DNA from: an uncultured Vicinamibacteraceae bacterium
GTDB taxonomy: Bacteria > Acidobacteriota > Vicinamibacteria > Vicinamibacterales > UBA8438
NCBI GenBank assembly: GCA_964342695.1
Contig: CAYFFV010000004.1
Span: 33,402-97,401, forward strand
Reading direction: 5' to 3'
Length of the DNA: 64,000 bases
Part shown: piece by piece, positions 1 through 64,000 of the stretch
Numbering within the stretch: position 1 is the stretch's first letter
Layout: each line of letters opens with the position of its first letter
Notes under the pieces: generated by a model
What the model saw: only the letters and a program-made list of their open reading frames with translations
The model's database searches: none
What the model was told of the DNA's origin: nothing
Made by a program: the position numbers and the translations under genes

Positions 1-100
1 TACAAGAATCTTTAATTCAACACTTCGTTCTTCAAAAGATGATAAATTCAAAGAAAGAATGAATGAACTAAGTAATAGAGTTTTAAGTACCATATTCTAA
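1..100 (+). CDS. Possible 3' end of an AT-rich ORF entering from the left edge (…TRIFNSTLRSSKDDKFKERMNELSNRVLSTIF*)
   Basis: Frame 2 is open from position 2 to TAA at 98-100; the region is much more AT-rich than the rest of the window; no recognisable motif. Confidence 0.3.
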   Translation, partial: TRIFNSTLRSSKDDKFKERMNELSNRVLSTIF

Positions 101-256
101 ATTTACAATTTCCATTTTTAATTCATGCAACTTAATACAGCTTTATAGGATTTGACTTATTTAGATGCTTATTGAGGCAGATAAATTTGGGGAGTGGGTG
201 GTTCCAATTCTTAACCATAAGCTCCACCCTCGAGTACAGACCCAACCCATAGTTAT

Positions 257-1318
257 TTAATATTTTCCAAACATTTTCTGAATAGCGACCCCTTCTCTTG
301 TAACAGTTAGTGCTAGCATCAGTAATATTCTCGATTTAATAGGAGAAAGATCTTCTGCTGCAATTCGAAGTGTACTGTTAACTTCAACGCTATTTAACTT
401 GGTTATGTTCCTGCTGAGAGCGACGTGGCCACCACCGGTTCGGCTGGCAATAACTACCGGGACACCCTTTTTCATTACTTGATCAATTGCGTTTCTTTGG
501 CTTGGACTCATCGCCCCTGCGCCCGAGGCTGCAAGAACTATTCCCGCAGCACCTGCGTCAACAGCGGCCAGAATCAGATCACCAGGAGCATCTTGATACG
601 AAAGCAGAGTATCTACGCGAGGAAGTGTTTCTGTTTTTGAGATGTCAAATTCTGTCTGAACAGTGTGTTTTCGACTCGTTTGACGATAGTAAACAATCCG
701 GTCGAAGTTGATGGCTCCAAGTATTCCGTATCCTCTGCTTTGAAATGCGTCAAGTTGCTGAGCGTGGCCTTTCGTGACTTCACGCGCTGAATTAATTTCA
801 GAATTCAGGACTACCAGCACACCTCGTCCGATTGAACTTGGGTCAGCGGCGACGCGAAAAGCTTGTAGAAGATTCGCGGATCCATCGTAACCTTCCGCAG
901 TCGGTGGACGCATAGCCCCAACAACAACTACAGGCCGTTGATATTTAACAGTTAAGTTAAGGAAATAAGCGATCTCTTCAAGTGTATCGGTTCCGCTAGA
1001 TACAACGATGCCAGAGAGGTCTGTGCGGTCTCGAAATAGCTGGTTAATTCGGCGAGAAAGTGAAATCCAATCTCGAGTGGTCAGGTCACTGCTTTGCAGA
1101 TTTAAGAATTGCTCCGTTTCTGCCTGAACATAAAGCGGCAATGAAGATACTGAACCAACTAATTCTTGAGCCGTGATTCGATTATTTGGTCCTTTGGCTA
1201 TCGTGCCACCAGTAGCAAGCAAACGCACCTTTGGTAAAGCATCAATTTGCGCCGTTGCCTCAGTTTCACAGACAACTAGACTGATAAAAACGAGCAGAGT
1301 AATCCGGTAAATCAACAT
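257..1318 (-). CDS. ansB: L-asparaginase, type II (secreted)
   Basis: ATGGTIA and (S)GTDTLEE catalytic Thr motifs, GAMRP motif, N-terminal signal peptide. Confidence 0.9.
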   Translation of the reverse strand: MLIYRITLLVFISLVVCETEATAQIDALPKVRLLATGGTIAKGPNNRITAQELVGSVSSLPLYVQAETEQFLNLQSSDLTTRDWISLSRRINQLFRDRTDLSGIVVSSGTDTLEEIAYFLNLTVKYQRPVVVVGAMRPPTAEGYDGSANLLQAFRVAADPSSIGRGVLVVLNSEINSAREVTKGHAQQLDAFQSRGYGILGAINFDRIVYYRQTSRKHTVQTEFDISKTETLPRVDTLLSYQDAPGDLILAAVDAGAAGIVLAASGAGAMSPSQRNAIDQVMKKGVPVVIASRTGGGHVALSRNITKLNSVEVNSTLRIAAEDLSPIKSRILLMLALTVTREGVAIQKMFGKY

Positions 1319-1345
1319 GCTCAGATTCCTTAGATGAAGAGCTTA

Positions 1346-1561
1346 CTATACTGGATTTGTGGCCACTCGATGAGCCTGAGAAAGCCAATGGACTAAGTGT
1401 TGTACGGCTTCATTTGGTGTGCGGCCATAGAAGGGCATTAGGGCAGTAGGCCCGTCGGTCGTGGGCACAAGATATGCTCTCCAACGTTCAGGTGTAATAG
1501 AAAACACCTCAATCTGATAAGTGTAACCGCGGATGGTTTCTTCGAAACGATGTAATTTCAC
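1346..1561 (-). CDS. Small hypothetical protein with HicB-like W-x-A…G-x-T-x-x-E-A motif
   Basis: 71-aa ORF with GTG start; motif spacing shared with 8977..9159. Confidence 0.7.
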   Translation of the reverse strand: MKLHRFEETIRGYTYQIEVFSITPERWRAYLVPTTDGPTALMPFYGRTPNEAVQHLVHWLSQAHRVATNPV

Positions 1562-1668
1562 AAGAAAAGCACTTTTAGAGATTCCTAATTAAAGTTAAAT
1601 GACCGCGGAATTTTATCTCGATAAAAAAAAACGTCAAGCGAAGGCAAAGACGAAGGTTCCATTAACAG

Positions 1669-1769
1669 TGTGTATTTTTGTCAAAAGCGTTGAGCAAATA
1701 GTGTTGAAGAAAAAATAAATTCTTTACGTATCCACAGTCAATTCACATTATTTCCACAATTTTTCCACA
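1669..1769. promoter_or_regulatory. Cluster of DnaA-box-like 9-mers (oriC/DARS/datA-like candidate)
   Basis: GTATCCACA (1728), CAATTCACA (1739), ATTTCCACA (1750), TTTTCCACA (1761) at exact 11-bp period; degenerate reverse copies TGTGTATTT (1669), TGAGCAAAT (1691), TGTTGAAGA (1702); AT-rich spacer between the two arrays. Confidence 0.65.
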
Positions 1770-1837
1770 GACTTCACTTAGAGGTCTCTTGACGATCATC
1801 CGTCCAAGCACTAGTCTGAGATTTAAATGAGGTCTAA

Positions 1838-3223
1838 TTGATGAACGTGCTTCAAAGAGTCTCCATAAACTTAATCGGCCTGCTCTTGTTTTCACCTCTG
1901 ATAGGTTTTCTAAATGCGGAAAACATCACTCTTCCGCTCCACAGAATATTTCTTCAGGGGGGAACGCACTTGGTGATTGTCAGTGACTATGTGCGCATTG
2001 GTGACAAAGTTGTGTTTGCTGTTCCATTCAGCACGGTTCCTAATGACACTAATCCGCAACTTGTGAGTCTGCCGGAAGCATTTGTCGATTGGACCACGAC
2101 GCAACGTTATACAGATGCTGTTCGGGCTTCACTTTTTACGGCAACCCGAGGCGAACAGGAATATCAAGCAATAAACGCTCAGGTCGCTCGAGTTTTAAAT
2201 GAGATTGCGGTTACTAATAATTCAGACTTGCGACTCTCTCTTGCCCGTGATGTCAGAAAGCAATTGTTAGATTGGACGGCGACTAGTTATGGATATAGGT
2301 CTTCGGACGTTCGAGAAATTTTGGCTTTGCTTGAAGAGGCTATTGTTTTGGAATCAGGCTCTAGTTATAAGTTAGATTTGGTGGCAGGGACCAGTCGGAC
2401 AGATATGGTTCCGTTGTTACCTCCGCCAAATATAAAGGACATTCTTGAAAAAGCACTTTTAGTGTCAGAACTGACAGACGTGCCTGCGGAGAAGCTATCT
2501 ATTCTGCGTGCGATTTTATATGAGGTTAACGAGAACAGACACTCTAATAAATTTGATGTGGGATGGAGGGAAAGTTTTCATAAAAAGGTGGAGAAGCGTC
2601 TTTCTCAGGAAATGGATATAGAAAGATTCTATGCATCATTGAAAATAGAATCTCTTCGGCGAGCATCTAATTATGCGAAAAATGCAGATGTACGAAATGT
2701 GCAAATGGTTCTAGATGAGGTAATTCGGACTGATAGAGAATTCGGGGGGCAACGTCCAGTTGAGGTTTTAGCACTATCAAGGAGAATTGAAGAATATCTT
2801 ACTGAGGCGCGTCATATCCGGTTAGAAAATGACAGTTGGAAGTTTAAGGTGACTACTTTTCGAACTTATAACAGTGAATTACAGTATTTGATTGATAATT
2901 TCTTGGATTTACGACCTCTTATAGAAGACATTCGTGTTTTAGCAGGTCCAGAGGTGAGTGTTCTTCCAGAAGTTGGGGATCAGTTGAGTGTGGCAACAGA
3001 TATTCTCTCTAGATATGACCCTGCTGATGAGGTTAAATCAGTTCACGATCTCATTCGAAAGGCATTTACATTGGCGACCAGTGCGGCTCATGGACGGCTT
3101 GAAGCAGTGCGTGACGTCGATTTGGCAACTGCTTGGGATTCTGCGGCTGCGGCGGCAGGTGCGATCATGTTCTTTGACCTTGCGATGAGTGAATTAAATC
3201 AAGTGATTACCGAACCGCTTTAA
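1838..3223 (+). CDS. Hypothetical secreted, largely alpha-helical protein
   Basis: 461-aa ORF with hydrophobic N-terminal signal-like segment; no recognised catalytic motif. Confidence 0.8.
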   Translation: MMNVLQRVSINLIGLLLFSPLIGFLNAENITLPLHRIFLQGGTHLVIVSDYVRIGDKVVFAVPFSTVPNDTNPQLVSLPEAFVDWTTTQRYTDAVRASLFTATRGEQEYQAINAQVARVLNEIAVTNNSDLRLSLARDVRKQLLDWTATSYGYRSSDVREILALLEEAIVLESGSSYKLDLVAGTSRTDMVPLLPPPNIKDILEKALLVSELTDVPAEKLSILRAILYEVNENRHSNKFDVGWRESFHKKVEKRLSQEMDIERFYASLKIESLRRASNYAKNADVRNVQMVLDEVIRTDREFGGQRPVEVLALSRRIEEYLTEARHIRLENDSWKFKVTTFRTYNSELQYLIDNFLDLRPLIEDIRVLAGPEVSVLPEVGDQLSVATDILSRYDPADEVKSVHDLIRKAFTLATSAAHGRLEAVRDVDLATAWDSAAAAAGAIMFFDLAMSELNQVITEPL

Positions 3224-3269
3224 GCTTAAGTGGTGCTAGAGTTATCAGAGGATTTGTCTGGCGCACTTA

Positions 3270-6254
3270 GTGCCGGTGGAGCTTTTGTTGAATAAGGATT
3301 TAACTGTAAAAAGTGTTCCAGAAATTACTCCACGGTTGACTCGGCTTTTCCGAGTTTCGAATCTCCAATCCTTCCAGAATACCATTGCTGATTTACTAGT
3401 GTCTCTTAGTCCATCAACAACTAACGACACGGTAGTTCTTGTCCCAACAAGTGCCGCAGGGGTCCAGTTAAGTCGGACAATCCAAGTAACTAAGTTTAAG
3501 AGAGAAACAAAAAAACAAGATTTAAAACTACCAGAATTTTTGAGCCGCAGTGATTGGTATCTGGCAATGTTGAATCGTCTTGTGCCTACGGAAAAACTTT
3601 TATCAGATATTGAACGGAATGTTTGTATGTGGGCAGCTATTCGCACGGCTGGAGAATCAGAGATTCTTCCGCCCTTCAAAGTAAGGCCAGGTCTCTTGCC
3701 TGCCGTCGTAGCTTTCTATGACCAATTGATGCGTTTAGGTCGCTCGATAGACAGTTTTCATCGATTAATGGTCACAGAACTTGAGCCTAACGCTGGTTTT
3801 GATAGAGGTGCGAGTAGTCTTTTGCGGCAGACTCATTTTCTTTCAAGCGCTTTTCGTAATTTCAAAGATCAAATCTCAAAAATCAAGAAGCTGGACGAAC
3901 ACGAATTACGCGCGAAGTTGCTGAAAGGACAAATGGTTCCTCCGTTTGAACGAGTTATTGTTACGATTTCTGATCATGTTGCGGAGCCGGATGGTCTGTG
4001 GCCAACAGACTTCGATCTGCTAACAAGATTACCTGGCATTAAGAACATTGATGTCATTGCAACAGATGAAGTCTTAGACGCAGGTTTTTACGAACGGTTG
4101 TATGATCTGCTTCCTGGAATAGAAAGTCGGAATCTGGTAGATAACCGTCACGCTGTTCCTGTGCTAATCAGTCCTGAGTCAACAGATCAGAATTATTTCG
4201 TATGCCGTGATCGTGAGGAAGAATTATTACTGGTCGCAAGAGCAGTTAAATCAGGCAGTAGTCGGTTGAAATTTGCTCAAAAGAGTGTTCTTTTTCAGGT
4301 TCCTCTTCCATATTTATATTTAGCTCGTCAAGTGTTTGATCAAGCTGAGATTCCTTTTGAGATGAAAGATTCTCTACCGCTTGCTGCCGAATCGTACGCG
4401 GCGAACCTAGATCTTATTTTTGACTTTATTCTCTCTAATTACAGCCGTCCAGCATTGATCGGATTGTTAAGGTCGCCGTATTTTAATTTTTCATTAGATA
4501 GTCACATAATCGACAAAAACATTGTTGAAAAATTTGATCGAGCTTTATACAAAGAGCGTTATAGTGGCGGACACGCTGCGCTCTCTCAAATGGTGGTAAA
4601 GTGGAATTTGAAAGTCGCACACCCTTCTAGCAGTAGTTATAGAGATCCAGAGCTTATATCCGTTCTAGAGATCGTTGAAGCGTTAGCCGCTGATTTTGAG
4701 CGGTTAAGAGTTCAGGAGCATCCTTCAAAGATTATTAAGGGTATCACTGATTTTCTTTCGAAATACGAGGCCGGTAAGGTCGAAGACGTTCTGGCTGATG
4801 AGCGTGAACAAAGGGCGAAAATTCGAATTCGTGAAATATTGGAGGCCTTGTACTGCGCTCACAAAACCCTTGATGATACACCGGTGGATTGTAAAACGTT
4901 GTTTATGTCAGTGCGGAGGTGGATAGAAACGGAAATGTTTCTCTCTCGAGATGTTATTGAGGGTATTCAGCTACTTGATGCACGGGCGGCCAGGTATGGA
5001 AGATTTAATGAGATGTTTTTAGTTGGTTTGGTAAGTGATGAATGGCCTGAACGGATTGCTAGGTCAGTATTCTACCCGAATGCTCTTTTAGTTTCATTAG
5101 GTTGGCCTCGCGCCGCTGAGCGGGTGAGGGCCGCACGAGCGCGTTTTATGGATTTACTACGACTGCCCACGGAAAGAGTTCTAGTCACGACATTTTCTCT
5201 AGAAGACGATTCGATTACTGCCCCGTCGATATTCTTAGAACAACTTGAAAATTCTGATCTAGAAATAGTGCGAGAAGATATCGATCGAGATAAACCCGTT
5301 ACTTTCGAGGAGATACTGGTTAACCCAAAGAATGACTTGGATGATTTTATCGGCGAGCGAGGTAGTTGGCTAGATCTTAGGAGACGACTACCAGATCGGA
5401 ATGATAGTTATCGAGGTGTTGTGGGAAGCAGTAAGGCGCAATCACATTCAGTAAGTGATTTTCAGACTTACATCGATTGTCCGTTTAAATATTTTTCAAG
5501 GCGGGAACTTGCTTTAAAAGAGGAAACTTCCGAGGAACTAGGTGTTACGGCTCGGTTTCAGGGCGATCTATTACACAGTGTTCTAGAAAAGTTTTTTTGT
5601 AAGTGGCAAGCAAAAGGGAATCAGGTCCTTACACAGGCTAATCGAACTGAAGCAGTTTCTGTGTTTTCAACGATTGTGGAGGAAAGTATTAAACAATTAT
5701 CGATTGGCGAACGCGCGGTCATGCGAACTTGGTTTCTTGGTTCTGCGGGTGCATCCGGAATTATTGATCGCTTGTATCTTTCTGAAAGCGACACTGCTTT
5801 CAAGATTATTCAGAGATCCTGTGAACATATCGTTAGTGGAGATTTTGTTTTACAGGGTAAAGCTCAAACTAAGGAAGCGCGACTGAGGGGAAAAATTGAC
5901 AGGCTGGATTTCTTATCCGATGGTAGTTTAAGGATTATTGATTACAAGCTCAATAGAGCTCCAGACAGAAAACATAATGTGCAGCTTCCTCTTTATTCCA
6001 AGTGCATCGAGCAACAATTTAAGCGCGATGAGGGCAAGGAGTGTCGAGTTAAGGAGGCTGCTTATATTGAATTTGGTACGCTGAATTCTTACCGGCCCCT
6101 CAAATCGCAGGATCTTGTAGCAGGAGAGGTGCGAGCGATTGAAATCCTTGATGATATTACTCAAGGAGTTTTTCCTATACAACCTATCAATCGTCGACGG
6201 TGCAACACTTGTTCGTATTCGACCGTGTGTCGTAAAGAGTTTCGAGGAGATTAG
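3270..6254 (+). CDS. addB: AddB/RexB-like subunit with C-terminal PD-(D/E)XK nuclease and 4Fe-4S cluster
   Basis: CPFKYF…GKIDRLD…IIDYK…CNTCSYSTVC nuclease/Fe-S staple; inactive helicase-like body (DREEE); directly upstream of a UvrD-type helicase; exact start uncertain. Confidence 0.85.
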   Translation: MPVELLLNKDLTVKSVPEITPRLTRLFRVSNLQSFQNTIADLLVSLSPSTTNDTVVLVPTSAAGVQLSRTIQVTKFKRETKKQDLKLPEFLSRSDWYLAMLNRLVPTEKLLSDIERNVCMWAAIRTAGESEILPPFKVRPGLLPAVVAFYDQLMRLGRSIDSFHRLMVTELEPNAGFDRGASSLLRQTHFLSSAFRNFKDQISKIKKLDEHELRAKLLKGQMVPPFERVIVTISDHVAEPDGLWPTDFDLLTRLPGIKNIDVIATDEVLDAGFYERLYDLLPGIESRNLVDNRHAVPVLISPESTDQNYFVCRDREEELLLVARAVKSGSSRLKFAQKSVLFQVPLPYLYLARQVFDQAEIPFEMKDSLPLAAESYAANLDLIFDFILSNYSRPALIGLLRSPYFNFSLDSHIIDKNIVEKFDRALYKERYSGGHAALSQMVVKWNLKVAHPSSSSYRDPELISVLEIVEALAADFERLRVQEHPSKIIKGITDFLSKYEAGKVEDVLADEREQRAKIRIREILEALYCAHKTLDDTPVDCKTLFMSVRRWIETEMFLSRDVIEGIQLLDARAARYGRFNEMFLVGLVSDEWPERIARSVFYPNALLVSLGWPRAAERVRAARARFMDLLRLPTERVLVTTFSLEDDSITAPSIFLEQLENSDLEIVREDIDRDKPVTFEEILVNPKNDLDDFIGERGSWLDLRRRLPDRNDSYRGVVGSSKAQSHSVSDFQTYIDCPFKYFSRRELALKEETSEELGVTARFQGDLLHSVLEKFFCKWQAKGNQVLTQANRTEAVSVFSTIVEESIKQLSIGERAVMRTWFLGSAGASGIIDRLYLSESDTAFKIIQRSCEHIVSGDFVLQGKAQTKEARLRGKIDRLDFLSDGSLRIIDYKLNRAPDRKHNVQLPLYSKCIEQQFKRDEGKECRVKEAAYIEFGTLNSYRPLKSQDLVAGEVRAIEILDDITQGVFPIQPINRRRCNTCSYSTVCRKEFRGD

Positions 6255-6262
6255 TAATTATT

Positions 6263-8932
6263 ATGGGCACTGATACGGATGCTCGAAGATTCGCAACGGA
6301 TCCTGCGCATAATGTGGTATTAGAAGCCTCTGCAGGGACAGGAAAGACCTCAGTTTTAGTCGCTCGATATCTGAATTTACTACGTGCCAATGTAGATCCA
6401 GCCAATATCTTAGCCATTACGTTCACACGGAAGGCTGCGGCTGAAATGCGTGCTCGTATCATTGAGGAGTTGCGGCGTGAGTCGCGTCAATCTGATGAAG
6501 GCCGGTCGAGATGGAACGGGCTTCGAGATCATCTCAATGAGGTGTCTATAAGTACCGTTGATGCTTTTTGCTTTTCTTTGCTGAGAGAGTTTCCCTTAGA
6601 GGCAGATCTAGATCCAGGTTTTTCAATCGCTGATGAAACAGAGGTACGGCGCTTACAGGGTGAGGCTATAAATCGAGCTTTGGTTACTGCGGGACAATTA
6701 GCAAATAAAGATGAGACTATAGCTATGCTGCTTGCGTGTCTTGGACCAACCTTCGCTCTTCAAGCTTTTGGTGATTTATTGGACCAAAGACTGATCGTGC
6801 CAAGAGTGCTACACAAATTTCTTGCGGGAACACCGCGCAACTTAAATGGAGCGAAGGCTTGTTGTAAGGCAGTCGATCGATTTAGCGATAGGTTTGAGTC
6901 TCTCAAACCGCAGCTTGAACAAATCGAACTTGAAACGTTAAGTAAAGATCCCGGAGCTTTAAGGGTAATAAGAGCCCTAGATGAAATTCCAGTGACCAAG
7001 AATTGTGACATCTCAGGGATAAGAGCTTGGCTCGATCGGATGCGCGATCTATTTTTGACTAAAGAGAATGGTCAACCAAGAAAGCGGTTTGTTCTCAACA
7101 AGGAAGCACCTAAGGATCTAAGACGTCAGTATAGAGACTTTGCTAGATTAGTAGCGCTAGAAGTAAAAAACGTTCTCGATGCTTTTGATCGCGATATCAA
7201 TGTTGTCATGGTTCAGGGTGTTCAACGAGTGTTTCACATTGTTTTAGAAGAGTATGAAGAAGCTCTTTCATCTCGAGCTTTATTAGATTTCACTGGTCTA
7301 CTAGAGCGGTCCGTTCGGTTGCTCGAGCAAATGGATGAGTTCTCTCGTTCACGATATCGGCTTGAGTCACGCTACCATCACGTATTGGTTGATGAATTTC
7401 AGGATACGAGTCGCATGCAATGGAAGTTGATCTCATTGTTAGTTCAATCTTGGGGTGAAGGCAGTGGGCTGGCGGATGACATTCCGGTGCCACCGACGAT
7501 CTTTGTTGTTGGTGATCGCAAGCAGTCAATTTATAAGTTTCGTAATGCAGATCTTTCCATATTTCGTGATGCTTCAAAGCAGATAGAAAACTTACGCAAT
7601 CAAGATAGGATTCATTCTGTTATTTCCGAGAGTTTTCGTGCGGTTCCAACATTGCTCAATTTCACCAATGATTTTTTCGGCGATATTGATAACGAGTCCA
7701 ATGATGAGGATTCATTTTCTTTTAAGGAGCACGATCGATTTCCATTAAAAACTTCATTGGAAACTGAAAAGTATTCTAATGCTCTTAATCTTGTGATGGC
7801 CGATAGTGTCGAGAATTGTGCAAATTCTGTTGCGGATGAGATCGTGGATCTTCTCAGTACTGGACAGGTTAAAAAGAAGGATGGGGGCTCTCGATCTATT
7901 CAAAAAAATGATATAGCGATTTTGTTTCGTTCGCGGGCTAGTCATCGTGAATTTGAGCGAGCATTGGAGTCACGCTCTGTGCCGACGTATGTTTATAAAG
8001 GTCTTGGATTTTTTGAAGCTAAAGAGATTAAGGATATAAGAGCGCTCATTAGATTTTTAGCGAACCCATCGTCAGAGTTGCGTGCGGCTGCGTTTTTAAG
8101 ATCTCGGTTCGTAAATTTTTCAGATACTGGGTTGTTGGTGCTTTCTCGTCAACTGTCCAAGGCTCTTACAGACCCTGACCCACTACCTGAGTTTCAGAGT
8201 CTATCAACGTCGGACAGGGGCATGTTAACTAAGTCTCGACAAGGCTTGGCGAGATGGCTCGAACTCGTCGATCGAGTTCCTCCAAGTGATGTCTTAGAAC
8301 GAGTGTTTAGAGAAACAGCATTTGCATATGAATTGCGAGGTCTTCACAGTGCTCAAGCGATTGCTAATGTTGGAAGAATGCGAGGCCTTATTCGCCGTAT
8401 CCAAAATCGTGGCTATGCGACGATGGGGCGATTAAGCGATCATATTGATCAGTTGTCATCTGAAATGTCAAATGCCGTTGTTGAGTCGATCGACGCCGTT
8501 AATCTTATGACGGTTCATGCAGCAAAAGGTTTGGAGTTTCCCGTGGTCTTCTTGGTAGATCTGGGTCGAGGTATTACTAGTCAGAGTAGCCGTATTCGGG
8601 TAATAACAGACCAAGGAGACGGTGAGCCATCGGTTGCGGTTGCGCCTTTCCGAGCAGAAGCTGATCACAATGAAAGACGACGAGAATCTGAAGAGACAAA
8701 GCGCTTGCTGTATGTTGCTGTAACGCGGGCATGCGATAGGCTTTATTTTTCAACGGTGATCAAGCGAGAAAAGCCTGTGTTTCTGAATAAAACGAGCTTG
8801 GGGAGCGCATTTCCTGAAAGTTTCAGCAAGATATTTTCGGACGAGAGCATGCGATCGGAGACTCAAGTTGTCGAGTGGAAAGGTCCCAGCGGACAGATGC
8901 ATCGTTTTAGAGTCTGTCATTCTAATTGCTAA
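6263..8932 (+). CDS. addA: AddA-like SF1A (UvrD/RecB family) helicase with no C-terminal nuclease domain
   Basis: ASAGTGKT Walker A, TFTRKAA, LVDEFQD, VGDRKQSIY, MTVHAAKGLEF, RLLYVAVTRA. Confidence 0.88.
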   Translation: MGTDTDARRFATDPAHNVVLEASAGTGKTSVLVARYLNLLRANVDPANILAITFTRKAAAEMRARIIEELRRESRQSDEGRSRWNGLRDHLNEVSISTVDAFCFSLLREFPLEADLDPGFSIADETEVRRLQGEAINRALVTAGQLANKDETIAMLLACLGPTFALQAFGDLLDQRLIVPRVLHKFLAGTPRNLNGAKACCKAVDRFSDRFESLKPQLEQIELETLSKDPGALRVIRALDEIPVTKNCDISGIRAWLDRMRDLFLTKENGQPRKRFVLNKEAPKDLRRQYRDFARLVALEVKNVLDAFDRDINVVMVQGVQRVFHIVLEEYEEALSSRALLDFTGLLERSVRLLEQMDEFSRSRYRLESRYHHVLVDEFQDTSRMQWKLISLLVQSWGEGSGLADDIPVPPTIFVVGDRKQSIYKFRNADLSIFRDASKQIENLRNQDRIHSVISESFRAVPTLLNFTNDFFGDIDNESNDEDSFSFKEHDRFPLKTSLETEKYSNALNLVMADSVENCANSVADEIVDLLSTGQVKKKDGGSRSIQKNDIAILFRSRASHREFERALESRSVPTYVYKGLGFFEAKEIKDIRALIRFLANPSSELRAAAFLRSRFVNFSDTGLLVLSRQLSKALTDPDPLPEFQSLSTSDRGMLTKSRQGLARWLELVDRVPPSDVLERVFRETAFAYELRGLHSAQAIANVGRMRGLIRRIQNRGYATMGRLSDHIDQLSSEMSNAVVESIDAVNLMTVHAAKGLEFPVVFLVDLGRGITSQSSRIRVITDQGDGEPSVAVAPFRAEADHNERRRESEETKRLLYVAVTRACDRLYFSTVIKREKPVFLNKTSLGSAFPESFSKIFSDESMRSETQVVEWKGPSGQMHRFRVCHSNC

Positions 8933-8976
8933 AAACTCAGAAAGGATAAAAAAATTTTCAGAAAAGATTGAGACGG

Positions 8977-9159
8977 TTATGTCTGTAGAAGATGGGGATC
9001 TTCGTTCAATCTTTCAGCCCACATGAGCGCGTGCTTTTCAGCTTCCTCTTGAGTTTTTCCAACAAGAATAACTGAGCCGGCTGGATTGGTAGAATTGTCT
9101 TTTGTTAGCCACGCGACCCAATGTCCACCGCTCGGCTCACTGTGTAAATCATATTTCAT
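8977..9159 (-). CDS. Small hypothetical protein with HicB-like motif
   Basis: 60-aa ORF, AAGGA-type RBS upstream; WVAWL…GKTQEEAEKH…W. Confidence 0.65.
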   Translation of the reverse strand: MKYDLHSEPSGGHWVAWLTKDNSTNPAGSVILVGKTQEEAEKHALMWAERLNEDPHLLQT

Positions 9160-9231
9160 AGTAATTCCTTACATATCCTACCTCAGACGGCGTGTTTAGG
9201 GCTATTCGGTGAGCTTAAGGCGTTCATCATC

Positions 9232-9261
9232 TTGACAATAAACGACTTCGGAACCTATGGT
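9232..9261 (+). promoter_or_regulatory. Sigma70-type promoter TTGACA-N18-TATGGT
   Basis: Consensus -35 at 9232-9237 and -10 at 9256-9261, 9 nt before the ATG at 9271. Confidence 0.5.
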
Positions 9262-9270
9262 AAAAGCATA

Positions 9271-9711
9271 ATGTCTTTTCCGGTCACAGTGCATTCCAAA
9301 CCATGCTCCGACTTAGGGCAGTTATTGTCTGATGAAGTGGTAGTTGATTTTCCTTCAATGCTCGGTTTGGTTGAGCGTATCCGGAGTGATTTTTTTGGGA
9401 CTTCAAGTGCCCGTGAAAGTATCGAACCTGCTTATACTGCGCAAGTAGCGGTAACGTCTAAGCAAGCGAGTGAAGGGGTGCAGGTGCCTCTTGATTTATT
9501 TGTTCAGTCGACCTGTCCCATATGTGGCGGGCGAGGAGAAATCTGGGAAGAAATGTGTGGTATCTGTGTTGGAACCGGCAGTGGTGGAATGTTTCATACT
9601 CTGAACATAGAAGTTCCGCCTAGGGTAAAACATGGTACTTGCCTAACATTTAAGTTACAGTTACCGTTTGCGGCAGAGAGCCGGGTCGATGTTCAAGTAA
9701 GTATTTTCTAA
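9271..9711 (+). CDS. DnaJ-like zinc-finger/C-terminal fragment protein without a J-domain
   Basis: Two CxxCxGxG repeats (CPICGGRG, CGICVGTG) followed by an IEVPPRVKHG DnaJ_C-like strand; ATG 9271 preferred over TTG 9232. Confidence 0.75.
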   Translation: MSFPVTVHSKPCSDLGQLLSDEVVVDFPSMLGLVERIRSDFFGTSSARESIEPAYTAQVAVTSKQASEGVQVPLDLFVQSTCPICGGRGEIWEEMCGICVGTGSGGMFHTLNIEVPPRVKHGTCLTFKLQLPFAAESRVDVQVSIF

Positions 9712-9722
9712 CGGATATTTTT

Positions 9723-10784
9723 ATGATTTCTGAGTCAGCTATTCTCGATGTATTAAAAGTTGTTAATGATCCGGACCTTAAGAAAGATATTGTTAGTTTG
9801 GGTTTTGTGAAGGATCTAGTTATTGAGGATGACATAGTTTCATTTTCGATTGAATTAACGACTCCTGCTTGTCCCGTGAAAGAACAGATGCGCGAGGAAG
9901 CGGAATCTGCTGTTTTAGGTGTTAAAGGAGTGAAAACTGTTAACGTCAATATGACCGCAACGGTCCGACCTGCTATGACGCCTGAAACAGGCAGGGCGGC
10001 TATACCGGGTGTTAAAAATGTAATTGCTGTTGGGGCAGGTAAGGGAGGTGTCGGCAAGACCACTGTGTCCGTGAACTTAGCGGTGGCATTGGCGCAGTGT
10101 GGTAGCAAGGTCGGAATTATCGATGGTGATGTATATGGACCAAATGTGCCAATAATGTTGGGAGTCGATGCTCAACTTTCTACGGATGGAAAGAAAATTG
10201 TTCCGGCGGAAAAGTATGGTATCCGTTTGGTGTCAATGGGGTTTCTCGCAGATGGGAAAGCACCAATTATATGGAGAGGTCCCATGTTGCACGGTGTTGT
10301 TAGACAATTTTTTCAGGATGTTCAATGGGGTGAACTGGACTATCTTGTGATAGATATGCCGCCCGGAACGGGAGACGTGGCATTAAGTCTTAGTCAGACG
10401 GTTCTGGTTGCAGGTGCGATTGTTGTTACCACACCCCAGGCAGTCTCTCTTTCTGATAGCCAAAGAGCCGTAGGGATGTACCGCAAACTCGAAGTGCCTA
10501 CGCTAGGAATCATAGAAAATATGTCGCATCATGTTTGTCCTAACTGTAATCATGAGAGTGATATTTTTGGAAAGGGTGGAGGTAATTCTATTGCTGAAGA
10601 ATTGAAAGTGCCCTTTCTAGGCAAGATCCCATTGTATGAACCAATACGAGTTGGTAGTGATATCGGTGAACCGATTGTGTTGAGTGAACCTAACTCATCA
10701 GCGGGTCGAGCTTTCATGGAAGTAGCAGAGCGTGCCGCTGCTCAGGTGTCTATTGCGAGCTACGAGAGCCTTTCCGTGTCGTAA
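9723..10784 (+). CDS. apbC: Mrp/ApbC (NBP35) Fe-S cluster carrier ATPase
   Basis: N-terminal DUF59 (DPDL…TTPACP), GKGGVGKT, DMPPGTGD, ENMS…CPNC. Confidence 0.95.
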   Translation: MISESAILDVLKVVNDPDLKKDIVSLGFVKDLVIEDDIVSFSIELTTPACPVKEQMREEAESAVLGVKGVKTVNVNMTATVRPAMTPETGRAAIPGVKNVIAVGAGKGGVGKTTVSVNLAVALAQCGSKVGIIDGDVYGPNVPIMLGVDAQLSTDGKKIVPAEKYGIRLVSMGFLADGKAPIIWRGPMLHGVVRQFFQDVQWGELDYLVIDMPPGTGDVALSLSQTVLVAGAIVVTTPQAVSLSDSQRAVGMYRKLEVPTLGIIENMSHHVCPNCNHESDIFGKGGGNSIAEELKVPFLGKIPLYEPIRVGSDIGEPIVLSEPNSSAGRAFMEVAERAAAQVSIASYESLSVS

Positions 10785-10820
10785 CGGCACGGTTCAACGC
10801 TGCTCTAACACACAAACATC

Positions 10821-11525
10821 CTATCTGTCGGTAGAGGCTTGTCCTGTCATTGAAACGAAACGCACAGGAATCGTCGATTGGATAGTTGACCCATCTATAG
10901 TTTTTGTTACAACGGTCATTCGTTGACTCACTTTGCCTAAGGGAATCACTAATCGTGCTCCGGTCGCCAACTGTTTAACGAGTTCTTCTGGTAATTTTTC
11001 TGGGGCTGCGGCTACGATAATACCGTCAAATAGGCCAAGTTCTGGCCATCCTTGATAACCGTCACCTTCTCGAAAAGTTATATTTGTGTAGCCTAATTCA
11101 GTTAGTAACGCACGAGATCGTCTAGCTAATTCAGGGACGATCTCAATCGTATAGACATGTCGTACAATTTCTGCGAGGACCGCGGTCTGGTAGCCAGAGC
11201 CTGTGCCGATTTCAAGAACAGTCGCTTCGGGTTTTAAATTAAGAAGTTCGGTCATATAGGCAACAATGTACGGCTGTGAAATGGTTTGTTGAAATCCTAT
11301 TGGAAGAGGTCTATCCGCGTAAGCTTGTTCGCGAAGTTCTAAAGGAACGAATTCGTGTCGTTGTACGGCACCCATTGCCGCGAGAACATCGCTGTCTGTG
11401 ATACCTCTTGTACGAAGATGTTTTTCTACCATGTTGTTACGTTCGGAACTAAAAGGTAAAACCTGGCTAAACGTAGTCGTAAATAAAAAAATAAAGATTA
11501 GTTGAAACCGCGTTATTCTTTTCAT
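10821..11525 (-). CDS. pcm: Protein-L-isoaspartate O-methyltransferase
   Basis: QTISQPYIVA, VLEIGTGSGYQTAVL, GDGYQGWP, VRFV. Confidence 0.95.
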   Translation of the reverse strand: MKRITRFQLIFIFLFTTTFSQVLPFSSERNNMVEKHLRTRGITDSDVLAAMGAVQRHEFVPLELREQAYADRPLPIGFQQTISQPYIVAYMTELLNLKPEATVLEIGTGSGYQTAVLAEIVRHVYTIEIVPELARRSRALLTELGYTNITFREGDGYQGWPELGLFDGIIVAAAPEKLPEELVKQLATGARLVIPLGKVSQRMTVVTKTIDGSTIQSTIPVRFVSMTGQASTDR

Positions 11526-11614
11526 GAGAATAGCTCCATCAATGTAGACTTGACTTTATGTTCATTCTCATTCATCTTTCCAGAGTTTGCTAAGGCGATA
11601 GAGGTTTAACTGCG

Positions 11615-12796
11615 ATGGTTTCTCTGAAAGATCATAAATCTAACGGAGCTCAGTTCACAGGGCAATACGTTTTTTTTACCGGAAACTTATCTTCAATCAG
11701 TCGACAAGAAGCGTTTGAACTGGTTAAACGTTTTGGAGGAGTTGTTTGTAAGGAAATGTCGACAAAAACGACGGTGCTTGTGGTAGGAGCGGATGGTTTT
11801 TCCGATGTAACTGATTGCAGTAGCGATTTTATTCATGAAGATGATAGAAACGAACAAACAAACGTACTCAAACAGGCCGAAGCTTTAAATAATCATTCTC
11901 CTAACAAAGTAAACATTTTAAGCGAGGACGAATTTTGTGCATTATGCGGTTTAAGAACAATAAATTCGCTTGAACAGAGGTATCACAATGTAAAGTCAAT
12001 TCGAGAACTATATCCGGTTATTAACGAATCTCGTTTGAGATATCTTGATACTTGTGGCCTGATTAGGCCCGTCGCTCACGCTAATAATGAGACGTACTAT
12101 AAATTCTCAGATATTGTTGTTGTTAAACGGATTCATGATTTATTAAGTCAAGGAAAATCTTTCCGAAAAATAGTGCGACGTATGTTGGTCGCCCAAGATG
12201 GACAACTAGTCCTGGATTTTAGTGCTGCACGTAACGAATCTTATCGGGCTAAAGTTGTTGCTCTGAGATACGGTAAGGCGAACAAGATTTTTCTTGAAAA
12301 ATATCAAGATAGTCTGGCAGAGTTTGAAAATCCTCAAACGGCTGTGGCTGCGCGGTTTTTTCTTGAGGGTTCTGAGTTAGATGAAGGCAACCATGCTGAA
12401 AAGGAGAAAGCCCAGTCGGCCTATCGAAAAGCGTTGCTGTTGGATCCGAATTTAGTACCTGCAATTGTCAATCTTGCTAATATCCACTATGCCAGCGATG
12501 AGTTGGTGGAGGCGCAAGCTCTTTATGCAAGAGCGCTTCAAATTGATCCAGATTGTTTTGAAGCATATTTTAACTTGGGAAATATCCATCACGATCTAGG
12601 TCGGCACGAGGAGGCTCTTGAATGTTACTCAGAAGCTCTTCGGCTTAATCCTACCTACGCCGATGCCCACTTTTATATGGCCGTAACTCTTGAAAAGATG
12701 GGTCGTTCTGTTGATTCAAAATCGCATTGGCAACGATACCAACAGCTTGCTCCAGACGGGGAGTGGGTTGATCTTGCAAAAGAGTTTAGCGAGTAA
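11615..12796 (+). CDS. BRCT + MerR-like HTH + TPR fusion protein
   Basis: Ligase-type BRCT (FTGNL…R.EA..LV..FGG…KTTVLVVG), MerR-like wHTH (RLRYLDTCGLIRP…YYKFSD), about four C-terminal TPRs (EAYFNLGNIHHDLGRHEEA). Confidence 0.85.
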   Translation: MVSLKDHKSNGAQFTGQYVFFTGNLSSISRQEAFELVKRFGGVVCKEMSTKTTVLVVGADGFSDVTDCSSDFIHEDDRNEQTNVLKQAEALNNHSPNKVNILSEDEFCALCGLRTINSLEQRYHNVKSIRELYPVINESRLRYLDTCGLIRPVAHANNETYYKFSDIVVVKRIHDLLSQGKSFRKIVRRMLVAQDGQLVLDFSAARNESYRAKVVALRYGKANKIFLEKYQDSLAEFENPQTAVAARFFLEGSELDEGNHAEKEKAQSAYRKALLLDPNLVPAIVNLANIHYASDELVEAQALYARALQIDPDCFEAYFNLGNIHHDLGRHEEALECYSEALRLNPTYADAHFYMAVTLEKMGRSVDSKSHWQRYQQLAPDGEWVDLAKEFSE

Positions 12797-12900
12797 AATA
12801 TTTTTGTGTGAGTTTAGATAGTGAATCAACGATCAGGTGACAATCCAATTTTATTCGTTGCAGCTTCACCTTAGAGCTAGCTAGAAAATGAGAGCAACGG

Positions 12901-12916
12901 TTTCTATTAATAGAAA
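12901..12916. terminator. Perfect 16-bp palindrome between convergent genes (possible terminator or binding site)
   Basis: TTTCTATTAATAGAAA is its own reverse complement. Confidence 0.3.
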
Positions 12917-12939
12917 AGCCTGAGAAATAATCAGTCAAG

Positions 12940-13158
12940 TTATCTTGCACGAAACGTGATTATTCCACGTGTTGGGTCGTAAGGAGATACTCCGACAGTA
13001 ACGCGGTCGCCGGGAACGACTTTAATTCTGAATCTTCTCATTCGTCCACTGAGTTGGGCCAGCACTTCATGTCCTGGATCGCACTCAACGCGGTAAAGTC
13101 CGCCACTATGTACCGCCGTGATCGTTCCCTGAACATCTATTAAATCGTCTTTTGCCAA
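12940..13158 (-). CDS. infA: Translation initiation factor IF-1
   Basis: MAKDDLI…LSGRMRRFRIKVVPGDRVTV…YDPTRGIITFR; TTG start with GGAG RBS and upstream TATAAT. Confidence 0.97.
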   Translation of the reverse strand: MAKDDLIDVQGTITAVHSGGLYRVECDPGHEVLAQLSGRMRRFRIKVVPGDRVTVGVSPYDPTRGIITFRAR

Positions 13159-13200
13159 ATTGTCTCCAGTAGAAAAATTATATCAGGTGAATCGAGTTTT

Positions 13201-15741
13201 CTACATTGCTCGGACTGCTTCTTCCAACTTTTTTGCAATGTCTTCATAATCATTGGTTTCGAATGTCAATGGTTTTCCAAAGGTTATACGAACATGTCCA
13301 GGTTTAGGCATTTTCCATGATTTACGTAGGATTTTATCTAAGCCATCAATTCGTACTGGGATCACCGGAATTTGTAAACGAGATGCGATCATTCCAATTC
13401 CAGGTTGGAAATCATCTATTAAGCCGTTTTCAGTTCGACGACCTTCTGGAAATATGAGAACAGAAATTCGGTGATCTAGTAAGTCTCCTAAATATCGAAT
13501 TGCGTCACGAGTACCGGTTTCACGTTGTGGGAGTGGAAAGACATTAAACAAAAGCGTGGCTAGGTAGTAGGTACAACTATTTATAATTCTGGCTATTCTG
13601 GAATGTTGTTGCGGATGAAAATGTGGAGTAAAGAATTCTTTTGCTGCTGCAGTGGCCACATTGTATCGAATATCGGGTGGTAACGCAGCAAGAATTACAG
13701 GGCTGTCGAGGTGGCTCTGGTGGTTTGCAGCGAACACAACTGGGTGATTGGGTGTACTTAGGTTTTCAGTTCCTTCCACCTTAATCCAAGCAAAGAGGCG
13801 AGTAAGTGGCAGTAGCCATAGCCCTAGACTAAGTTTCCGTATCAACCTAGCAGGCCATTTTTGATTCCAGGAAGGAAACGTTGATGTTAGAGGTCGTGAT
13901 TTTTCTTGCGTGTTGGGCACATTAGGAGTCTTCGAAACCTGTTCAAGAAGATCCTGAAGTTCGCCAATTGTTGATGGTTCTGAAAGTAATGATTCGTCGA
14001 GTGTTAGGCCTGAAGTTTGTTCGAGCGCCATTAACAGTTCGATCTTTTCTATTGAACTGAGACCTAATTCTAGAAGGTTAGTATTGTTCGATACCTGACG
14101 GTCTGTGGTCAATTTTTGAACGATTGCTGCAACACCATTTCCGTCTGCGGGAGCCACAGTGTGTTCGGCTTTTGCCCCACTATTTACCCAACGTTTTAAT
14201 TCATGGCGTTTTAATTTTTTGGTGCCTTCTGTACGTGGCAATGATTTGCCGGGCCAGATTGATCTACCTCTAATTTTTTGATGATCTTCAAGGTTGCTAT
14301 TTGCATCTCGTAGCACCTTTGATAAATCGGCGTTTGGTTCTAACACCAGAACTGCATGTACATGTTCGCGGTTTTGATGGAGTGTGCCGATTATTCCAGC
14401 TTCTCGAACTCCAGCAATAGATTCGACGACTCTTTCAACGTCTTCTGGAAAAACATTTAAGCCTTCTGCAGTCACGATCACGTCTTTTTTTCGACCTTTT
14501 ACGGTTAGTCGGCCATCTTGATCAACGGAACCTAAGTCGCCAGTATGAAACCATCCGTCGTTTGAAAAGGAGTTATCGGTTTCAGTTTCTTGATAGTAGC
14601 CGGTGGTGACGTTGTCCCCGCGAACTAAAATCTCACCGTCCGCAGCGATTTTTATGTTTACTCCTTTAATAGGAGTACCCACGCTACCCTTCTTGGTTCG
14701 AAATGGATGATTAAGCGTCACGATTGGGGCTGTTTCTGTAAGTCCATATCCTTGAATTACGAGAAAACCTAATTGTGACCAAAATGCTTCGAGTTTTGGA
14801 TCCAGTGGTGCTGCACCTACTACGAAAGCCCAAAACTTTAATCCGAATAATTTGTGAATGCGGCGATATTTCCACCAACGGGCTGCAATATTTTTCGTTT
14901 GTCGTTTGTCTTGAACGAGTTCAGGAGACAACAGGGTTACATAGTCTTTGAGTAATTCAAGTATTTTTGGGACACAAACAACTACAGAGATTCTGTTTTT
15001 GTGAATCTGACGGACAATATCTTCAGGGTTATAACCCCGCATAAAAACAGTAGTGCCTGTCAACATGGGAGGGATAAAGGTGGACATCGCCTGTCCAAAC
15101 ATATGGCTCAGTGGTAGCAGGTTGAGAAAGCGGATGGGACTTACTAGGTGGCTGTAGCTCTTGTATTTCAAAATTTCTCGCTCGACAGGAACTATATTTG
15201 CAAGAATATTTTTGTGGGTAAGTTGCACACCTTTTGGTTCAGCAGTAGCTCCCGAGGTAAATATAATTTCTGCTAGCAGTGGCTCTGTGTTTTTAGACCC
15301 CGACACCTTATGTTCTTTAAGAATGCGTTTGGTTGAGGAAGTGTTTCTTAAAAGAGTGTTAAGAGAGACTATTTTTGAGGGGGGAAATTTTACAGGAAGG
15401 CAAAGGTTGCTTCCGACAATCAAGGCTGTTGCGTTAACAATATTAATGACACGATCGACAAATTTAGTCGACGCCCGAAAATCAATTGGAACAATAATAA
15501 TTTCGGATAACAAACAACCCCACAGAGCTACCAGCCATTCTGGGCAATTTTCTCCCCACAGTACGACTTTATTGCCAGAATCACATCCGATAGTTTCTAA
15601 GTGTTCTGCAAAATGGTAGGCAGAGGTTCTTATTTCGTCGTACGAGTACGAGTATGTACGGTACCCATCGTCATAGGTTAGAAATGTTGCTTTAGAACAA
15701 ATGCTGTCATCAAAAAAGTCGAGTAAATTGTCTCGGGTCAT
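13201..15741 (-). CDS. Long-chain acyl-CoA/ACP ligase + acyl carrier domain + PlsC-type acyltransferase fusion
   Basis: FTSGATAEPKG AMP-binding loop, GYGLTE, FHTGDLG; carrier motif LGLSSIE; NHQSHLD and FPEGRR acyltransferase motifs. Confidence 0.9.
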   Translation of the reverse strand: MTRDNLLDFFDDSICSKATFLTYDDGYRTYSYSYDEIRTSAYHFAEHLETIGCDSGNKVVLWGENCPEWLVALWGCLLSEIIIVPIDFRASTKFVDRVINIVNATALIVGSNLCLPVKFPPSKIVSLNTLLRNTSSTKRILKEHKVSGSKNTEPLLAEIIFTSGATAEPKGVQLTHKNILANIVPVEREILKYKSYSHLVSPIRFLNLLPLSHMFGQAMSTFIPPMLTGTTVFMRGYNPEDIVRQIHKNRISVVVCVPKILELLKDYVTLLSPELVQDKRQTKNIAARWWKYRRIHKLFGLKFWAFVVGAAPLDPKLEAFWSQLGFLVIQGYGLTETAPIVTLNHPFRTKKGSVGTPIKGVNIKIAADGEILVRGDNVTTGYYQETETDNSFSNDGWFHTGDLGSVDQDGRLTVKGRKKDVIVTAEGLNVFPEDVERVVESIAGVREAGIIGTLHQNREHVHAVLVLEPNADLSKVLRDANSNLEDHQKIRGRSIWPGKSLPRTEGTKKLKRHELKRWVNSGAKAEHTVAPADGNGVAAIVQKLTTDRQVSNNTNLLELGLSSIEKIELLMALEQTSGLTLDESLLSEPSTIGELQDLLEQVSKTPNVPNTQEKSRPLTSTFPSWNQKWPARLIRKLSLGLWLLPLTRLFAWIKVEGTENLSTPNHPVVFAANHQSHLDSPVILAALPPDIRYNVATAAAKEFFTPHFHPQQHSRIARIINSCTYYLATLLFNVFPLPQRETGTRDAIRYLGDLLDHRISVLIFPEGRRTENGLIDDFQPGIGMIASRLQIPVIPVRIDGLDKILRKSWKMPKPGHVRITFGKPLTFETNDYEDIAKKLEEAVRAM

Positions 15742-15832
15742 TTCATAACTATGGTCAAGTTTGTTTCGAATTCAATACAGACTAAGAATACTTTGGCCGC
15801 CGGTTATTTTTAAACTATAGTGAGAGTGCCTT

Positions 15833-16492
15833 TTACTTAAAGGACACACCAGCACTTGCGATTGTGGTCGTTACACGGGGGGAGGCCGGCTCGGTGGAGG
15901 TCGCCGTAAGTGGACTACCCGCGTAGAAACGTAAATCTAGTGAAAATGCTACATGTTCATTTAGAAACCAACGCACCCCACCTCCATAATTAATTGTACT
16001 CGTAGCGCGCTGACTAGGTGCATCTTCATTTAGTGGAAAAAGCGCCAACTTTGAAGTGCCCATGCCACCACTAATGTAACTCCAGCCATTCCGATTACCG
16101 AAATTGAACGAAATTTGTGGTGAAACGGCACTAAAGGTTTTACGGAGGGTTGGAGCACTAAGTTTTGAGTCGGATTCGGATGGGCTCTGGTCACTAAAAG
16201 ACTTGTGTATATTCGCTCCTATACCAAAGGTAATAACACGCCAACGGAAAAAATAGTAATGTGCGCCGATGTCAAACCCAAGTCCGATAGAGGGTGTATC
16301 TGCCGGTACTAGGTTTCTAGCAACCGCCAACTCTGCATTCTTTCCAAATGGCACGAAAGAACCGCGTGCGTCGATGACAAATCTTCCGATCGGTTCTTCA
16401 AACTGTGCTTGAGCAGTAGCAGTGACGCCTGTCAGTATCAGTAATGTACCGATTAATATCCTTGAGATGCGAGGGACGAGGCAAATCAACAT
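15833..16492 (-). CDS. Outer-membrane beta-barrel protein (8-stranded OMP-like)
   Basis: Signal peptide (AQA), amphipathic strands NYGGGVRWF…FSLDLRFY, C-terminal GVSF. Confidence 0.7.
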   Translation of the reverse strand: MLICLVPRISRILIGTLLILTGVTATAQAQFEEPIGRFVIDARGSFVPFGKNAELAVARNLVPADTPSIGLGFDIGAHYYFFRWRVITFGIGANIHKSFSDQSPSESDSKLSAPTLRKTFSAVSPQISFNFGNRNGWSYISGGMGTSKLALFPLNEDAPSQRATSTINYGGGVRWFLNEHVAFSLDLRFYAGSPLTATSTEPASPRVTTTIASAGVSFK

Positions 16493-16510
16493 GTTAAAAA
16501 GTATATGGTT

Positions 16511-17926
16511 TCAGTGAGCGATTTCTTCGCTTAAATTGTGGATAATTCGTTTTGCTGCTTCAACAGCGTCGCTGAGGTTTTTTACGGTTCCGTCCAGTTG
16601 TTGTTCGTAAACTAAAGATAATATTTTTCCTATTTGAGGTCCCGGATGAAGTCCGAGTGTTAGTAAATGCCTTCCTTTTAAAATGGGTGATGGCGCTTGA
16701 TGTTGAACTTCGAGTTTTCTGGCGCGTTCCAAAAACCAGTCAATAGCTGAGCAGTCAAAATGTCCTTTTCGACCAAGACAATCAGATTTGGCGACTCGTG
16801 CTAATAGATCGAGATCGACTTTTCTCGCTAATCTCCGAAACGCGCCGTCACTTACCCCATTATGAGCCTTGGCCCACATGCCTGGCTTAAGATGATTCGC
16901 GACCAAGCCTATTACTTGTTTACGTACGTCGTAACCATGAAGATTCTTTATCTTGAATCGATCGAGGAAATCGTTTGTCGGTGTGACACCAGCTTCTTCG
17001 TGGTTATGGGAACGGATTCGGCCATCGATATATTTAGTGGTCGATGGTTTTCCGAAGTCGTGACAAATTGCCCCCAGCATGACAGAAAGTTTCTGTTCTT
17101 TTTGTAAATCATCTATCCGGGTTCTGGCTTGGTCAATTACTAGTTGATTGTGTGTCCAAACGTCACCCTCTGGGTGCCATTCAGGTTCCTGTGGACAGTT
17201 AACTAAGGCGTTCATTTCTGGAAATAGTTTTTTGATAATGCCAATTTCGAGTCCCAATTGAAATCCTATAGAGGGTCTTTCAGCCAGTAAAAGAAGTTTT
17301 TCTATTTCTCCCCAGATGCGTTCGGAAGGCAAGTCGTCAACGGCAATAGTCTTGAGAAGATTTTTTGTGTTTGATTCAACTTGGAGTTCGAGCCTTGCCG
17401 TAAATTGCATGGCCCGCAATACACGTAGACTATCATCCGTAAAGGTCTGGGGATCAACGATGCGTAATACTTTCTGGTTTAAATCCTCCAAACCTCCAAA
17501 TGGATCGTGGTATTCGTTAGTAAGAGGATTCCACGCGATGGCGTTGATGGTGAAGTCTCTCCGGCGAGTAGCTTCTTGAACGCTTAATGTAGAATCGCCA
17601 GTTATGGAAAAGCCTCGGTGTCCGGTTCCCGTTTTAGACTCTCGCCGTGGTAGTGAAATGTCGAGGTTCGCGATTTTGTAAACAGCAAAGCTTTCTCCGA
17701 CAGCATCAATTGTCCCAAGGTTTTGTAGCAGATTTCTGAGTTCTCGTGCAGGTAAACCGTACACTTCAATGTCAATATCTTTTGAAGGTGATCCGCGTAC
17801 ATGGTCACGCACCCAGCCACCTACGAAAAGAGCCTGTCCGCCGGCTATCTTGACTAGTTCAGCGATCTGTAGCGCGAGTATGAGGTTTTTTTCAGTTTTA
17901 GGGAATGGTGCGATTAGTTTATCCAT
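16511..17926 (-). CDS. cca: CCA-adding tRNA nucleotidyltransferase with HD domain
   Basis: VGGWVRD, DIDIE, RRDFTINA, DDSLRVLR, HPEGDVWTH, CHDFGK. Confidence 0.92.
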   Translation of the reverse strand: MDKLIAPFPKTEKNLILALQIAELVKIAGGQALFVGGWVRDHVRGSPSKDIDIEVYGLPARELRNLLQNLGTIDAVGESFAVYKIANLDISLPRRESKTGTGHRGFSITGDSTLSVQEATRRRDFTINAIAWNPLTNEYHDPFGGLEDLNQKVLRIVDPQTFTDDSLRVLRAMQFTARLELQVESNTKNLLKTIAVDDLPSERIWGEIEKLLLLAERPSIGFQLGLEIGIIKKLFPEMNALVNCPQEPEWHPEGDVWTHNQLVIDQARTRIDDLQKEQKLSVMLGAICHDFGKPSTTKYIDGRIRSHNHEEAGVTPTNDFLDRFKIKNLHGYDVRKQVIGLVANHLKPGMWAKAHNGVSDGAFRRLARKVDLDLLARVAKSDCLGRKGHFDCSAIDWFLERARKLEVQHQAPSPILKGRHLLTLGLHPGPQIGKILSLVYEQQLDGTVKNLSDAVEAAKRIIHNLSEEIAH

Positions 17927-18608
17927 TTTGGTGTGGGCGAACTACACGAAACCCGTAATCGGTATAACCGAAAGAAGGGTCTAGTTTACTGCGGCCAGAG
18001 TTGGTACTAATAGTAATAGCATGTCTCCAAGAGCCGCCACGTGACGCACGTCTTATACCAGAACTTGGACCTTGAGGGTTTGTCTGTGGTGAGTTGGCGT
18101 AGTAGGTCTTACAATGCCAGTCTTTACACCATTCATGGATGTTTGCTCCGATTCCGTAAAGTCCAAAGTCGTTCGGTGCACCTAAGGTAACTTTCCAAGG
18201 TCCGACCAGTGGGCCTTTTCCCTGTTTGGGTACCCACTCAGGGATCGTGTTGCCACAAGGATACCGTTTGTGCGAAGAGAATCCGCGAGCTGCGCGCTCC
18301 CATTCAGCCTCTGTAGGAAGTCTGACAAACTCTTTCGTCGAAGAGTGCCAAAGACAATAAACCATGGCGTCATTCCAACTTACACCTACAACCGGAAGGT
18401 TGGCACCTTCGAAAACAGGATTATTCCATTCACGGGGAGTATTTCGTCCTGTTGCCCTAATAAACTTGTAATACTCCTGACGAGTTACAGGGTAATTAGA
18501 CATTTCAAATGCGTCGACCCAGACACGGTGAACGGGTTGTTCATCAGATTGTCCTTCGTTGCTGCCCATAAAGAACCATCCGCTCGGAATAACAGAAAAT
18601 TTTGTCAT
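17919..18608 (-). CDS. Formylglycine-generating enzyme (SUMF1) family domain protein lacking the catalytic Cys pair
   Basis: FFMGS, RLPTEAEWERAARG, PNDFGLY, RGGSW, GFRVVR. Confidence 0.88.
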   Translation of the reverse strand: MTKFSVIPSGWFFMGSNEGQSDEQPVHRVWVDAFEMSNYPVTRQEYYKFIRATGRNTPREWNNPVFEGANLPVVGVSWNDAMVYCLWHSSTKEFVRLPTEAEWERAARGFSSHKRYPCGNTIPEWVPKQGKGPLVGPWKVTLGAPNDFGLYGIGANIHEWCKDWHCKTYYANSPQTNPQGPSSGIRRASRGGSWRHAITISTNSGRSKLDPSFGYTDYGFRVVRPHQNG

Positions 18609-18748
18609 CAGATTTATGTTCGCCGATTAAAAATATTAACTTCCATCGCTTAAGCGGTCGGGACAGGGTACACTGCTCTTCGGTAGCAGGAGAGACTGCT
18701 TGTTTTTTGATGGATACGTTTTGTCTTTATCATATAGATATTTAATGA

Positions 18749-19693
18749 ATGAGCCTTAAAATGAAGAAGCACGAGTCGATATTTAGGCACTTTATTATTG
18801 CGCTGTGTTTGTTTCTGAGTATTGGATGTTCCATCAAATCGATGGCCATCAATACGATTGGGGAAACGTTTTCAGATGGTGCGAGTGTTTTTGCATCTGA
18901 TGAAGATCCTGAATTGGTTCGAGATGCACTCCCATTTTCTCTGAAAATGATGGAATTGCTCTTAGAGTCATCTCCTGATAATAGTGGCTTACTTCTTGGT
19001 GCTTGTAGTGGGTTTACCCAGTACGCGATTGCATTCATTGCATCCGATGCAGAGATCGCAGAATTAGGTGACTACGATTACGCTGCTGCTGATTCATTTA
19101 ATCTTAGGGCGCTCCAGTTTCATGTTCGAGCGCGAGAATATTGTCTGAGGCTGGTCGAACTTAGTTATCCAGGCATCACCGAACGATTACAACTTGAACC
19201 ACTGGAAGCAGTTCAGGAATTTGGTGTAGATGATATTGAAAACATGTATTGGCTTGGGGCTTCTTGGGGGATGGCAATTGTGCTTGGATTGCATGATATG
19301 AGTTTAGTTGCCGATTTACCCGTAGTTAAAGCTTTAATGGTCCGCGCTCTTGAGCTTGACGGAGACTATAATCGTGGTGCTCTTCATGGGGCGCTCGTTA
19401 CTGTTGAATCGGTACCAGAAATACTTGGAGGATCTGCAGAAAGAGCTCGTGAACATTTTGAACGAGCTGTTGAACTTTCTGAAGGCCTTGATGCGTCTCC
19501 ATTTGTTAGTTTGGCCGTAGGGGTTTCTCTTGCTGAGCAAAACAAGCAAGAGTTCAGGTCGTTGTTAGAAAGAGCGTTAGCAATTGATTCTGATGAAGAT
19601 AAAAGTATTCGTTTGCTTAACATTGTTTCACAACGCCGAGCGGCATTTCTTTTAGAGCATATTGATGAATTATTTGAGGAGCCGCTCGACTAG
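18749..19693 (+). CDS. TRAP transporter TatT component (TPR-like lipoprotein)
   Basis: Lipobox LSIGC; DEDPELVRDALPFSLK, GGSAERAREHFERA; directly upstream of dctP. Confidence 0.85.
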   Translation: MSLKMKKHESIFRHFIIALCLFLSIGCSIKSMAINTIGETFSDGASVFASDEDPELVRDALPFSLKMMELLLESSPDNSGLLLGACSGFTQYAIAFIASDAEIAELGDYDYAAADSFNLRALQFHVRAREYCLRLVELSYPGITERLQLEPLEAVQEFGVDDIENMYWLGASWGMAIVLGLHDMSLVADLPVVKALMVRALELDGDYNRGALHGALVTVESVPEILGGSAERAREHFERAVELSEGLDASPFVSLAVGVSLAEQNKQEFRSLLERALAIDSDEDKSIRLLNIVSQRRAAFLLEHIDELFEEPLD

Positions 19694-19708
19694 GTAAAAG
19701 GACAATCA

Positions 19709-20701
19709 ATGAAAAAGCTAGGAATTCCCGCAATATTTGTTTTGTTGTTACTGGTTCCAGTCGTGCTGTTCGCACAAAGACCACTTACATTGGGGACATT
19801 TGCTCCTCCTAATTCTATCTGGGATAGGGCTTTAAAGGGCATGGCTGATGATGTGCAAAAACAAACGAATCGGCGGGTTAGATTTCGTATTGCTGCACAA
19901 TCTCAAGGTGATGAGAGCGCAATCATTCGTCGTTTGGCTCTTGGTACTACTCAGGCCGCAGCTTTAACTCAGCCTGCTCTTGCTGGTCTTTCTGATGCTT
20001 TTAAGGTCTTTGGAATGCCTTTCTTTCTCGAATCTGATCAAGAAATTCATTATGTTCTTGAAGCTTTGAGACCGACACTTGAAAGCGCTTTAGCCGAACA
20101 CGATCTTATTCTTATCAACTGGGGGCATGCTGGTTGGGCGCACCTGTTCTCCGCCGATTCGCTGACCACCCTAGATGATATTAAGGGTGCCAAACTTTTT
20201 ACTTCAGCTGGAGATGATGAGATGGTTGCATGGTGGAAAGGGCATGGTTTTGATCCGATCCCTCTTGATCTAAGTGATGTACCCATTGGATTAAACACGG
20301 GTTTAATAACAGCATATCCATTTCCGCCCTATGCCGCGCTTTTGTTGCAATATTATCGAGCGGCTCCTCATATGCTTGATTTGCCCTTAGGGCCCGTTAT
20401 TGCAGCAACTGTGATGAATTCTTCAAGCTGGGAACGTTTAAGCCGTGAAGACCAAGAGACAATACTGCATGCTGGTAAGCAGGTTGAAGATAGTTTGTTT
20501 GATGACGTTCCTAGACAAGACAATGACGCAATTGCGGAGATGAAAAAGCGTGGTCTTAACGTAATTGAACTTGATCAGCGCACGTTGGATTCTTTCCGTC
20601 AGGCGGCGGATCAGATGAATGTATCCATGCGTGGTGCGATAGTTCCATCAGCGGTTTATGACGAAGCGGTTCGTGTTAGGAATGAGTTTCGTAATCGTTA
20701 A
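19709..20701 (+). CDS. dctP: TRAP substrate-binding protein (TatP/DctP family)
   Basis: GTFAPPNSIW, QGDESAIIRRL, signal peptide, operon context. Confidence 0.88.
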   Translation: MKKLGIPAIFVLLLLVPVVLFAQRPLTLGTFAPPNSIWDRALKGMADDVQKQTNRRVRFRIAAQSQGDESAIIRRLALGTTQAAALTQPALAGLSDAFKVFGMPFFLESDQEIHYVLEALRPTLESALAEHDLILINWGHAGWAHLFSADSLTTLDDIKGAKLFTSAGDDEMVAWWKGHGFDPIPLDLSDVPIGLNTGLITAYPFPPYAALLLQYYRAAPHMLDLPLGPVIAATVMNSSSWERLSREDQETILHAGKQVEDSLFDDVPRQDNDAIAEMKKRGLNVIELDQRTLDSFRQAADQMNVSMRGAIVPSAVYDEAVRVRNEFRNR

Positions 20702-20736
20702 GTAAATACAACAAAACCATAGGCTTAGCTGTCAGA

Positions 20737-22581
20737 ATGAATCAAGTTATCTTCCTAAAGCCTTCTAACCTCTTTAGGCGCATTGGTGATATTTTTCACG
20801 TTGCAGAAGATTACTTTGCAACTGTTTTACTAGCTTTATTGGTAATTCTTCCCCTCGCGGAGATTGCAGCACGTCCTTTTCTAACTGGTGGGATACCTGG
20901 GGCAATTCCGTTTGTTCAGCATCTCACCCTCTGGGTTGGTTTTGTTGGTGCTATGGCGGCGGCGCGAGACGGAAAATTGGTGGCCCTCGCGACGGCTAGT
21001 TTTATGCCGAGTGGTCTTTTAAGTAGTTTGGCAGTAGGATTTTCTGCCTTCTTTGGAGCTATGGTCTGTGTGATCCTGGCAGTCGGAGCCATAGCATTAA
21101 TCGGTGCTGAACGTGGCTTGGGGTCTGAGATTGCCTTAGGCATACCGACTTGGTTCGCTCAAGTAATTATTCCGTTTTCGTTTTTTGTAATTGCCGTGCG
21201 ACTAGTTTGGCGCGCGGGTGGTAGTGCCGCACGTCTAATCGCTGGTTTTGGTCTTCTCATTGGACTGTGGCTAAGCAACTCCTACGAATTTCTTGACGGC
21301 ACTAGTGAATGGCCTTGGATATTTTTGGCAGTGATTGCAGGCATCACAGGTGCACCTATTTTCACTGTACTTGCAGGGGTTGCGGTTTTTCTTTACATGA
21401 CGATCTTCTTTCCTCCTGCACAAGTTGCGCTTTATGCGTATGAGAGAGCTATAGATCCATCACTGCCGGCGATACCGTTATTTACTTTAACGGGATTTGT
21501 GCTCGCTGAGGGAAAATCGACAGAACGGTTACTGCGTTTTTTTGAAGGTATGGTTGGGTGGATTCCAGGTGGAACTGCGGTGGTTTGTGTAGTCGTATGT
21601 GCTTTTTTTACAGTGTTTTCAGGTGCTTCTGGGGTAACTATTCTTGCGCTCGGAGGGCTATTGCTTCCTGCGCTGTTAAAGCAAGGATATCGTGATCAAT
21701 TCTCTGTAGGACTTTTAACAGCATCTGGTTCGCTTGGTTTGTTACTGCCGCCAGCTTTGCCTTTGATTTTGTATGCCATCGTTGCTGAGATTGCTCCAGA
21801 GAATCTCTTTATCGCTGGACTAATTCCTGGGGTGCTTTTGGTGGTCCTGATGGCAGGTTGGTCCACACGTGAGGCGCTTATCACTAATGCAGGACGCCAT
21901 CCATTTAAATGGCGAGAATTAATTCCGTCAATTTGGATTGCCAAGTGGGAATTAATGTTGCCGTTTGTAATTTTATTTTCTTACTTTAGCGGTGTTGCAA
22001 CCTTGGTTGAAACAGCAGCACTTGCGGCTCTTTATGCAACGGTAGTCACTGTTTTTATACATAGAGATTTTTCTCTACTGTCAGGGCTGAAAAAATCATT
22101 TAGCGAATGTGGAATTTTGGTGGGTGGAGTACTTATTATTGTTGCGGTTGCTCAAGGATTCACTCAGTACACCCTGGATGCCGATATTCCTTTTCGACTG
22201 CTTGAATGGACCCAATCAAAAATTTCTTCACCTCTTGTATTTCTTCTCGCGTTAAATGTGTTCTTGTTGATTGTTGGTTGTGTGATGGATATTTTTTCTG
22301 CAATTGTCGTGGTTGTTCCGTTAATCACGGCAATCGGAGCTGCATATGGAATTGATCCCGTACATTTGGGTATTATCTTTGTTGCAAATCTTGAATTGGG
22401 ATATATGACTCCGCCAGTCGGTCTTAATTTGTTTTTCGCTTCATACCGTTTTGACCGGCCGCTTTTTCACGTCTACAAGGCGGCGTTGCCGTTTCTTTTG
22501 ATTTTGCTGGTTGGTGTGATTCTTATTACTTATATACCATGGTTGTCGCTGGGGCTTTTAGAAATACTTGGTCGTCGTTAG
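20737..22581 (+). CDS. dctM: TRAP transporter fused small+large permease (DctQ-DctM)
   Basis: LPAIPLFTLTGFVLAE, SGSLGLLLPP, GIDPVHLGIIF, TPPVGLNLF; N-terminal DctQ-like TMs. Confidence 0.9.
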   Translation: MNQVIFLKPSNLFRRIGDIFHVAEDYFATVLLALLVILPLAEIAARPFLTGGIPGAIPFVQHLTLWVGFVGAMAAARDGKLVALATASFMPSGLLSSLAVGFSAFFGAMVCVILAVGAIALIGAERGLGSEIALGIPTWFAQVIIPFSFFVIAVRLVWRAGGSAARLIAGFGLLIGLWLSNSYEFLDGTSEWPWIFLAVIAGITGAPIFTVLAGVAVFLYMTIFFPPAQVALYAYERAIDPSLPAIPLFTLTGFVLAEGKSTERLLRFFEGMVGWIPGGTAVVCVVVCAFFTVFSGASGVTILALGGLLLPALLKQGYRDQFSVGLLTASGSLGLLLPPALPLILYAIVAEIAPENLFIAGLIPGVLLVVLMAGWSTREALITNAGRHPFKWRELIPSIWIAKWELMLPFVILFSYFSGVATLVETAALAALYATVVTVFIHRDFSLLSGLKKSFSECGILVGGVLIIVAVAQGFTQYTLDADIPFRLLEWTQSKISSPLVFLLALNVFLLIVGCVMDIFSAIVVVVPLITAIGAAYGIDPVHLGIIFVANLELGYMTPPVGLNLFFASYRFDRPLFHVYKAALPFLLILLVGVILITYIPWLSLGLLEILGRR

Positions 22582-22623
22582 AAAACAATTTCTTATCTAA
22601 ATCTAAACTGAAGGGAACATGAG

Positions 22624-23721
22624 ATGGTTCGAGTAATTAAATATCGGTTGCTGTTTGTAACAATACTTGCGACTGGATTTCTTGTCGCCTGTGGTAATCA
22701 GGGCCAAGGGAAGGTAGAAGACCAAGGGACTAGTTCATCCATGGAGCATGCAGCGACTGAAATTAAAGGTGAAGTGCACCTTCGTAATATACAGCAACTT
22801 ACATTTGGTGGAGAAAATGCGGAAGCGTATTTTTCTTCTGATGGAAAGCAGCTTGTTTTTCAATCTACAAGAGAGGGCGTTCCATGTGATCAAATATTTA
22901 CAATGGACTTAGATGGGTCAAATGTGCAGATGGTGTCTAATGGTGACGGGCGTACGACCTGTGGTTATTTTTCTCCGAATCAGAATTCCATAGTTTACGC
23001 ATCTACCCATTTAGGGTCAGTCGATTGTCCTCCACCCCCAAGTTTTGAATTTGGTTATGTCTGGGCTGTTTATAGTGATTACGATATTTTTCGTGTCTTC
23101 GCTGATGGTTCTGAACCGACCAGATTGACGAGTACGCCTGGTTATGACGCGGAGGCGACGATCGGTCCTGATGGAACGGTTACTTTTACAAGTGTTCGTG
23201 ATGGTGATATGGAAATTTATTCGATGAACCCTGATGGTTCTAATGTTCGGCGTCTAACCACTCGACAGGGGCCTGATGGAGGCCCATTCTTTTCTCCAGA
23301 TGGCTCGAAAATCGTTTTTCGAGGTCGAGAAATTCCGGATGGTCCAGAGTATGACGACTACAAGAGACTGCTTGACCAAGGTTTGTGGAGACCGACTGAA
23401 CTGGAAGTTTTCGTTATGAACTCGGACGGTAGTGATTTGCACGCAGTTACAGATTTGGCTGGAGCAAGTTTCGCTCCTTTTTGGCATCCTGATGGGGAGC
23501 GCATCATATTTTCGTCTAATTGGCACAATCCTGAAGGAAGAAATTTTGATCTATTTATAATCAATACTGACGGAAGTGGTTTAGAGCAAATTACTTTTAA
23601 TGAAACGTTTGATAGCTTTCCAATGTTTTCTCCAGATGGTCGCTATCTCGTCTTTGCCTCAAATCGTCAGGCATTGAATGAGGGTGACACAAATGTATTC
23701 GTGGCAGAATGGGTTGACTAG
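22624..23721 (+). CDS. TolB-like/PD40 beta-propeller lipoprotein
   Basis: Lipobox LVAC; QLTFGGENAEAYFS and repeated FSPDG motifs. Confidence 0.85.
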   Translation: MVRVIKYRLLFVTILATGFLVACGNQGQGKVEDQGTSSSMEHAATEIKGEVHLRNIQQLTFGGENAEAYFSSDGKQLVFQSTREGVPCDQIFTMDLDGSNVQMVSNGDGRTTCGYFSPNQNSIVYASTHLGSVDCPPPPSFEFGYVWAVYSDYDIFRVFADGSEPTRLTSTPGYDAEATIGPDGTVTFTSVRDGDMEIYSMNPDGSNVRRLTTRQGPDGGPFFSPDGSKIVFRGREIPDGPEYDDYKRLLDQGLWRPTELEVFVMNSDGSDLHAVTDLAGASFAPFWHPDGERIIFSSNWHNPEGRNFDLFIINTDGSGLEQITFNETFDSFPMFSPDGRYLVFASNRQALNEGDTNVFVAEWVD

Positions 23722-23744
23722 ACTCTCATTCATTGAATTTCATT

Positions 23745-24878
23745 TTAGTGCGTTAGATAAGATTTCCCGCGATCTTTTAGTAGGTGTTCAATAGTCCGCG
23801 CATAGTATCGAAGTACAGTTCGTTCCCGCACTCGATATTTTTGTTTTTCAACGACAATAATGCCCCGTGTCTGCATCAATTCTGTTGCAGATGCTAATGC
23901 TTCACGACCAGTTTGTGCATCTAAATTTGCTTCTGAGCTTTTAAGAACTTCAATTAAACGATCAATTCGATCTTCAAGTTCTGATTTTTCAATTGAAGGT
24001 CTCATGGCGGCAGCGACAAGTGCTGTAGGAACTACTTTGTAAAGCGTGCCGATGGCAGTCTTAATTCTCCGTTTAAGGTCAACCATAGAGCGTCTTCCAT
24101 CAGGATCGTATGCATTGAGTGGAATAGGTGTGCCGAAGTTAACGATCGCGCGACTCTGGTAACCAACCGCGTACCGTATCATTTCTGCTACTTCTCGAGC
24201 GAACGGTCGTTGGTATCGTTTTACGCGCTGACGGGCTAGAACAAAATCTTCGAGGACTAGATCGTAAGCGATGGCAACTGGAATAACTACGACATCTTCA
24301 CGACGGGCTTGGGCCGCCGCGTGTAATAAACCTGTCTTTAAGGGTTTAAGCTCGCCGCTGTAGCTTCGTCCACCTTCGAGATACAGAAAAAGATCATGTC
24401 GTTTAAGAACTTCCGCAACATAGGCTTTCATCGTCGCTAAATAAGCTGGATCACGCAAATCGCGCCGGATAGGAATCGCACCGGTGACATGTTTGTGGAT
24501 TAGACCAAGTGCGCCACCAAATAAATTAATGCCAGCTGCAATAACAGGAGGACGTATTTTGTTGTCGTCTAGAACAAGAGGTTGGGTTAGATAATCTGTA
24601 TGGCTTTTGTGATTCGAAGCATATATAACGCGACTCTTACGAACGGCATTTTGAACGATTTCGATGTTTTCTTGTTGCCGTTTTATTTTTCGAAGGATCG
24701 GGTATAACGGATGCTGAAGAGCGCGGTACATATGGTACCGCTGCGTAGTTCGCAATTCGTCTAAGTAACCGTGGACTCGTTCTGCGGCTTCGTTGGAGGT
24801 TTCACCTTCTCCGCCTTGAAGGTAACGCATAACCTCTTCACGTGCGAGCACCGCTTCGATAATTTGATTTTGCCGCAC
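23745..24878 (-). CDS. Glycerol-3-phosphate acyltransferase (PlsB-like, short form)
   Basis: NHKSHTD (HxxxxD), AAGINL, GAIPIRR, YLEGGRSYSG, PVAIAYD. Confidence 0.85.
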   Translation of the reverse strand: MRQNQIIEAVLAREEVMRYLQGGEGETSNEAAERVHGYLDELRTTQRYHMYRALQHPLYPILRKIKRQQENIEIVQNAVRKSRVIYASNHKSHTDYLTQPLVLDDNKIRPPVIAAGINLFGGALGLIHKHVTGAIPIRRDLRDPAYLATMKAYVAEVLKRHDLFLYLEGGRSYSGELKPLKTGLLHAAAQARREDVVVIPVAIAYDLVLEDFVLARQRVKRYQRPFAREVAEMIRYAVGYQSRAIVNFGTPIPLNAYDPDGRRSMVDLKRRIKTAIGTLYKVVPTALVAAAMRPSIEKSELEDRIDRLIEVLKSSEANLDAQTGREALASATELMQTRGIIVVEKQKYRVRERTVLRYYARTIEHLLKDRGKSYLTH

Positions 24879-25086
24879 GGCCGAACTATACCACGCTGGA
24901 ATTAATTTTTTGTTTTGAGTGCTTTGTAAATCTGTGCTTTGTCTAAAAAAATCAATTAGATTTAATATGAAATTGGGACATTTTAAATTAGGAATGGGTG
25001 TTTTTATTAAAAAGCTTTGATCACCGTGACCTTTAAACTAGTTGATGTAAAATGGCACGCTTGCCTAAATTATTGAGAATCAGAAT

Positions 25087-26202
25087 TTGACCCAGATATT
25101 ACAAATAGTAGTTGTTGGTGCTGGCGTTGTCGGTTGTGCCATCGCTCATGAATTAGCGCGGCGAGGAGCACGTGTCCATGTTATTGAGCGCAGAGAAATT
25201 GGACAGGGTGCAACTAGAGCTTCCGCCGGAGTGTTAGCGCCTTATCTGGAGGCTCATAGGGGTGGTCCACTTGTTGATCTTTGCGTTCGAAGTTTATCTT
25301 TATACGACGAATTCGTTGCCAGAGTTGTTGAAGACTCAGGGTCTACCATTCAATATGTCCGCAATGGAACACTTGAGATAGCGACTAATGAAGCATATGC
25401 CGGGCGCTTGAAAGATATGGCGCAGTCCTTTGCTGAACTTGGTATCGCAATGGAATTTTTTGATTCCGAGACGCTTCGTTTGGTTGAGCCACAGCTTACC
25501 AATGACGTCAAAGGTGGATTATTGGTCGCTTCGCATGGATATGTAGGTGCAAACGAATTAACGAATGCTCTTCGACGAGCCGCTGTGGCTCATGGAGTAA
25601 AGTTTTCCACTTCTACGGCGGCGACAAAAATCATCCATCACAGAAACGGAATAGGAATTCGAGTGGGGACAGAAACGGTTGTGTGTGACCGGTTAATCCT
25701 GGCTGCCGGAAGTTGGTCAGGGCAGATTGAACTTGAGGGAGTCGATGCATTACCTGTTCGACCCATTCGTGGACAATTACTTCGATTAGATTGGCCAACG
25801 ACTGCACTGAATCGAACTATTTGGTCGGAAGATTGTTACCTTGTGCCTTGGAATGATGGTTCTGTTTTAGTTGGTGCCACTTCTGAGGATGTTGGTTTTG
25901 ATGAAAGAGCCACCGTTGCTGGTTTGCAGAAACTCGTTGAAGTTGCGAAGAGTATTGTGCCAGGGGCTGGTGAGGCATGGCTGAAAGAGGTAAGAGTAGG
26001 TCTTCGGCCCACCACCCCGGACGGTCTGCCAGTAATTGGTTTATCTAAGCGTCTTCCCGGACTCATATATGCATCAGGTCATTATAGAAACGGTGTTTTG
26101 TTGGCCCCTCTGACTGCTTCAATTGTTGCTGATCTTGCCGCTGGTGACACAAGCAATGACGTAGCGACACTGACGAATCCTTCTCGGTTTGGGGAGTACT
26201 GA
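25087..26202 (+). CDS. thiO: Glycine oxidase ThiO / DAO family FAD oxidoreductase
   Basis: GAGVVG, ATRASAGVL, PIRGQ, GLRPTTPDGLPVIG, GHYRNGVLLAP. Confidence 0.85.
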   Translation: MTQILQIVVVGAGVVGCAIAHELARRGARVHVIERREIGQGATRASAGVLAPYLEAHRGGPLVDLCVRSLSLYDEFVARVVEDSGSTIQYVRNGTLEIATNEAYAGRLKDMAQSFAELGIAMEFFDSETLRLVEPQLTNDVKGGLLVASHGYVGANELTNALRRAAVAHGVKFSTSTAATKIIHHRNGIGIRVGTETVVCDRLILAAGSWSGQIELEGVDALPVRPIRGQLLRLDWPTTALNRTIWSEDCYLVPWNDGSVLVGATSEDVGFDERATVAGLQKLVEVAKSIVPGAGEAWLKEVRVGLRPTTPDGLPVIGLSKRLPGLIYASGHYRNGVLLAPLTASIVADLAAGDTSNDVATLTNPSRFGEY

Positions 26203-26707
26203 CGGATTGAAGCTTAAACGGAGTTACAGCGCACGTGAAGTTGCTGCGTTCACCGGTCTAACGGCGAGACAGTTGCAGTGGTGGGATGCAAAAAAGTTGC
26301 TCTCAGCTACGGTAGCGTCTCATAAGACTGCTTCTGGAGGATTTACAGAGCGTCGGTACTCACCCATAGACCTTTATGAACTATTGGCACTTGCCGATCT
26401 TCGCCGAAGCGGATTTTCCGTCCAGAAGATTAGAATGGTTCTTGATGCCCTACGTAATGAGTTTGGTGTACGGTTATATGAGGCGTTAGGTGAGGGAGCT
26501 TATGTGACCCTCTTGACTGATGGGCGAGAAATTTATGCTCGGACTAATGCTGGCGAGTTTTTTAATTTATTGAGTGCGCCAGGGCAACCCTTGCTTGTAG
26601 TAGGGGGTGAAGCCCAGTTAAAAGAATTGAGTTCCCAGACGGCTGCACGTGGGAAGAAAAAACAAAACAGGAAAAAATCTAAAGTTAACAAGAAACAACA
26701 AAGGTAA
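26189..26707 (+). CDS. MerR-family HTH transcriptional regulator
   Basis: YSAREVAAFTGLTARQLQWWD…RRYS…LRRSGFSVQKIR; true start may be TTG near 26207. Confidence 0.85.
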   Translation: MGSTDGLKLKRSYSAREVAAFTGLTARQLQWWDAKKLLSATVASHKTASGGFTERRYSPIDLYELLALADLRRSGFSVQKIRMVLDALRNEFGVRLYEALGEGAYVTLLTDGREIYARTNAGEFFNLLSAPGQPLLVVGGEAQLKELSSQTAARGKKKQNRKKSKVNKKQQR

Positions 26708-26735
26708 ATGAGTGTTTCGTGACCTCGAAACTCAT
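26708..26735. promoter_or_regulatory. Imperfect inverted repeat upstream of the sdh operon (operator or hairpin)
   Basis: ATGAG(TG)TTTCG-tgacct-CGAAACTCAT. Confidence 0.35.
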
Positions 26736-26773
26736 GTAGTGATACGCTATTAAGTTGGGACGGAGCAAGATAT

Positions 26774-27577
26774 ATGGATCAGGTTCAAAACTTTTTACCG
26801 GTGCGTCGTTTTGGAGAAACATCACGGCAAGATAATTGGTGGTTGGAGCCACTAGTGGTCTTTATAGGACTTTCAACATTTGTTGTTTACTCGACTTGGG
26901 CAGCGTTGCAAGGCGAGCACTATTATTCAGGGCCCTATCTGTCACCTTTCTATTCGCCTGAAATTTTTGGTGAATCAAGCCACAGTCTTTTTGGTCCACG
27001 CCCCGGGTGGTGGCCTAGTTGGCTTCCATTTTCACCGGCAATCCTAATTTTATGGGCGCCAGTGGGTTTTAGAATGACCTGCTACTATTACCGAGGTGCC
27101 TACTATAAGGCATTTTGGTCAGACCCAATATCCTGTTCTGTAGGTGAACCCCGTAACATTTATCTCGGCGAGAATTCTTTTCCTCTTCTAATACAGAACA
27201 TGCATCGGTACCTGCTTCCTTTTGCGTTTGCCTTGCTAGTGTTTCTTTCGATTGATGCTTGGAAGGCCTTATGGTTTGAAGATCCACTAACTGGAGTAAC
27301 TTCATTTGGCATTGGTGTTGGCTCAATCATACTGACTCTAAATGTCATTTTACTGAGCAGTTATACCTTGGGTTGTCATTCGCTTCGGCATATCGTCGGT
27401 GGAAGAAAAGATTGTATTTCTGATTCCCCTGCACAGACATCGATGTACAACTGCGTTACTTGTTTTAACAAAAGACATATGTTGTGCGCGTGGTTGAGTC
27501 TCGTGTGTGTTGGTTTTTCTGATATATATGTCCGCATGTGTTCGATGGGTGTGTGGACAGACTTTCGAATTTTGTAG
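26774..27577 (+). CDS. Succinate dehydrogenase membrane anchor, Rv0249c/Sdh1C-like
   Basis: YLSPFYSP, FRMTCYYYRGAYY, YTLGCHSLRH, several TMs; upstream of the flavoprotein gene. Confidence 0.85.
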   Translation: MDQVQNFLPVRRFGETSRQDNWWLEPLVVFIGLSTFVVYSTWAALQGEHYYSGPYLSPFYSPEIFGESSHSLFGPRPGWWPSWLPFSPAILILWAPVGFRMTCYYYRGAYYKAFWSDPISCSVGEPRNIYLGENSFPLLIQNMHRYLLPFAFALLVFLSIDAWKALWFEDPLTGVTSFGIGVGSIILTLNVILLSSYTLGCHSLRHIVGGRKDCISDSPAQTSMYNCVTCFNKRHMLCAWLSLVCVGFSDIYVRMCSMGVWTDFRIL

Positions 27578-27583
27578 GAGCTC

Positions 27584-29398
27584 ATGGAGTATCAGACATT
27601 TGAACATGATGTGTTGGTTATAGGTGCTGGCGGAGCGGGGTTGCGTGCGGCAATTGAGGCATCGGCGGCGGGAGTGTCAGTTGGTTTGGTTTGCAAATCC
27701 TTACTTGGTAAGGCTCATACGGTTATGGCTGAGGGTGGTATGGCCGCTTCACTTGGCAATGTTGATGATCGTGATGGATGGCAGACACATTTTGCGGACA
27801 CTATGCGAGGAGGTCAGTATTTAAATAATTGGCGAATGGCAGAACTCCATGCCAAAGAGGCCCCTGATCGAGTTCGTGAACTTGAATCATGGGGTGCCGT
27901 TTTTGATCGCACAAAAGATGGCCGCATTCTTCAACGTAATTTTGGTGGTCATAAATATCCTCGCTTGGCGCATGTCGGTGATCGCACTGGTCTTGAGATG
28001 ATTCGGACCCTTCAAGATTATGGAGTTCACCAAGGAATAGATGTGCATATGGAGTGCACTGTCATTGAACTCTTAAAGGATGGAGACCGGGTTGTTGGGG
28101 CTTTTGGTTACGATCGAGAACGTGGCCGCTTTCGTGTGTTCAAGGCTAAAGCTGTCGTGCTCGCTTCTGGAGGGATAGGAAGAGCTTTTAAGGTCACTAG
28201 TAACAGTTGGGAATATACAGGTGATGGCCATGCCTTGGCATATCGGGCAGGCGCCGAATTAATCGATATGGAATTTGTTCAATTTCATCCTACAGGTATG
28301 GTGTGGCCTCCCTCCGTAAAAGGGATTTTAGTTACTGAGGGAGTCCGAGGTGAGGGTGGTGTGTTGCGTAACAGTGAAGGTCGTCGATTTATGTTTGATG
28401 ACATTCCAGATCTCTACAAACATCAGACTGCCGATAATCCCGAAGAAGGATGGATTTATACCCAAGGTGACAAGAATGCCAGAAGACCTCCAGAGTTGTT
28501 GACGCGGGATCACGTGGCGCGTTGTATCGTCCGTGAGATTAAGGAAGGTCGGGGAAGTCCTCATGGTGGAGTTTTTCTTGATATTTCTTGGATCAAGGAA
28601 AAACTTCCAAATGCTTCTGAGCATATTAAGAAGAAATTACCGAGTATGTATCATCAATTTAAACAACTTGCCGGAATTGATATTACTGCTGAGCCGATGG
28701 AAGTTGGACCGACGACTCACTACGTCATGGGTGGTGTTCGTGTCGATGCAGATACGCAGATGTCAGCCGTTCCAGGTCTTTTCGCTGCGGGGGAGGTTGC
28801 CGGTGGTCTCCATGGGGCTAATCGTCTCGGTGGTAATTCGTTGTCGGACTTGGTAGTTTTTGGCAAGCGAGCTGGTCAGTACGCGGCAGAATTTTCTAAA
28901 GACCATGGAGCAGGTTCGGTTGATAATGATCAGATTGAGATGGTCTCGCGGATAGCGTTGGCCCCCCTTGAGCGGCAAGGCACGGGGGAGCCTCCTTACC
29001 AGCTCCAGTACGAACTCCAAGATATGATGCAGAGTCAGGTTGGTATCGTGCGGAACGATGAAGAGTTGCATCAGGCGATTGATAAACTCCAGCAACTCGG
29101 CGAACGTGTCAAGAATGTTGAGGCGCAAGGCAATAGGGAGTACAACGCCGGATGGCACACGGCACTTGATTTAAGAAACTTAATGCCTGTTGCTGAGGCA
29201 GTTGCTCGTGCTGCTGCCGAGAGGAAAGAAAGTCGTGGTGCTCACTTCCGCGAAGATTTTCTTTCAAAGGATGAGGAGTGGGGAAAGACAAGCCTTGTCG
29301 CTAAGCAATCTGCTGATGGCACGATGGAAATTCGTCGGGAAGAGATTTCTGGGCCTCGAGATGATTTGCAACAGATTATTGAAGAAAATCAAAAATAG
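27584..29398 (+). CDS. sdhA: Succinate dehydrogenase/fumarate reductase flavoprotein subunit (Sdh1 type)
   Basis: GAGGAGLRAA, GKAHTVMAEGG, QFHPTG, TEGVRGEGG, HGANRLGGNSL, ESRGAH. Confidence 0.95.
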   Translation: MEYQTFEHDVLVIGAGGAGLRAAIEASAAGVSVGLVCKSLLGKAHTVMAEGGMAASLGNVDDRDGWQTHFADTMRGGQYLNNWRMAELHAKEAPDRVRELESWGAVFDRTKDGRILQRNFGGHKYPRLAHVGDRTGLEMIRTLQDYGVHQGIDVHMECTVIELLKDGDRVVGAFGYDRERGRFRVFKAKAVVLASGGIGRAFKVTSNSWEYTGDGHALAYRAGAELIDMEFVQFHPTGMVWPPSVKGILVTEGVRGEGGVLRNSEGRRFMFDDIPDLYKHQTADNPEEGWIYTQGDKNARRPPELLTRDHVARCIVREIKEGRGSPHGGVFLDISWIKEKLPNASEHIKKKLPSMYHQFKQLAGIDITAEPMEVGPTTHYVMGGVRVDADTQMSAVPGLFAAGEVAGGLHGANRLGGNSLSDLVVFGKRAGQYAAEFSKDHGAGSVDNDQIEMVSRIALAPLERQGTGEPPYQLQYELQDMMQSQVGIVRNDEELHQAIDKLQQLGERVKNVEAQGNREYNAGWHTALDLRNLMPVAEAVARAAAERKESRGAHFREDFLSKDEEWGKTSLVAKQSADGTMEIRREEISGPRDDLQQIIEENQK

Positions 29399-29422
29399 TT
29401 TATTGGTTTTTAGGAGACACGA

Positions 29423-30166
29423 ATGGCTGAAGCAATATTTAAAATCTGGCGCGGGAATGCTGATGGAGGTGCCTATCAGGATTATTCTACCGAGGTGACT
29501 GAGGGCATGGTTGTTCTCGATGCCGTTCACCAGATTCAGGCTGAATCAGCAAATGACTTGGCTGTTCGATGGAATTGCAAGGCTGGCAAATGCGGTTCTT
29601 GTTCAGCGGAAATAAATGGCAAGCCAAAGCTAATGTGTATGACGCGTCTGAATAGTTTGAATTTAGATAAGCCGGTAACGGTCGAGCCCATGCAGGCCTT
29701 TCCTCCGATACGTGATCTTGTGACAGATGTTTCGTGGAACTACGAAGTCAAGAAACAAATCAAGCCATTTAAGCCACGTCCACCTGATGCTGAAGATGGT
29801 ACTTGGCGATTGGCTCAGGAAGATGCAGAGCGGGTTCAAGAATTTCGAAAATGTATCGAGTGTTTCCTCTGTCAAGACGTATGCCACGTTTTACGTGATC
29901 ACCGTTTGCATCATGAATTTATCGGACCACGATTTTTTATTCATACCGCACAATTTGAAATGAATCCACTTGATATTGAGGATCGTGCTAACGACCTTGC
30001 TTATGATCATGGTGTTGGATATTGCAACATTACAAAGTGCTGTACGAAGGTATGCCCAGAGGAAATAACAATCACGGATAATGCGATCATTCCATTGAAA
30101 GAACGTGTGGTTGATCGTTTATATGATCCTCTTACACGGTTGCTTAGAGTGTTTCAGTCGGAGTAA
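29423..30166 (+). CDS. sdhB: Succinate dehydrogenase iron-sulfur subunit
   Basis: CKAGKCGSC…C, CIECFLCQDVC, CNITKCCTKVCP. Confidence 0.95.
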   Translation: MAEAIFKIWRGNADGGAYQDYSTEVTEGMVVLDAVHQIQAESANDLAVRWNCKAGKCGSCSAEINGKPKLMCMTRLNSLNLDKPVTVEPMQAFPPIRDLVTDVSWNYEVKKQIKPFKPRPPDAEDGTWRLAQEDAERVQEFRKCIECFLCQDVCHVLRDHRLHHEFIGPRFFIHTAQFEMNPLDIEDRANDLAYDHGVGYCNITKCCTKVCPEEITITDNAIIPLKERVVDRLYDPLTRLLRVFQSE

Positions 30167-30173
30167 CGGTTTT

Positions 30174-30575
30174 TTAGTGAATTGTGTATTGCCGACGGGT
30201 CTGCTCAAGAGCAGAGTTTTCCATTTCTTCTTCTTGTTTCCACCGCCTTCTAGTTTCGCGACGCCTTATTTGGTGCCGCCAGATTGCAGTTACGGCAAGT
30301 ATTGTAATTAACATCCACTGTGTAAATGGATGGCCAATGAAGCTAATCCACCATATCCACGAACTCTGTTGTTTTGCCGGTTTTGCGATCTCATCTAGTA
30401 TCGATGGTTGCGAGCCCTTGCGACCAATCTGAATTTTTTGGTGTACAAATGGCGCAATTTTAATCGGAGTTTTGATGGCACTGAGAATTGTACGTTGCGT
30501 CAAAAGGTCGCAGTGAGGGTCTGCGGTGTTGTTTAAGTAGGTTAAATTGAGGAATAGAATCGCGAGTAATACCAT
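30174..30575 (-). CDS. Hypothetical membrane protein (possibly a gene remnant)
   Basis: 133-aa ORF with one C-terminal TM followed by a basic/acidic tail (RRRETRRRWKQEEE). Confidence 0.45.
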   Translation of the reverse strand: MVLLAILFLNLTYLNNTADPHCDLLTQRTILSAIKTPIKIAPFVHQKIQIGRKGSQPSILDEIAKPAKQQSSWIWWISFIGHPFTQWMLITILAVTAIWRHQIRRRETRRRWKQEEEMENSALEQTRRQYTIH

Positions 30576-30621
30576 TTCAAAAGAAAAGTTTATGCTAGAT
30601 CTTGTTTAATAAGGAACACGG

Positions 30622-31296
30622 TCATTGTGTTACCAAAACGGTTGCTGACTGGAACCAATTTCTACAGACAGGAATCACGACCCGAGCGTACTTTTCGAGC
30701 CATTCATTCAGGGCTTTCCACTCATGGTCTTTCCATGTTGTATAGAACACGCGGTTTACATTTTTTGGATTCGCTTCATTGAATTCAGATCTCCAGCAGC
30801 ATAATTCATCGAGGCGAATAATGGTTCCCGGTTCAATTAAATGATTCAAAGAGTCTGGAATAGTCTTTGTTGAAGAGTAGATATCAGCATCAAGATTGAG
30901 AAATGATATTTGTGAGCAGTTTTCGCTGTTAACTTGATTGTCTGCCCAATCTGGAACGTTATCATTAAACCATCCTTTGATAAGTTTCACATTCTGTTCG
31001 ACTGCGGGTGAAAGGCCGTTACGGTCGAATCTTTTGCCTGAGATAAATTTGTTGCCGGTATCCCAATCTTCAGGAAGCCCTTCGAAACTATCAAAACCTA
31101 TGAAACGTAAATCGGGTCGCAACTTTGCCATGTGATTTATAGTGTCGCCTGAAAACACACCAAATTCTAAGTTGAATCCCCAATCTCCAAGATGGGTCAT
31201 TAGCCAGTCTAATTAACGGAACCGAACGTCGTTTGTATTGCTGTTCAAGATGTGGGAATCAAATATTTTAATGGTTTAAAATTCTGTGATTTTCAT
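30622..31296 (-). pseudogene. TylF/MycF-like class I SAM methyltransferase interrupted by two in-frame TAA codons
   Basis: LEFGVFSG, GFDSFEGLPEDW, LIKGWFND, LNLDADIYSST; the frame continues upstream to ATG 31296 (AAGGG RBS) through TAA at 31278-31276 and 31215-31213. Confidence 0.7.
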
Positions 31297-31351
31297 TAAG
31301 TCTCTACCCTTACTTTTTGTGATCACGACAATTTGATCCATGAAATAGGCG

Positions 31352-32125
31352 TTAACGACTATCTAGGCGGCGTCTGGAGCCGGCACGGAGATTTATTAGT
31401 TCAACAAGAAGACTGAAAATCATTGCGAAATAGATATACCCACGAGGTAGATGTTGCCCTAGTCCATCAGCAACAAGAAGTACACCGATCATTACTAAGA
31501 ATGCGAGTGCCAGAGTCTTTATTGAAGGGTACTTTGTTACAAAATTACTAATGGCACCGACGAACAAAATCATAACTAAGATGGCAATTAAGACCGCTAT
31601 TATCATAATTTCAATTTCATCCACCATACCTACGGCCGTAATGACTGAATCAAGACTAAACACCGCATCCAAAAGTGCGATTTGAGTGAGAATTAATAAA
31701 ACTGAGGGTGCGACTTTTTGATGGTCATTTCCCGCTTGTTCGCTGGACATCAAATGATGAATTTCATAGGTGGCTTTTGCTATAAGGAATAGTCCACCGA
31801 ATATGAGAATAATATCTCGTCCGCTTATTGGAAGAGAGTTTCGGGACAATGGATTTCCGTCTCCGCCGATTTCTGTCATTAACGGTATTGAAAATAAGGG
31901 AGTTGTCAGCTGCATGATCCAAAAAATACTAAAGAGCAGTACAAGTCGCATAGCTAACGCAAGTGCAAGCCCAATAACGCGCGTCCTGTGTTGATGTTCG
32001 ACTGGTAAACGGCCAGTGAGAATGGCAATGAAAATTATATTGTCTATACCAAGGACGATTTCCAGTGCAGTTAGGGTGACGAGTGCCACCATGGAATCAA
32101 TGCTAAACAAAAATGATAAGTCCAT
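31352..32125 (-). CDS. TerC family membrane protein
   Basis: LEIVLGIDNIIFI, GRDIILIFGGLFL, DAVFSLDSVITAVG, GYIYFAMIFS. Confidence 0.92.
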   Translation of the reverse strand: MDLSFLFSIDSMVALVTLTALEIVLGIDNIIFIAILTGRLPVEHQHRTRVIGLALALAMRLVLLFSIFWIMQLTTPLFSIPLMTEIGGDGNPLSRNSLPISGRDIILIFGGLFLIAKATYEIHHLMSSEQAGNDHQKVAPSVLLILTQIALLDAVFSLDSVITAVGMVDEIEIMIIAVLIAILVMILFVGAISNFVTKYPSIKTLALAFLVMIGVLLVADGLGQHLPRGYIYFAMIFSLLVELINLRAGSRRRLDSR

Positions 32126-32129
32126 ATTA

Positions 32130-32414
32130 TTAATTTGTTACTTCTCTTTTCATAGGTCCGTGTAACAGTTTCGCGATAGTTGCGCCGAGATGAGAATCTT
32201 CAGCATCCCAGAAACTATTAACTGACGGATGTTTCTTCAGCACAGAATGCACTATACGTCTTTGAATTCCAATTCCACGACCGTGAATCAGGCGAATTTC
32301 TGCAAAGCCTTGTTCAGCAGCGACCGTGACGTATTCCTTAACAACAGATTCTACATCTCGTGGTGAGAATACGTGTAAGTCGAGAATTCCGTCGATTGGT
32401 ATTTTGTGGACCAT
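32130..32414 (-). CDS. Stand-alone Smr/MutS2 C-terminal domain protein
   Basis: LDLH…IRLIHGRGIG…GAT. Confidence 0.88.
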   Translation of the reverse strand: MVHKIPIDGILDLHVFSPRDVESVVKEYVTVAAEQGFAEIRLIHGRGIGIQRRIVHSVLKKHPSVNSFWDAEDSHLGATIAKLLHGPMKREVTN

Positions 32415-32426
32415 TAAAAGATGAAC

Positions 32427-32774
32427 TTAATCTTTGTTGTAACTAACAGTGACTTCCGTAGTTATTCCGCCTCGAACAGAGAAAGCACCTGTGACCGTCA
32501 TACTACGAGGTAGGCAAGAGGCAACTAAAGTATCAAGAATTTCGTTAGTCGCACGTTCATAAAAAACACCGCGATTCCTGAAAGTGATTAAATATAACTT
32601 TAGCCCCTTTAGCTCAAGGCATTTCTTGTCTGGAGTATAAGTGATGAAAATTTCACCAAAATCTGGCAAACCTGTCTTTGGACAAACGGATGTAAATTCT
32701 GGACAATTAATGGTAATTTCGTAGTCGCGCTCCGGTTTTGGGTTTTTAAAGGTTTCGAGTTTGATTTCTGACAT
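32427..32774 (-). CDS. queF: NADPH-dependent preQ0 reductase (short type I)
   Basis: PEFTSVCPKTGLPDF, ELKGLKLY, RGGI. Confidence 0.93.
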   Translation of the reverse strand: MSEIKLETFKNPKPERDYEITINCPEFTSVCPKTGLPDFGEIFITYTPDKKCLELKGLKLYLITFRNRGVFYERATNEILDTLVASCLPRSMTVTGAFSVRGGITTEVTVSYNKD

Positions 32775-32845
32775 CGACTGATTCTAACATCTTGGGGTCT
32801 CGCTTCTAAGTATCTAGTGGTCGTGAGATGATTAGTTCGTTATTC

Positions 32846-32874
32846 TTGACATAAATAACGGGCCGAGGTAACCT
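32846..32874 (+). promoter_or_regulatory. Sigma70-type promoter of hup: TTGACA-N17-TAACCT
   Basis: Perfect -35 at 32846-32851, 17-nt spacer, -10 at 32869-32874. Confidence 0.6.
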
Positions 32875-32968
32875 ACGGCGCGTTTTTATTGGTTTTATTT
32901 ACCGTCTCGACCACTTACGCGGGTGTTCGTATTGGCGGTTACCATCAGCGCGTAAGAAGGCAGGGGGA

Positions 32969-33271
32969 ATGCCAATGGCCGAAGGTCGACGAATGGGAAA
33001 GACGGAGCTCTTTTCACACTTTGCGGAACGTTTTGATATGAAGCGCACCCAGGCTCGTGAGTTCTTTGACGAATTGCAACAGCTATCAGAAAAAGAACTA
33101 AAGCGGTCTGGCGAATTTGTTTTACCTGGAATGGTTAAGTTGGTTGTTCAGAATCGACAGGCTCGCATTGGTCGTAACCCTGCGACCGGAGAATCTATTC
33201 AGATTCCGGCAAAGACTGTTGTTAAGGCTAGGATTGCAAAACAGCTTAAAGATTCAGTTTTGCCGAGTTAA
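32969..33271 (+). CDS. hup: HU family DNA-binding protein
   Basis: ARIGRNPATGESIQIPAKTVVK. Confidence 0.93.
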   Translation: MPMAEGRRMGKTELFSHFAERFDMKRTQAREFFDELQQLSEKELKRSGEFVLPGMVKLVVQNRQARIGRNPATGESIQIPAKTVVKARIAKQLKDSVLPS

Positions 33272-33290
33272 TAAACTTTGCTTTAAACGT

Positions 33291-33332
33291 AAGGGGCTTT
33301 CAGGTCTAGGTGTAAAAGACTCGAGGCCCCTT
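33291..33332 (+). terminator. Hairpin after hup (probable terminator)
   Basis: AAGGGGC…GTCT / AGAC…GCCCCTT imperfect stem. Confidence 0.5.
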
Positions 33333-33463
33333 ATGTATGTTGGCAGAAAATTGTTACGCATGAATTTAAAAGCACTCCACCTGAGATTATTGCTTCGCGA
33401 TAAAATTCCCTCCGTAAGAGTTGTGAAACACTATCAGAGATTTTAGATAAGGAATATTCAATA

Positions 33464-34630
33464 ATGTCAACTGATGTGCTAATGCCGCAACTTGGTGAAT
33501 CAATTACTGAAGGGACCATTGTTCGTTGGAATAAAACAGTTGGAGATAGTGTTGAGCGTGACGAACCGCTGTTTGAAGTTTCAACTGATAAGGTCGACGC
33601 TGAGATCCCTTCTCCTGTGGCTGGAATTGTTGTGACCATTAAAGTTTCTAGAGGGGAGACTGTTCCGGTTGATAGCGTTGTTGCCGTTATTGATGATGGC
33701 AGCAAGAAAGATTCTTCGCCGGTTGAGAAAGGGAACGATTTAAATACTGAAACGACAAATCCTGTGCCGGTAAACGACGCTGAAAATAACAGACAGTCTC
33801 CTAACCGTGGTGGGGGCGTTTCCCCCGTAGTCCGGAGAATCGCACGAGAACATAAGATTGATCTTACGACAGTCCGTGGAACTGGTGCGGGAGGGCGTGT
33901 GACCAAGGAAGATGTAATGGCTCACGTTCAAAGTGATTCTCCGGCTGTTCGTTCTGAACAAATGACGGTTATGCGCAAAAAAATTGCTGATCATATGATT
34001 AGTAGTCGCCGAACCTCAGCGCATGTTCATACTATTTTTGATGTTGACTTTGGCCGAATCGAAGAATTGCGTAAGAAATGGAACGAAGAGAATTCAAAAA
34101 CTGGTACGAAACTTACCTATCTACCTTTTATTGCTAGAGCAGTTGTGAGTGCTTTGGCAGAAGTTCCTGTGATTAATGCATCTGTGAAAGAAGACAATAT
34201 TATTTATTGTGATCAAGTCAATCTTGGAATTGCTGTTGCCCTTGAAGATGGTCTTATTGTGCCGGTCATAAAGAAAGCGGATAGTGCCACAGTGCTTGAA
34301 CTTAGTCAGGCAATTGTGGAACTGTCCGGACGCGCGCGGAACAAAGCGCTTAAACCCGAGGACGTGGACGGCGGCACATTTACGATTACCAATCCTGGGG
34401 TGTTTGGCTCAATTGCAGGAGTGCCGATCATTAATCAGCCACAGCTGGCAATATTAGCTGTTGGAACAGTCGAAAAACGACCCGTTGTGTCGGATGATGA
34501 AATTAAAGTTGGTCTTCGATCATATCTTACGCTCGGTTTTGATCACAGAATAATCGATGGGGCAGTAGCCGATCAGTTCATGTCTGCTGTAAAGGCGAGC
34601 ATTGAGCAATTTGACCAAGAGCTTTGCTGA
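33464..34630 (+). CDS. 2-oxoacid dehydrogenase E2 dihydrolipoamide acyltransferase (SucB-like)
   Basis: Lipoyl domain EVSTDKVDAEIPSP, E3-binding SPVVRRIARE…GTGAGGRVTKED, catalytic DHRIIDG; substrate specificity not certain. Confidence 0.92.
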   Translation: MSTDVLMPQLGESITEGTIVRWNKTVGDSVERDEPLFEVSTDKVDAEIPSPVAGIVVTIKVSRGETVPVDSVVAVIDDGSKKDSSPVEKGNDLNTETTNPVPVNDAENNRQSPNRGGGVSPVVRRIAREHKIDLTTVRGTGAGGRVTKEDVMAHVQSDSPAVRSEQMTVMRKKIADHMISSRRTSAHVHTIFDVDFGRIEELRKKWNEENSKTGTKLTYLPFIARAVVSALAEVPVINASVKEDNIIYCDQVNLGIAVALEDGLIVPVIKKADSATVLELSQAIVELSGRARNKALKPEDVDGGTFTITNPGVFGSIAGVPIINQPQLAILAVGTVEKRPVVSDDEIKVGLRSYLTLGFDHRIIDGAVADQFMSAVKASIEQFDQELC

Positions 34631-34636
34631 CACACT

Positions 34637-35353
34637 GTGATGAGTGATGCGCGTCACGACAATCCTTCCGAATTAGCAGTTTGTCAGTTAGGTCTCGTTT
34701 CTTATGAAAAAGGTCTTGAAATACAACGAAGACTTGTAGCCGAGCGTCGGAAGGGACGAGTCCCAGATCTGCTTCTTTTCCTTGAGCATTCTCATGTAAT
34801 AACCATGGGTGTTAGTGCGAGACTAAACAGTGAAAACGTCTTGGCATCTTCTGATGAGTTGGTTCAGCGAAGTATAAAAGTAGTAGAGGCTCCGCGCGGG
34901 GGGGATGTGACGTACCATGGCCCAGGTCAGTTGATTGGATACCCGATTCTTGATCTCAGACCCGATCGTTGTGATGTTCACAAATATGTCCGTGACTTAG
35001 AGGAAGTCATAATACGTGCTCTTAACGCGTTGCGCATTACCTCTGTACGGATTCCTGGGTTAAGCGGTGTCTGGATAGATAATTGTAAAGTTGCAGCCAT
35101 TGGTGTTCGATTGTCACGTTGGATTACAAGTCATGGATTTGCTTTAAATGTTGAGACTGATCTCGATTACTTTAAGTTAATTCGTCCTTGTGGTATTCGG
35201 GACAAAGGTGTTACTTCTGTTTCTGTTGTGACTGGTCAGAGCCTTCACACAAAAGATCTTATTCCTGTTCTAGCAAAAGAATTTGGTGCTGTTTTTGATC
35301 GTTCTGTGACCTATGCGTCTGACGAATTAATAAGAACTTTACGAGATGGATAA
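34637..35353 (+). CDS. lipB: Lipoyl(octanoyl) transferase
   Basis: LEH, RGGDVTYHGPGQL, KVAAIG, HGFALNV, PCG. Confidence 0.95.
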   Translation: MMSDARHDNPSELAVCQLGLVSYEKGLEIQRRLVAERRKGRVPDLLLFLEHSHVITMGVSARLNSENVLASSDELVQRSIKVVEAPRGGDVTYHGPGQLIGYPILDLRPDRCDVHKYVRDLEEVIIRALNALRITSVRIPGLSGVWIDNCKVAAIGVRLSRWITSHGFALNVETDLDYFKLIRPCGIRDKGVTSVSVVTGQSLHTKDLIPVLAKEFGAVFDRSVTYASDELIRTLRDG

Positions 35354-36184
35354 TGCAGTGCCGAGTTGAGTTCGTTCTTGTTGTGTAAGTACCGGCTCAA
35401 CGATATTTGTAATGCCTGTGCGATCAATGTCGATGGGGACTGCAGTTGTTGAACCTTTGACACCGAACTCACCATTGAGTTCGACGAAGCAAGTTACTTT
35501 CTTTAATGGAGCGCCTGATATGACTGCTTCGCATATACGGGTTGTGACTGAGGCTATAGCATAAGGCCCCGGTGGCCACAGGAGTTTAGTGCGGGATTTA
35601 AATCTGGAAAAATTATTGAGGCTGAATTGATACTTCAACGCCAAACCTCCGACCGTGGCTGAATTCCACGGTATTACAATGTGTTCAGGTGGAGTTCCAA
35701 GTACCGCTAAAGAAATTTCTGAGGGAGAGGTATTTAATTCTAGTGCAATTAGTGCTTGCAGTGCTGGTTTGATTGCCGCAGGGGCTGTGCCGATGAGTCT
35801 TTGACGTGCGATTCCAGATTCTAATGCACCCCGGTTAACGATATTTCTATGTGTATGAGATGCACAGAGAAAAACGGCTTGGCGGTTAATTCTGCCTAGC
35901 TCTGCAAGAGTTGCTATCGCAGAGTTCTCATTTTCTTGGGACAAAAGATCTTGTGTAAGAACCACCACATCTGCTTGAGTCGCATAACTGAGATCAGTGT
36001 GCGACGTAATTGTTGTCTGAAAAGGTTCTATTGCCGCAGTTTGTTGAATATCCAGCGCCGTTCCGGCCGCTATATCTTCGCCAGTGTCAATTAGGGAAAT
36101 ACGATCAAAACGCCCCCGGGTGGCAATTTTGTGAGCGAGCGAACCTCCTAGGGTATTCACGCCAACTATAGCTATTTCAGACAC
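35339..36184 (-). CDS. Degenerate lactate/malate dehydrogenase-fold protein
   Basis: IAIVG…LID…AAGTALDIQQ…ADVVVL, and LNGEFGV…VP…GI..IVE..LT..ER as in LDH-like MDH; catalytic residues absent. Confidence 0.8.
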   Translation of the reverse strand: MSEIAIVGVNTLGGSLAHKIATRGRFDRISLIDTGEDIAAGTALDIQQTAAIEPFQTTITSHTDLSYATQADVVVLTQDLLSQENENSAIATLAELGRINRQAVFLCASHTHRNIVNRGALESGIARQRLIGTAPAAIKPALQALIALELNTSPSEISLAVLGTPPEHIVIPWNSATVGGLALKYQFSLNNFSRFKSRTKLLWPPGPYAIASVTTRICEAVISGAPLKKVTCFVELNGEFGVKGSTTAVPIDIDRTGITNIVEPVLTQQERTQLGTALSIS

Positions 36185-36221
36185 TGGGTTATTCTATTAA
36201 AGTCTTACCAAGAGACTCCAT

Positions 36222-36962
36222 ATGGAAAATACAAAAATTCACGGTTGTGTGGCTGTTGTAACCGGAGGTTCTCGAGGTATTGGGCTGTCAATTACGAATG
36301 AATTAATTTCTTTAGGCGTTAATGTCGTCATTTGTGGTCGGTCTCAAGAATCGCTGGAGCAAGCTCGGAATGAGGTGTTGAGTAACAATGATAAATCAAT
36401 TGATCATGGACGCCTTGAGACTATTAGGGCGGACATTAGCGATGCAAGTCAGGCACGAAATGTTATTGAACAATCTGAGAAAATGTTCGGACAACTCGAT
36501 ATTCTTATTAATAATGCTGGTGTTCGGAAATTTAAAAATATCACCGATCTATCTTTAGACGCTTGGAAAGAGATTATAGGGACAAATGTAGATGGATTAT
36601 TTTTTTGTTGTCGTGCGGCTATACCCATCATACGTCGCAGCAAAATGGGATGGATCATAAATGTCAGCAGCTTGGCTGGTTCCCATCCTTTTTCAAAAGG
36701 TGCAGCGTACTGTGCATCAAAAGCTGCTGTGAATGCTCTGACTGAGGTATTGATGCAGGAAGTTCGTAGCGAAAACATCAGGGTAACCTGTATAGCGCCA
36801 GGCTCTGTTGATACTTCCAATACTAAATCGGAAGTGAGTTCTCCTGAAGATTGGAAACTTTCCTCAAGTGATGTTGCTAAGGTGGTCGTGGATACATTGT
36901 TGCATCATTCTAGGAGTCTTCCAAGCCGTATTGAAATTAGGCCATCTCGTCCGAGAATATGA
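36222..36962 (+). CDS. Short-chain dehydrogenase/reductase
   Basis: TGGSRGIG, NNAG, YCASK. Confidence 0.92.
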   Translation: MENTKIHGCVAVVTGGSRGIGLSITNELISLGVNVVICGRSQESLEQARNEVLSNNDKSIDHGRLETIRADISDASQARNVIEQSEKMFGQLDILINNAGVRKFKNITDLSLDAWKEIIGTNVDGLFFCCRAAIPIIRRSKMGWIINVSSLAGSHPFSKGAAYCASKAAVNALTEVLMQEVRSENIRVTCIAPGSVDTSNTKSEVSSPEDWKLSSSDVAKVVVDTLLHHSRSLPSRIEIRPSRPRI

Positions 36963-36965
36963 ATT

Positions 36966-37253
36966 CTATTCTTCAATTACTGATAATTCAAAGCTGGCGA
37001 GAGTTAGAATATCCCCGGCATGAAGCGCAGACTTTTGAATACGGTTGTTATTGACAAAGGTTCCATTTGTGCTGGCAAGATCTTCGACTACTAAACCATT
37101 TTCTGATACTGAAAAGTGGCAATGTACTCTTGAAATCAATGGAACATTTACGACAAAGTCAGCTTGAGGACCTCGACCAAATGTTCTCTTGGCTCCCAAG
37201 GTAAGACGGATAGTACACGGAATCGAAGTGTCGTTTGATTTTAAGATCCACAT
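36966..37253 (-). CDS. Stand-alone FHA domain protein
   Basis: FGR…ISRVH…DLASTNGTFVN. Confidence 0.9.
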   Translation of the reverse strand: MWILKSNDTSIPCTIRLTLGAKRTFGRGPQADFVVNVPLISRVHCHFSVSENGLVVEDLASTNGTFVNNNRIQKSALHAGDILTLASFELSVIEE

Positions 37254-37290
37254 AGATGATCTTTTTGAAATTTCGATATTTAAAAACTTT

Positions 37291-38976
37291 TTACTGTTTT
37301 CTATGATTCTCGGTTTTTATCCATTGACCGATGGAATCAATAAGTTCTTTCGAAACTTGCCGTTCAAACAATTGAGTGTAATCACCCAATCCTGTTTCAC
37401 TAAAAGAAACTAGAACATGATCTATATTCGGGAACCTAATAGTTTCTGTGGTTGATTCTCGGCGGCGACGATTTTCGGCAAAACTTGATAGTCGATCAGC
37501 ATGATGAGCTGGTATTTGTTCATCTAATTCGCCGTGGATGATCAGGATCGGTTGGCGAGTACGTCGAATAACATCTTCTGGGTCAAATTCTAGGAAGCTA
37601 CGAAACCAGGCTGTGTCGGCACGTCGACGCATGTGTTCTGGTATACCGTCCCAATCTCTTTCACCAAGAACAGCATCAATGATTTGTGTTTGCAGTAAGG
37701 TTTGTTCTGCTCGTTGTTCTTTAGGCACTTCAAGCCATCCGAGACGATTTTTCTGCTGCTCAAGCACTAGGTCTGTCCCTGGAGTTCCAGGGGTAGCCAA
37801 AAGGATTAAATTATCGATTGCTCGCTCTCTATAAGCAGCATTTAGAGCGATCCATCCACCTTCACCATGTCCCAGTAAAACGATGCGATCCCTGTCTACG
37901 TCTTTACGTCGCATAACATGTTCCGCGACAGCTAAAACGTCATCGGAATATTCTTCTAGGCCAGCCGATTCAGGTCTCCCTCCACTCTGTCCGACACCGC
38001 GTTTGTCATACCGAACAACAAGATGTCCTAATTCTGCCAATCCAGTTGCAAGCTGAGCGAACAAAGGGACACCATCGATGTTTTCGTCTCGGTCTACAAG
38101 CCCGGTTCCCGGAACTAAAATTATCGCAGGCCAGCCATCTTCTGGCTGTTGATAATCAACAGGTAGCGTTACAGTGGAAGCAAGACTAAAGCCGCGTGCA
38201 GGCACACGAATTTGAATATCTCCAGGATGGCTTCGACTTGTTAAACGTGTTGATACAAGTGAAAGATCTTGTCGCGCGACATCAATCTTTACCTGCGGAA
38301 GATTCACGCGTAGTAAACGCTGACGTTGATCGACCCAGATATCTGCTTCAAGTTGTTGGTTTTCATACCGCAAGAGGGTTCGGTAAATCAATGCTGATAC
38401 TTGAGTCTGCGCAGTCTGAATTTGTTGAGTTGTAATTCTTTGGACAACCGCAGTAATTTCACCTCGGGGAGCCACAAAAACGGGAATGATATCTCCCTCA
38501 CGGCTTTGACCTAACCGAACAGCCAGGGCTTCGTAAGCGCCAAAGAAGAAGTCAGGAAGTATAATGGCTCTAGGGTTGATCTGAAGAAGCTCAGTAGTTT
38601 CCTCGTTTCCATCTCGGATGTTACTGTTTGCGGAACCATCTGTAATTTCAGAGCGAATAACGTATTCCGTGTTGGAACGGGTGCCGTCGATAACTAGCTG
38701 ACGAGGTTTCCAAGATGCGTCGTATTCAACTTCAAATGATTCAATGTTAAGGTTTATAGGACCGGCAATTTGTCCGGTGGAATTTATCTTCCAGCCTGTT
38801 TGTGTTTGTTCGACGCCTACACGTTCGACGCCGATAGGAACGGAATTTACAAATATGGTGAAAATTGCTTCACCAGGGGCAGGTTGTTCCTGACCGTAGA
38901 GAGGTGCCGGTGCAAGGAAAATAAGTGGCCCAACGATAACCGACAGTTTCACCAGAGGTTTAAATATATCTCGCAC
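37291..38976 (-). CDS. Secreted protein with an N-terminal beta-rich domain and a C-terminal alpha/beta-hydrolase fold
   Basis: RYDKRGVGQS, GHGEGG elbow, HGELDEQI, DHVL; GTG 38976 preferred (in frame with ORF start 39009, followed by a signal peptide). Confidence 0.82.
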   Translation of the reverse strand: MRDIFKPLVKLSVIVGPLIFLAPAPLYGQEQPAPGEAIFTIFVNSVPIGVERVGVEQTQTGWKINSTGQIAGPINLNIESFEVEYDASWKPRQLVIDGTRSNTEYVIRSEITDGSANSNIRDGNEETTELLQINPRAIILPDFFFGAYEALAVRLGQSREGDIIPVFVAPRGEITAVVQRITTQQIQTAQTQVSALIYRTLLRYENQQLEADIWVDQRQRLLRVNLPQVKIDVARQDLSLVSTRLTSRSHPGDIQIRVPARGFSLASTVTLPVDYQQPEDGWPAIILVPGTGLVDRDENIDGVPLFAQLATGLAELGHLVVRYDKRGVGQSGGRPESAGLEEYSDDVLAVAEHVMRRKDVDRDRIVLLGHGEGGWIALNAAYRERAIDNLILLATPGTPGTDLVLEQQKNRLGWLEVPKEQRAEQTLLQTQIIDAVLGERDWDGIPEHMRRRADTAWFRSFLEFDPEDVIRRTRQPILIIHGELDEQIPAHHADRLSSFAENRRRRESTTETIRFPNIDHVLVSFSETGLGDYTQLFERQVSKELIDSIGQWIKTENHRKQ

Positions 38977-39010
38977 AGCCTTCCAGCATATCATTTGGAG
39001 CAAGATCATT

Positions 39011-40051
39011 ATGAATTCTCAAGAGTATACTGCTCTACACTCGGGTTCAGGAGTCATTTCTCGCACTAAAAGAGCGTTCATTGCAGTGAAGGGCGATGAC
39101 CGCGCAGAGTTTCTTCAAGGCCTTTTAACTAATGATATTAAAGGACTTAACAGTTACGAGGGCTGTTATAGTCTTTATCTAAACTCAAAAGGCCGTCTTG
39201 AAGCAGACCTCTTCGCATTTAATCTTGAAAACGTTTTACTTCTAGATGTTCCCAGTAGCGTGCACAGAATGATGGTTGATCGCTTGAATGAACTTATTTT
39301 TGCTGAGGACGTGCAAATAGAAGATTGGACCGACCAATGGGTCAGTTGTGGAGTTTTCGGTCCTTCTTCTATAAAGACTGTCGATACTGGACTCAAGATA
39401 CTTGGAATCAATACAGACGGTTTTTCGGTCGTTACAGACCTTAATCTTTATAAGTCTTTTTTGATGAAATTTGAGAAAACAGAACTTATTGTTGCTCGCA
39501 CTGACGAACATGGACCGTTAGGTTTTTCTATTCTTACCGAGCAAGCTTTCGCAGAGACATTAAGAAAAGCCTTGATGTCTACAGGTGCAGTAGAAGTAAG
39601 TGACGAGGCAATTGAAGTTGTTCGCATAGAGTCAGGTGTTCCTGCTTTTCCCGTTGACATGGATTCTGAAACCATTCCGATCGAAGCCGGAATTAGCGAA
39701 CGTGCAATAAGTTTCACAAAAGGTTGTTATGTCGGTCAGGAAGTTATTGTACGTATTATGCACCGTGGAGAAGGACGAGTAGCAAAGCGACTTGTCGGTT
39801 TGGCGCTGAGTAAGGAAACTAATACCAATCAGGCACCTGAAATATTACCGGCACTGGGCGCAGCACTGTGGCATGACGATAAGGTCGTTGGTAAATTAAC
39901 GAGCGTGACTTATTCGCCAAAATTAAGTCAAGTGGTCGGACTTGGTTATTTAACGCGACTTCTTACAGAAGTGGGCACGAAGGTAATGGTTGAAATTGAT
40001 GGTCGACGTGTCGGTTTCGTTGTTACACCCACGCCTTTCGTCGTGCCGTGA
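39011..40051 (+). CDS. ygfZ: Folate-binding YgfZ/GcvT family protein
   Basis: FLQGLLTND and KGCYVGQE signature. Confidence 0.9.
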   Translation: MNSQEYTALHSGSGVISRTKRAFIAVKGDDRAEFLQGLLTNDIKGLNSYEGCYSLYLNSKGRLEADLFAFNLENVLLLDVPSSVHRMMVDRLNELIFAEDVQIEDWTDQWVSCGVFGPSSIKTVDTGLKILGINTDGFSVVTDLNLYKSFLMKFEKTELIVARTDEHGPLGFSILTEQAFAETLRKALMSTGAVEVSDEAIEVVRIESGVPAFPVDMDSETIPIEAGISERAISFTKGCYVGQEVIVRIMHRGEGRVAKRLVGLALSKETNTNQAPEILPALGAALWHDDKVVGKLTSVTYSPKLSQVVGLGYLTRLLTEVGTKVMVEIDGRRVGFVVTPTPFVVP

Positions 40052-40058
40052 TTTGGTC

Positions 40059-40757
40059 TCATTTTTTTTTGACGAAGGGAAATGATTTACAGATGCCTCT
40101 CATTGGGCACTCATGACACCTTGGTGTTCTTGCAACACAAATAAGCGCGCCAAGATCCATAAGTGCTTGATTAAAATCAAATACATGTTTTTGAGGGAGT
40201 AATGCTTCAGAAAGTTCCCACAGATGTTTATTTATCTTACTGTTTGTTTTTGTTTCCTCACCCATAAAGATGCGGCATAAAATACGAGCAACGTTGGTAT
40301 CTACTATTGCCGTTCGTTTATTAAATCCGAAGCACTGTACAGCTCCAACCGTATAAGCTCCCAAACCTTTAAAAGATCGAAGTGTTTGCGTATCTGCAGG
40401 AAGGGTGCCTTGATGCTCTTTGACGACTTGTTTGGCTATCTTCTGGAGGCGGATCGGCCTTATATTGTAGCCAAGAGGACGCCACGTTTTGAGGACTTGA
40501 TTTTTTCTTGCAGTCGCCAGTTTTTCAAATGTTGGAAATTTGTTAATCCACTCAAAGTATTTTGGTAAAACTCGGTCAACTTGAGTTTGTTGAAGCATAA
40601 TTTCTGACACCAAAATATGGTACGGATTGTTCGTTGTTCTCCAGGGAAGGTCTCTTCCGTTTAGCCGGTACCACGCGAGCAAACGGCGCCGAAAATATAT
40701 TTTTGTTGGCGAATCCGGTAAGAGTAAACCAGATAATTCTTTCTTATGTTTCACCAT
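40059..40757 (-). CDS. mutY: A/G-specific adenine glycosylase, short form without the C-terminal MutT-like domain
   Basis: RDLPWR, VSEIMLQQT, HhH GLGAYT, VDTNVAR, FCL CVARTPRCHECPMRGIC. Confidence 0.9.
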   Translation of the reverse strand: MVKHKKELSGLLLPDSPTKIYFRRRLLAWYRLNGRDLPWRTTNNPYHILVSEIMLQQTQVDRVLPKYFEWINKFPTFEKLATARKNQVLKTWRPLGYNIRPIRLQKIAKQVVKEHQGTLPADTQTLRSFKGLGAYTVGAVQCFGFNKRTAIVDTNVARILCRIFMGEETKTNSKINKHLWELSEALLPQKHVFDFNQALMDLGALICVARTPRCHECPMRGICKSFPFVKKK

Positions 40758-40784
40758 ATCGTTTAACAGTATAGAATCCGATCT

Positions 40785-41324
40785 GTGTCACTCTACACTG
40801 GTACAGGAGATAACGGAGAAACTGGTCTCGCAGACGGAACTAGGGTTTCGAAAATCGAGGGCAGAATAGAGGCTTGTGGTGATGTTGATGAGCTGAATGC
40901 GATGCTTGGAATTGCTATGGCTGCAGGTCTCGATTCCGATCTTCAAGAGGTTTTGTCAGGGATGCAAAGTGATCTATTTGCACTCGGAGCCCATCTAGCT
41001 GATCCACGTAATGATATAAATTCACGGGTTCCTAAGGCGAAACTTGATAGCAATAGTGTTAAAAAACTAGAACAATGGATTGATAATTTCGATAGCCAGT
41101 TACCGGCATTACGAAAGTTCTTGCTTCCTGGAGGAGGAATTCAGGGTGCCAGTCTGCATGCTGCGAGGGCTGTGTCTCGAAGGGCAGAACGTCGTATCGT
41201 AGCTCTTGGAGTTGATCACGTGCCTAGTGTGGTTCTTCAATATATCAACAGGGTGTCGGATTTACTTTTTGTTTTAGCCCGGCTCGTGAACTTCCGTCAC
41301 GATTTTCAGGAGTCTGAATGGTAG
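40785..41324 (+). CDS. pduO: ATP:cob(I)alamin adenosyltransferase, PduO type
   Basis: YTGTGDNGET, GDVDELNA, RRAER, NRVSDLLFVLAR. Confidence 0.92.
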   Translation: MSLYTGTGDNGETGLADGTRVSKIEGRIEACGDVDELNAMLGIAMAAGLDSDLQEVLSGMQSDLFALGAHLADPRNDINSRVPKAKLDSNSVKKLEQWIDNFDSQLPALRKFLLPGGGIQGASLHAARAVSRRAERRIVALGVDHVPSVVLQYINRVSDLLFVLARLVNFRHDFQESEW

Positions 41325-41818
41325 TTAGTTTTGTCAGACAATTTAATCGATGCTTTTACAGTTTCAAAAATATTTCTCGCAAGTTCTTGAGAAACCTGCT
41401 GTCTGATTGATCCACAGGCTACAAGAATAAAATTTGAGTCCACTTCAATTTTCACATCCCATCTTTCGCGCTCGACATTTTCTGGAGAGCTGTTATCTTT
41501 ATCGTTTTCTGTGACAGTTTTAAAATCAGACCTGTTTGTTCGAGCTACTGCCAGCACGGCCCCACTTATTAGTAATTCAACAGAACTAATCTTATGTTTT
41601 GGAATGCATTGATTAGACCAGTAAAATGAGTCTTTGTCGTGCGAAAAAAAAAGCAATCCATTTTCAGTTGGAACCTCCGCCAGAATAGAACGACCTTGTT
41701 TCTTAAGAGATTTCCGAAGGCGTTCGTGACTACGGTGATGCCAGTGCAAGCTTGTCGCCATGGTTAGGGCGGATATAACAAGAATCGAAGCGACGATGAT
41801 GGCTATAAGATCACGCAT
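41306..41818 (-). CDS. Hypothetical protein with N-terminal membrane anchor
   Basis: 170-aa ORF, one N-terminal TM. Confidence 0.65.
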   Translation of the reverse strand: MRDLIAIIVASILVISALTMATSLHWHHRSHERLRKSLKKQGRSILAEVPTENGLLFFSHDKDSFYWSNQCIPKHKISSVELLISGAVLAVARTNRSDFKTVTENDKDNSSPENVERERWDVKIEVDSNFILVACGSIRQQVSQELARNIFETVKASIKLSDKTNYHSDS

Positions 41819-41980
41819 ATAGAAGATCTATGCTATCAGAGACACGTTACAAAGTTTTACGTCTCTTGCCGGAGTAAATGTTGTTTTTGGCGCCGATAGT
41901 GGGATATGCGTGGTTTTCTTCCGTGTGAGGGCATGGATGGCCATGAAATGGTTTTTTCGGAATTGCAAATAGGGTGCAGT

Positions 41981-43147
41981 ATGGATTCGGTCATTATTCA
42001 TTATCAAGAGATTGCTCTCAAAAAGCGAAATCGTCCTTGGTTTATTGAACGTCTCATATCGAATATAAGAATAGTGTTATGTGATTTGGACATTATAAAA
42101 GTTCGGGCGTTGATGGGGCGCATTGAAATTGTTTTAGGTGTCGGTGCTGATTGGAGTGAGGTGCAAAGTCGACTGCAGGGAGTGTTTGGTATTGCTAATT
42201 TTGCACAGGCCCGCCGCGTTAGTAGAGATTTTAAGGAACTGGAAAAATCTGTTCTTGAGGGCATTCCTAAAGAAAATGTCGAAAGTTTTCGAGTTACAGC
42301 CCGTCGCGCCGACAAGTTGTATTCATTAAAATCTCCAGAAATCGAACGATTACTCGGTGCTAGAATCCAAAAAGAACGGAATTGGTCAGTTGATTTAAAG
42401 AATCCTGAGTTAACCGTCCGTGTCGAAATTTTAAACAGGCATGCCTTTTTTATGTTTCGTCAGCATCAGGGTCCAGGCGGACTGCCTTCAGGAGTCAGCG
42501 GGAAAGTTCTTTGTCTTATTTCTGGAGGTATTGATTCACCAGTAGCGGCTTACCGATTAATGAAACGTGGTTGTCGTGTGCGTTTTGTGCATTTTCATAG
42601 TTATCCCCTCCTGTCGCATGCGTCGATAGACAAGGTAAGAGAAATTACTGAGCATCTGACGAAGTATCAGCTGTCTTCTCGTGTTTATTTTGTAGCATTT
42701 TCTGACATTCAGAGACAGATAGTATTGTCTGTTCCGTCGCCACTTCGGGTAGTTTTGTATCGACGCTTCATGATGCGTATCGCTACTCGCCTTGCACGAA
42801 AATCTAGATGTGGTGCACTTGTTACTGGTGAGGCAGTCGGTCAGGTTGCTTCCCAGACACTCGAAAATCTTGGCGTAATAGGAGATTCAGTTTCAGGTTT
42901 ACCTGTTTTGAGACCGCTTATTGGCTTAGATAAAGATGAGATTTCTTCTGAAGCTATTGGAATCGGGACATATCCAATCTCAATAATTCCCGATCAGGAT
43001 TGTTGCCAATTGTTTACGCCTCGAAATCCAGCCACTAAGGCTCGATTAAAAGAAATAGAATCAGCTGAACAGTCTCTTCCAATAGAAGGTTTAGTGGAAG
43101 AAGCTATTGAAAATGTTGAGCAAGAAGATTTCAGTTTTCCTAAGTAG
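41981..43147 (+). CDS. thiI: tRNA 4-thiouridine synthase ThiI without a C-terminal rhodanese domain
   Basis: HYQEIALKKRNR, THUMP domain, SGGIDSPVA PP-loop, GQVASQT, DCC; start set at MDSVIIHY. Confidence 0.93.
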   Translation: MDSVIIHYQEIALKKRNRPWFIERLISNIRIVLCDLDIIKVRALMGRIEIVLGVGADWSEVQSRLQGVFGIANFAQARRVSRDFKELEKSVLEGIPKENVESFRVTARRADKLYSLKSPEIERLLGARIQKERNWSVDLKNPELTVRVEILNRHAFFMFRQHQGPGGLPSGVSGKVLCLISGGIDSPVAAYRLMKRGCRVRFVHFHSYPLLSHASIDKVREITEHLTKYQLSSRVYFVAFSDIQRQIVLSVPSPLRVVLYRRFMMRIATRLARKSRCGALVTGEAVGQVASQTLENLGVIGDSVSGLPVLRPLIGLDKDEISSEAIGIGTYPISIIPDQDCCQLFTPRNPATKARLKEIESAEQSLPIEGLVEEAIENVEQEDFSFPK

Positions 43148-43162
43148 TTCTAATAAATGTGG

Positions 43163-43690
43163 CTACTCGAAGGGTCTAAAGCTATTTTTAAGATAGTCCT
43201 TAAGCGCATCATGGGTGCTTTTAAAAGCTAATTCTGGCCAAGGCAATTCTCCTGTTTTGAACCAAGCTGCATCAGATGATTCATCTTCTGCACGCAAAGT
43301 TCCTCCGCTTACTGAAGCCGCATAAACAATAATGATGGGAATTTCACCCTTGTAAGAATATACGCCAACGAGTTCAAGAATATTAATCTCTAAATTTGCT
43401 TCTTCTTTAGCTTCTCGACGAGCAGCAGTCAGGTGCTGTTCTCCCCGATCTACATATCCACCGGGAAAAACCCATTTTCCGTAACCTGGTTCAATGGATC
43501 TTTTGACTAAAGCAATTTCATCCTGTTGGTTTCGAATAATAGTTCCTACCGCTACTTTCGGATCCAAGTAAACAATAAAGTCACATTTGGCACAGACGGG
43601 ACGTTCTGGCTCACCCTGTTTAACTAATTTTTCGTTGAGTGTCCCGCCACATAGAGGGCAAAAACGATAGAGTGCATTGTGTTTGTGCAT
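43163..43690 (-). CDS. NUDIX hydrolase with N-terminal zinc ribbon
   Basis: FCPLCG…CAKC, Nudix box GGYVDRGE…ARREAKEE. Confidence 0.92.
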   Translation of the reverse strand: MHKHNALYRFCPLCGGTLNEKLVKQGEPERPVCAKCDFIVYLDPKVAVGTIIRNQQDEIALVKRSIEPGYGKWVFPGGYVDRGEQHLTAARREAKEEANLEINILELVGVYSYKGEIPIIIVYAASVSGGTLRAEDESSDAAWFKTGELPWPELAFKSTHDALKDYLKNSFRPFE

Positions 43691-43730
43691 TGATATATTT
43701 CACTTTGACCCTAACGTATAATGATGAGGC

Positions 43731-44258
43731 ATGTCTATTTTAAAAATTGCAAAGATGGGGCACCCAGTTCTTCGTGAGCCGGCGCGTGCTATTGAGCCAA
43801 ATGAGATTCGAACTCCAATGGTCCAACAATTGATTGATGACATGTTTGAGACAATGCGTGAATACGAAGGGATTGGTTTAGCTGCTCCTCAAGTGCATCA
43901 AGGTTTACGGCTTTTTGTCGCAGGTATTGACGATCCAGAAGCTACTATGCCTGAAGTCGTCATGATTAACCCAGTTATCGAACCAGTAAGCGATGACGTT
44001 GAGGAGGATTGGGAAGGTTGTCTGAGTATTCCTGATATTCGTGGAAAGGTTCCGAGGTTTGTAGATATTCGGTTACAGGCTCTTGATCGTCAAGGAAAGA
44101 CATTATCGATGACAGCTTCAGGTTTTCCTGCGCGGGTTATTCAACATGAGACTGATCATCTTGATGGCGTGTTATTTTTTGATCGAATGAAAACGTTTAA
44201 CAGTTTAACTTTTTTAAGTGAATATGCTCGTTTTTGGGCCAAAGACGACACGATCTAA
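43731..44258 (+). CDS. def: Peptide deformylase
   Basis: GIGLAAPQ, EGCLS, QHETDHLDG. Confidence 0.97.
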   Translation: MSILKIAKMGHPVLREPARAIEPNEIRTPMVQQLIDDMFETMREYEGIGLAAPQVHQGLRLFVAGIDDPEATMPEVVMINPVIEPVSDDVEEDWEGCLSIPDIRGKVPRFVDIRLQALDRQGKTLSMTASGFPARVIQHETDHLDGVLFFDRMKTFNSLTFLSEYARFWAKDDTI

Positions 44259-44260
44259 AT

Positions 44261-45883
44261 TTAGGAAGAAGGGTCTCTTTGGTTTTTCTTTTGACGTTTT
44301 TCAGCAGAACGTTCAGCTTCTAATCTTTCAAGTTCAATTTCGGAATGGTCGGCAAAAATCATGCTTTCGGCTATCGCTTTATGACCCGCCTTGTCAGCAA
44401 TTAATCGATGCATTTGTTGGCAGACTCGGCGGTAAGAGGGATGTCCTTGGGGAGAGGTGCGGAGCTCAATTACATGCATCGCTTCCCGGGCATTCATCTG
44501 CATATAAAAACGGATTCTGTAAGCCATTGAGACAGCGTACTGTGCGACCGAAGGCGAATATTCTTGTACTAGTCGGTGCTGCAAGTCTGCCGATTCTTCA
44601 ATTATGCGATTCCAATCAGATTTAGCGCCGACTTCTTCTATAACCGCTGGCTGCACATGGCCATGAAGCGTAGTCAATGTTTGCCAATCGATTGTTAGCA
44701 TTCGATGACGTTGTAAATCACGGAAGGCTCCGTAATCGGATAACACATCAAAGCAATAAGTGGCGTGTTCGAAGGCTCGTCCTGGACGATGCCTCCGGTT
44801 CTGCCGTTCACCAACATAAGCTTTCAAAACACGGATTCTGTCATCGGTCGGCATGTTACGCGCCGTAGACAAAAGTTGATCATAAGGCACATGAGAAGAC
44901 GCATAGAGAACTGCAGCAACGACTTTAATTTCTCCGTCGGGATCAAAGTCACTAAGGGTTACCTCTGGTTTAGTTTCTGGTGTGGTATCTTGGAGAAGTT
45001 CCCGGGCAAGAATATCTGCTTCCTGTCGTCTATTTGATAGATATTTTGACCAAGCCACACCACGATCCGTACGATCGACGCGAGTCAAAAATGCTGGAAT
45101 CACTTTTCGTAATTCACTGAGCATCTGGATGCCGACCCCATTAGCTTCTAGGAGCGGATGTGCTTTCATGGCTAAAAGTAAGGACTCAAAGGCTTGGCCC
45201 GAACCAAAAATCCCGACATTTGATTGTGTAGCAGACGGGAGTAGTCCACGCAATGAATCTAGTGCTTTTGCTCGAATCGCAGCAACATATATCGCCTCAG
45301 AATCGCTCTTTGATTTTGGGTAAAGTGTGCGGTAGTGGGATTCTATCGGTTTAATCCAACTAGCGTAAATTTCAAAAGCTCGGTCGAGGCGTTCGACAAA
45401 TAGATTTCGTAATCCGGATTCAATTATTTCATCTGGAATCACGTATTTCCAACGTCCGTTAGGCCGGTCGGTGTAGGGGACATATCTTGTCGATTGCTCA
45501 AGATATGACATGAGTCGGCCACGTTCTAAAACTTTTGTAAGAACGTTTGAAACTCCTTCACATGCGATGTGGGCTCCACCTAGCTGGGCAACAGAATCGT
45601 CACCATAATCGCCAAATACTTTTGCGTAAAGGCGCTCTGCCCTTTCGAGTCCGGCGTCCGAACTCCGTTGAGCGTTTTGGTTGACGTGACTATAGAACTC
45701 ATCAAGAAAAAGGCGCCGAACCGTCTTTGCTGACCGTGAGTAACGGGCGAAGAGGGCACCCTTTACGACTTCTGGTAAATTGGTCAAAACAAAAATACGT
45801 TGATCAACGTTCCCAAAATATGGATTGAGAGCATTTTGTTCGTCTAAATTGAAAGAATCACTCGTCAAAGTCGAATCAGGCAC
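44261..45883 (-). CDS. thyX: FAD-dependent thymidylate synthase, duplicated-domain type
   Basis: YGDDSVAQL, YLEQSTRY, RDLQRHR, ELRTSPQGH. Confidence 0.85.
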   Translation of the reverse strand: MPDSTLTSDSFNLDEQNALNPYFGNVDQRIFVLTNLPEVVKGALFARYSRSAKTVRRLFLDEFYSHVNQNAQRSSDAGLERAERLYAKVFGDYGDDSVAQLGGAHIACEGVSNVLTKVLERGRLMSYLEQSTRYVPYTDRPNGRWKYVIPDEIIESGLRNLFVERLDRAFEIYASWIKPIESHYRTLYPKSKSDSEAIYVAAIRAKALDSLRGLLPSATQSNVGIFGSGQAFESLLLAMKAHPLLEANGVGIQMLSELRKVIPAFLTRVDRTDRGVAWSKYLSNRRQEADILARELLQDTTPETKPEVTLSDFDPDGEIKVVAAVLYASSHVPYDQLLSTARNMPTDDRIRVLKAYVGERQNRRHRPGRAFEHATYCFDVLSDYGAFRDLQRHRMLTIDWQTLTTLHGHVQPAVIEEVGAKSDWNRIIEESADLQHRLVQEYSPSVAQYAVSMAYRIRFYMQMNAREAMHVIELRTSPQGHPSYRRVCQQMHRLIADKAGHKAIAESMIFADHSEIELERLEAERSAEKRQKKNQRDPSS

Positions 45884-45940
45884 ACGTTATAATTGACGGT
45901 CAAGTAGGTAGACGTCAAATTAAACTGTGTACTTCTTGTT

Positions 45941-46732
45941 GTGAAGATAAGTCTTATTCCGGGTTTTAACCCCGGTCCATTCACGGGTTCTGGTAACAAT
46001 ACCTACTTAATTAGTGGGTCTGAACCTGCACTGATTGATGCAGCTACGGGGTCGGAAGCTCATTTAAAAGAGTTAAAGAGCAGCCTTGGGAGAGGTTTTC
46101 TTTCACGCGTACTTATCACACATGGTCATAATGATCACGTCAGTGGGGTGACAGCAATATCTAAATGTTGGCCAAATGTTGAATGTATTAAGATTCCGTG
46201 GCGCGAACGCGACAAGAGATACGAGGTTAAGTGGAAAAGTATTAGCGATGGAGATGAGATCCGTGCGGGTGACTGTTTGCTGCGAGTGATTTTTACTCCT
46301 GGACACGCACCCGATCACGCAGCTTTTTTTGAAGAAACCAGTAAAACATTATTTTGTGGTGATCTCATGATCAAAGGAAGCACTACTGTTATTCCAGCGA
46401 GATCTGGAGGGAGCTTACTTGCGTATATGGAAAGTCTGCAAGCTATTATTAAATTAGATCCACTGCGTGTGCTTCCTGCCCATGGACCTGAAATTGAAAA
46501 TCCAATTTTACTTGCTCAAAATTATCTCGATCATCGGAGAAAACGAGAGGGGCAGATAATAAGTGAACTGAAAAATGGTTGTGCGACACTACCGTTATTG
46601 GTTGATCGTATTTATTCTCATGTATCAAGTAATTTGGTAGAAGCGGCATCAGAGACTGTTTTGGCGCATCTAGAAAAATTAGAAATAGAGGGTCTAATAG
46701 CGGAAAAAGAAGGAGAATGGCACCTTATCTAG
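45941..46732 (+). CDS. MBL-fold metallohydrolase (LACTB2-like, C-terminal wHTH)
   Basis: NPGPFTGSGNNTY, THGHNDH, TPGHAPDH, PAHGP. Confidence 0.9.
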   Translation: MKISLIPGFNPGPFTGSGNNTYLISGSEPALIDAATGSEAHLKELKSSLGRGFLSRVLITHGHNDHVSGVTAISKCWPNVECIKIPWRERDKRYEVKWKSISDGDEIRAGDCLLRVIFTPGHAPDHAAFFEETSKTLFCGDLMIKGSTTVIPARSGGSLLAYMESLQAIIKLDPLRVLPAHGPEIENPILLAQNYLDHRRKREGQIISELKNGCATLPLLVDRIYSHVSSNLVEAASETVLAHLEKLEIEGLIAEKEGEWHLI

Positions 46733-46857
46733 ATGCGGATCGAAAATAAAGTCTTTAGTTGTGTTGTTTGTTCTGGTTATAACGCGCGGATAGATTTTTT
46801 AGGTAGCAATTATTTTCCTACCTTATCTTAGATAAAGATTGGTTTATACATAAGCAA

Positions 46858-47700
46858 ATGAAGGATTACGTTAATCCGCAATTATTGGTGACAGCAGAAG
46901 ATCTTGCTGAACGTCTCAGTGCTACGGGAAATAATTCCGATCTCGTTACTTTGATTGATCTACGTACAGCCGAGGAGTTTTCATCCGGACACCTCGATGG
47001 AGCCGTTCACCTCGACTTATTTGGTCTCAGTATTATCGATACCGATCCTGCTCCACTTAAGGCATTTTTGTGGATCATAGCAAACTTATTGGTGTCTCGA
47101 GGTGTTACGCCTGAGAAGAATGTTGTTGTCTACGATAGTCAATCGGGTATACGGGCTGCTCGAGCGTTTTGGTTTTTGGAAGTTTTTGGTCATCGCAATG
47201 TGCAAGTGCTTGATGGAGGTTTCAAAATTTGGGAAAGCTTTGGGTTCCCAGCTACGAAAAAATCTATCGTGCCTGCAAAAGGTGATTGGAGTGTTTGCAA
47301 AAATAATTCTGTGCTTGCTACTTGGAAAGATGTTTATAAAGGTCTTGATAATGAGAAAGTTGTAATACTTGATACCCGTAGTGAAAATGAGTATTTAGGA
47401 ATGGCGAAAAGAGCGAAACGTAGTGGTGCTATTCCTGGTGCTATTAATATCGAATGGACTGAAAATTTGAAGGAAGACGGAACGTTTAAACCGGCCTCTG
47501 AATTAAGTGTGATGTATCAAGAAGCCGGTGTTACACCAGACAAGGAAGTTATTTCTTACTGTCAAGGTGGTTATCGAGCTGCACATAGTTACTTGGCACT
47601 TAGACTTTTGGGGTATTCGCAAGTCAGAAATTATGTGGGTTCTTGGAAAGAATGGGGCGACCGTGTGGATTTACCCGTAGAAATCCCTGAGTCAATCTAA
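46858..47700 (+). CDS. Two-domain sulfurtransferase (rhodanese, SseA/TST family)
   Basis: GHLDGAV, LDGG, active loop YCQGGYRA, YVGSWKEW. Confidence 0.92.
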   Translation: MKDYVNPQLLVTAEDLAERLSATGNNSDLVTLIDLRTAEEFSSGHLDGAVHLDLFGLSIIDTDPAPLKAFLWIIANLLVSRGVTPEKNVVVYDSQSGIRAARAFWFLEVFGHRNVQVLDGGFKIWESFGFPATKKSIVPAKGDWSVCKNNSVLATWKDVYKGLDNEKVVILDTRSENEYLGMAKRAKRSGAIPGAINIEWTENLKEDGTFKPASELSVMYQEAGVTPDKEVISYCQGGYRAAHSYLALRLLGYSQVRNYVGSWKEWGDRVDLPVEIPESI

Positions 47701-47742
47701 AATAGGGTTTAATAATTTTTCGTTTATTCCAAAGGAAACTTA

Positions 47743-49119
47743 ATGGATAACGTTGTTGATTTTATTAACGAGAATCGTGATCGCTATGTAGACGAACTTA
47801 AGCAGTATCTCTCGATACCCAGCATAAGTGCCTTACCTGAGCATTCAGCCGATATGCAAGCATGCGCCGAATGGACTGAGACAGAATTGAAGGCGATAGG
47901 CTTAGAGAATGTCCGTCTCATTACGACACCAGGCAATCCAGTAGTTTTTGGAGAATGGACTCATTCGGAGTATGCGCCCACTATTCTGTTCTATGGACAT
48001 TATGATGTTCAACCTGTCGATCCTCTTGATTTGTGGGAATCTCCACCGTTTGAGGCGACAATCAGAGAGGGAGAAATTTATGCCCGAGGAGCCGCCGACG
48101 ATAAAGGACAGGTTTTCATGCATATGAAGGCTGTGGAGGCATGTTTGTCAAAGAATAAACGGCTTCCAGTTAACATTAAATTTATTCTCGAAGGCGAAGA
48201 AGAGGTTGGCAGCACTCATTTAGATGGTTTTATTCGAGATCATAAAGATTTGCTTGCCGCTGATGTTGTTGTGATTTCAGACTCCCCGATGTTCGATCGC
48301 GGGGTTCCTTCTATTTGCTACGGATTACGTGGGCTAACGTATTTTCAAATTGACATAAAAGGTTCAAGCTCGGATCTTCATTCTGGTTCGTTTGGTGGTG
48401 CTGTGGCGAATCCTGCATTTGTTTTGGCGCAAATTTTGAATCAGATGAAAGATCGCGCGGGGAGAATAAAAATTCCTGGTTTTTATGATGATGTCAGACC
48501 TCTTCGAACGGAGGAGCGAGAGGAATTTGGGAAGTTACCATTTAATGAAGGCCGGTATCGTCGAGATCTTGGGGCACCAAAACTATTTGGCGAAAAAGGA
48601 TATACAACACTTGAACGTGTTTGGGGGCGTCCCACATTTGAAGTTAATGGTTTGCTGTCAGGTTTCACCGCGGAGGGGGCGAAGACAGTTATTCCCGCAG
48701 TTGCGATGGCTAAGATAAGTATGCGACTGGTGCCAGATCAAGATCCAGATAAGGTTGCAAATTTATTTGAAAACTATCTGAAAAAAGTAACCCCGAAAAC
48801 TGTTGAGTTAGCAATAAGTCGCATGCATGGTGGAAAACCATGGATGACTGAATTTGACAATCCGTACGTTCAAGCTGCAGGTAGGGCACTTCAGAGAGGC
48901 TTTGGGCGCCAACCTGTTTTTAATCGTGAGGGCGGTTCAATACCAGTGGTCGCGACCTTTCAGGAAGTTTTGGGTCTGCCCTCTGTTTTGTTCGGCGTAG
49001 GCTTGCCAGATGAGAACGCACACGCACCTAATGAAAAGCTTGACCTAGAGAATTTTCATAAAGGTGTTATCGCTTCTGCCGTTCTCTACGAAGAGATAGG
49101 GAAACTTAATCTTAATTGA
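47743..49119 (+). CDS. M20 family dipeptidase
   Basis: YGHYDVQP, ARGAADDKG, EGEEE, DLHSG, HAPNE. Confidence 0.93.
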   Translation: MDNVVDFINENRDRYVDELKQYLSIPSISALPEHSADMQACAEWTETELKAIGLENVRLITTPGNPVVFGEWTHSEYAPTILFYGHYDVQPVDPLDLWESPPFEATIREGEIYARGAADDKGQVFMHMKAVEACLSKNKRLPVNIKFILEGEEEVGSTHLDGFIRDHKDLLAADVVVISDSPMFDRGVPSICYGLRGLTYFQIDIKGSSSDLHSGSFGGAVANPAFVLAQILNQMKDRAGRIKIPGFYDDVRPLRTEEREEFGKLPFNEGRYRRDLGAPKLFGEKGYTTLERVWGRPTFEVNGLLSGFTAEGAKTVIPAVAMAKISMRLVPDQDPDKVANLFENYLKKVTPKTVELAISRMHGGKPWMTEFDNPYVQAAGRALQRGFGRQPVFNREGGSIPVVATFQEVLGLPSVLFGVGLPDENAHAPNEKLDLENFHKGVIASAVLYEEIGKLNLN

Positions 49120-50014
49120 GACTTGCGACTCTTCTTCGGAGAGTCTTGATGTGTTCCCATATTTCTTCGTACTCCGAGTTCTTAAGTTGATCTTCACGTT
49201 GAGATGTAAATCTAAGATAGTTTTCGAGATCTCTAAGTGCCGCAGAAAAGTCGTTCAGATGATACGCGAGAAGGCCTCGGTCCCGAAGCTCAGATGTTGC
49301 CGACGGATTAATTGCCAGCAAAAGATCAATGATTGCCCGCCCTTGATCAAAAAAACGTGTTTTGATGTATAAACGTTTTAGATTAATTAGTACGCGAATG
49401 ATGATTTGAAGTTTTGTGGCTTGTACAAGTGACGAGCGATCGAATATAGTTTGGGTTCCGAGATTATGTTGTAATAGACGTTTGCAATCGGTTTCTGACA
49501 AAAGTGAGCCAGCGTTAAACGGATCGACGATAAGGTCGGTATCGACAGTGTCTGCAGTGCCTGTTCGATATGGAATACGTAATAGAAAATGTCCAGGGAA
49601 ATTTATACCTTCAACACGAACGCCAGCCCTTTGTGCAATTTCGATATAAACAATTCCCAGTGTAATAGGAATACCAGTGCGACGCTCAATAACAGCGTTT
49701 AAAAGATGGTTTCTTGGGTCGTCGTAGTTTTTTTTATTTCCTTTAAACCCTTCCTCTTTAAAGATGTAGTCGTTTAACAAATTGACTTGGGTCAGCGGAT
49801 CGTCGCTAGGGCCGTCACTAAGACGTCTCAGCGCTTTTATACCCATTTGATCGAGTTGGTCAAGAGATTTAGAGACATCAAGATTGGAGTATTCCAATGT
49901 AGAAATGAGTAAGGCCGCGTTAGCGAGATTAGGTTCAGGGCTTTTGCAAATAGTAGTAAAACTCTTCAGAAAGTCTTTGGATATCATGGTCTTAGTCTGA
50001 TTAGTCAGCGGCAT
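49112..50014 (-). CDS. SirB1/transglutaminase-like core + TPR protein
   Basis: GFKGN..NYDDPRN, RRTGIPITL, FPGHFL, ELRDRGLL. Confidence 0.88.
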   Translation of the reverse strand: MPLTNQTKTMISKDFLKSFTTICKSPEPNLANAALLISTLEYSNLDVSKSLDQLDQMGIKALRRLSDGPSDDPLTQVNLLNDYIFKEEGFKGNKKNYDDPRNHLLNAVIERRTGIPITLGIVYIEIAQRAGVRVEGINFPGHFLLRIPYRTGTADTVDTDLIVDPFNAGSLLSETDCKRLLQHNLGTQTIFDRSSLVQATKLQIIIRVLINLKRLYIKTRFFDQGRAIIDLLLAINPSATSELRDRGLLAYHLNDFSAALRDLENYLRFTSQREDQLKNSEYEEIWEHIKTLRRRVASLN

Positions 50015-50723
50015 CCACTCGAGGGATATTCTTAATAATATGTTCCAATACTTGAATTGTAACCTCGCTCAGTTTATCTATTACCAGATCTGCGGAGACT
50101 AAAACAGAAGCAGGGTAGCTGTTTGTAATTGCAATACATTTAAGTCCTGCACTGTGAGCTGCATCTATACCCCATAAGGAGTCTTCAATTGCGACATACG
50201 AGCCGGAATTCCGAGATGAATGATTACGGTTTAAAAGTTGAACGGTTTTGATATACGTGTCGGGTGCAGGTTTAGATTTATGAACATCGTCCGCGGCTAC
50301 GATTGCACCAAAATAACGTCGAAGGCCATATGTTTCTAGAATGAGTTCGATTTCTTCGTGAAGTGCTCCAGATGCAATTCCTAAAGGCACCGTCTCTGCT
50401 AATTCTCGAATACAAGAATCGGCATAAGGAAATAAGACATTATTCTGTTTGACCAATGTTTGAAATACCTTTGATTTCTCATCAATTAGCTTGCGAAGCT
50501 CACTATCGTTTAACGAATGATCTTGATCTTTGGCAACATTCGAAAACACTCCAACATCATCGTACCCAAGATAATGTTTAAAGTAGGATTTAGAGTCTAG
50601 GTTCATTGCTGTACCAGCCAGTACTTCTTGATAGGCTTTAAGGTGCAGTGGTTCAGTGTCTGCAATGACACCATCAAAATCAAAAATAATACCTAGAAAA
50701 CCCATTCTGTCACTTTTAATCAT
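50001..50723 (-). CDS. HAD-superfamily phosphatase
   Basis: FDFDGVIADTE, SKPAPD, IEDS. Confidence 0.92.
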   Translation of the reverse strand: MIKSDRMGFLGIIFDFDGVIADTEPLHLKAYQEVLAGTAMNLDSKSYFKHYLGYDDVGVFSNVAKDQDHSLNDSELRKLIDEKSKVFQTLVKQNNVLFPYADSCIRELAETVPLGIASGALHEEIELILETYGLRRYFGAIVAADDVHKSKPAPDTYIKTVQLLNRNHSSRNSGSYVAIEDSLWGIDAAHSAGLKCIAITNSYPASVLVSADLVIDKLSEVTIQVLEHIIKNIPRVDAAD

Positions 50724-50729
50724 GACCTG

Positions 50730-51443
50730 TTAATTTTTAGGTGAGTCTCCACTAGCTTCTCTCTCAAGCAGCGGGACTGTGTTTATCGGAAATCGTTGTT
50801 CGTCTTCTGGAGGTAATCGTTCCCCTGCACGAATAGCTGTATCAAGTCTATTTTCTGGGGGTGGAAAAGGACAATCGTACTGTTCATCGTAGTAGCACGT
50901 TGGATGATATGCACGATTAAAATCAAGGTCATATATTCCAGTTGCGGTCCGGTCTAGATCGAGGTATCTACCTGCGGGATAAGTTTCAGAGCCACTGGTC
51001 TGATCTCGAAACGGGACAAATAGCCTAGTGGTTTCTGAAGCAGGCAATTCCATCAAGGCGGACAAAGTCAGAGGGGTGCCATTAAGCATGAATTCTAGAG
51101 TGCCTACCTGTTGCATTGTCCGGAACTGACCGGTTGAGGTCGGAACTTCAAAGACAGGTTGATTTTCTGAAATACGTAACGAAGCAGGGATTCGATATGT
51201 GAGGTCAGGTTCATAGTAGCGAACAGGGAGCATCCACGACCGGCGGTCCAGTGGTACTGGTGAATCCGCTCCGTCAGAGAAAAATTTGTCTTTATTTTCT
51301 CGATCCTCCAACAGTTGTTCAATGTACCCATCTTTGTCAGGAGGAGGTGGACTGCAATGGACACTCATAATGATCGTGGTAACTATCCAACAGAGAATAG
51401 TAATTGTTCTCACACGGTTCTGAGTTATTGCAGTTAGTTTCAC
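50730..51443 (-). CDS. DUF1684 family lipoprotein
   Basis: FVPFRDQTSGSETYPAGRYLD, LDFNRAYHP.C.Y…CP.PP.ENRL. Confidence 0.88.
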   Translation of the reverse strand: MKLTAITQNRVRTITILCWIVTTIIMSVHCSPPPPDKDGYIEQLLEDRENKDKFFSDGADSPVPLDRRSWMLPVRYYEPDLTYRIPASLRISENQPVFEVPTSTGQFRTMQQVGTLEFMLNGTPLTLSALMELPASETTRLFVPFRDQTSGSETYPAGRYLDLDRTATGIYDLDFNRAYHPTCYYDEQYDCPFPPPENRLDTAIRAGERLPPEDEQRFPINTVPLLEREASGDSPKN

Positions 51444-53231
51444 TTAGAAAATATATCCTGATCGAGAGACAGACTCATTAGCAAGTTTACGTCTTATGAT
51501 AACCGTATTGACAGGTTTAACCTTGAGCAATTTTCGCAAAGCGGCGAGATGTGTTTTTAGCTCTTCTCCTTCAATCATAGCCGCCAGAGCAGAGCGCGCC
51601 TTTGTGCCAATTCTTTCAGCTGCGTCACTTACGAAGGCCTTAGCGGCATTACTTTGAAAGCTAGCTGATGCGGTTTGATTACTGATCGCTTGTTGGGCGC
51701 GTCCAACAACACTTTCCGCGGTAAATGTGTCTATGAGCATGTCGGCCGTAAACGAAAGCACCTCCTGTTCCTCGGATAAATTTTTTCCATAGGTTCGCAT
51801 AGCCAAACCAAGAACTGCGATACTTGCTTTTTTGAACATTCTTACAGCTTGTGCTTCGTCACTCAGTAGAGAGTCTGGTTCATGGGAAACTGTTGTTGGA
51901 TTTGAGAGGTCGCTTGCTATTTTCTTTGCCGCTTCGACTAGAGGAAGGTCTCCATTAAGTGCTTTCCTGATTAACATTCCGGGAATGAGCAATCTGTTAA
52001 TCTCGTTGGTTCCTTCGAAGATCCTGTTCACTCGTGAATCCCGGTAGTGTCGTTCAGCGGGATAATCTTCAACGTAACCGTTTCCACCATGAATTTGTAT
52101 GTTCTGGTCTAGAACAAAGTCTAAAATTTCACTTCCAGCAACTTTAAGAATAGAAGACTCGATAGCATGTTCCTCTAGAGCGGCTAGTAATCCTTTGTCG
52201 TGATCATTGCTCTCTTGTAGTGCCTCATCTAAAAGTCCAGCTGTACGATAGACAAGAGACTCAAGGGCATAGGCATAAATGGACATTTCACCTAGCTTGT
52301 GTTTAATGGCACCAAATTCTGATATCGACTGGCCGAACTGTTTGCGCTCCGAAGCGTAGCGAGCCGATTCTCCGATGGCGAGTTGCGCGGATCCACTAGC
52401 AGCGGCGGCGAGTTTAAAGCGGCCATAATTTAGAACATTAAAGGCCACTTTGTGCCCTTTTCCAATTTCTCCTAGGAGGTTCTCTTTGGGTACCCTGACA
52501 TCTTGGAGGATAACTGGTGTTGTAGAAGAGCCTTTGAGACCCATTTTGTGTTCTTCTTCGCCAGTACTTACACCTTCCCATTGACGTTCTACGAGAAAGG
52601 CACTGAATTTGTTTCCATCGACTTGCGCAAAGACAACATAGAGATCTGCGAATCCTCCGTTAGAGATCCACATTTTTTCCCCTGTTAATAGAAAGGTGCC
52701 GTCACTTTGAGGTGTTGCCTTAGTCTTGGCGCCTAATGCGTCCGATCCAGAACCTGATTCACTTAGGCAGTATGCTCCAACGCATTCTCCACTTACTAAT
52801 TTTGGTAGGTATTTCTGTTTCTGCTCGTTAGTGCCAAAAAGAGCAATTGGAAGAATGGCGATACCTGTCTGGGCTCCAAATGTTGTGCTGAATGAACCGG
52901 ATTGGCCGAGCCGGCTCGCAATAATAGCTGAACTCACTTTGTCCATGAGGACACCGTCATAAGTCTCTGAGACGTCTGTACCGAGAATTCCAAGGTCACC
53001 GCAGCGTCGAAGTAAACGTCGTGCAAGATCCCAGTCCTTTTGTTCAAGATGTTTATTGTTTGGTGACACTTCGTTGTCGACAAATTCTTTTGTCGTCAAA
53101 TCTATAAGGTGGTGTTCTTCAGTCATTCTTTCCGGTGTGAAGAAAGAATTAGCCGTGAGGGTTTCAAACAGCCAGTTTCCTCCTCCGGAAGTTCTTTTCT
53201 TTGTAGCAGCTGATTTATCTATGTCTGTCAT
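51444..53231 (-). CDS. fadE: Acyl-CoA dehydrogenase
   Basis: YCLSESGSGSDA, GEKMWISN, QIHGGNGY, RIFEGTNEI. Confidence 0.93.
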   Translation of the reverse strand: MTDIDKSAATKKRTSGGGNWLFETLTANSFFTPERMTEEHHLIDLTTKEFVDNEVSPNNKHLEQKDWDLARRLLRRCGDLGILGTDVSETYDGVLMDKVSSAIIASRLGQSGSFSTTFGAQTGIAILPIALFGTNEQKQKYLPKLVSGECVGAYCLSESGSGSDALGAKTKATPQSDGTFLLTGEKMWISNGGFADLYVVFAQVDGNKFSAFLVERQWEGVSTGEEEHKMGLKGSSTTPVILQDVRVPKENLLGEIGKGHKVAFNVLNYGRFKLAAAASGSAQLAIGESARYASERKQFGQSISEFGAIKHKLGEMSIYAYALESLVYRTAGLLDEALQESNDHDKGLLAALEEHAIESSILKVAGSEILDFVLDQNIQIHGGNGYVEDYPAERHYRDSRVNRIFEGTNEINRLLIPGMLIRKALNGDLPLVEAAKKIASDLSNPTTVSHEPDSLLSDEAQAVRMFKKASIAVLGLAMRTYGKNLSEEQEVLSFTADMLIDTFTAESVVGRAQQAISNQTASASFQSNAAKAFVSDAAERIGTKARSALAAMIEGEELKTHLAALRKLLKVKPVNTVIIRRKLANESVSRSGYIF

Positions 53232-53261
53232 TAGTTCCCCAAATATATCAATGCAAGGTAG

Positions 53262-54446
53262 TCACAAACGTTCAAATATTCCTGCGGCACCCATGCCTCC
53301 TCCCACGCACATTGTTACCATACCGTAACGTCCATTTCTTCGTTTGAGTTCATATAGTAGGCTCGTTGTTAATTTCGCGCCCGTGCATCCTAGAGGATGA
53401 CCCAGTGCAATTGCTCCTCCATTGACATTGAGTTTGTCGGGGTCGATGGGCATTTCCCGAAGGCACGCCAGAATTTGTGCTGCAAAAGCTTCATTGAACT
53501 CTACCAAATCGATATCGTTCATGGTCAGTCCTGAAATTTTTAACGCTTTTTTCATCGCAGGTACCGGTCCAAGTCCAAATAATTCAGGTTTTACTCCGGC
53601 CGTAGTAAACACGACAAATCGTGCCATGGGAATCACATCTCTTGATCGCACGTGAGCCTCTGACATCACTAGAAGGGCAGCAGCACCATCACTTGTTTGT
53701 GATGAATTTCCAGCCGTTACCGTGCCACCAGATCGAAATACTGGACGAAGAGCGGCTAGTGCCTCTAAGGAGGTATCACTTCTCGGACCTTCATCTACGT
53801 TTATAATTTTTTCCTCCACCACTGGAGTATTTTGAGCGTGTCCGTTTGTCGAAGCTACTTGAATAGTAATGGGCATAGTTTCATCTGCGAAATAACCTGC
53901 ATCTATAGCCGCGATAGCCTTCTTATGACTTTGTAAGGCAAATTGATCTTGTTCTTCGCGGGAAATATTTGATTGCACTGCATGATTTTCTGCGACTAGT
54001 CCGGTGTTCAGATATACGTCAGGGTAATCTTTGATCAACCTAGGATTAGGTGTGACTTTGTTGCCACCCATGGGAATAAGACTCATAGATTCTGTGCCAC
54101 CGGCGATTATGGTGGTTGCTGAGCCACAAATGATACGCTCTGCAGCAAAGGCAATTGCCTGAAGGCCGGATGAACAGAATCTATTTACAGTGACTGCTGA
54201 TGATTCGACGGATAGTCCGGCCCGTAAACTTGCGATGCGAGCGACATTTAGACCCTGCTCGGCTTCTGGCATAGCACAGCCCAAGATAACATCATCAATT
54301 TCATCCGGTGCGATTTCGTTGGTACGGCTTATCACCTCGCGAATAGACGACGCGGCTAATTCATCTGGACGTGTCGTTGAAAGGGAGCCCTTAGGTGCTT
54401 TTCCAGTGGGGGTCCGGACTGCGGAAACGATAAAGGACGCATTCAT
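53262..54446 (-). CDS. fadA: Acetyl-CoA C-acyltransferase (thiolase)
   Basis: NRFCSSG, NEAFA, GHPLGCTG, CVGGGMG. Confidence 0.95.
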   Translation of the reverse strand: MNASFIVSAVRTPTGKAPKGSLSTTRPDELAASSIREVISRTNEIAPDEIDDVILGCAMPEAEQGLNVARIASLRAGLSVESSAVTVNRFCSSGLQAIAFAAERIICGSATTIIAGGTESMSLIPMGGNKVTPNPRLIKDYPDVYLNTGLVAENHAVQSNISREEQDQFALQSHKKAIAAIDAGYFADETMPITIQVASTNGHAQNTPVVEEKIINVDEGPRSDTSLEALAALRPVFRSGGTVTAGNSSQTSDGAAALLVMSEAHVRSRDVIPMARFVVFTTAGVKPELFGLGPVPAMKKALKISGLTMNDIDLVEFNEAFAAQILACLREMPIDPDKLNVNGGAIALGHPLGCTGAKLTTSLLYELKRRNGRYGMVTMCVGGGMGAAGIFERL

Positions 54447-55078
54447 ACTTCAAAATCCTCCCATAGATCCCTGACTGCATCACTTACTTCTTGCGTTTTT
54501 CCATTAAAGAGGTGGTCTGCTGAATCTATAATGACAAGGTCTTTCGGTTCTGAGAGTGAACTATAAAATTTCCACATTTGTTTGATCGTAAACAACTGAT
54601 CTTCTTCTCCGTGTACGAGGAATATCGGCTTAGAAGTTATCTTAACTAATGACATGTCTTTGTCAATTGCAGGAGCGATGCCAAGCAGGCCATAAACGCG
54701 AGGGTCCGTGGCGCCAGTGTGTAACGCAATCCATGCACCGAAGGAATAACCTGCAGAAAACAGTGGAATATTTTGATATTTTGTTTGAGCTAGATCAAGC
54801 ATGGCACGATAGTCATCCATTTCACCTAAGCCATTATCAAAGGTTCCGTTACTTGAACCGACACCTCTGAAATTAAAGCGGATTACCGTAAAACCGATTG
54901 CCGAAAGCGCCTTTGCACTTCTATAGACGACCTTATTATGCATGTTCCCCCCATGCAACGGATGAGGATGTGCGAACACTACAATGCCTCGGGGTTTGTG
55001 ATCGGAATTTGACGGATTCGTTTCCGCGGTGTCAATTATAAATTCTAATTGTCCTGCTGGTCCTTGGCTATAAGGCAT
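54443..55078 (-). CDS. Alpha/beta hydrolase
   Basis: HPHPLHGGNM, FNFRGVG, GYSFG nucleophile elbow, D and DHLF triad residues. Confidence 0.9.
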   Translation of the reverse strand: MPYSQGPAGQLEFIIDTAETNPSNSDHKPRGIVVFAHPHPLHGGNMHNKVVYRSAKALSAIGFTVIRFNFRGVGSSNGTFDNGLGEMDDYRAMLDLAQTKYQNIPLFSAGYSFGAWIALHTGATDPRVYGLLGIAPAIDKDMSLVKITSKPIFLVHGEEDQLFTIKQMWKFYSSLSEPKDLVIIDSADHLFNGKTQEVSDAVRDLWEDFEV

Positions 55079-55141
55079 GCTCTCCAGGAGCTCCTGATCT
55101 TTAGAGATATCCTTTGTTTATATTCTTATTGCAACTGTGAA

Positions 55142-57403
55142 CTAGTTCCGTAAAGGTTTTCCCGTTTTTAAAATATGCGACATTCGTGCTTGTGTTTTAG
55201 CCTCGCCACAGAGACTGAGAAATGCTTCCCTTTCTAAATCGAGAAGATGTTGTTCTGAAATTTTTTGAGCGTGCGGAAGATTTCCCCCACTTAGTATGTG
55301 AGCGAGTTTACGACCGATTAGAGCATCGTGATCGCTGATACGATGCCCTCTCCAAGCGAGATGTATGCCCAGTTCTAACGAAGCTTGTATTCCCTCTCCC
55401 CCAACCAGTATCTCTTGTCTAAGCGTTTTGGATTGATATCTTTTTGTCGACATTGCCAGTGCAGCAGTCTTAGCATCAAAAAGTAATCTGTCCTTGTTCA
55501 TCGTAATATCATCTGTTTCGCTAAGAAATCCTAGTCGTAAAGCATGAGGTCCACTCGTCGAAATTGTGCCGAACCCTATTAATTCGAATACGTGTTGCAC
55601 GGGTGGAAGTAGATCTGTCGTACCAACACATTTATCTGTCATAGTTCTGTACAACAGTTCCTTTGTTCCGCCGCCAGCAGGTATTAGTCCAGCGCCTGTT
55701 TCAACTAAACCCATGTAAGTTTCCGCGGCAGCCTGAACTTTGTCACCATGCAGACAAATTTCACATCCACCACCAAGAGTTAGTCCAGCCGGTGCTATGA
55801 CAATGGGAACAGACGATTGTCTCAAGTTAGTGACGGCCTTTTGAAAAGTTCGTACCATTAGATCAATTTCGTCCCAGTTTTCTTCTTGGGCTTCTAAAAG
55901 AACCAAAAGGAGATTTGCACCTGCTGAGAAATTTGGAGCCTCGTTGCCAATGAGTAGTGCTTTAAAATTTGTTTCCGCTTCATTGATTCCCAGTTGAAGC
56001 ATGCTAATCGTATCTGCCCCGATCGTGTTCATTTTTGAATGAAATTCAAGAGCCAAAACACCGTCGCCGATATCTATCAGACTCGCACTGGAGTTTGTTT
56101 TAACGATTCCATTTGCAGACTTTGCTGCAGAAAGAATTCTGGTGCCGTCGAGAGGAGTGTTTGGTTCTAACGCTAGCGGTTTTATAGAAACGGACGAGCT
56201 GTCACTCTGACAGGCTTCAAGTATTTTTTTTGTACCAAGCGTTTCCCATATTTCGAATGGTCCAAGTTCCCATCCATATCCCCACTGCATCGCGCGATCG
56301 ATGTCCGTTGTCGAAGATGCAATTTCTTTAGAAATTTCTGCCGTATAAAGAAGAGTTTTTCCGAGAGTTTCCCTCGTAAAATCACCGATCTCATCTTTTG
56401 AAAAAAGTAAAGTGCGGATACGCTCACGAACGTCGTCTATTTCTGATACCTGTCTAAGTAATGAAATATCTGGTGTGCGATGTTTACGGTAAGTCATTGT
56501 TTCAAGGTCCAAGGTATCTATCCGGGTTCCTTCTGGCGTTCTAAGTTTTTGATAAAACCCTTGAGTTGTTTTTTCTCCTAACCATCCTTTTTGAACTAAG
56601 TTTGTTATAACTGATGGAACTACAAATTGATTTCGCTCGTTCGTGCGATCGATCCGTCTTGAAAGATCTTGTGCGACTGCGGACAGAATATCGATTCCAG
56701 TGAGATCTATAGTTCTGAATGTTGCACTCTTTGGTCGCCCGATCACAGGACCAGTCATGGCATCAATGTCTTCAACGGTAAACTTTCCAGTCGCCAGTTG
56801 TTCAAGCACTCGAAGCGCATTGTAAATTCCAATACGATTTGCAATAAATCCTGGTGTGTCTTTTGTAATTACCACACCTTTTCCGAGTGCATAATCGGCA
56901 AAGTCTCTAATTAGTGTTATCGTCGAAGTACTTGTGTCTTTTGTAGGAATAATTTCAAGTAATGAAAGATAACGAGGAGGGTTGAAAAAGTGGGTCCCGA
57001 GCCAATGTTCTCTAAACTCTGCGGATCTGCCTTCAGCAATTTTTGTGAGTGGGATTCCTGAAGTATTTGAACTCACAATAGTTGTTGCAGAGCGTAGTGT
57101 TTCGATTTCTGCCAACAAATTTTGTTTGATTTCCAATTGTTCGGAAACCGCCTCAATAATCCAGTCACTGTGAGACACTTTATGCATATCAGTGGAAAAT
57201 CCACCAAGACTAATCAAGCTGGCTGTTTCATTCGTAAAGAACGGGTCTGGTTTCGTTTTTTGGGCACGCTGAAGACCGGAAATTGCCGTTTCCTTATCAA
57301 GATCTAGCAACAAGACTGAAAGTCCTGCGTTCGCAAGGTGTGCCGCGATCTGCGCACCCATTGTGCCGGCGCCTAGGACTGTTGCTGAATGAATAGCATT
57401 CAT
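55142..57403 (-). CDS. fadN: 3-hydroxyacyl-CoA dehydrogenase/enoyl-CoA hydratase (FadN type)
   Basis: GAGTMG, SNTSG, HFFNPPRY, FSAGANL, GGGCE, GKPLRN C-terminus. Confidence 0.93.
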   Translation of the reverse strand: MNAIHSATVLGAGTMGAQIAAHLANAGLSVLLLDLDKETAISGLQRAQKTKPDPFFTNETASLISLGGFSTDMHKVSHSDWIIEAVSEQLEIKQNLLAEIETLRSATTIVSSNTSGIPLTKIAEGRSAEFREHWLGTHFFNPPRYLSLLEIIPTKDTSTSTITLIRDFADYALGKGVVITKDTPGFIANRIGIYNALRVLEQLATGKFTVEDIDAMTGPVIGRPKSATFRTIDLTGIDILSAVAQDLSRRIDRTNERNQFVVPSVITNLVQKGWLGEKTTQGFYQKLRTPEGTRIDTLDLETMTYRKHRTPDISLLRQVSEIDDVRERIRTLLFSKDEIGDFTRETLGKTLLYTAEISKEIASSTTDIDRAMQWGYGWELGPFEIWETLGTKKILEACQSDSSSVSIKPLALEPNTPLDGTRILSAAKSANGIVKTNSSASLIDIGDGVLALEFHSKMNTIGADTISMLQLGINEAETNFKALLIGNEAPNFSAGANLLLVLLEAQEENWDEIDLMVRTFQKAVTNLRQSSVPIVIAPAGLTLGGGCEICLHGDKVQAAAETYMGLVETGAGLIPAGGGTKELLYRTMTDKCVGTTDLLPPVQHVFELIGFGTISTSGPHALRLGFLSETDDITMNKDRLLFDAKTAALAMSTKRYQSKTLRQEILVGGEGIQASLELGIHLAWRGHRISDHDALIGRKLAHILSGGNLPHAQKISEQHLLDLEREAFLSLCGEAKTQARMSHILKTGKPLRN

Positions 57404-57448
57404 TTTCTAATATCCCATAATGTTATTTGTTTCATGTTGTTTCTTTAC

Positions 57449-57478
57449 AAAAAAAAGGGTGAGGCTAAGCCTCACCCC
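57449..57478 (-). terminator. Intrinsic terminator
   Basis: On the minus strand, GGGTGAGGC-tta-GCCTCACCC followed by T8, downstream of 57509..58486. Confidence 0.85.
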
Positions 57479-57508
57479 TCTATAGAATTTGTTTATTAAA
57501 AGAGAACT

Positions 57509-58486
57509 TTATGGAAGTGCTGCAAGGGTAGCCGACGCTTGAGCACCTTCTTCGGAGTTCGGGTCTAAATCCACGACCTTTTGGAAGTGCTGCTTTGCGG
57601 TTTCCATATCTCCCTTGTTCAAGGCAACAAGAGCTAGTTTAAAGACAGGCTTAGCCCAATTTGGATCAACCATGGTAGCTTTTTCGTACCAACCAGCAGC
57701 TGTGTCTACAGCACCTTTTGCAAATTCTAGTTCGCCAAGGTTGTATAGATCTTCTTTAGAAGCATCAAGGCCTGAGGCTGTTGCCTCAAGTTCTGAGGCC
57801 GCGTCTAGGTCACCCATTGCTAATCTGGTGCGGGCAATGTCGGCTTTAACGTTTTCATTGTTCGGTTCTTCAGCGAGTCGACTTTCAAAAGCAGCTAGTG
57901 CTTCCTCATAGTTGCCTGCAGCTCGATGGGCTTGTCCTATGTTTGAGTACAAATTTGTTAACTGGGGAAGTTGTGTCAAGAGGCTCTCATATCCGCTTAT
58001 TGCGCTATCCCAGTCCTGGGCATTAAAAAAAGCGTCGGCAGCTTCAAGGTCACCTTCTATCTGATCTGGATCCAATCCTTCCATGGCCTCTTCTCCAAGA
58101 GCTTGGACGAGAGCGTGGCGAATTTTAGCTAAGGTAAAGTTGGCCGGTGGCGCGGATGACTGTGTAACAGTAATTGAGCCAAAGTCTTCGTTATAACCTT
58201 CGGCGGATGCTGTGACTCTCCACTGACCACTCGCGAAGCCGATAAGAGAAAAACGCCCGTCATCTCCGGTAGTTGTTTCACGGATTGGCGGGTTGGCGTC
58301 TGGTTTTTCTGCGACTATCTTGGCTCCTGCTATTGGTTCGTCATTTTCATCTACGACTCGTCCGCTGACGCGGCCAGCCTGAGAAAACGCAGGAGTTACG
58401 AGACCGAAAAGGAGAAGAAGAACAAAAAGATAACGAAATACGCTATTAAAACGGGACATGGCATTACTCCTCATACGCTCGGGCAT
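57509..58486 (-). CDS. Secreted carboxypeptidase-regulatory-like domain + TPR protein
   Basis: Signal peptide, GRVSGRVVD…PIAGA…TGDDGRF…GQWRVTASAEGY, TPRs; true start may be MSRFN. Confidence 0.85.
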   Translation of the reverse strand: MPERMRSNAMSRFNSVFRYLFVLLLLFGLVTPAFSQAGRVSGRVVDENDEPIAGAKIVAEKPDANPPIRETTTGDDGRFSLIGFASGQWRVTASAEGYNEDFGSITVTQSSAPPANFTLAKIRHALVQALGEEAMEGLDPDQIEGDLEAADAFFNAQDWDSAISGYESLLTQLPQLTNLYSNIGQAHRAAGNYEEALAAFESRLAEEPNNENVKADIARTRLAMGDLDAASELEATASGLDASKEDLYNLGELEFAKGAVDTAAGWYEKATMVDPNWAKPVFKLALVALNKGDMETAKQHFQKVVDLDPNSEEGAQASATLAALP

Positions 58487-58588
58487 TTAATAAGTGTAAA
58501 TTCACACCGAGTTCTGTTTAGACTCCAATCAGTATATCTGATTGATGGCTCTGTCAGTGTTTTTAGTTAAGTCTTTTGAGGTGGATAG

Positions 58589-59212
58589 TCATTTAAGAGA
58601 CTGCATTGCCGTTGCCGCCTCTGCAGCTGCTGCGGTGTGAGAAGGGACGGATTCATATGCTTCCTGTGCTTTGCGGAAGTTCTGTTTTTCAACATAGGCG
58701 TGTCCTATTTCCAGATAAAGTGCAGTTAAGGCCGGCACACGCTCAAGTATTGCCGTGTAGGACTTTATCGCGCCGTCAAAGTCTCCTTCGTCAAACTGTA
58801 AATGAGCCTCGGCTAGGTCTTGTTGAATTTTTGTCGCTTGGATTCCCGCTAATCTCCCGTTTTGAGGAACTGGAGGATTAAAGGGATTAATCGTGAGAGT
58901 AAAGTCGATTTCGGTTCGCCCTGTGCGCCCGAGGTTTACGACCGCCTGTGAAAAGTCATAACCGAGTTTTTCGACTGTAAAGATCCACTGCCCTCTATAC
59001 AATCCAATAACAGCAAATCGACCTGAGGCATCGGTCTGTTCTGTGACAGTCCTTCCCCCTTGAGTACGCACTCCTGTTATTTGTGCGCCTTCAATAGGTG
59101 TATTGTCAGCCGCTTTTATACGACCTGTCACCAAAGCTGACTGTGCGCCCACAGAGCTTGGGACCAAGAAACCTAGAACGACACAAGTAAGGATTAGTGA
59201 GTGTTTAGACAC
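58589..59212 (-). CDS. Secreted carboxypeptidase-regulatory-like domain + TPR protein (paralog of neighbour)
   Basis: Signal peptide, TGRIK…PIEGA…TDASGRF…GQWIF, one TPR pair. Confidence 0.8.
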   Translation of the reverse strand: MSKHSLILTCVVLGFLVPSSVGAQSALVTGRIKAADNTPIEGAQITGVRTQGGRTVTEQTDASGRFAVIGLYRGQWIFTVEKLGYDFSQAVVNLGRTGRTEIDFTLTINPFNPPVPQNGRLAGIQATKIQQDLAEAHLQFDEGDFDGAIKSYTAILERVPALTALYLEIGHAYVEKQNFRKAQEAYESVPSHTAAAAEAATAMQSLK

Positions 59213-59231
59213 TTTCTCTCATTTTAGTATT

Positions 59232-59648
59232 TTAAAGTTGGTACAACATTACGTACACGATTACTCCAGTAACAGACACGTAAAGCCATAGAGGCAGTGT
59301 CCATTTAGCAATAGTCCTGTGCTTGTCGAAACGTTCTCGGAGGCCATGTATAAGCGTGACAATGGCCATCGGAACGATCGCGATGGCTAAAATGATGTGG
59401 CTGATCAGGATTGTGAAATAGATTAGTCTAATCGCGCCTGTTCCAGTAAATGCGACAGAACCGACGTTGAAATGGTAAACAAGATAAGAAACCAGAAATA
59501 AAGTTGATGTTCCAAAGGCAGCGAGCATACACCACCGATGAGCTTGCTCATGGTGTCGGCGAATGAAGATATAACCAGCGACCAGTAAAATTCCAGCCAC
59601 AGAATTTAGTATCGCGTTAACAGTTGGGAGATTTGATAAATCCATCAT
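59232..59648 (-). CDS. DUF420 membrane protein
   Basis: LPTVNAILN, FLVSYL.YH, LISHIILA, WLYVSVTGV. Confidence 0.9.
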   Translation of the reverse strand: MMDLSNLPTVNAILNSVAGILLVAGYIFIRRHHEQAHRWCMLAAFGTSTLFLVSYLVYHFNVGSVAFTGTGAIRLIYFTILISHIILAIAIVPMAIVTLIHGLRERFDKHRTIAKWTLPLWLYVSVTGVIVYVMLYQL

Positions 59649-59649
59649 T

Positions 59650-60441
59650 TCAAATATGTCTAGACTTTATACTTATTGTACTAGCGACTAACATTGCAAT
59701 ACCAAATAGTCCAATAACAGTTAGTGAGCCAATCAAGTCAGTAGATAGCATGGAAGGGTCGTTAATGGTAAGCACTGATCGTATCGCTGAGACCCCATAG
59801 GTCATCGGGTTGAGGAACATGGCCACCTGCACCCAGCCCGATGCTCCTGTTTCAGGGAAAACTGCTCCAGAAAGTAACCACATCGGAAACAGAATTACAT
59901 TCATAACAGCGTGGAATCCTTGCGTCGAATCAAGAGTCCAGGCTAAAACAAATCCAAGACCAGTTAAGGCAAATGCCAAGGCTGTTAAGACTATCCACAT
60001 GATCGGTAAAGTTAGTAAGCTGATTTGAGTATTTGCGACGGGGGCAAGTAATAGGAACAGCGTTGCTTGCATAACCGCTAGCGTTGTTCCCCCAAGTATT
60101 TTTCCAAGAACAATTGTTGAACGCGGAAGTGGTGCTACCAAGACGCCTTGAAGAAATCCTTCATGACGATCTTCAATGACGGAAATTGTCGAGAAAATTG
60201 CTGTAAACAGTACAATTAGTGCGAGTGTTCCCGGATAGAAGTATTCGAGATAACCTCCATCTGGAGTGGCAGACGGTCCAACTTGGAATGAACTTCCTAG
60301 TCCAGAACCAAGAAGTGCCCAGAAAACAATAGGCGTTCCGAGAGCGCCCACAATACGTGATCGTTGTCGACAGAATCTGACGATGTCCCTCTTCCAAAGT
60401 GCTAAAGTTGCGCGAAGCATGGTGGTTCCAATTAAATCCAA
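59650..60441 (-). CDS. ABC-2 type transporter permease
   Basis: YLEYFYPG, IEDRHEGFL, LSGAVFP, NPMTYGV. Confidence 0.9.
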   Translation of the reverse strand: MDLIGTTMLRATLALWKRDIVRFCRQRSRIVGALGTPIVFWALLGSGLGSSFQVGPSATPDGGYLEYFYPGTLALIVLFTAIFSTISVIEDRHEGFLQGVLVAPLPRSTIVLGKILGGTTLAVMQATLFLLLAPVANTQISLLTLPIMWIVLTALAFALTGLGFVLAWTLDSTQGFHAVMNVILFPMWLLSGAVFPETGASGWVQVAMFLNPMTYGVSAIRSVLTINDPSMLSTDLIGSLTVIGLFGIAMLVASTISIKSRHI

Positions 60442-61358
60442 GGTTTCCCAGTATGATGTAAAAATACATCCTCAAGGGTCGGTTTTCCAAAGGTAACAGA
60501 CTCGATCTCCTCGGAAAATTTATCAACTAAATCCGATATAAATGCGTGCGCTTCTGGTCGTTCAATACGGAGACAATTATTTAGTATGGCAACTTCTTGA
60601 TTAAATGCTTTACGGATTGCTTCTGCTAAAAGAGATAGATTTCTAGCATAAATAAGAAGGACTTCACCCCCTATTTCCGCAACCAAATCTTCTGGGGAAC
60701 CTAGTGCAACAATCGTTCCGTGATTCAGAATACAGACGCGGTCAGCCATAGTCGCTTCATCCATTAAATGAGTTGTCAGTATGATGCTCGTTCCTTTTTC
60801 TGAACGAAGCCTACCGATATGGCTCCAGAAATCTCTTCTCGCTCCTGGATCGAGTCCGGTGCTTGGTTCATCTAGGATAAGGACCGGTGGGTTTGGTAAC
60901 CATGCTTTCGCCAACTCAACTCTTCTTTGGAGTCCACCGGAAAGTGTGTGCACACGATCGTCAGATCGATTTCTTAAGTCTACTAAATCGAGAGCTTGGT
61001 CAACACGAGACCCTAAGTCTTTACCCCGTAGCCTGTACAAATGTCCGTGACACAAAAGATTTTCACGAACCGTCAGTTGCTGGTCTAAAGATGGTGACTG
61101 AAACACTACACCAATTAGGCGTCTTATCTCTGAAGATGAAAGTGTCACGTCATTGCCAAAGATGTGCACCTTTTCAGGTATAGTCGGTAATAAGGTTGAA
61201 ATTATCCGGAACAAGGTTGTTTTACCGCTTCCGTTGGGTCCAAGGAGAGCGAATTGTGTCCCTTGTTCGACAGTGAAACTAACGTTTGACAAGGCACGCC
61301 GTTCGCCATAGTTATGGCTTAGACCACTAACGGTGAGAGCATCATTATTTAAAGGCAC
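60432..61358 (-). CDS. ABC transporter ATP-binding protein
   Basis: GPNGSGKT, LSGG, LDEP, TTH. Confidence 0.93.
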   Translation of the reverse strand: MPLNNDALTVSGLSHNYGERRALSNVSFTVEQGTQFALLGPNGSGKTTLFRIISTLLPTIPEKVHIFGNDVTLSSSEIRRLIGVVFQSPSLDQQLTVRENLLCHGHLYRLRGKDLGSRVDQALDLVDLRNRSDDRVHTLSGGLQRRVELAKAWLPNPPVLILDEPSTGLDPGARRDFWSHIGRLRSEKGTSIILTTHLMDEATMADRVCILNHGTIVALGSPEDLVAEIGGEVLLIYARNLSLLAEAIRKAFNQEVAILNNCLRIERPEAHAFISDLVDKFSEEIESVTFGKPTLEDVFLHHTGKPWI

Positions 61359-62241
61359 GTTCCGTAACCAGCAAGATCCATAAACATGGTAAATAAATCA
61401 GTGACATGTGAAATAGTAACCGGGCTCTGGCAGTGGTGCGTTGTAATGCGAAACGAACCGCAGGTACCAAAAATATAACATTGAGTATTGTCGAAAAGAC
61501 CAGATAAATAAATCCTCCCATGTTTATTAAAAGAGGTAGCAGGCTAATGGGAATTAGAACAATAGTCCAGGTAAGTGCATGAGTACCAGTTCTTTTTCCA
61601 GTCGGATCGATTGCTGCTAAGACAGGTAGTTTTGCGCGCACAAAATCTTCTCGGTACACCCATGAAAGTGCATGAAAATGCGGAAGTTGCCAGAAGAAAA
61701 CGATTGCAAATAAGATTAGCGCTTCAAAAGTGATGGTTCCTCTCGCAGCCGTCCAACCAAGTACGGCTGGAAGGCCTCCTGGAAACGCTCCAATTAATGT
61801 TGACCATGGTGTCGTGCGCTTGAGAGGTGTATATAGAAGAATATAACTTGCGACTGTCGTCAGCGCGACCAAACCCGCAATAAAATTGGTGAAATAGAGT
61901 AATTGAGACAGACCAGCGGTAGCCAGTGCTAAACCAAAAACACGTGCATCGGGCACTTCGATACGTCCAGCAGGGATCGGTCTTTTTCGAGTTCTCAACA
62001 TGGTCTCATCTAGGTCGCTCTCGGCTACCTGATTGAGTACCGAGGCTCCTCCAGCTACTAAGGCAGTGCCGATAATAGTGTGCAAAAGTCCACTTGCATC
62101 CATGGGAGCGATTAGTCCTAGATAGTAGCTAATGCCTGTTGTAATCACTACAAGTGAATTAAGTCTTGGTTTTGTTAGAGCTAAAAGGTCAACAAGTTTC
62201 GATTGGCGACCTTCAGGCAAAGCAGTGGCAGCCGCCTTCAT
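61345..62241 (-). CDS. ctaB: Heme O synthase (protoheme IX farnesyltransferase)
   Basis: LTKPR, NQ..E.D.D..M.RT..RP, YTPLKR, WQLPHF. Confidence 0.93.
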   Translation of the reverse strand: MKAAATALPEGRQSKLVDLLALTKPRLNSLVVITTGISYYLGLIAPMDASGLLHTIIGTALVAGGASVLNQVAESDLDETMLRTRKRPIPAGRIEVPDARVFGLALATAGLSQLLYFTNFIAGLVALTTVASYILLYTPLKRTTPWSTLIGAFPGGLPAVLGWTAARGTITFEALILFAIVFFWQLPHFHALSWVYREDFVRAKLPVLAAIDPTGKRTGTHALTWTIVLIPISLLPLLINMGGFIYLVFSTILNVIFLVPAVRFALQRTTARARLLFHMSLIYLPCLWILLVTERAFK

Positions 62242-63239
62242 GAACTAGCTCCGGATGGGTTACTGGATGAGAGTACTAATGGGACCTCCGTAGCGATTAC
62301 ATACTTGTCAGCTCGATCATCAAACATGAAACGGTGTACACGCAGGTAGAGGACAATCGTGCTTACGAATAAAAGGGCACCAGTTGCAACGTGAGCCGTG
62401 TTAAAAGAGACGGCTCTTTCGCTGGTTATGGTCAAGGCTCCCAATGTGAACTGGGTAATCACAACCACAATTAGTAGAAATGCGGGGCGAGCCAATTCTT
62501 TTCTCTGCATATGGTGCTTTAGAATGTGCCCCGCGGTGGCAAGTGTGAGAAAGGTGACCAGAACTGCGCCAACTCGATGGCTGAAATGAATGGCGATAGA
62601 TAAATCCCAGAAGGGCGGAATTATTTTTCCAAACGCCAGAGGGAAATCAGGTATTGCGAGACCAGCTCCGAGGTGACGCATCGTGGCGCCAAGGATAATT
62701 TGTAAATAGATGATACATGGAAGGATGAAAGTTAGTTTCGTAAGAATGTGATCCGAAAAAATTTCATGTTCGTCTGTTTTTTCTCGGTCGTAGCTGCTTA
62801 GCCAGCCTTTAGATGTAAAGGTGGCAAGGCTCACAATAGCTGCAAAAAATATTTGTGCAAGTCCTGCGTGACTGATTGATATTATTGGTGGCAAGAAGTA
62901 CAACACGGTGATTCCACCCAATAATCCCTGAACAATCACGGCGATAAGGGCGAACCATCCTAAACGACGCACCCATTTTCTGCTGTCAATTCTTGAAATC
63001 CAGAAGGCGAGTCCGATTGTCAGGAGGCCGACGATGCTAGCAATAAGCCGATGTCCATGTTCATAGAGAATTCCTCCAACCATTTTTGATAATGGAAATG
63101 AAAACATGAAGTAGCCATAGGTGTTCGGCCAATCCGGAACGGCCAGTCCAGAATCTGTGCTGGTTACGAGTCCCCCGACTGTGATCAGGACAAGTGTGGC
63201 TATTGCGAGTAATCTGTTGTAGTAGTGCAGCCAAGGCAT
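62238..63239 (-). CDS. ctaA: Heme A synthase (COX15/CtaA family)
   Basis: GGLVTSTDSGLAVPDWP, EHGHR, conserved His residues in TMs. Confidence 0.9.
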   Translation of the reverse strand: MPWLHYYNRLLAIATLVLITVGGLVTSTDSGLAVPDWPNTYGYFMFSFPLSKMVGGILYEHGHRLIASIVGLLTIGLAFWISRIDSRKWVRRLGWFALIAVIVQGLLGGITVLYFLPPIISISHAGLAQIFFAAIVSLATFTSKGWLSSYDREKTDEHEIFSDHILTKLTFILPCIIYLQIILGATMRHLGAGLAIPDFPLAFGKIIPPFWDLSIAIHFSHRVGAVLVTFLTLATAGHILKHHMQRKELARPAFLLIVVVITQFTLGALTITSERAVSFNTAHVATGALLFVSTIVLYLRVHRFMFDDRADKYVIATEVPLVLSSSNPSGASS

Positions 63240-63279
63240 TGGTTAGTAATGATTCTATAGTGGCCGCGGTGGGTTAGTA

Positions 63280-63330
63280 AGCAAGGATTGCGAACGAGGA
63301 TCTTCTTGAACCCCGTTCGCTCCAATTGCT
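63280..63330 (-). terminator. Long hairpin between co-oriented genes (terminator or mRNA stabiliser)
   Basis: GCGAACG…CGTTCGC stem flanked by AGCAA…TTGCT. Confidence 0.4.
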
Positions 63331-63347
63331 ACACAAAGTACAGATTG

Positions 63348-64000
63348 TTAGCCGACAGTGAACGTGAAACTAACTTCTGCAGTTGCTCCTTCACCCACCG
63401 TTACATTTTGCGTCTGCGTGCCCAACATTTCGTGCCATGCCTCTAGCACGTAATCACCAGGCGGCAACGCACTGATGTCAAACTTACCGTCTGCCATGGT
63501 CGTTGCGAAAAATGGGTGATCCAGAACGCCCACATGAGCATTCATCCAGCCGTGGACGTCACACTTAAATGGAACCATGACTTCGGCGGTTTCAAATTGC
63601 CGTTCGAACCGCATGCCCTGAATAGGCTGACCGGTGTTGAATTCGTCATTATTTTCAGGGGTGGCATGAATGTTGTGCAAGGTTGGATCGCTGTTAACGA
63701 TTTCCAATGTTTGCCCGACACGTATTCCAAAGACGTGCGGGGTGTATCGGCAACCTTGTTGGTCAAGGGTCAGTGTTTCAGTAGCGGGTGGAAAGGTTCG
63801 TCCTTCTAGACCTTCCTTTACATAAACAAAAACGTTGCCAAGAGTACCTGAGTCACCGACTACGTAGTATTCGGTTTCGGTGTTAGTCGCAGCGGCAACG
63901 CAGTCTGGATCAGAATTCATACGTATTTGCTCAGCAGCTGGGGCAGTTCCTTCCAAGGAAATCATTCCCACAATTGAACCAGCAGATGCAGGATCAACAG
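63348..64000 (-). CDS. Secreted cupredoxin-like/carboxypeptidase-regulatory-like domain protein (5' partial)
   Basis: LDQQGCRYTPHV, NSDPTLHNIH, CDVHGWM; frame stays open to the window edge (VDPASAGSIVG…); typical of loci next to cytochrome oxidase genes. Confidence 0.82.
   Translation of the reverse strand, partial: VDPASAGSIVGMISLEGTAPAAEQIRMNSDPDCVAAATNTETEYYVVGDSGTLGNVFVYVKEGLEGRTFPPATETLTLDQQGCRYTPHVFGIRVGQTLEIVNSDPTLHNIHATPENNDEFNTGQPIQGMRFERQFETAEVMVPFKCDVHGWMNAHVGVLDHPFFATTMADGKFDISALPPGDYVLEAWHEMLGTQTQNVTVGEGATAEVSFTFTVG

Follow-up and report, generated by a model that had tools for sequence, protein, structure and literature searches.

A conserved, helically phased array of four predicted DnaA boxes between a small divergent gene and an AddAB-like operon in Vicinamibacterales

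Binding sites for the replication initiator DnaA occur both at origins and elsewhere in bacterial genomes. In the oriC of E. coli, low-affinity DnaA sites are spaced 2 bp apart and filled cooperatively from a strong anchor box, and the unwinding region lies on the CACA side of the boxes. The function of the non-origin elements datA and DARS requires a site for IHF or another bending protein, and the core of DARS consists of oppositely oriented boxes. DnaA boxes have furthermore been described at DnaA-regulated promoters of E. coli, where they form tandem 'double DnaA boxes' (Stringer, Fitzgerald and Wade 2024, PMC11317965); that study reports that E. coli DnaA prefers a gap of 2–3 bp between tandem boxes in vivo, and the gap is 2 bp in the array that we present here. 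The protein can be an activator or a repressor and co-regulates the repair genes uvrB, recN and polA in E. coli (PMC8203912). Non-origin DnaA-box sites at promoters are already known; the predicted site analysed here is unusually regular, is deeply conserved and has a new target. Outside subscription journals, the titles and opening lines of abstracts in the literature on DnaA boxes with addAB or in Acidobacteria describe no such element.

The array was found in a stretch of 64,000 nucleotides (hereafter the window, C4:33402-97401) from a metagenome-assembled genome of a marine member of the Vicinamibacterales (Acidobacteriota) whose whole assembly was scanned (2,070,820 bases in 43 contigs, ~2.07 Mb). 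This genome of ~2.1 Mb has a GC content of 45% and a strong GC skew, and its relatives have 2.4–6.8 Mb and mostly 60–77% GC. The source genome resembles a streamlined marine lineage, and marine or seawater metagenomes are the public sequencing runs in which the stretch occurs. Leaving aside the likely source, three DNA runs yield contigs that cover the array with zero differences. Contigs from an RNA library (a single RNA run) overlap only positions 1200–1297 and 2245–2447 and cannot reveal a transcript start nor, strictly, transcription.

The array is located in an intergenic spacer of 279 bp between a leftward ORF of 71 aa (orf71, 1346–1561, minus strand) and a rightward ORF with its ATG at 1841. 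It consists of four 9-mers on the plus strand, namely box 1 (GTATCCACA, 1728–1736), box 2 (CAATTCACA, 1739–1747), box 3 (ATTTCCACA, 1750–1758) and box 4 (TTTTCCACA, 1761–1769). As the sequence-only reading had reported, all four are in direct orientation with an exact start-to-start distance of 11 bp, i.e. with 2-bp gaps throughout and 44 bp in total. It had also counted one perfect match to TTWTNCACA and two 9-mers with one mismatch, and this count is confirmed: box 4 has no mismatch and is identical to the 9-mer of the dnaA-promoter box, boxes 1 and 3 have one mismatch each, and box 2 has two and is the weakest slot in the relatives too.

When comparing the locus to the known systems, we find partial likeness to each of them. 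With the low-affinity arrays of E. coli oriC it shares the 11-bp head-to-tail register and a weak box (box 2) flanked by strong ones (boxes 3 and 4, partly box 1), whereas it is not at an origin and has neither an opposed partner array nor a skew switch. Like datA and DARS of E. coli, it is a non-origin cluster of DnaA-box matches with an adjacent A/T-rich element, but it contains direct repeats only, is phased with a promoter-like site, has a variable distance to dnaA and has no identified IHF site. The E. coli double boxes (PMC11317965) are likewise direct TTWTNCACA-type 9-mers with a 2-bp gap in promoter regions, and they too are part of a compact regulon, to which the dnaA promoter and genes for repair or nucleotide metabolism belong. 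They differ from our locus in having two boxes instead of four predicted boxes in one register with two divergent promoter-like sites, and our locus has as its predicted target an AddAB-like operon and a 71-aa protein that is restricted to Acidobacteriota in the clusters seen. Similar to sda of B. subtilis, a cluster of DnaA-box matches is found upstream of a small-protein gene outside oriC and would, as at sda (PMC8203912), link replication status to another process. Unlike sda, however, the 71-aa protein has no detectable relation to Sda, the 44-bp cluster is strictly phased and the partner is a helicase-nuclease operon.

The array stands out by its phasing. In the window, the pattern TYCACA-N5-TYCACA occurs three times, always within the array, compared to an expected number of 0.09, and at least three matches were found in 0 of 100 shuffles. 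The window has no excess of single TTWTNCACA boxes (5 observed vs 6.98 expected). Across the genome of 2.07 Mb, both of the two matches to CACA-N7-CACA-N7-CACA are inside the array. Furthermore, 19 places in the genome contain at least three of four in-phase 9-mers with at most two mismatches to TTWTNCACA, and the array is the sole place with four of four and the densest in-phase DnaA-box cluster of the genome.

A second, inverted set of boxes that had been proposed to the left of the array on the same phase (1669–1710, minus strand) does not hold up. The reverse complements AAATACACA, GCTTTTGAC, ATTTGCTCA and TCTTCAACA have 2, 6, 2 and 2 mismatches, respectively, and the set is one of the 19 three-of-four matches in the genome. 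It is also off phase, as the distance from 1702 to 1728 is 26, i.e. 4 bp off the 11-bp register. Across 95 related loci, window included, a minus-strand box with at most two mismatches is present at the offsets -59, -48, -37 and -26 in 1%, 0%, 1% and 9% of the loci, where the 9% at -26 is due to a conserved A/T tract. We judge the left set to be chance matches in AT-rich DNA.

To follow the array through the order, we used a first set of 14 relatives that was found through the 460-aa protein encoded by the rightward ORF, and loci found by alignment of the 71-aa protein, of which the best 80 of 357 confirmed loci were used. The record titles of these best 80 loci name Vicinamibacterales, Vicinamibacteria or Acidobacteriota, with two exceptions labelled as other taxa, which we take to be binning or labelling errors. 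One of the loci comes from a Luteitalea metagenome-assembled genome. The resulting 95 related loci come from genomes with 43–77% GC and comprise 92 unique loci after removal of three duplicates; these loci are kin and not independent samples.

Between the orthologous flanking genes, each of the 92 unique loci has the four-slot array in unchanged orientation and place, which is the conservation that the sequence-only reading had proposed to look for. The consensus is nnnTCCACAgg a.aT.CAC... tc.TCcACAG. TTTTCCACAg. Compared to four in-phase copies of TTTTCCACA, the arrays of the 92 unique loci score 22–30 of 36, whereas the highest scores are 17 and 21 for the two strands of equally long coding windows from these loci and 20 for the opposite strand of the spacer. 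The box register was picked by maximising the match score and the percentages per box thus lean towards the motif: among the 95 loci, slots with at most two mismatches are found for box 1 in 56%, box 2 in 49%, box 3 in 84% and box 4 in 99%. The final four nucleotides of slot 1 are CACA in 66 of the 92 unique loci, slot 2 ends in CACA, CACC or CACG in 85 of 92 and is commonly AAATTCACC, and slot 4 is exactly TTTTCCACA in 49 of 92. For the closest family, boxes 3 and 4 are frequently TTTTCAACA and TTTTGCACA. The information content peaks on the boxes and is close to zero between the conserved blocks.

The genes around the spacer are conserved to different degrees. In the 14 relatives, the gene order is asparaginase, orf71, spacer, 460-aa gene and addB; tblastn detected orf71, the 460-aa gene and addB in 14/14 and the asparaginase in 12/14. 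Of the best 80 of 357 orf71 loci, 76 have addB within 2.5 kb of flanking sequence and 48 have the 460-aa gene (1841–3223 in the window, plus strand). In loci that lack the 460-aa gene and where addB was found, addB comes after the spacer, directly in most of them. Since the 460-aa gene is optional in the order and addB is found at 76 of 80 loci, the constant partners of the array are orf71 and addB. We here use 'AddAB-like' as the safe name for the protein pair encoded downstream. The first protein is AddB-like (994 aa, 3270–6254, plus strand) with a C-terminal PD-(D/E)XK nuclease domain; its AddB/RexB matches are weak and below the NCBIfam equivalog cut-offs. The second is a UvrD-family helicase (889 aa, 6263–8932, plus strand) that is closest to AddA models, also below the cut-offs, and in which the Pfam PD-(D/E)XK models detected no nuclease domain. 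The pair may thus carry a single nuclease, in the AddB-like subunit.

For the 71-aa and 460-aa proteins, neither Pfam nor NCBIfam contains a matching family. The 71-aa protein is conserved with the motif ALMPFYG-TP and has no assigned function. Its AlphaFold model (pLDDT 84) has three to four strands and a helix and yielded no match in the PDB (best Foldseek E-value 0.44), and in the ESM Atlas only Acidobacteriota clusters resemble it. In the records and clusters seen, the protein is confined to Acidobacteriota, MPFYG is invariant and the gene is always divergent from addB.

The window contains no dnaA, as had been stated before; the profile PF00308 places dnaA on the contigs C9 and C32. Directly upstream of both copies we found ATTTCCACA and TTTTCCACA as well as inverted TTTTCCACA-type partners. 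Of the 31 dnaA loci examined in the order, 30 have one or more perfect boxes upstream of dnaA and the exception is cut by a contig end; in 21 of the 31 a perfect plus-strand box is followed by a perfect minus-strand box 11 nt later. The presence of the same 9-mer upstream of dnaA in 30 of 31 loci marks TTTTCCACA as the DnaA box of the order. Tandem boxes point to the same protein. Genome-wide, TYCACA-N4-6-TYCACA has six matches at four loci, i.e. the array (three matches), the regions upstream of the two dnaA copies and an intergenic region beside serA (C37:338). As ~2.8 tandem pairs are expected from the hexamer frequency, six pairs are only about twice the expected number, and the argument thus rests on the location of the pairs and not on their number. 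In five complete relatives, TCCACA-N5-6-TCCACA occurs 3–5 times per genome compared to 0–2 times for a reversed-pattern control. Three recurrent loci account for 14 of the 20 tandem matches, namely the dnaA promoter (5/5 genomes), the array (4/5; the array of the fifth genome has variant boxes) and the spacer between serA and an Iso_dh-family gene (5/5). We infer from these patterns that the repeats of the array are DnaA boxes.

The serA-side region is a third conserved tandem-box site. At C37:338-354 it reads TTTTCCACA-AGG-TTTTCCACA, followed by an inverted TCTTCAACA, and it is located beside serA (D-3-phosphoglycerate dehydrogenase) and opposite an Iso_dh-family gene in the relatives (Pfam, one checked). 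The site is nearly identical in the five complete relatives and the source genome. As for dnaA itself, the metagenome-assembled genome contains two regions (C9:20473-28360 and C32:1-9842) that share the order yidC ... dnaA-dnaN-gyrB-gyrA. The two DnaA proteins are 74% identical, contig C32 has 11.6 kb and 48% GC, and 40 of 40 relatives searched have one dnaA. Rather than a true duplication, the two copies probably reflect the presence of a second, related strain in the bin. A second dnaA as a paralogue dedicated to the array was also considered and judged less likely than the second strain.

Promoter-like sites are found on both sides of the array. On the minus strand, the site of the 71-aa gene is TTGACG-16-TAAAAT (1610–1637), with 10/12 consensus matches and a -10 element that is TAGAAT in most relatives. 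The strict leftward pattern TTGACN-16-TANNNT is present in 34 of the 95 loci, at 86–90 nt from box 1 in 28 of them and at 77 nt in the other six, in which the box register is shifted by one slot. The leftward -35 element and its upstream repeats form a near-universal block, CGTCAAGCGAAGG ... ACGAAGG, i.e. CAAGCGAAG-N7/8-CGAAG (1632–1656). An inverted copy of this -35 region is located at 1785–1794, such that the two -35 regions are mutually inverted copies. Both divergent -35 elements have the extended form CTTGACG. A second leftward match, TTGACT-18-TATTTT (1741–1712), was discarded as its -35 element is not conserved in the relatives. Rfam detected no RNA families in 1200–2100 (E up to 1).

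The rightward site of the operon, TTGACG-17-TAGTCT (1789–1817, plus strand), begins 19 nt after box 4 and was read directly from the sequence, with TTGACG at 1789–1794, a 17-nt spacer and TAGTCT at 1812–1817; it is missing from the promoter scan because its -10 element matches the consensus at only 3/6 positions. In the related loci, TTGACN-16..18-TANNNT occurs beyond the array in 58 of 95, mostly as TTGACG-17-TACGCT; in most of these 58 the -10 element is TACGCT, which is unusually fixed and contains GC. Between 1 and 78 nt separate box 4 from the rightward -35 element, with clusters at 1–2, ~21, ~32, 45, 55 and 78 nt, and box 4 abuts the -35 element in 15 relatives. Of 56 unique loci, 44 have a gap of 10, 0, 1 or 2 modulo 11, with a mean resultant length R of 0.55 at period 11 compared to 0.18 at period 12. 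When each distinct distance is counted once, p is ~0.004, although p-values for this phasing are overstated as the related loci are kin. A phasing of ~11 bp fits a factor that is required to face the polymerase from one side of the helix. We infer promoters at the two sites from these consensus matches.

Two further blocks accompany the array. The AT-rich spacer that had been noted to the left of box 1 is real and is conserved as an A/T tract (1707–1726) with the consensus aAaaaa.tTT at -21..-12, i.e. 12–21 nt left of box 1. The tract is kept even in genomes of 64–77% GC and may be a bend or a site for an accessory protein. A candidate fifth box, 'box 0' (CCATTAACA, 1659–1667, plus strand), has the same orientation as the array and is located just right of the near-universal block, ~60 nt upstream of where the leftward transcript would start. 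It is degenerate in the window, reads TCCACA or TCAACA in the relatives when aligned rows are compared by eye, and its best match has at most two mismatches in 23 of the 95 loci.

What could such an array do? The sequence-only reading had offered a replication origin uncoupled from dnaA among its options, and phased boxes next to an A/T tract do superficially resemble a region of DnaA oligomerisation with an unwinding element; a DnaA-box cluster as found at oriC is present. However, there is no skew switch at the array. On contig C4, GC skew is positive in 34 of 38 3-kb bins. To the left of the array this applies to 10 of 11 bins, and the skew stays positive to the right; the cumulative skew, for which a minimum near the array had been suggested as support, has its minimum at the start of the contig and not at 35 kb. 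The plus strand to the right of the array is G/T-rich as had been noted by eye, and on the contig the left side is equally G-rich. In contrast, the skew of contig C9 turns from minus to plus at ~24–27 kb, where dnaA (26,984–28,321, minus strand) faces rpmH-rnpA-yidC. Similarly, in the complete relative G015 the skew is +0.028 and +0.018 in the 100 kb to the left and right of the array, with no switch across these 200 kb, and is -0.007 and +0.008 around dnaA. The array is next to the asparaginase gene, orf71 and addBA, and the usual neighbours of oriC (dnaA, dnaN, rpmH, gidA) are not beside it. Furthermore, an unwinding module comprises one or more boxes, a spacer and trios (PMC8287927). The A/T tract here is on the TT side of the boxes, and on the CACA side box 4 is followed by GC-rich DNA or a -35 element, which in many relatives begins 1–2 nt after it. 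Beyond box 4, no run of NAN trios was found. The origin claim is thus refuted for the option that had been proposed, and we consider any origin at the array, second or dnaA-uncoupled, extremely improbable. As the conserved array is located between back-to-back promoter-like sites across the whole order, it points to a DnaA-controlled gene switch and not to an origin. The densest phased DnaA-box cluster of a metagenome-assembled genome need not be its origin, and box density alone would thus mislead origin prediction here.

Two other roles concern what the repeats bind and what the bound protein does. The array might be an element of the DnaA cycle similar to datA or DARS that titrates DnaA or alters its nucleotide state, with the A/T tract as the site of a bending protein and a place in this spacer only by synteny. 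E. coli offers precedents, the array is the densest in-phase cluster of the genome, and the tract keeps a fixed offset from box 1 in GC-rich genomes with no assignable promoter role. The conserved A/T tract is present, and a comparison by eye with the IHF consensus gave no match. Such a role appears unlikely to us: the array is helically phased with the rightward -35 element and keeps a fixed distance to the leftward promoter, both of which speak for a tie to transcription, four boxes hold few DnaA molecules, all of them are direct repeats unlike the core of DARS, and the distance between array and dnaA is not conserved (0.4–2.5 Mb in six relatives: G013, G031, G006, G034, G015 and G002). The idea of a constant array position relative to dnaA was dropped on the same distances (2.55 Mb in G002 vs ~0.4 Mb in G013). 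Alternatively, the likeness to DnaA boxes could be coincidental and the true binder could be another regulator specific for tandem repeats spaced at 11 bp, for instance a winged-helix response regulator of the OmpR/PhoB type. The sites of this family are classically arranged as head-to-tail hexamers that repeat every 11 bp upstream of the -35 element, and direct repeats of ~11 bp upstream of or overlapping the -35 element are what we see, a layout that by itself fits DnaA equally; slots 1–3 moreover conserve mainly a (T)C(C/A)AC(A) core and not the full 9-mer. Yet slot 4 is a perfect DnaA 9-mer in more than half of the unique loci (49/92), this 9-mer marks the dnaA promoters of the order, tandem pairs recur at dnaA in five complete genomes, and no response-regulator gene is present among the seven neighbouring proteins scanned. 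We therefore regard a regulator of this type as quite unlikely.

The best explanation of the locus is in our view that the array is bound by DnaA and controls the divergent promoters, which we consider probable. Its boxes follow the organism's own consensus as seen at the dnaA promoters, they are tandem with 2-bp gaps, and conserved, phased consensus matches to promoters flank them on both sides. Because the array is beside sigma-70-like promoters and conserved with them, control by DnaA is the best supported of the options that had been proposed for the downstream block, with the correction that the constant partners are the 71-aa gene and addB and not the 460-aa gene.

In this DnaA-bound arrangement, the array would be the landing pad for a head-to-tail DnaA oligomer and would correspond to two tandem 'double boxes' in a control region common to two divergent sigma-70-type promoters, of which the leftward one would drive the 71-aa gene and the rightward one the AddB/AddA-like helicase-nuclease operon. 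DnaA, probably in its ATP form, would fill the strong slots 4, 3 and 1 and bridge the weak slot 2, giving four protomers. Expression of the flanking genes would thereby depend on how much DnaA is present or on its nucleotide state, and would in this way be tied to replication status. If the rightward transcript starts 7 nt after the -10 element, as we assumed, the slot centres would be at about -59, -70, -81 and -92 on one face of the helix. This position upstream of the -35 element and on one helix face suggests activation, and our working model is that high DnaA-ATP would activate the repair operon. Within the DnaA-bound reading, we give activation of the operon about an even chance, and the sign of regulation is guessed from where the array lies; alternatively, an oligomer that spreads over the -35 element would repress. 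Box 0 and the A/T tract lie within the fixed distance of 88 nt between the array and the leftward promoter, which suggests that one nucleoprotein complex could serve both promoters. Biologically, such an arrangement would make sense as a coupling of a fork-rescue or break-processing enzyme to replication status.

A more far-reaching possibility is that array, 71-aa protein and AddAB-like enzyme together make up a single module for replication stress that is governed by DnaA and specific to Vicinamibacteria. Replication stalling would let DnaA-ATP build up, and a four-protomer filament would then induce the enzyme together with a small protein that gives feedback to either DnaA or the enzyme, in the manner of an Sda-like checkpoint or as a modulator of AddAB; the A/T tract could add a datA/DARS-like catalysis. 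We offer this module as speculation that has a small chance of being correct in full.

Lastly, the locus has consequences for the biology of this order. It provides a DnaA-box consensus (TTTTCCACA) for a barely studied and mostly uncultured order of Acidobacteria. The natural steps of ~11 bp in the distance between array and promoter are a ready-made face-of-helix test for DnaA as a transcription factor. In the titles and abstract openings of the literature on DnaA boxes with addAB or in Acidobacteria, we found no direct link between the replication initiator and an enzyme that processes broken forks, and such a link is what we propose here. Together with the other tandem-box sites, the array gives a first sketch of a compact DnaA regulon in Vicinamibacterales, which would comprise dnaA, the AddAB-like operon with its small partner gene, and the serA/Iso_dh spacer.
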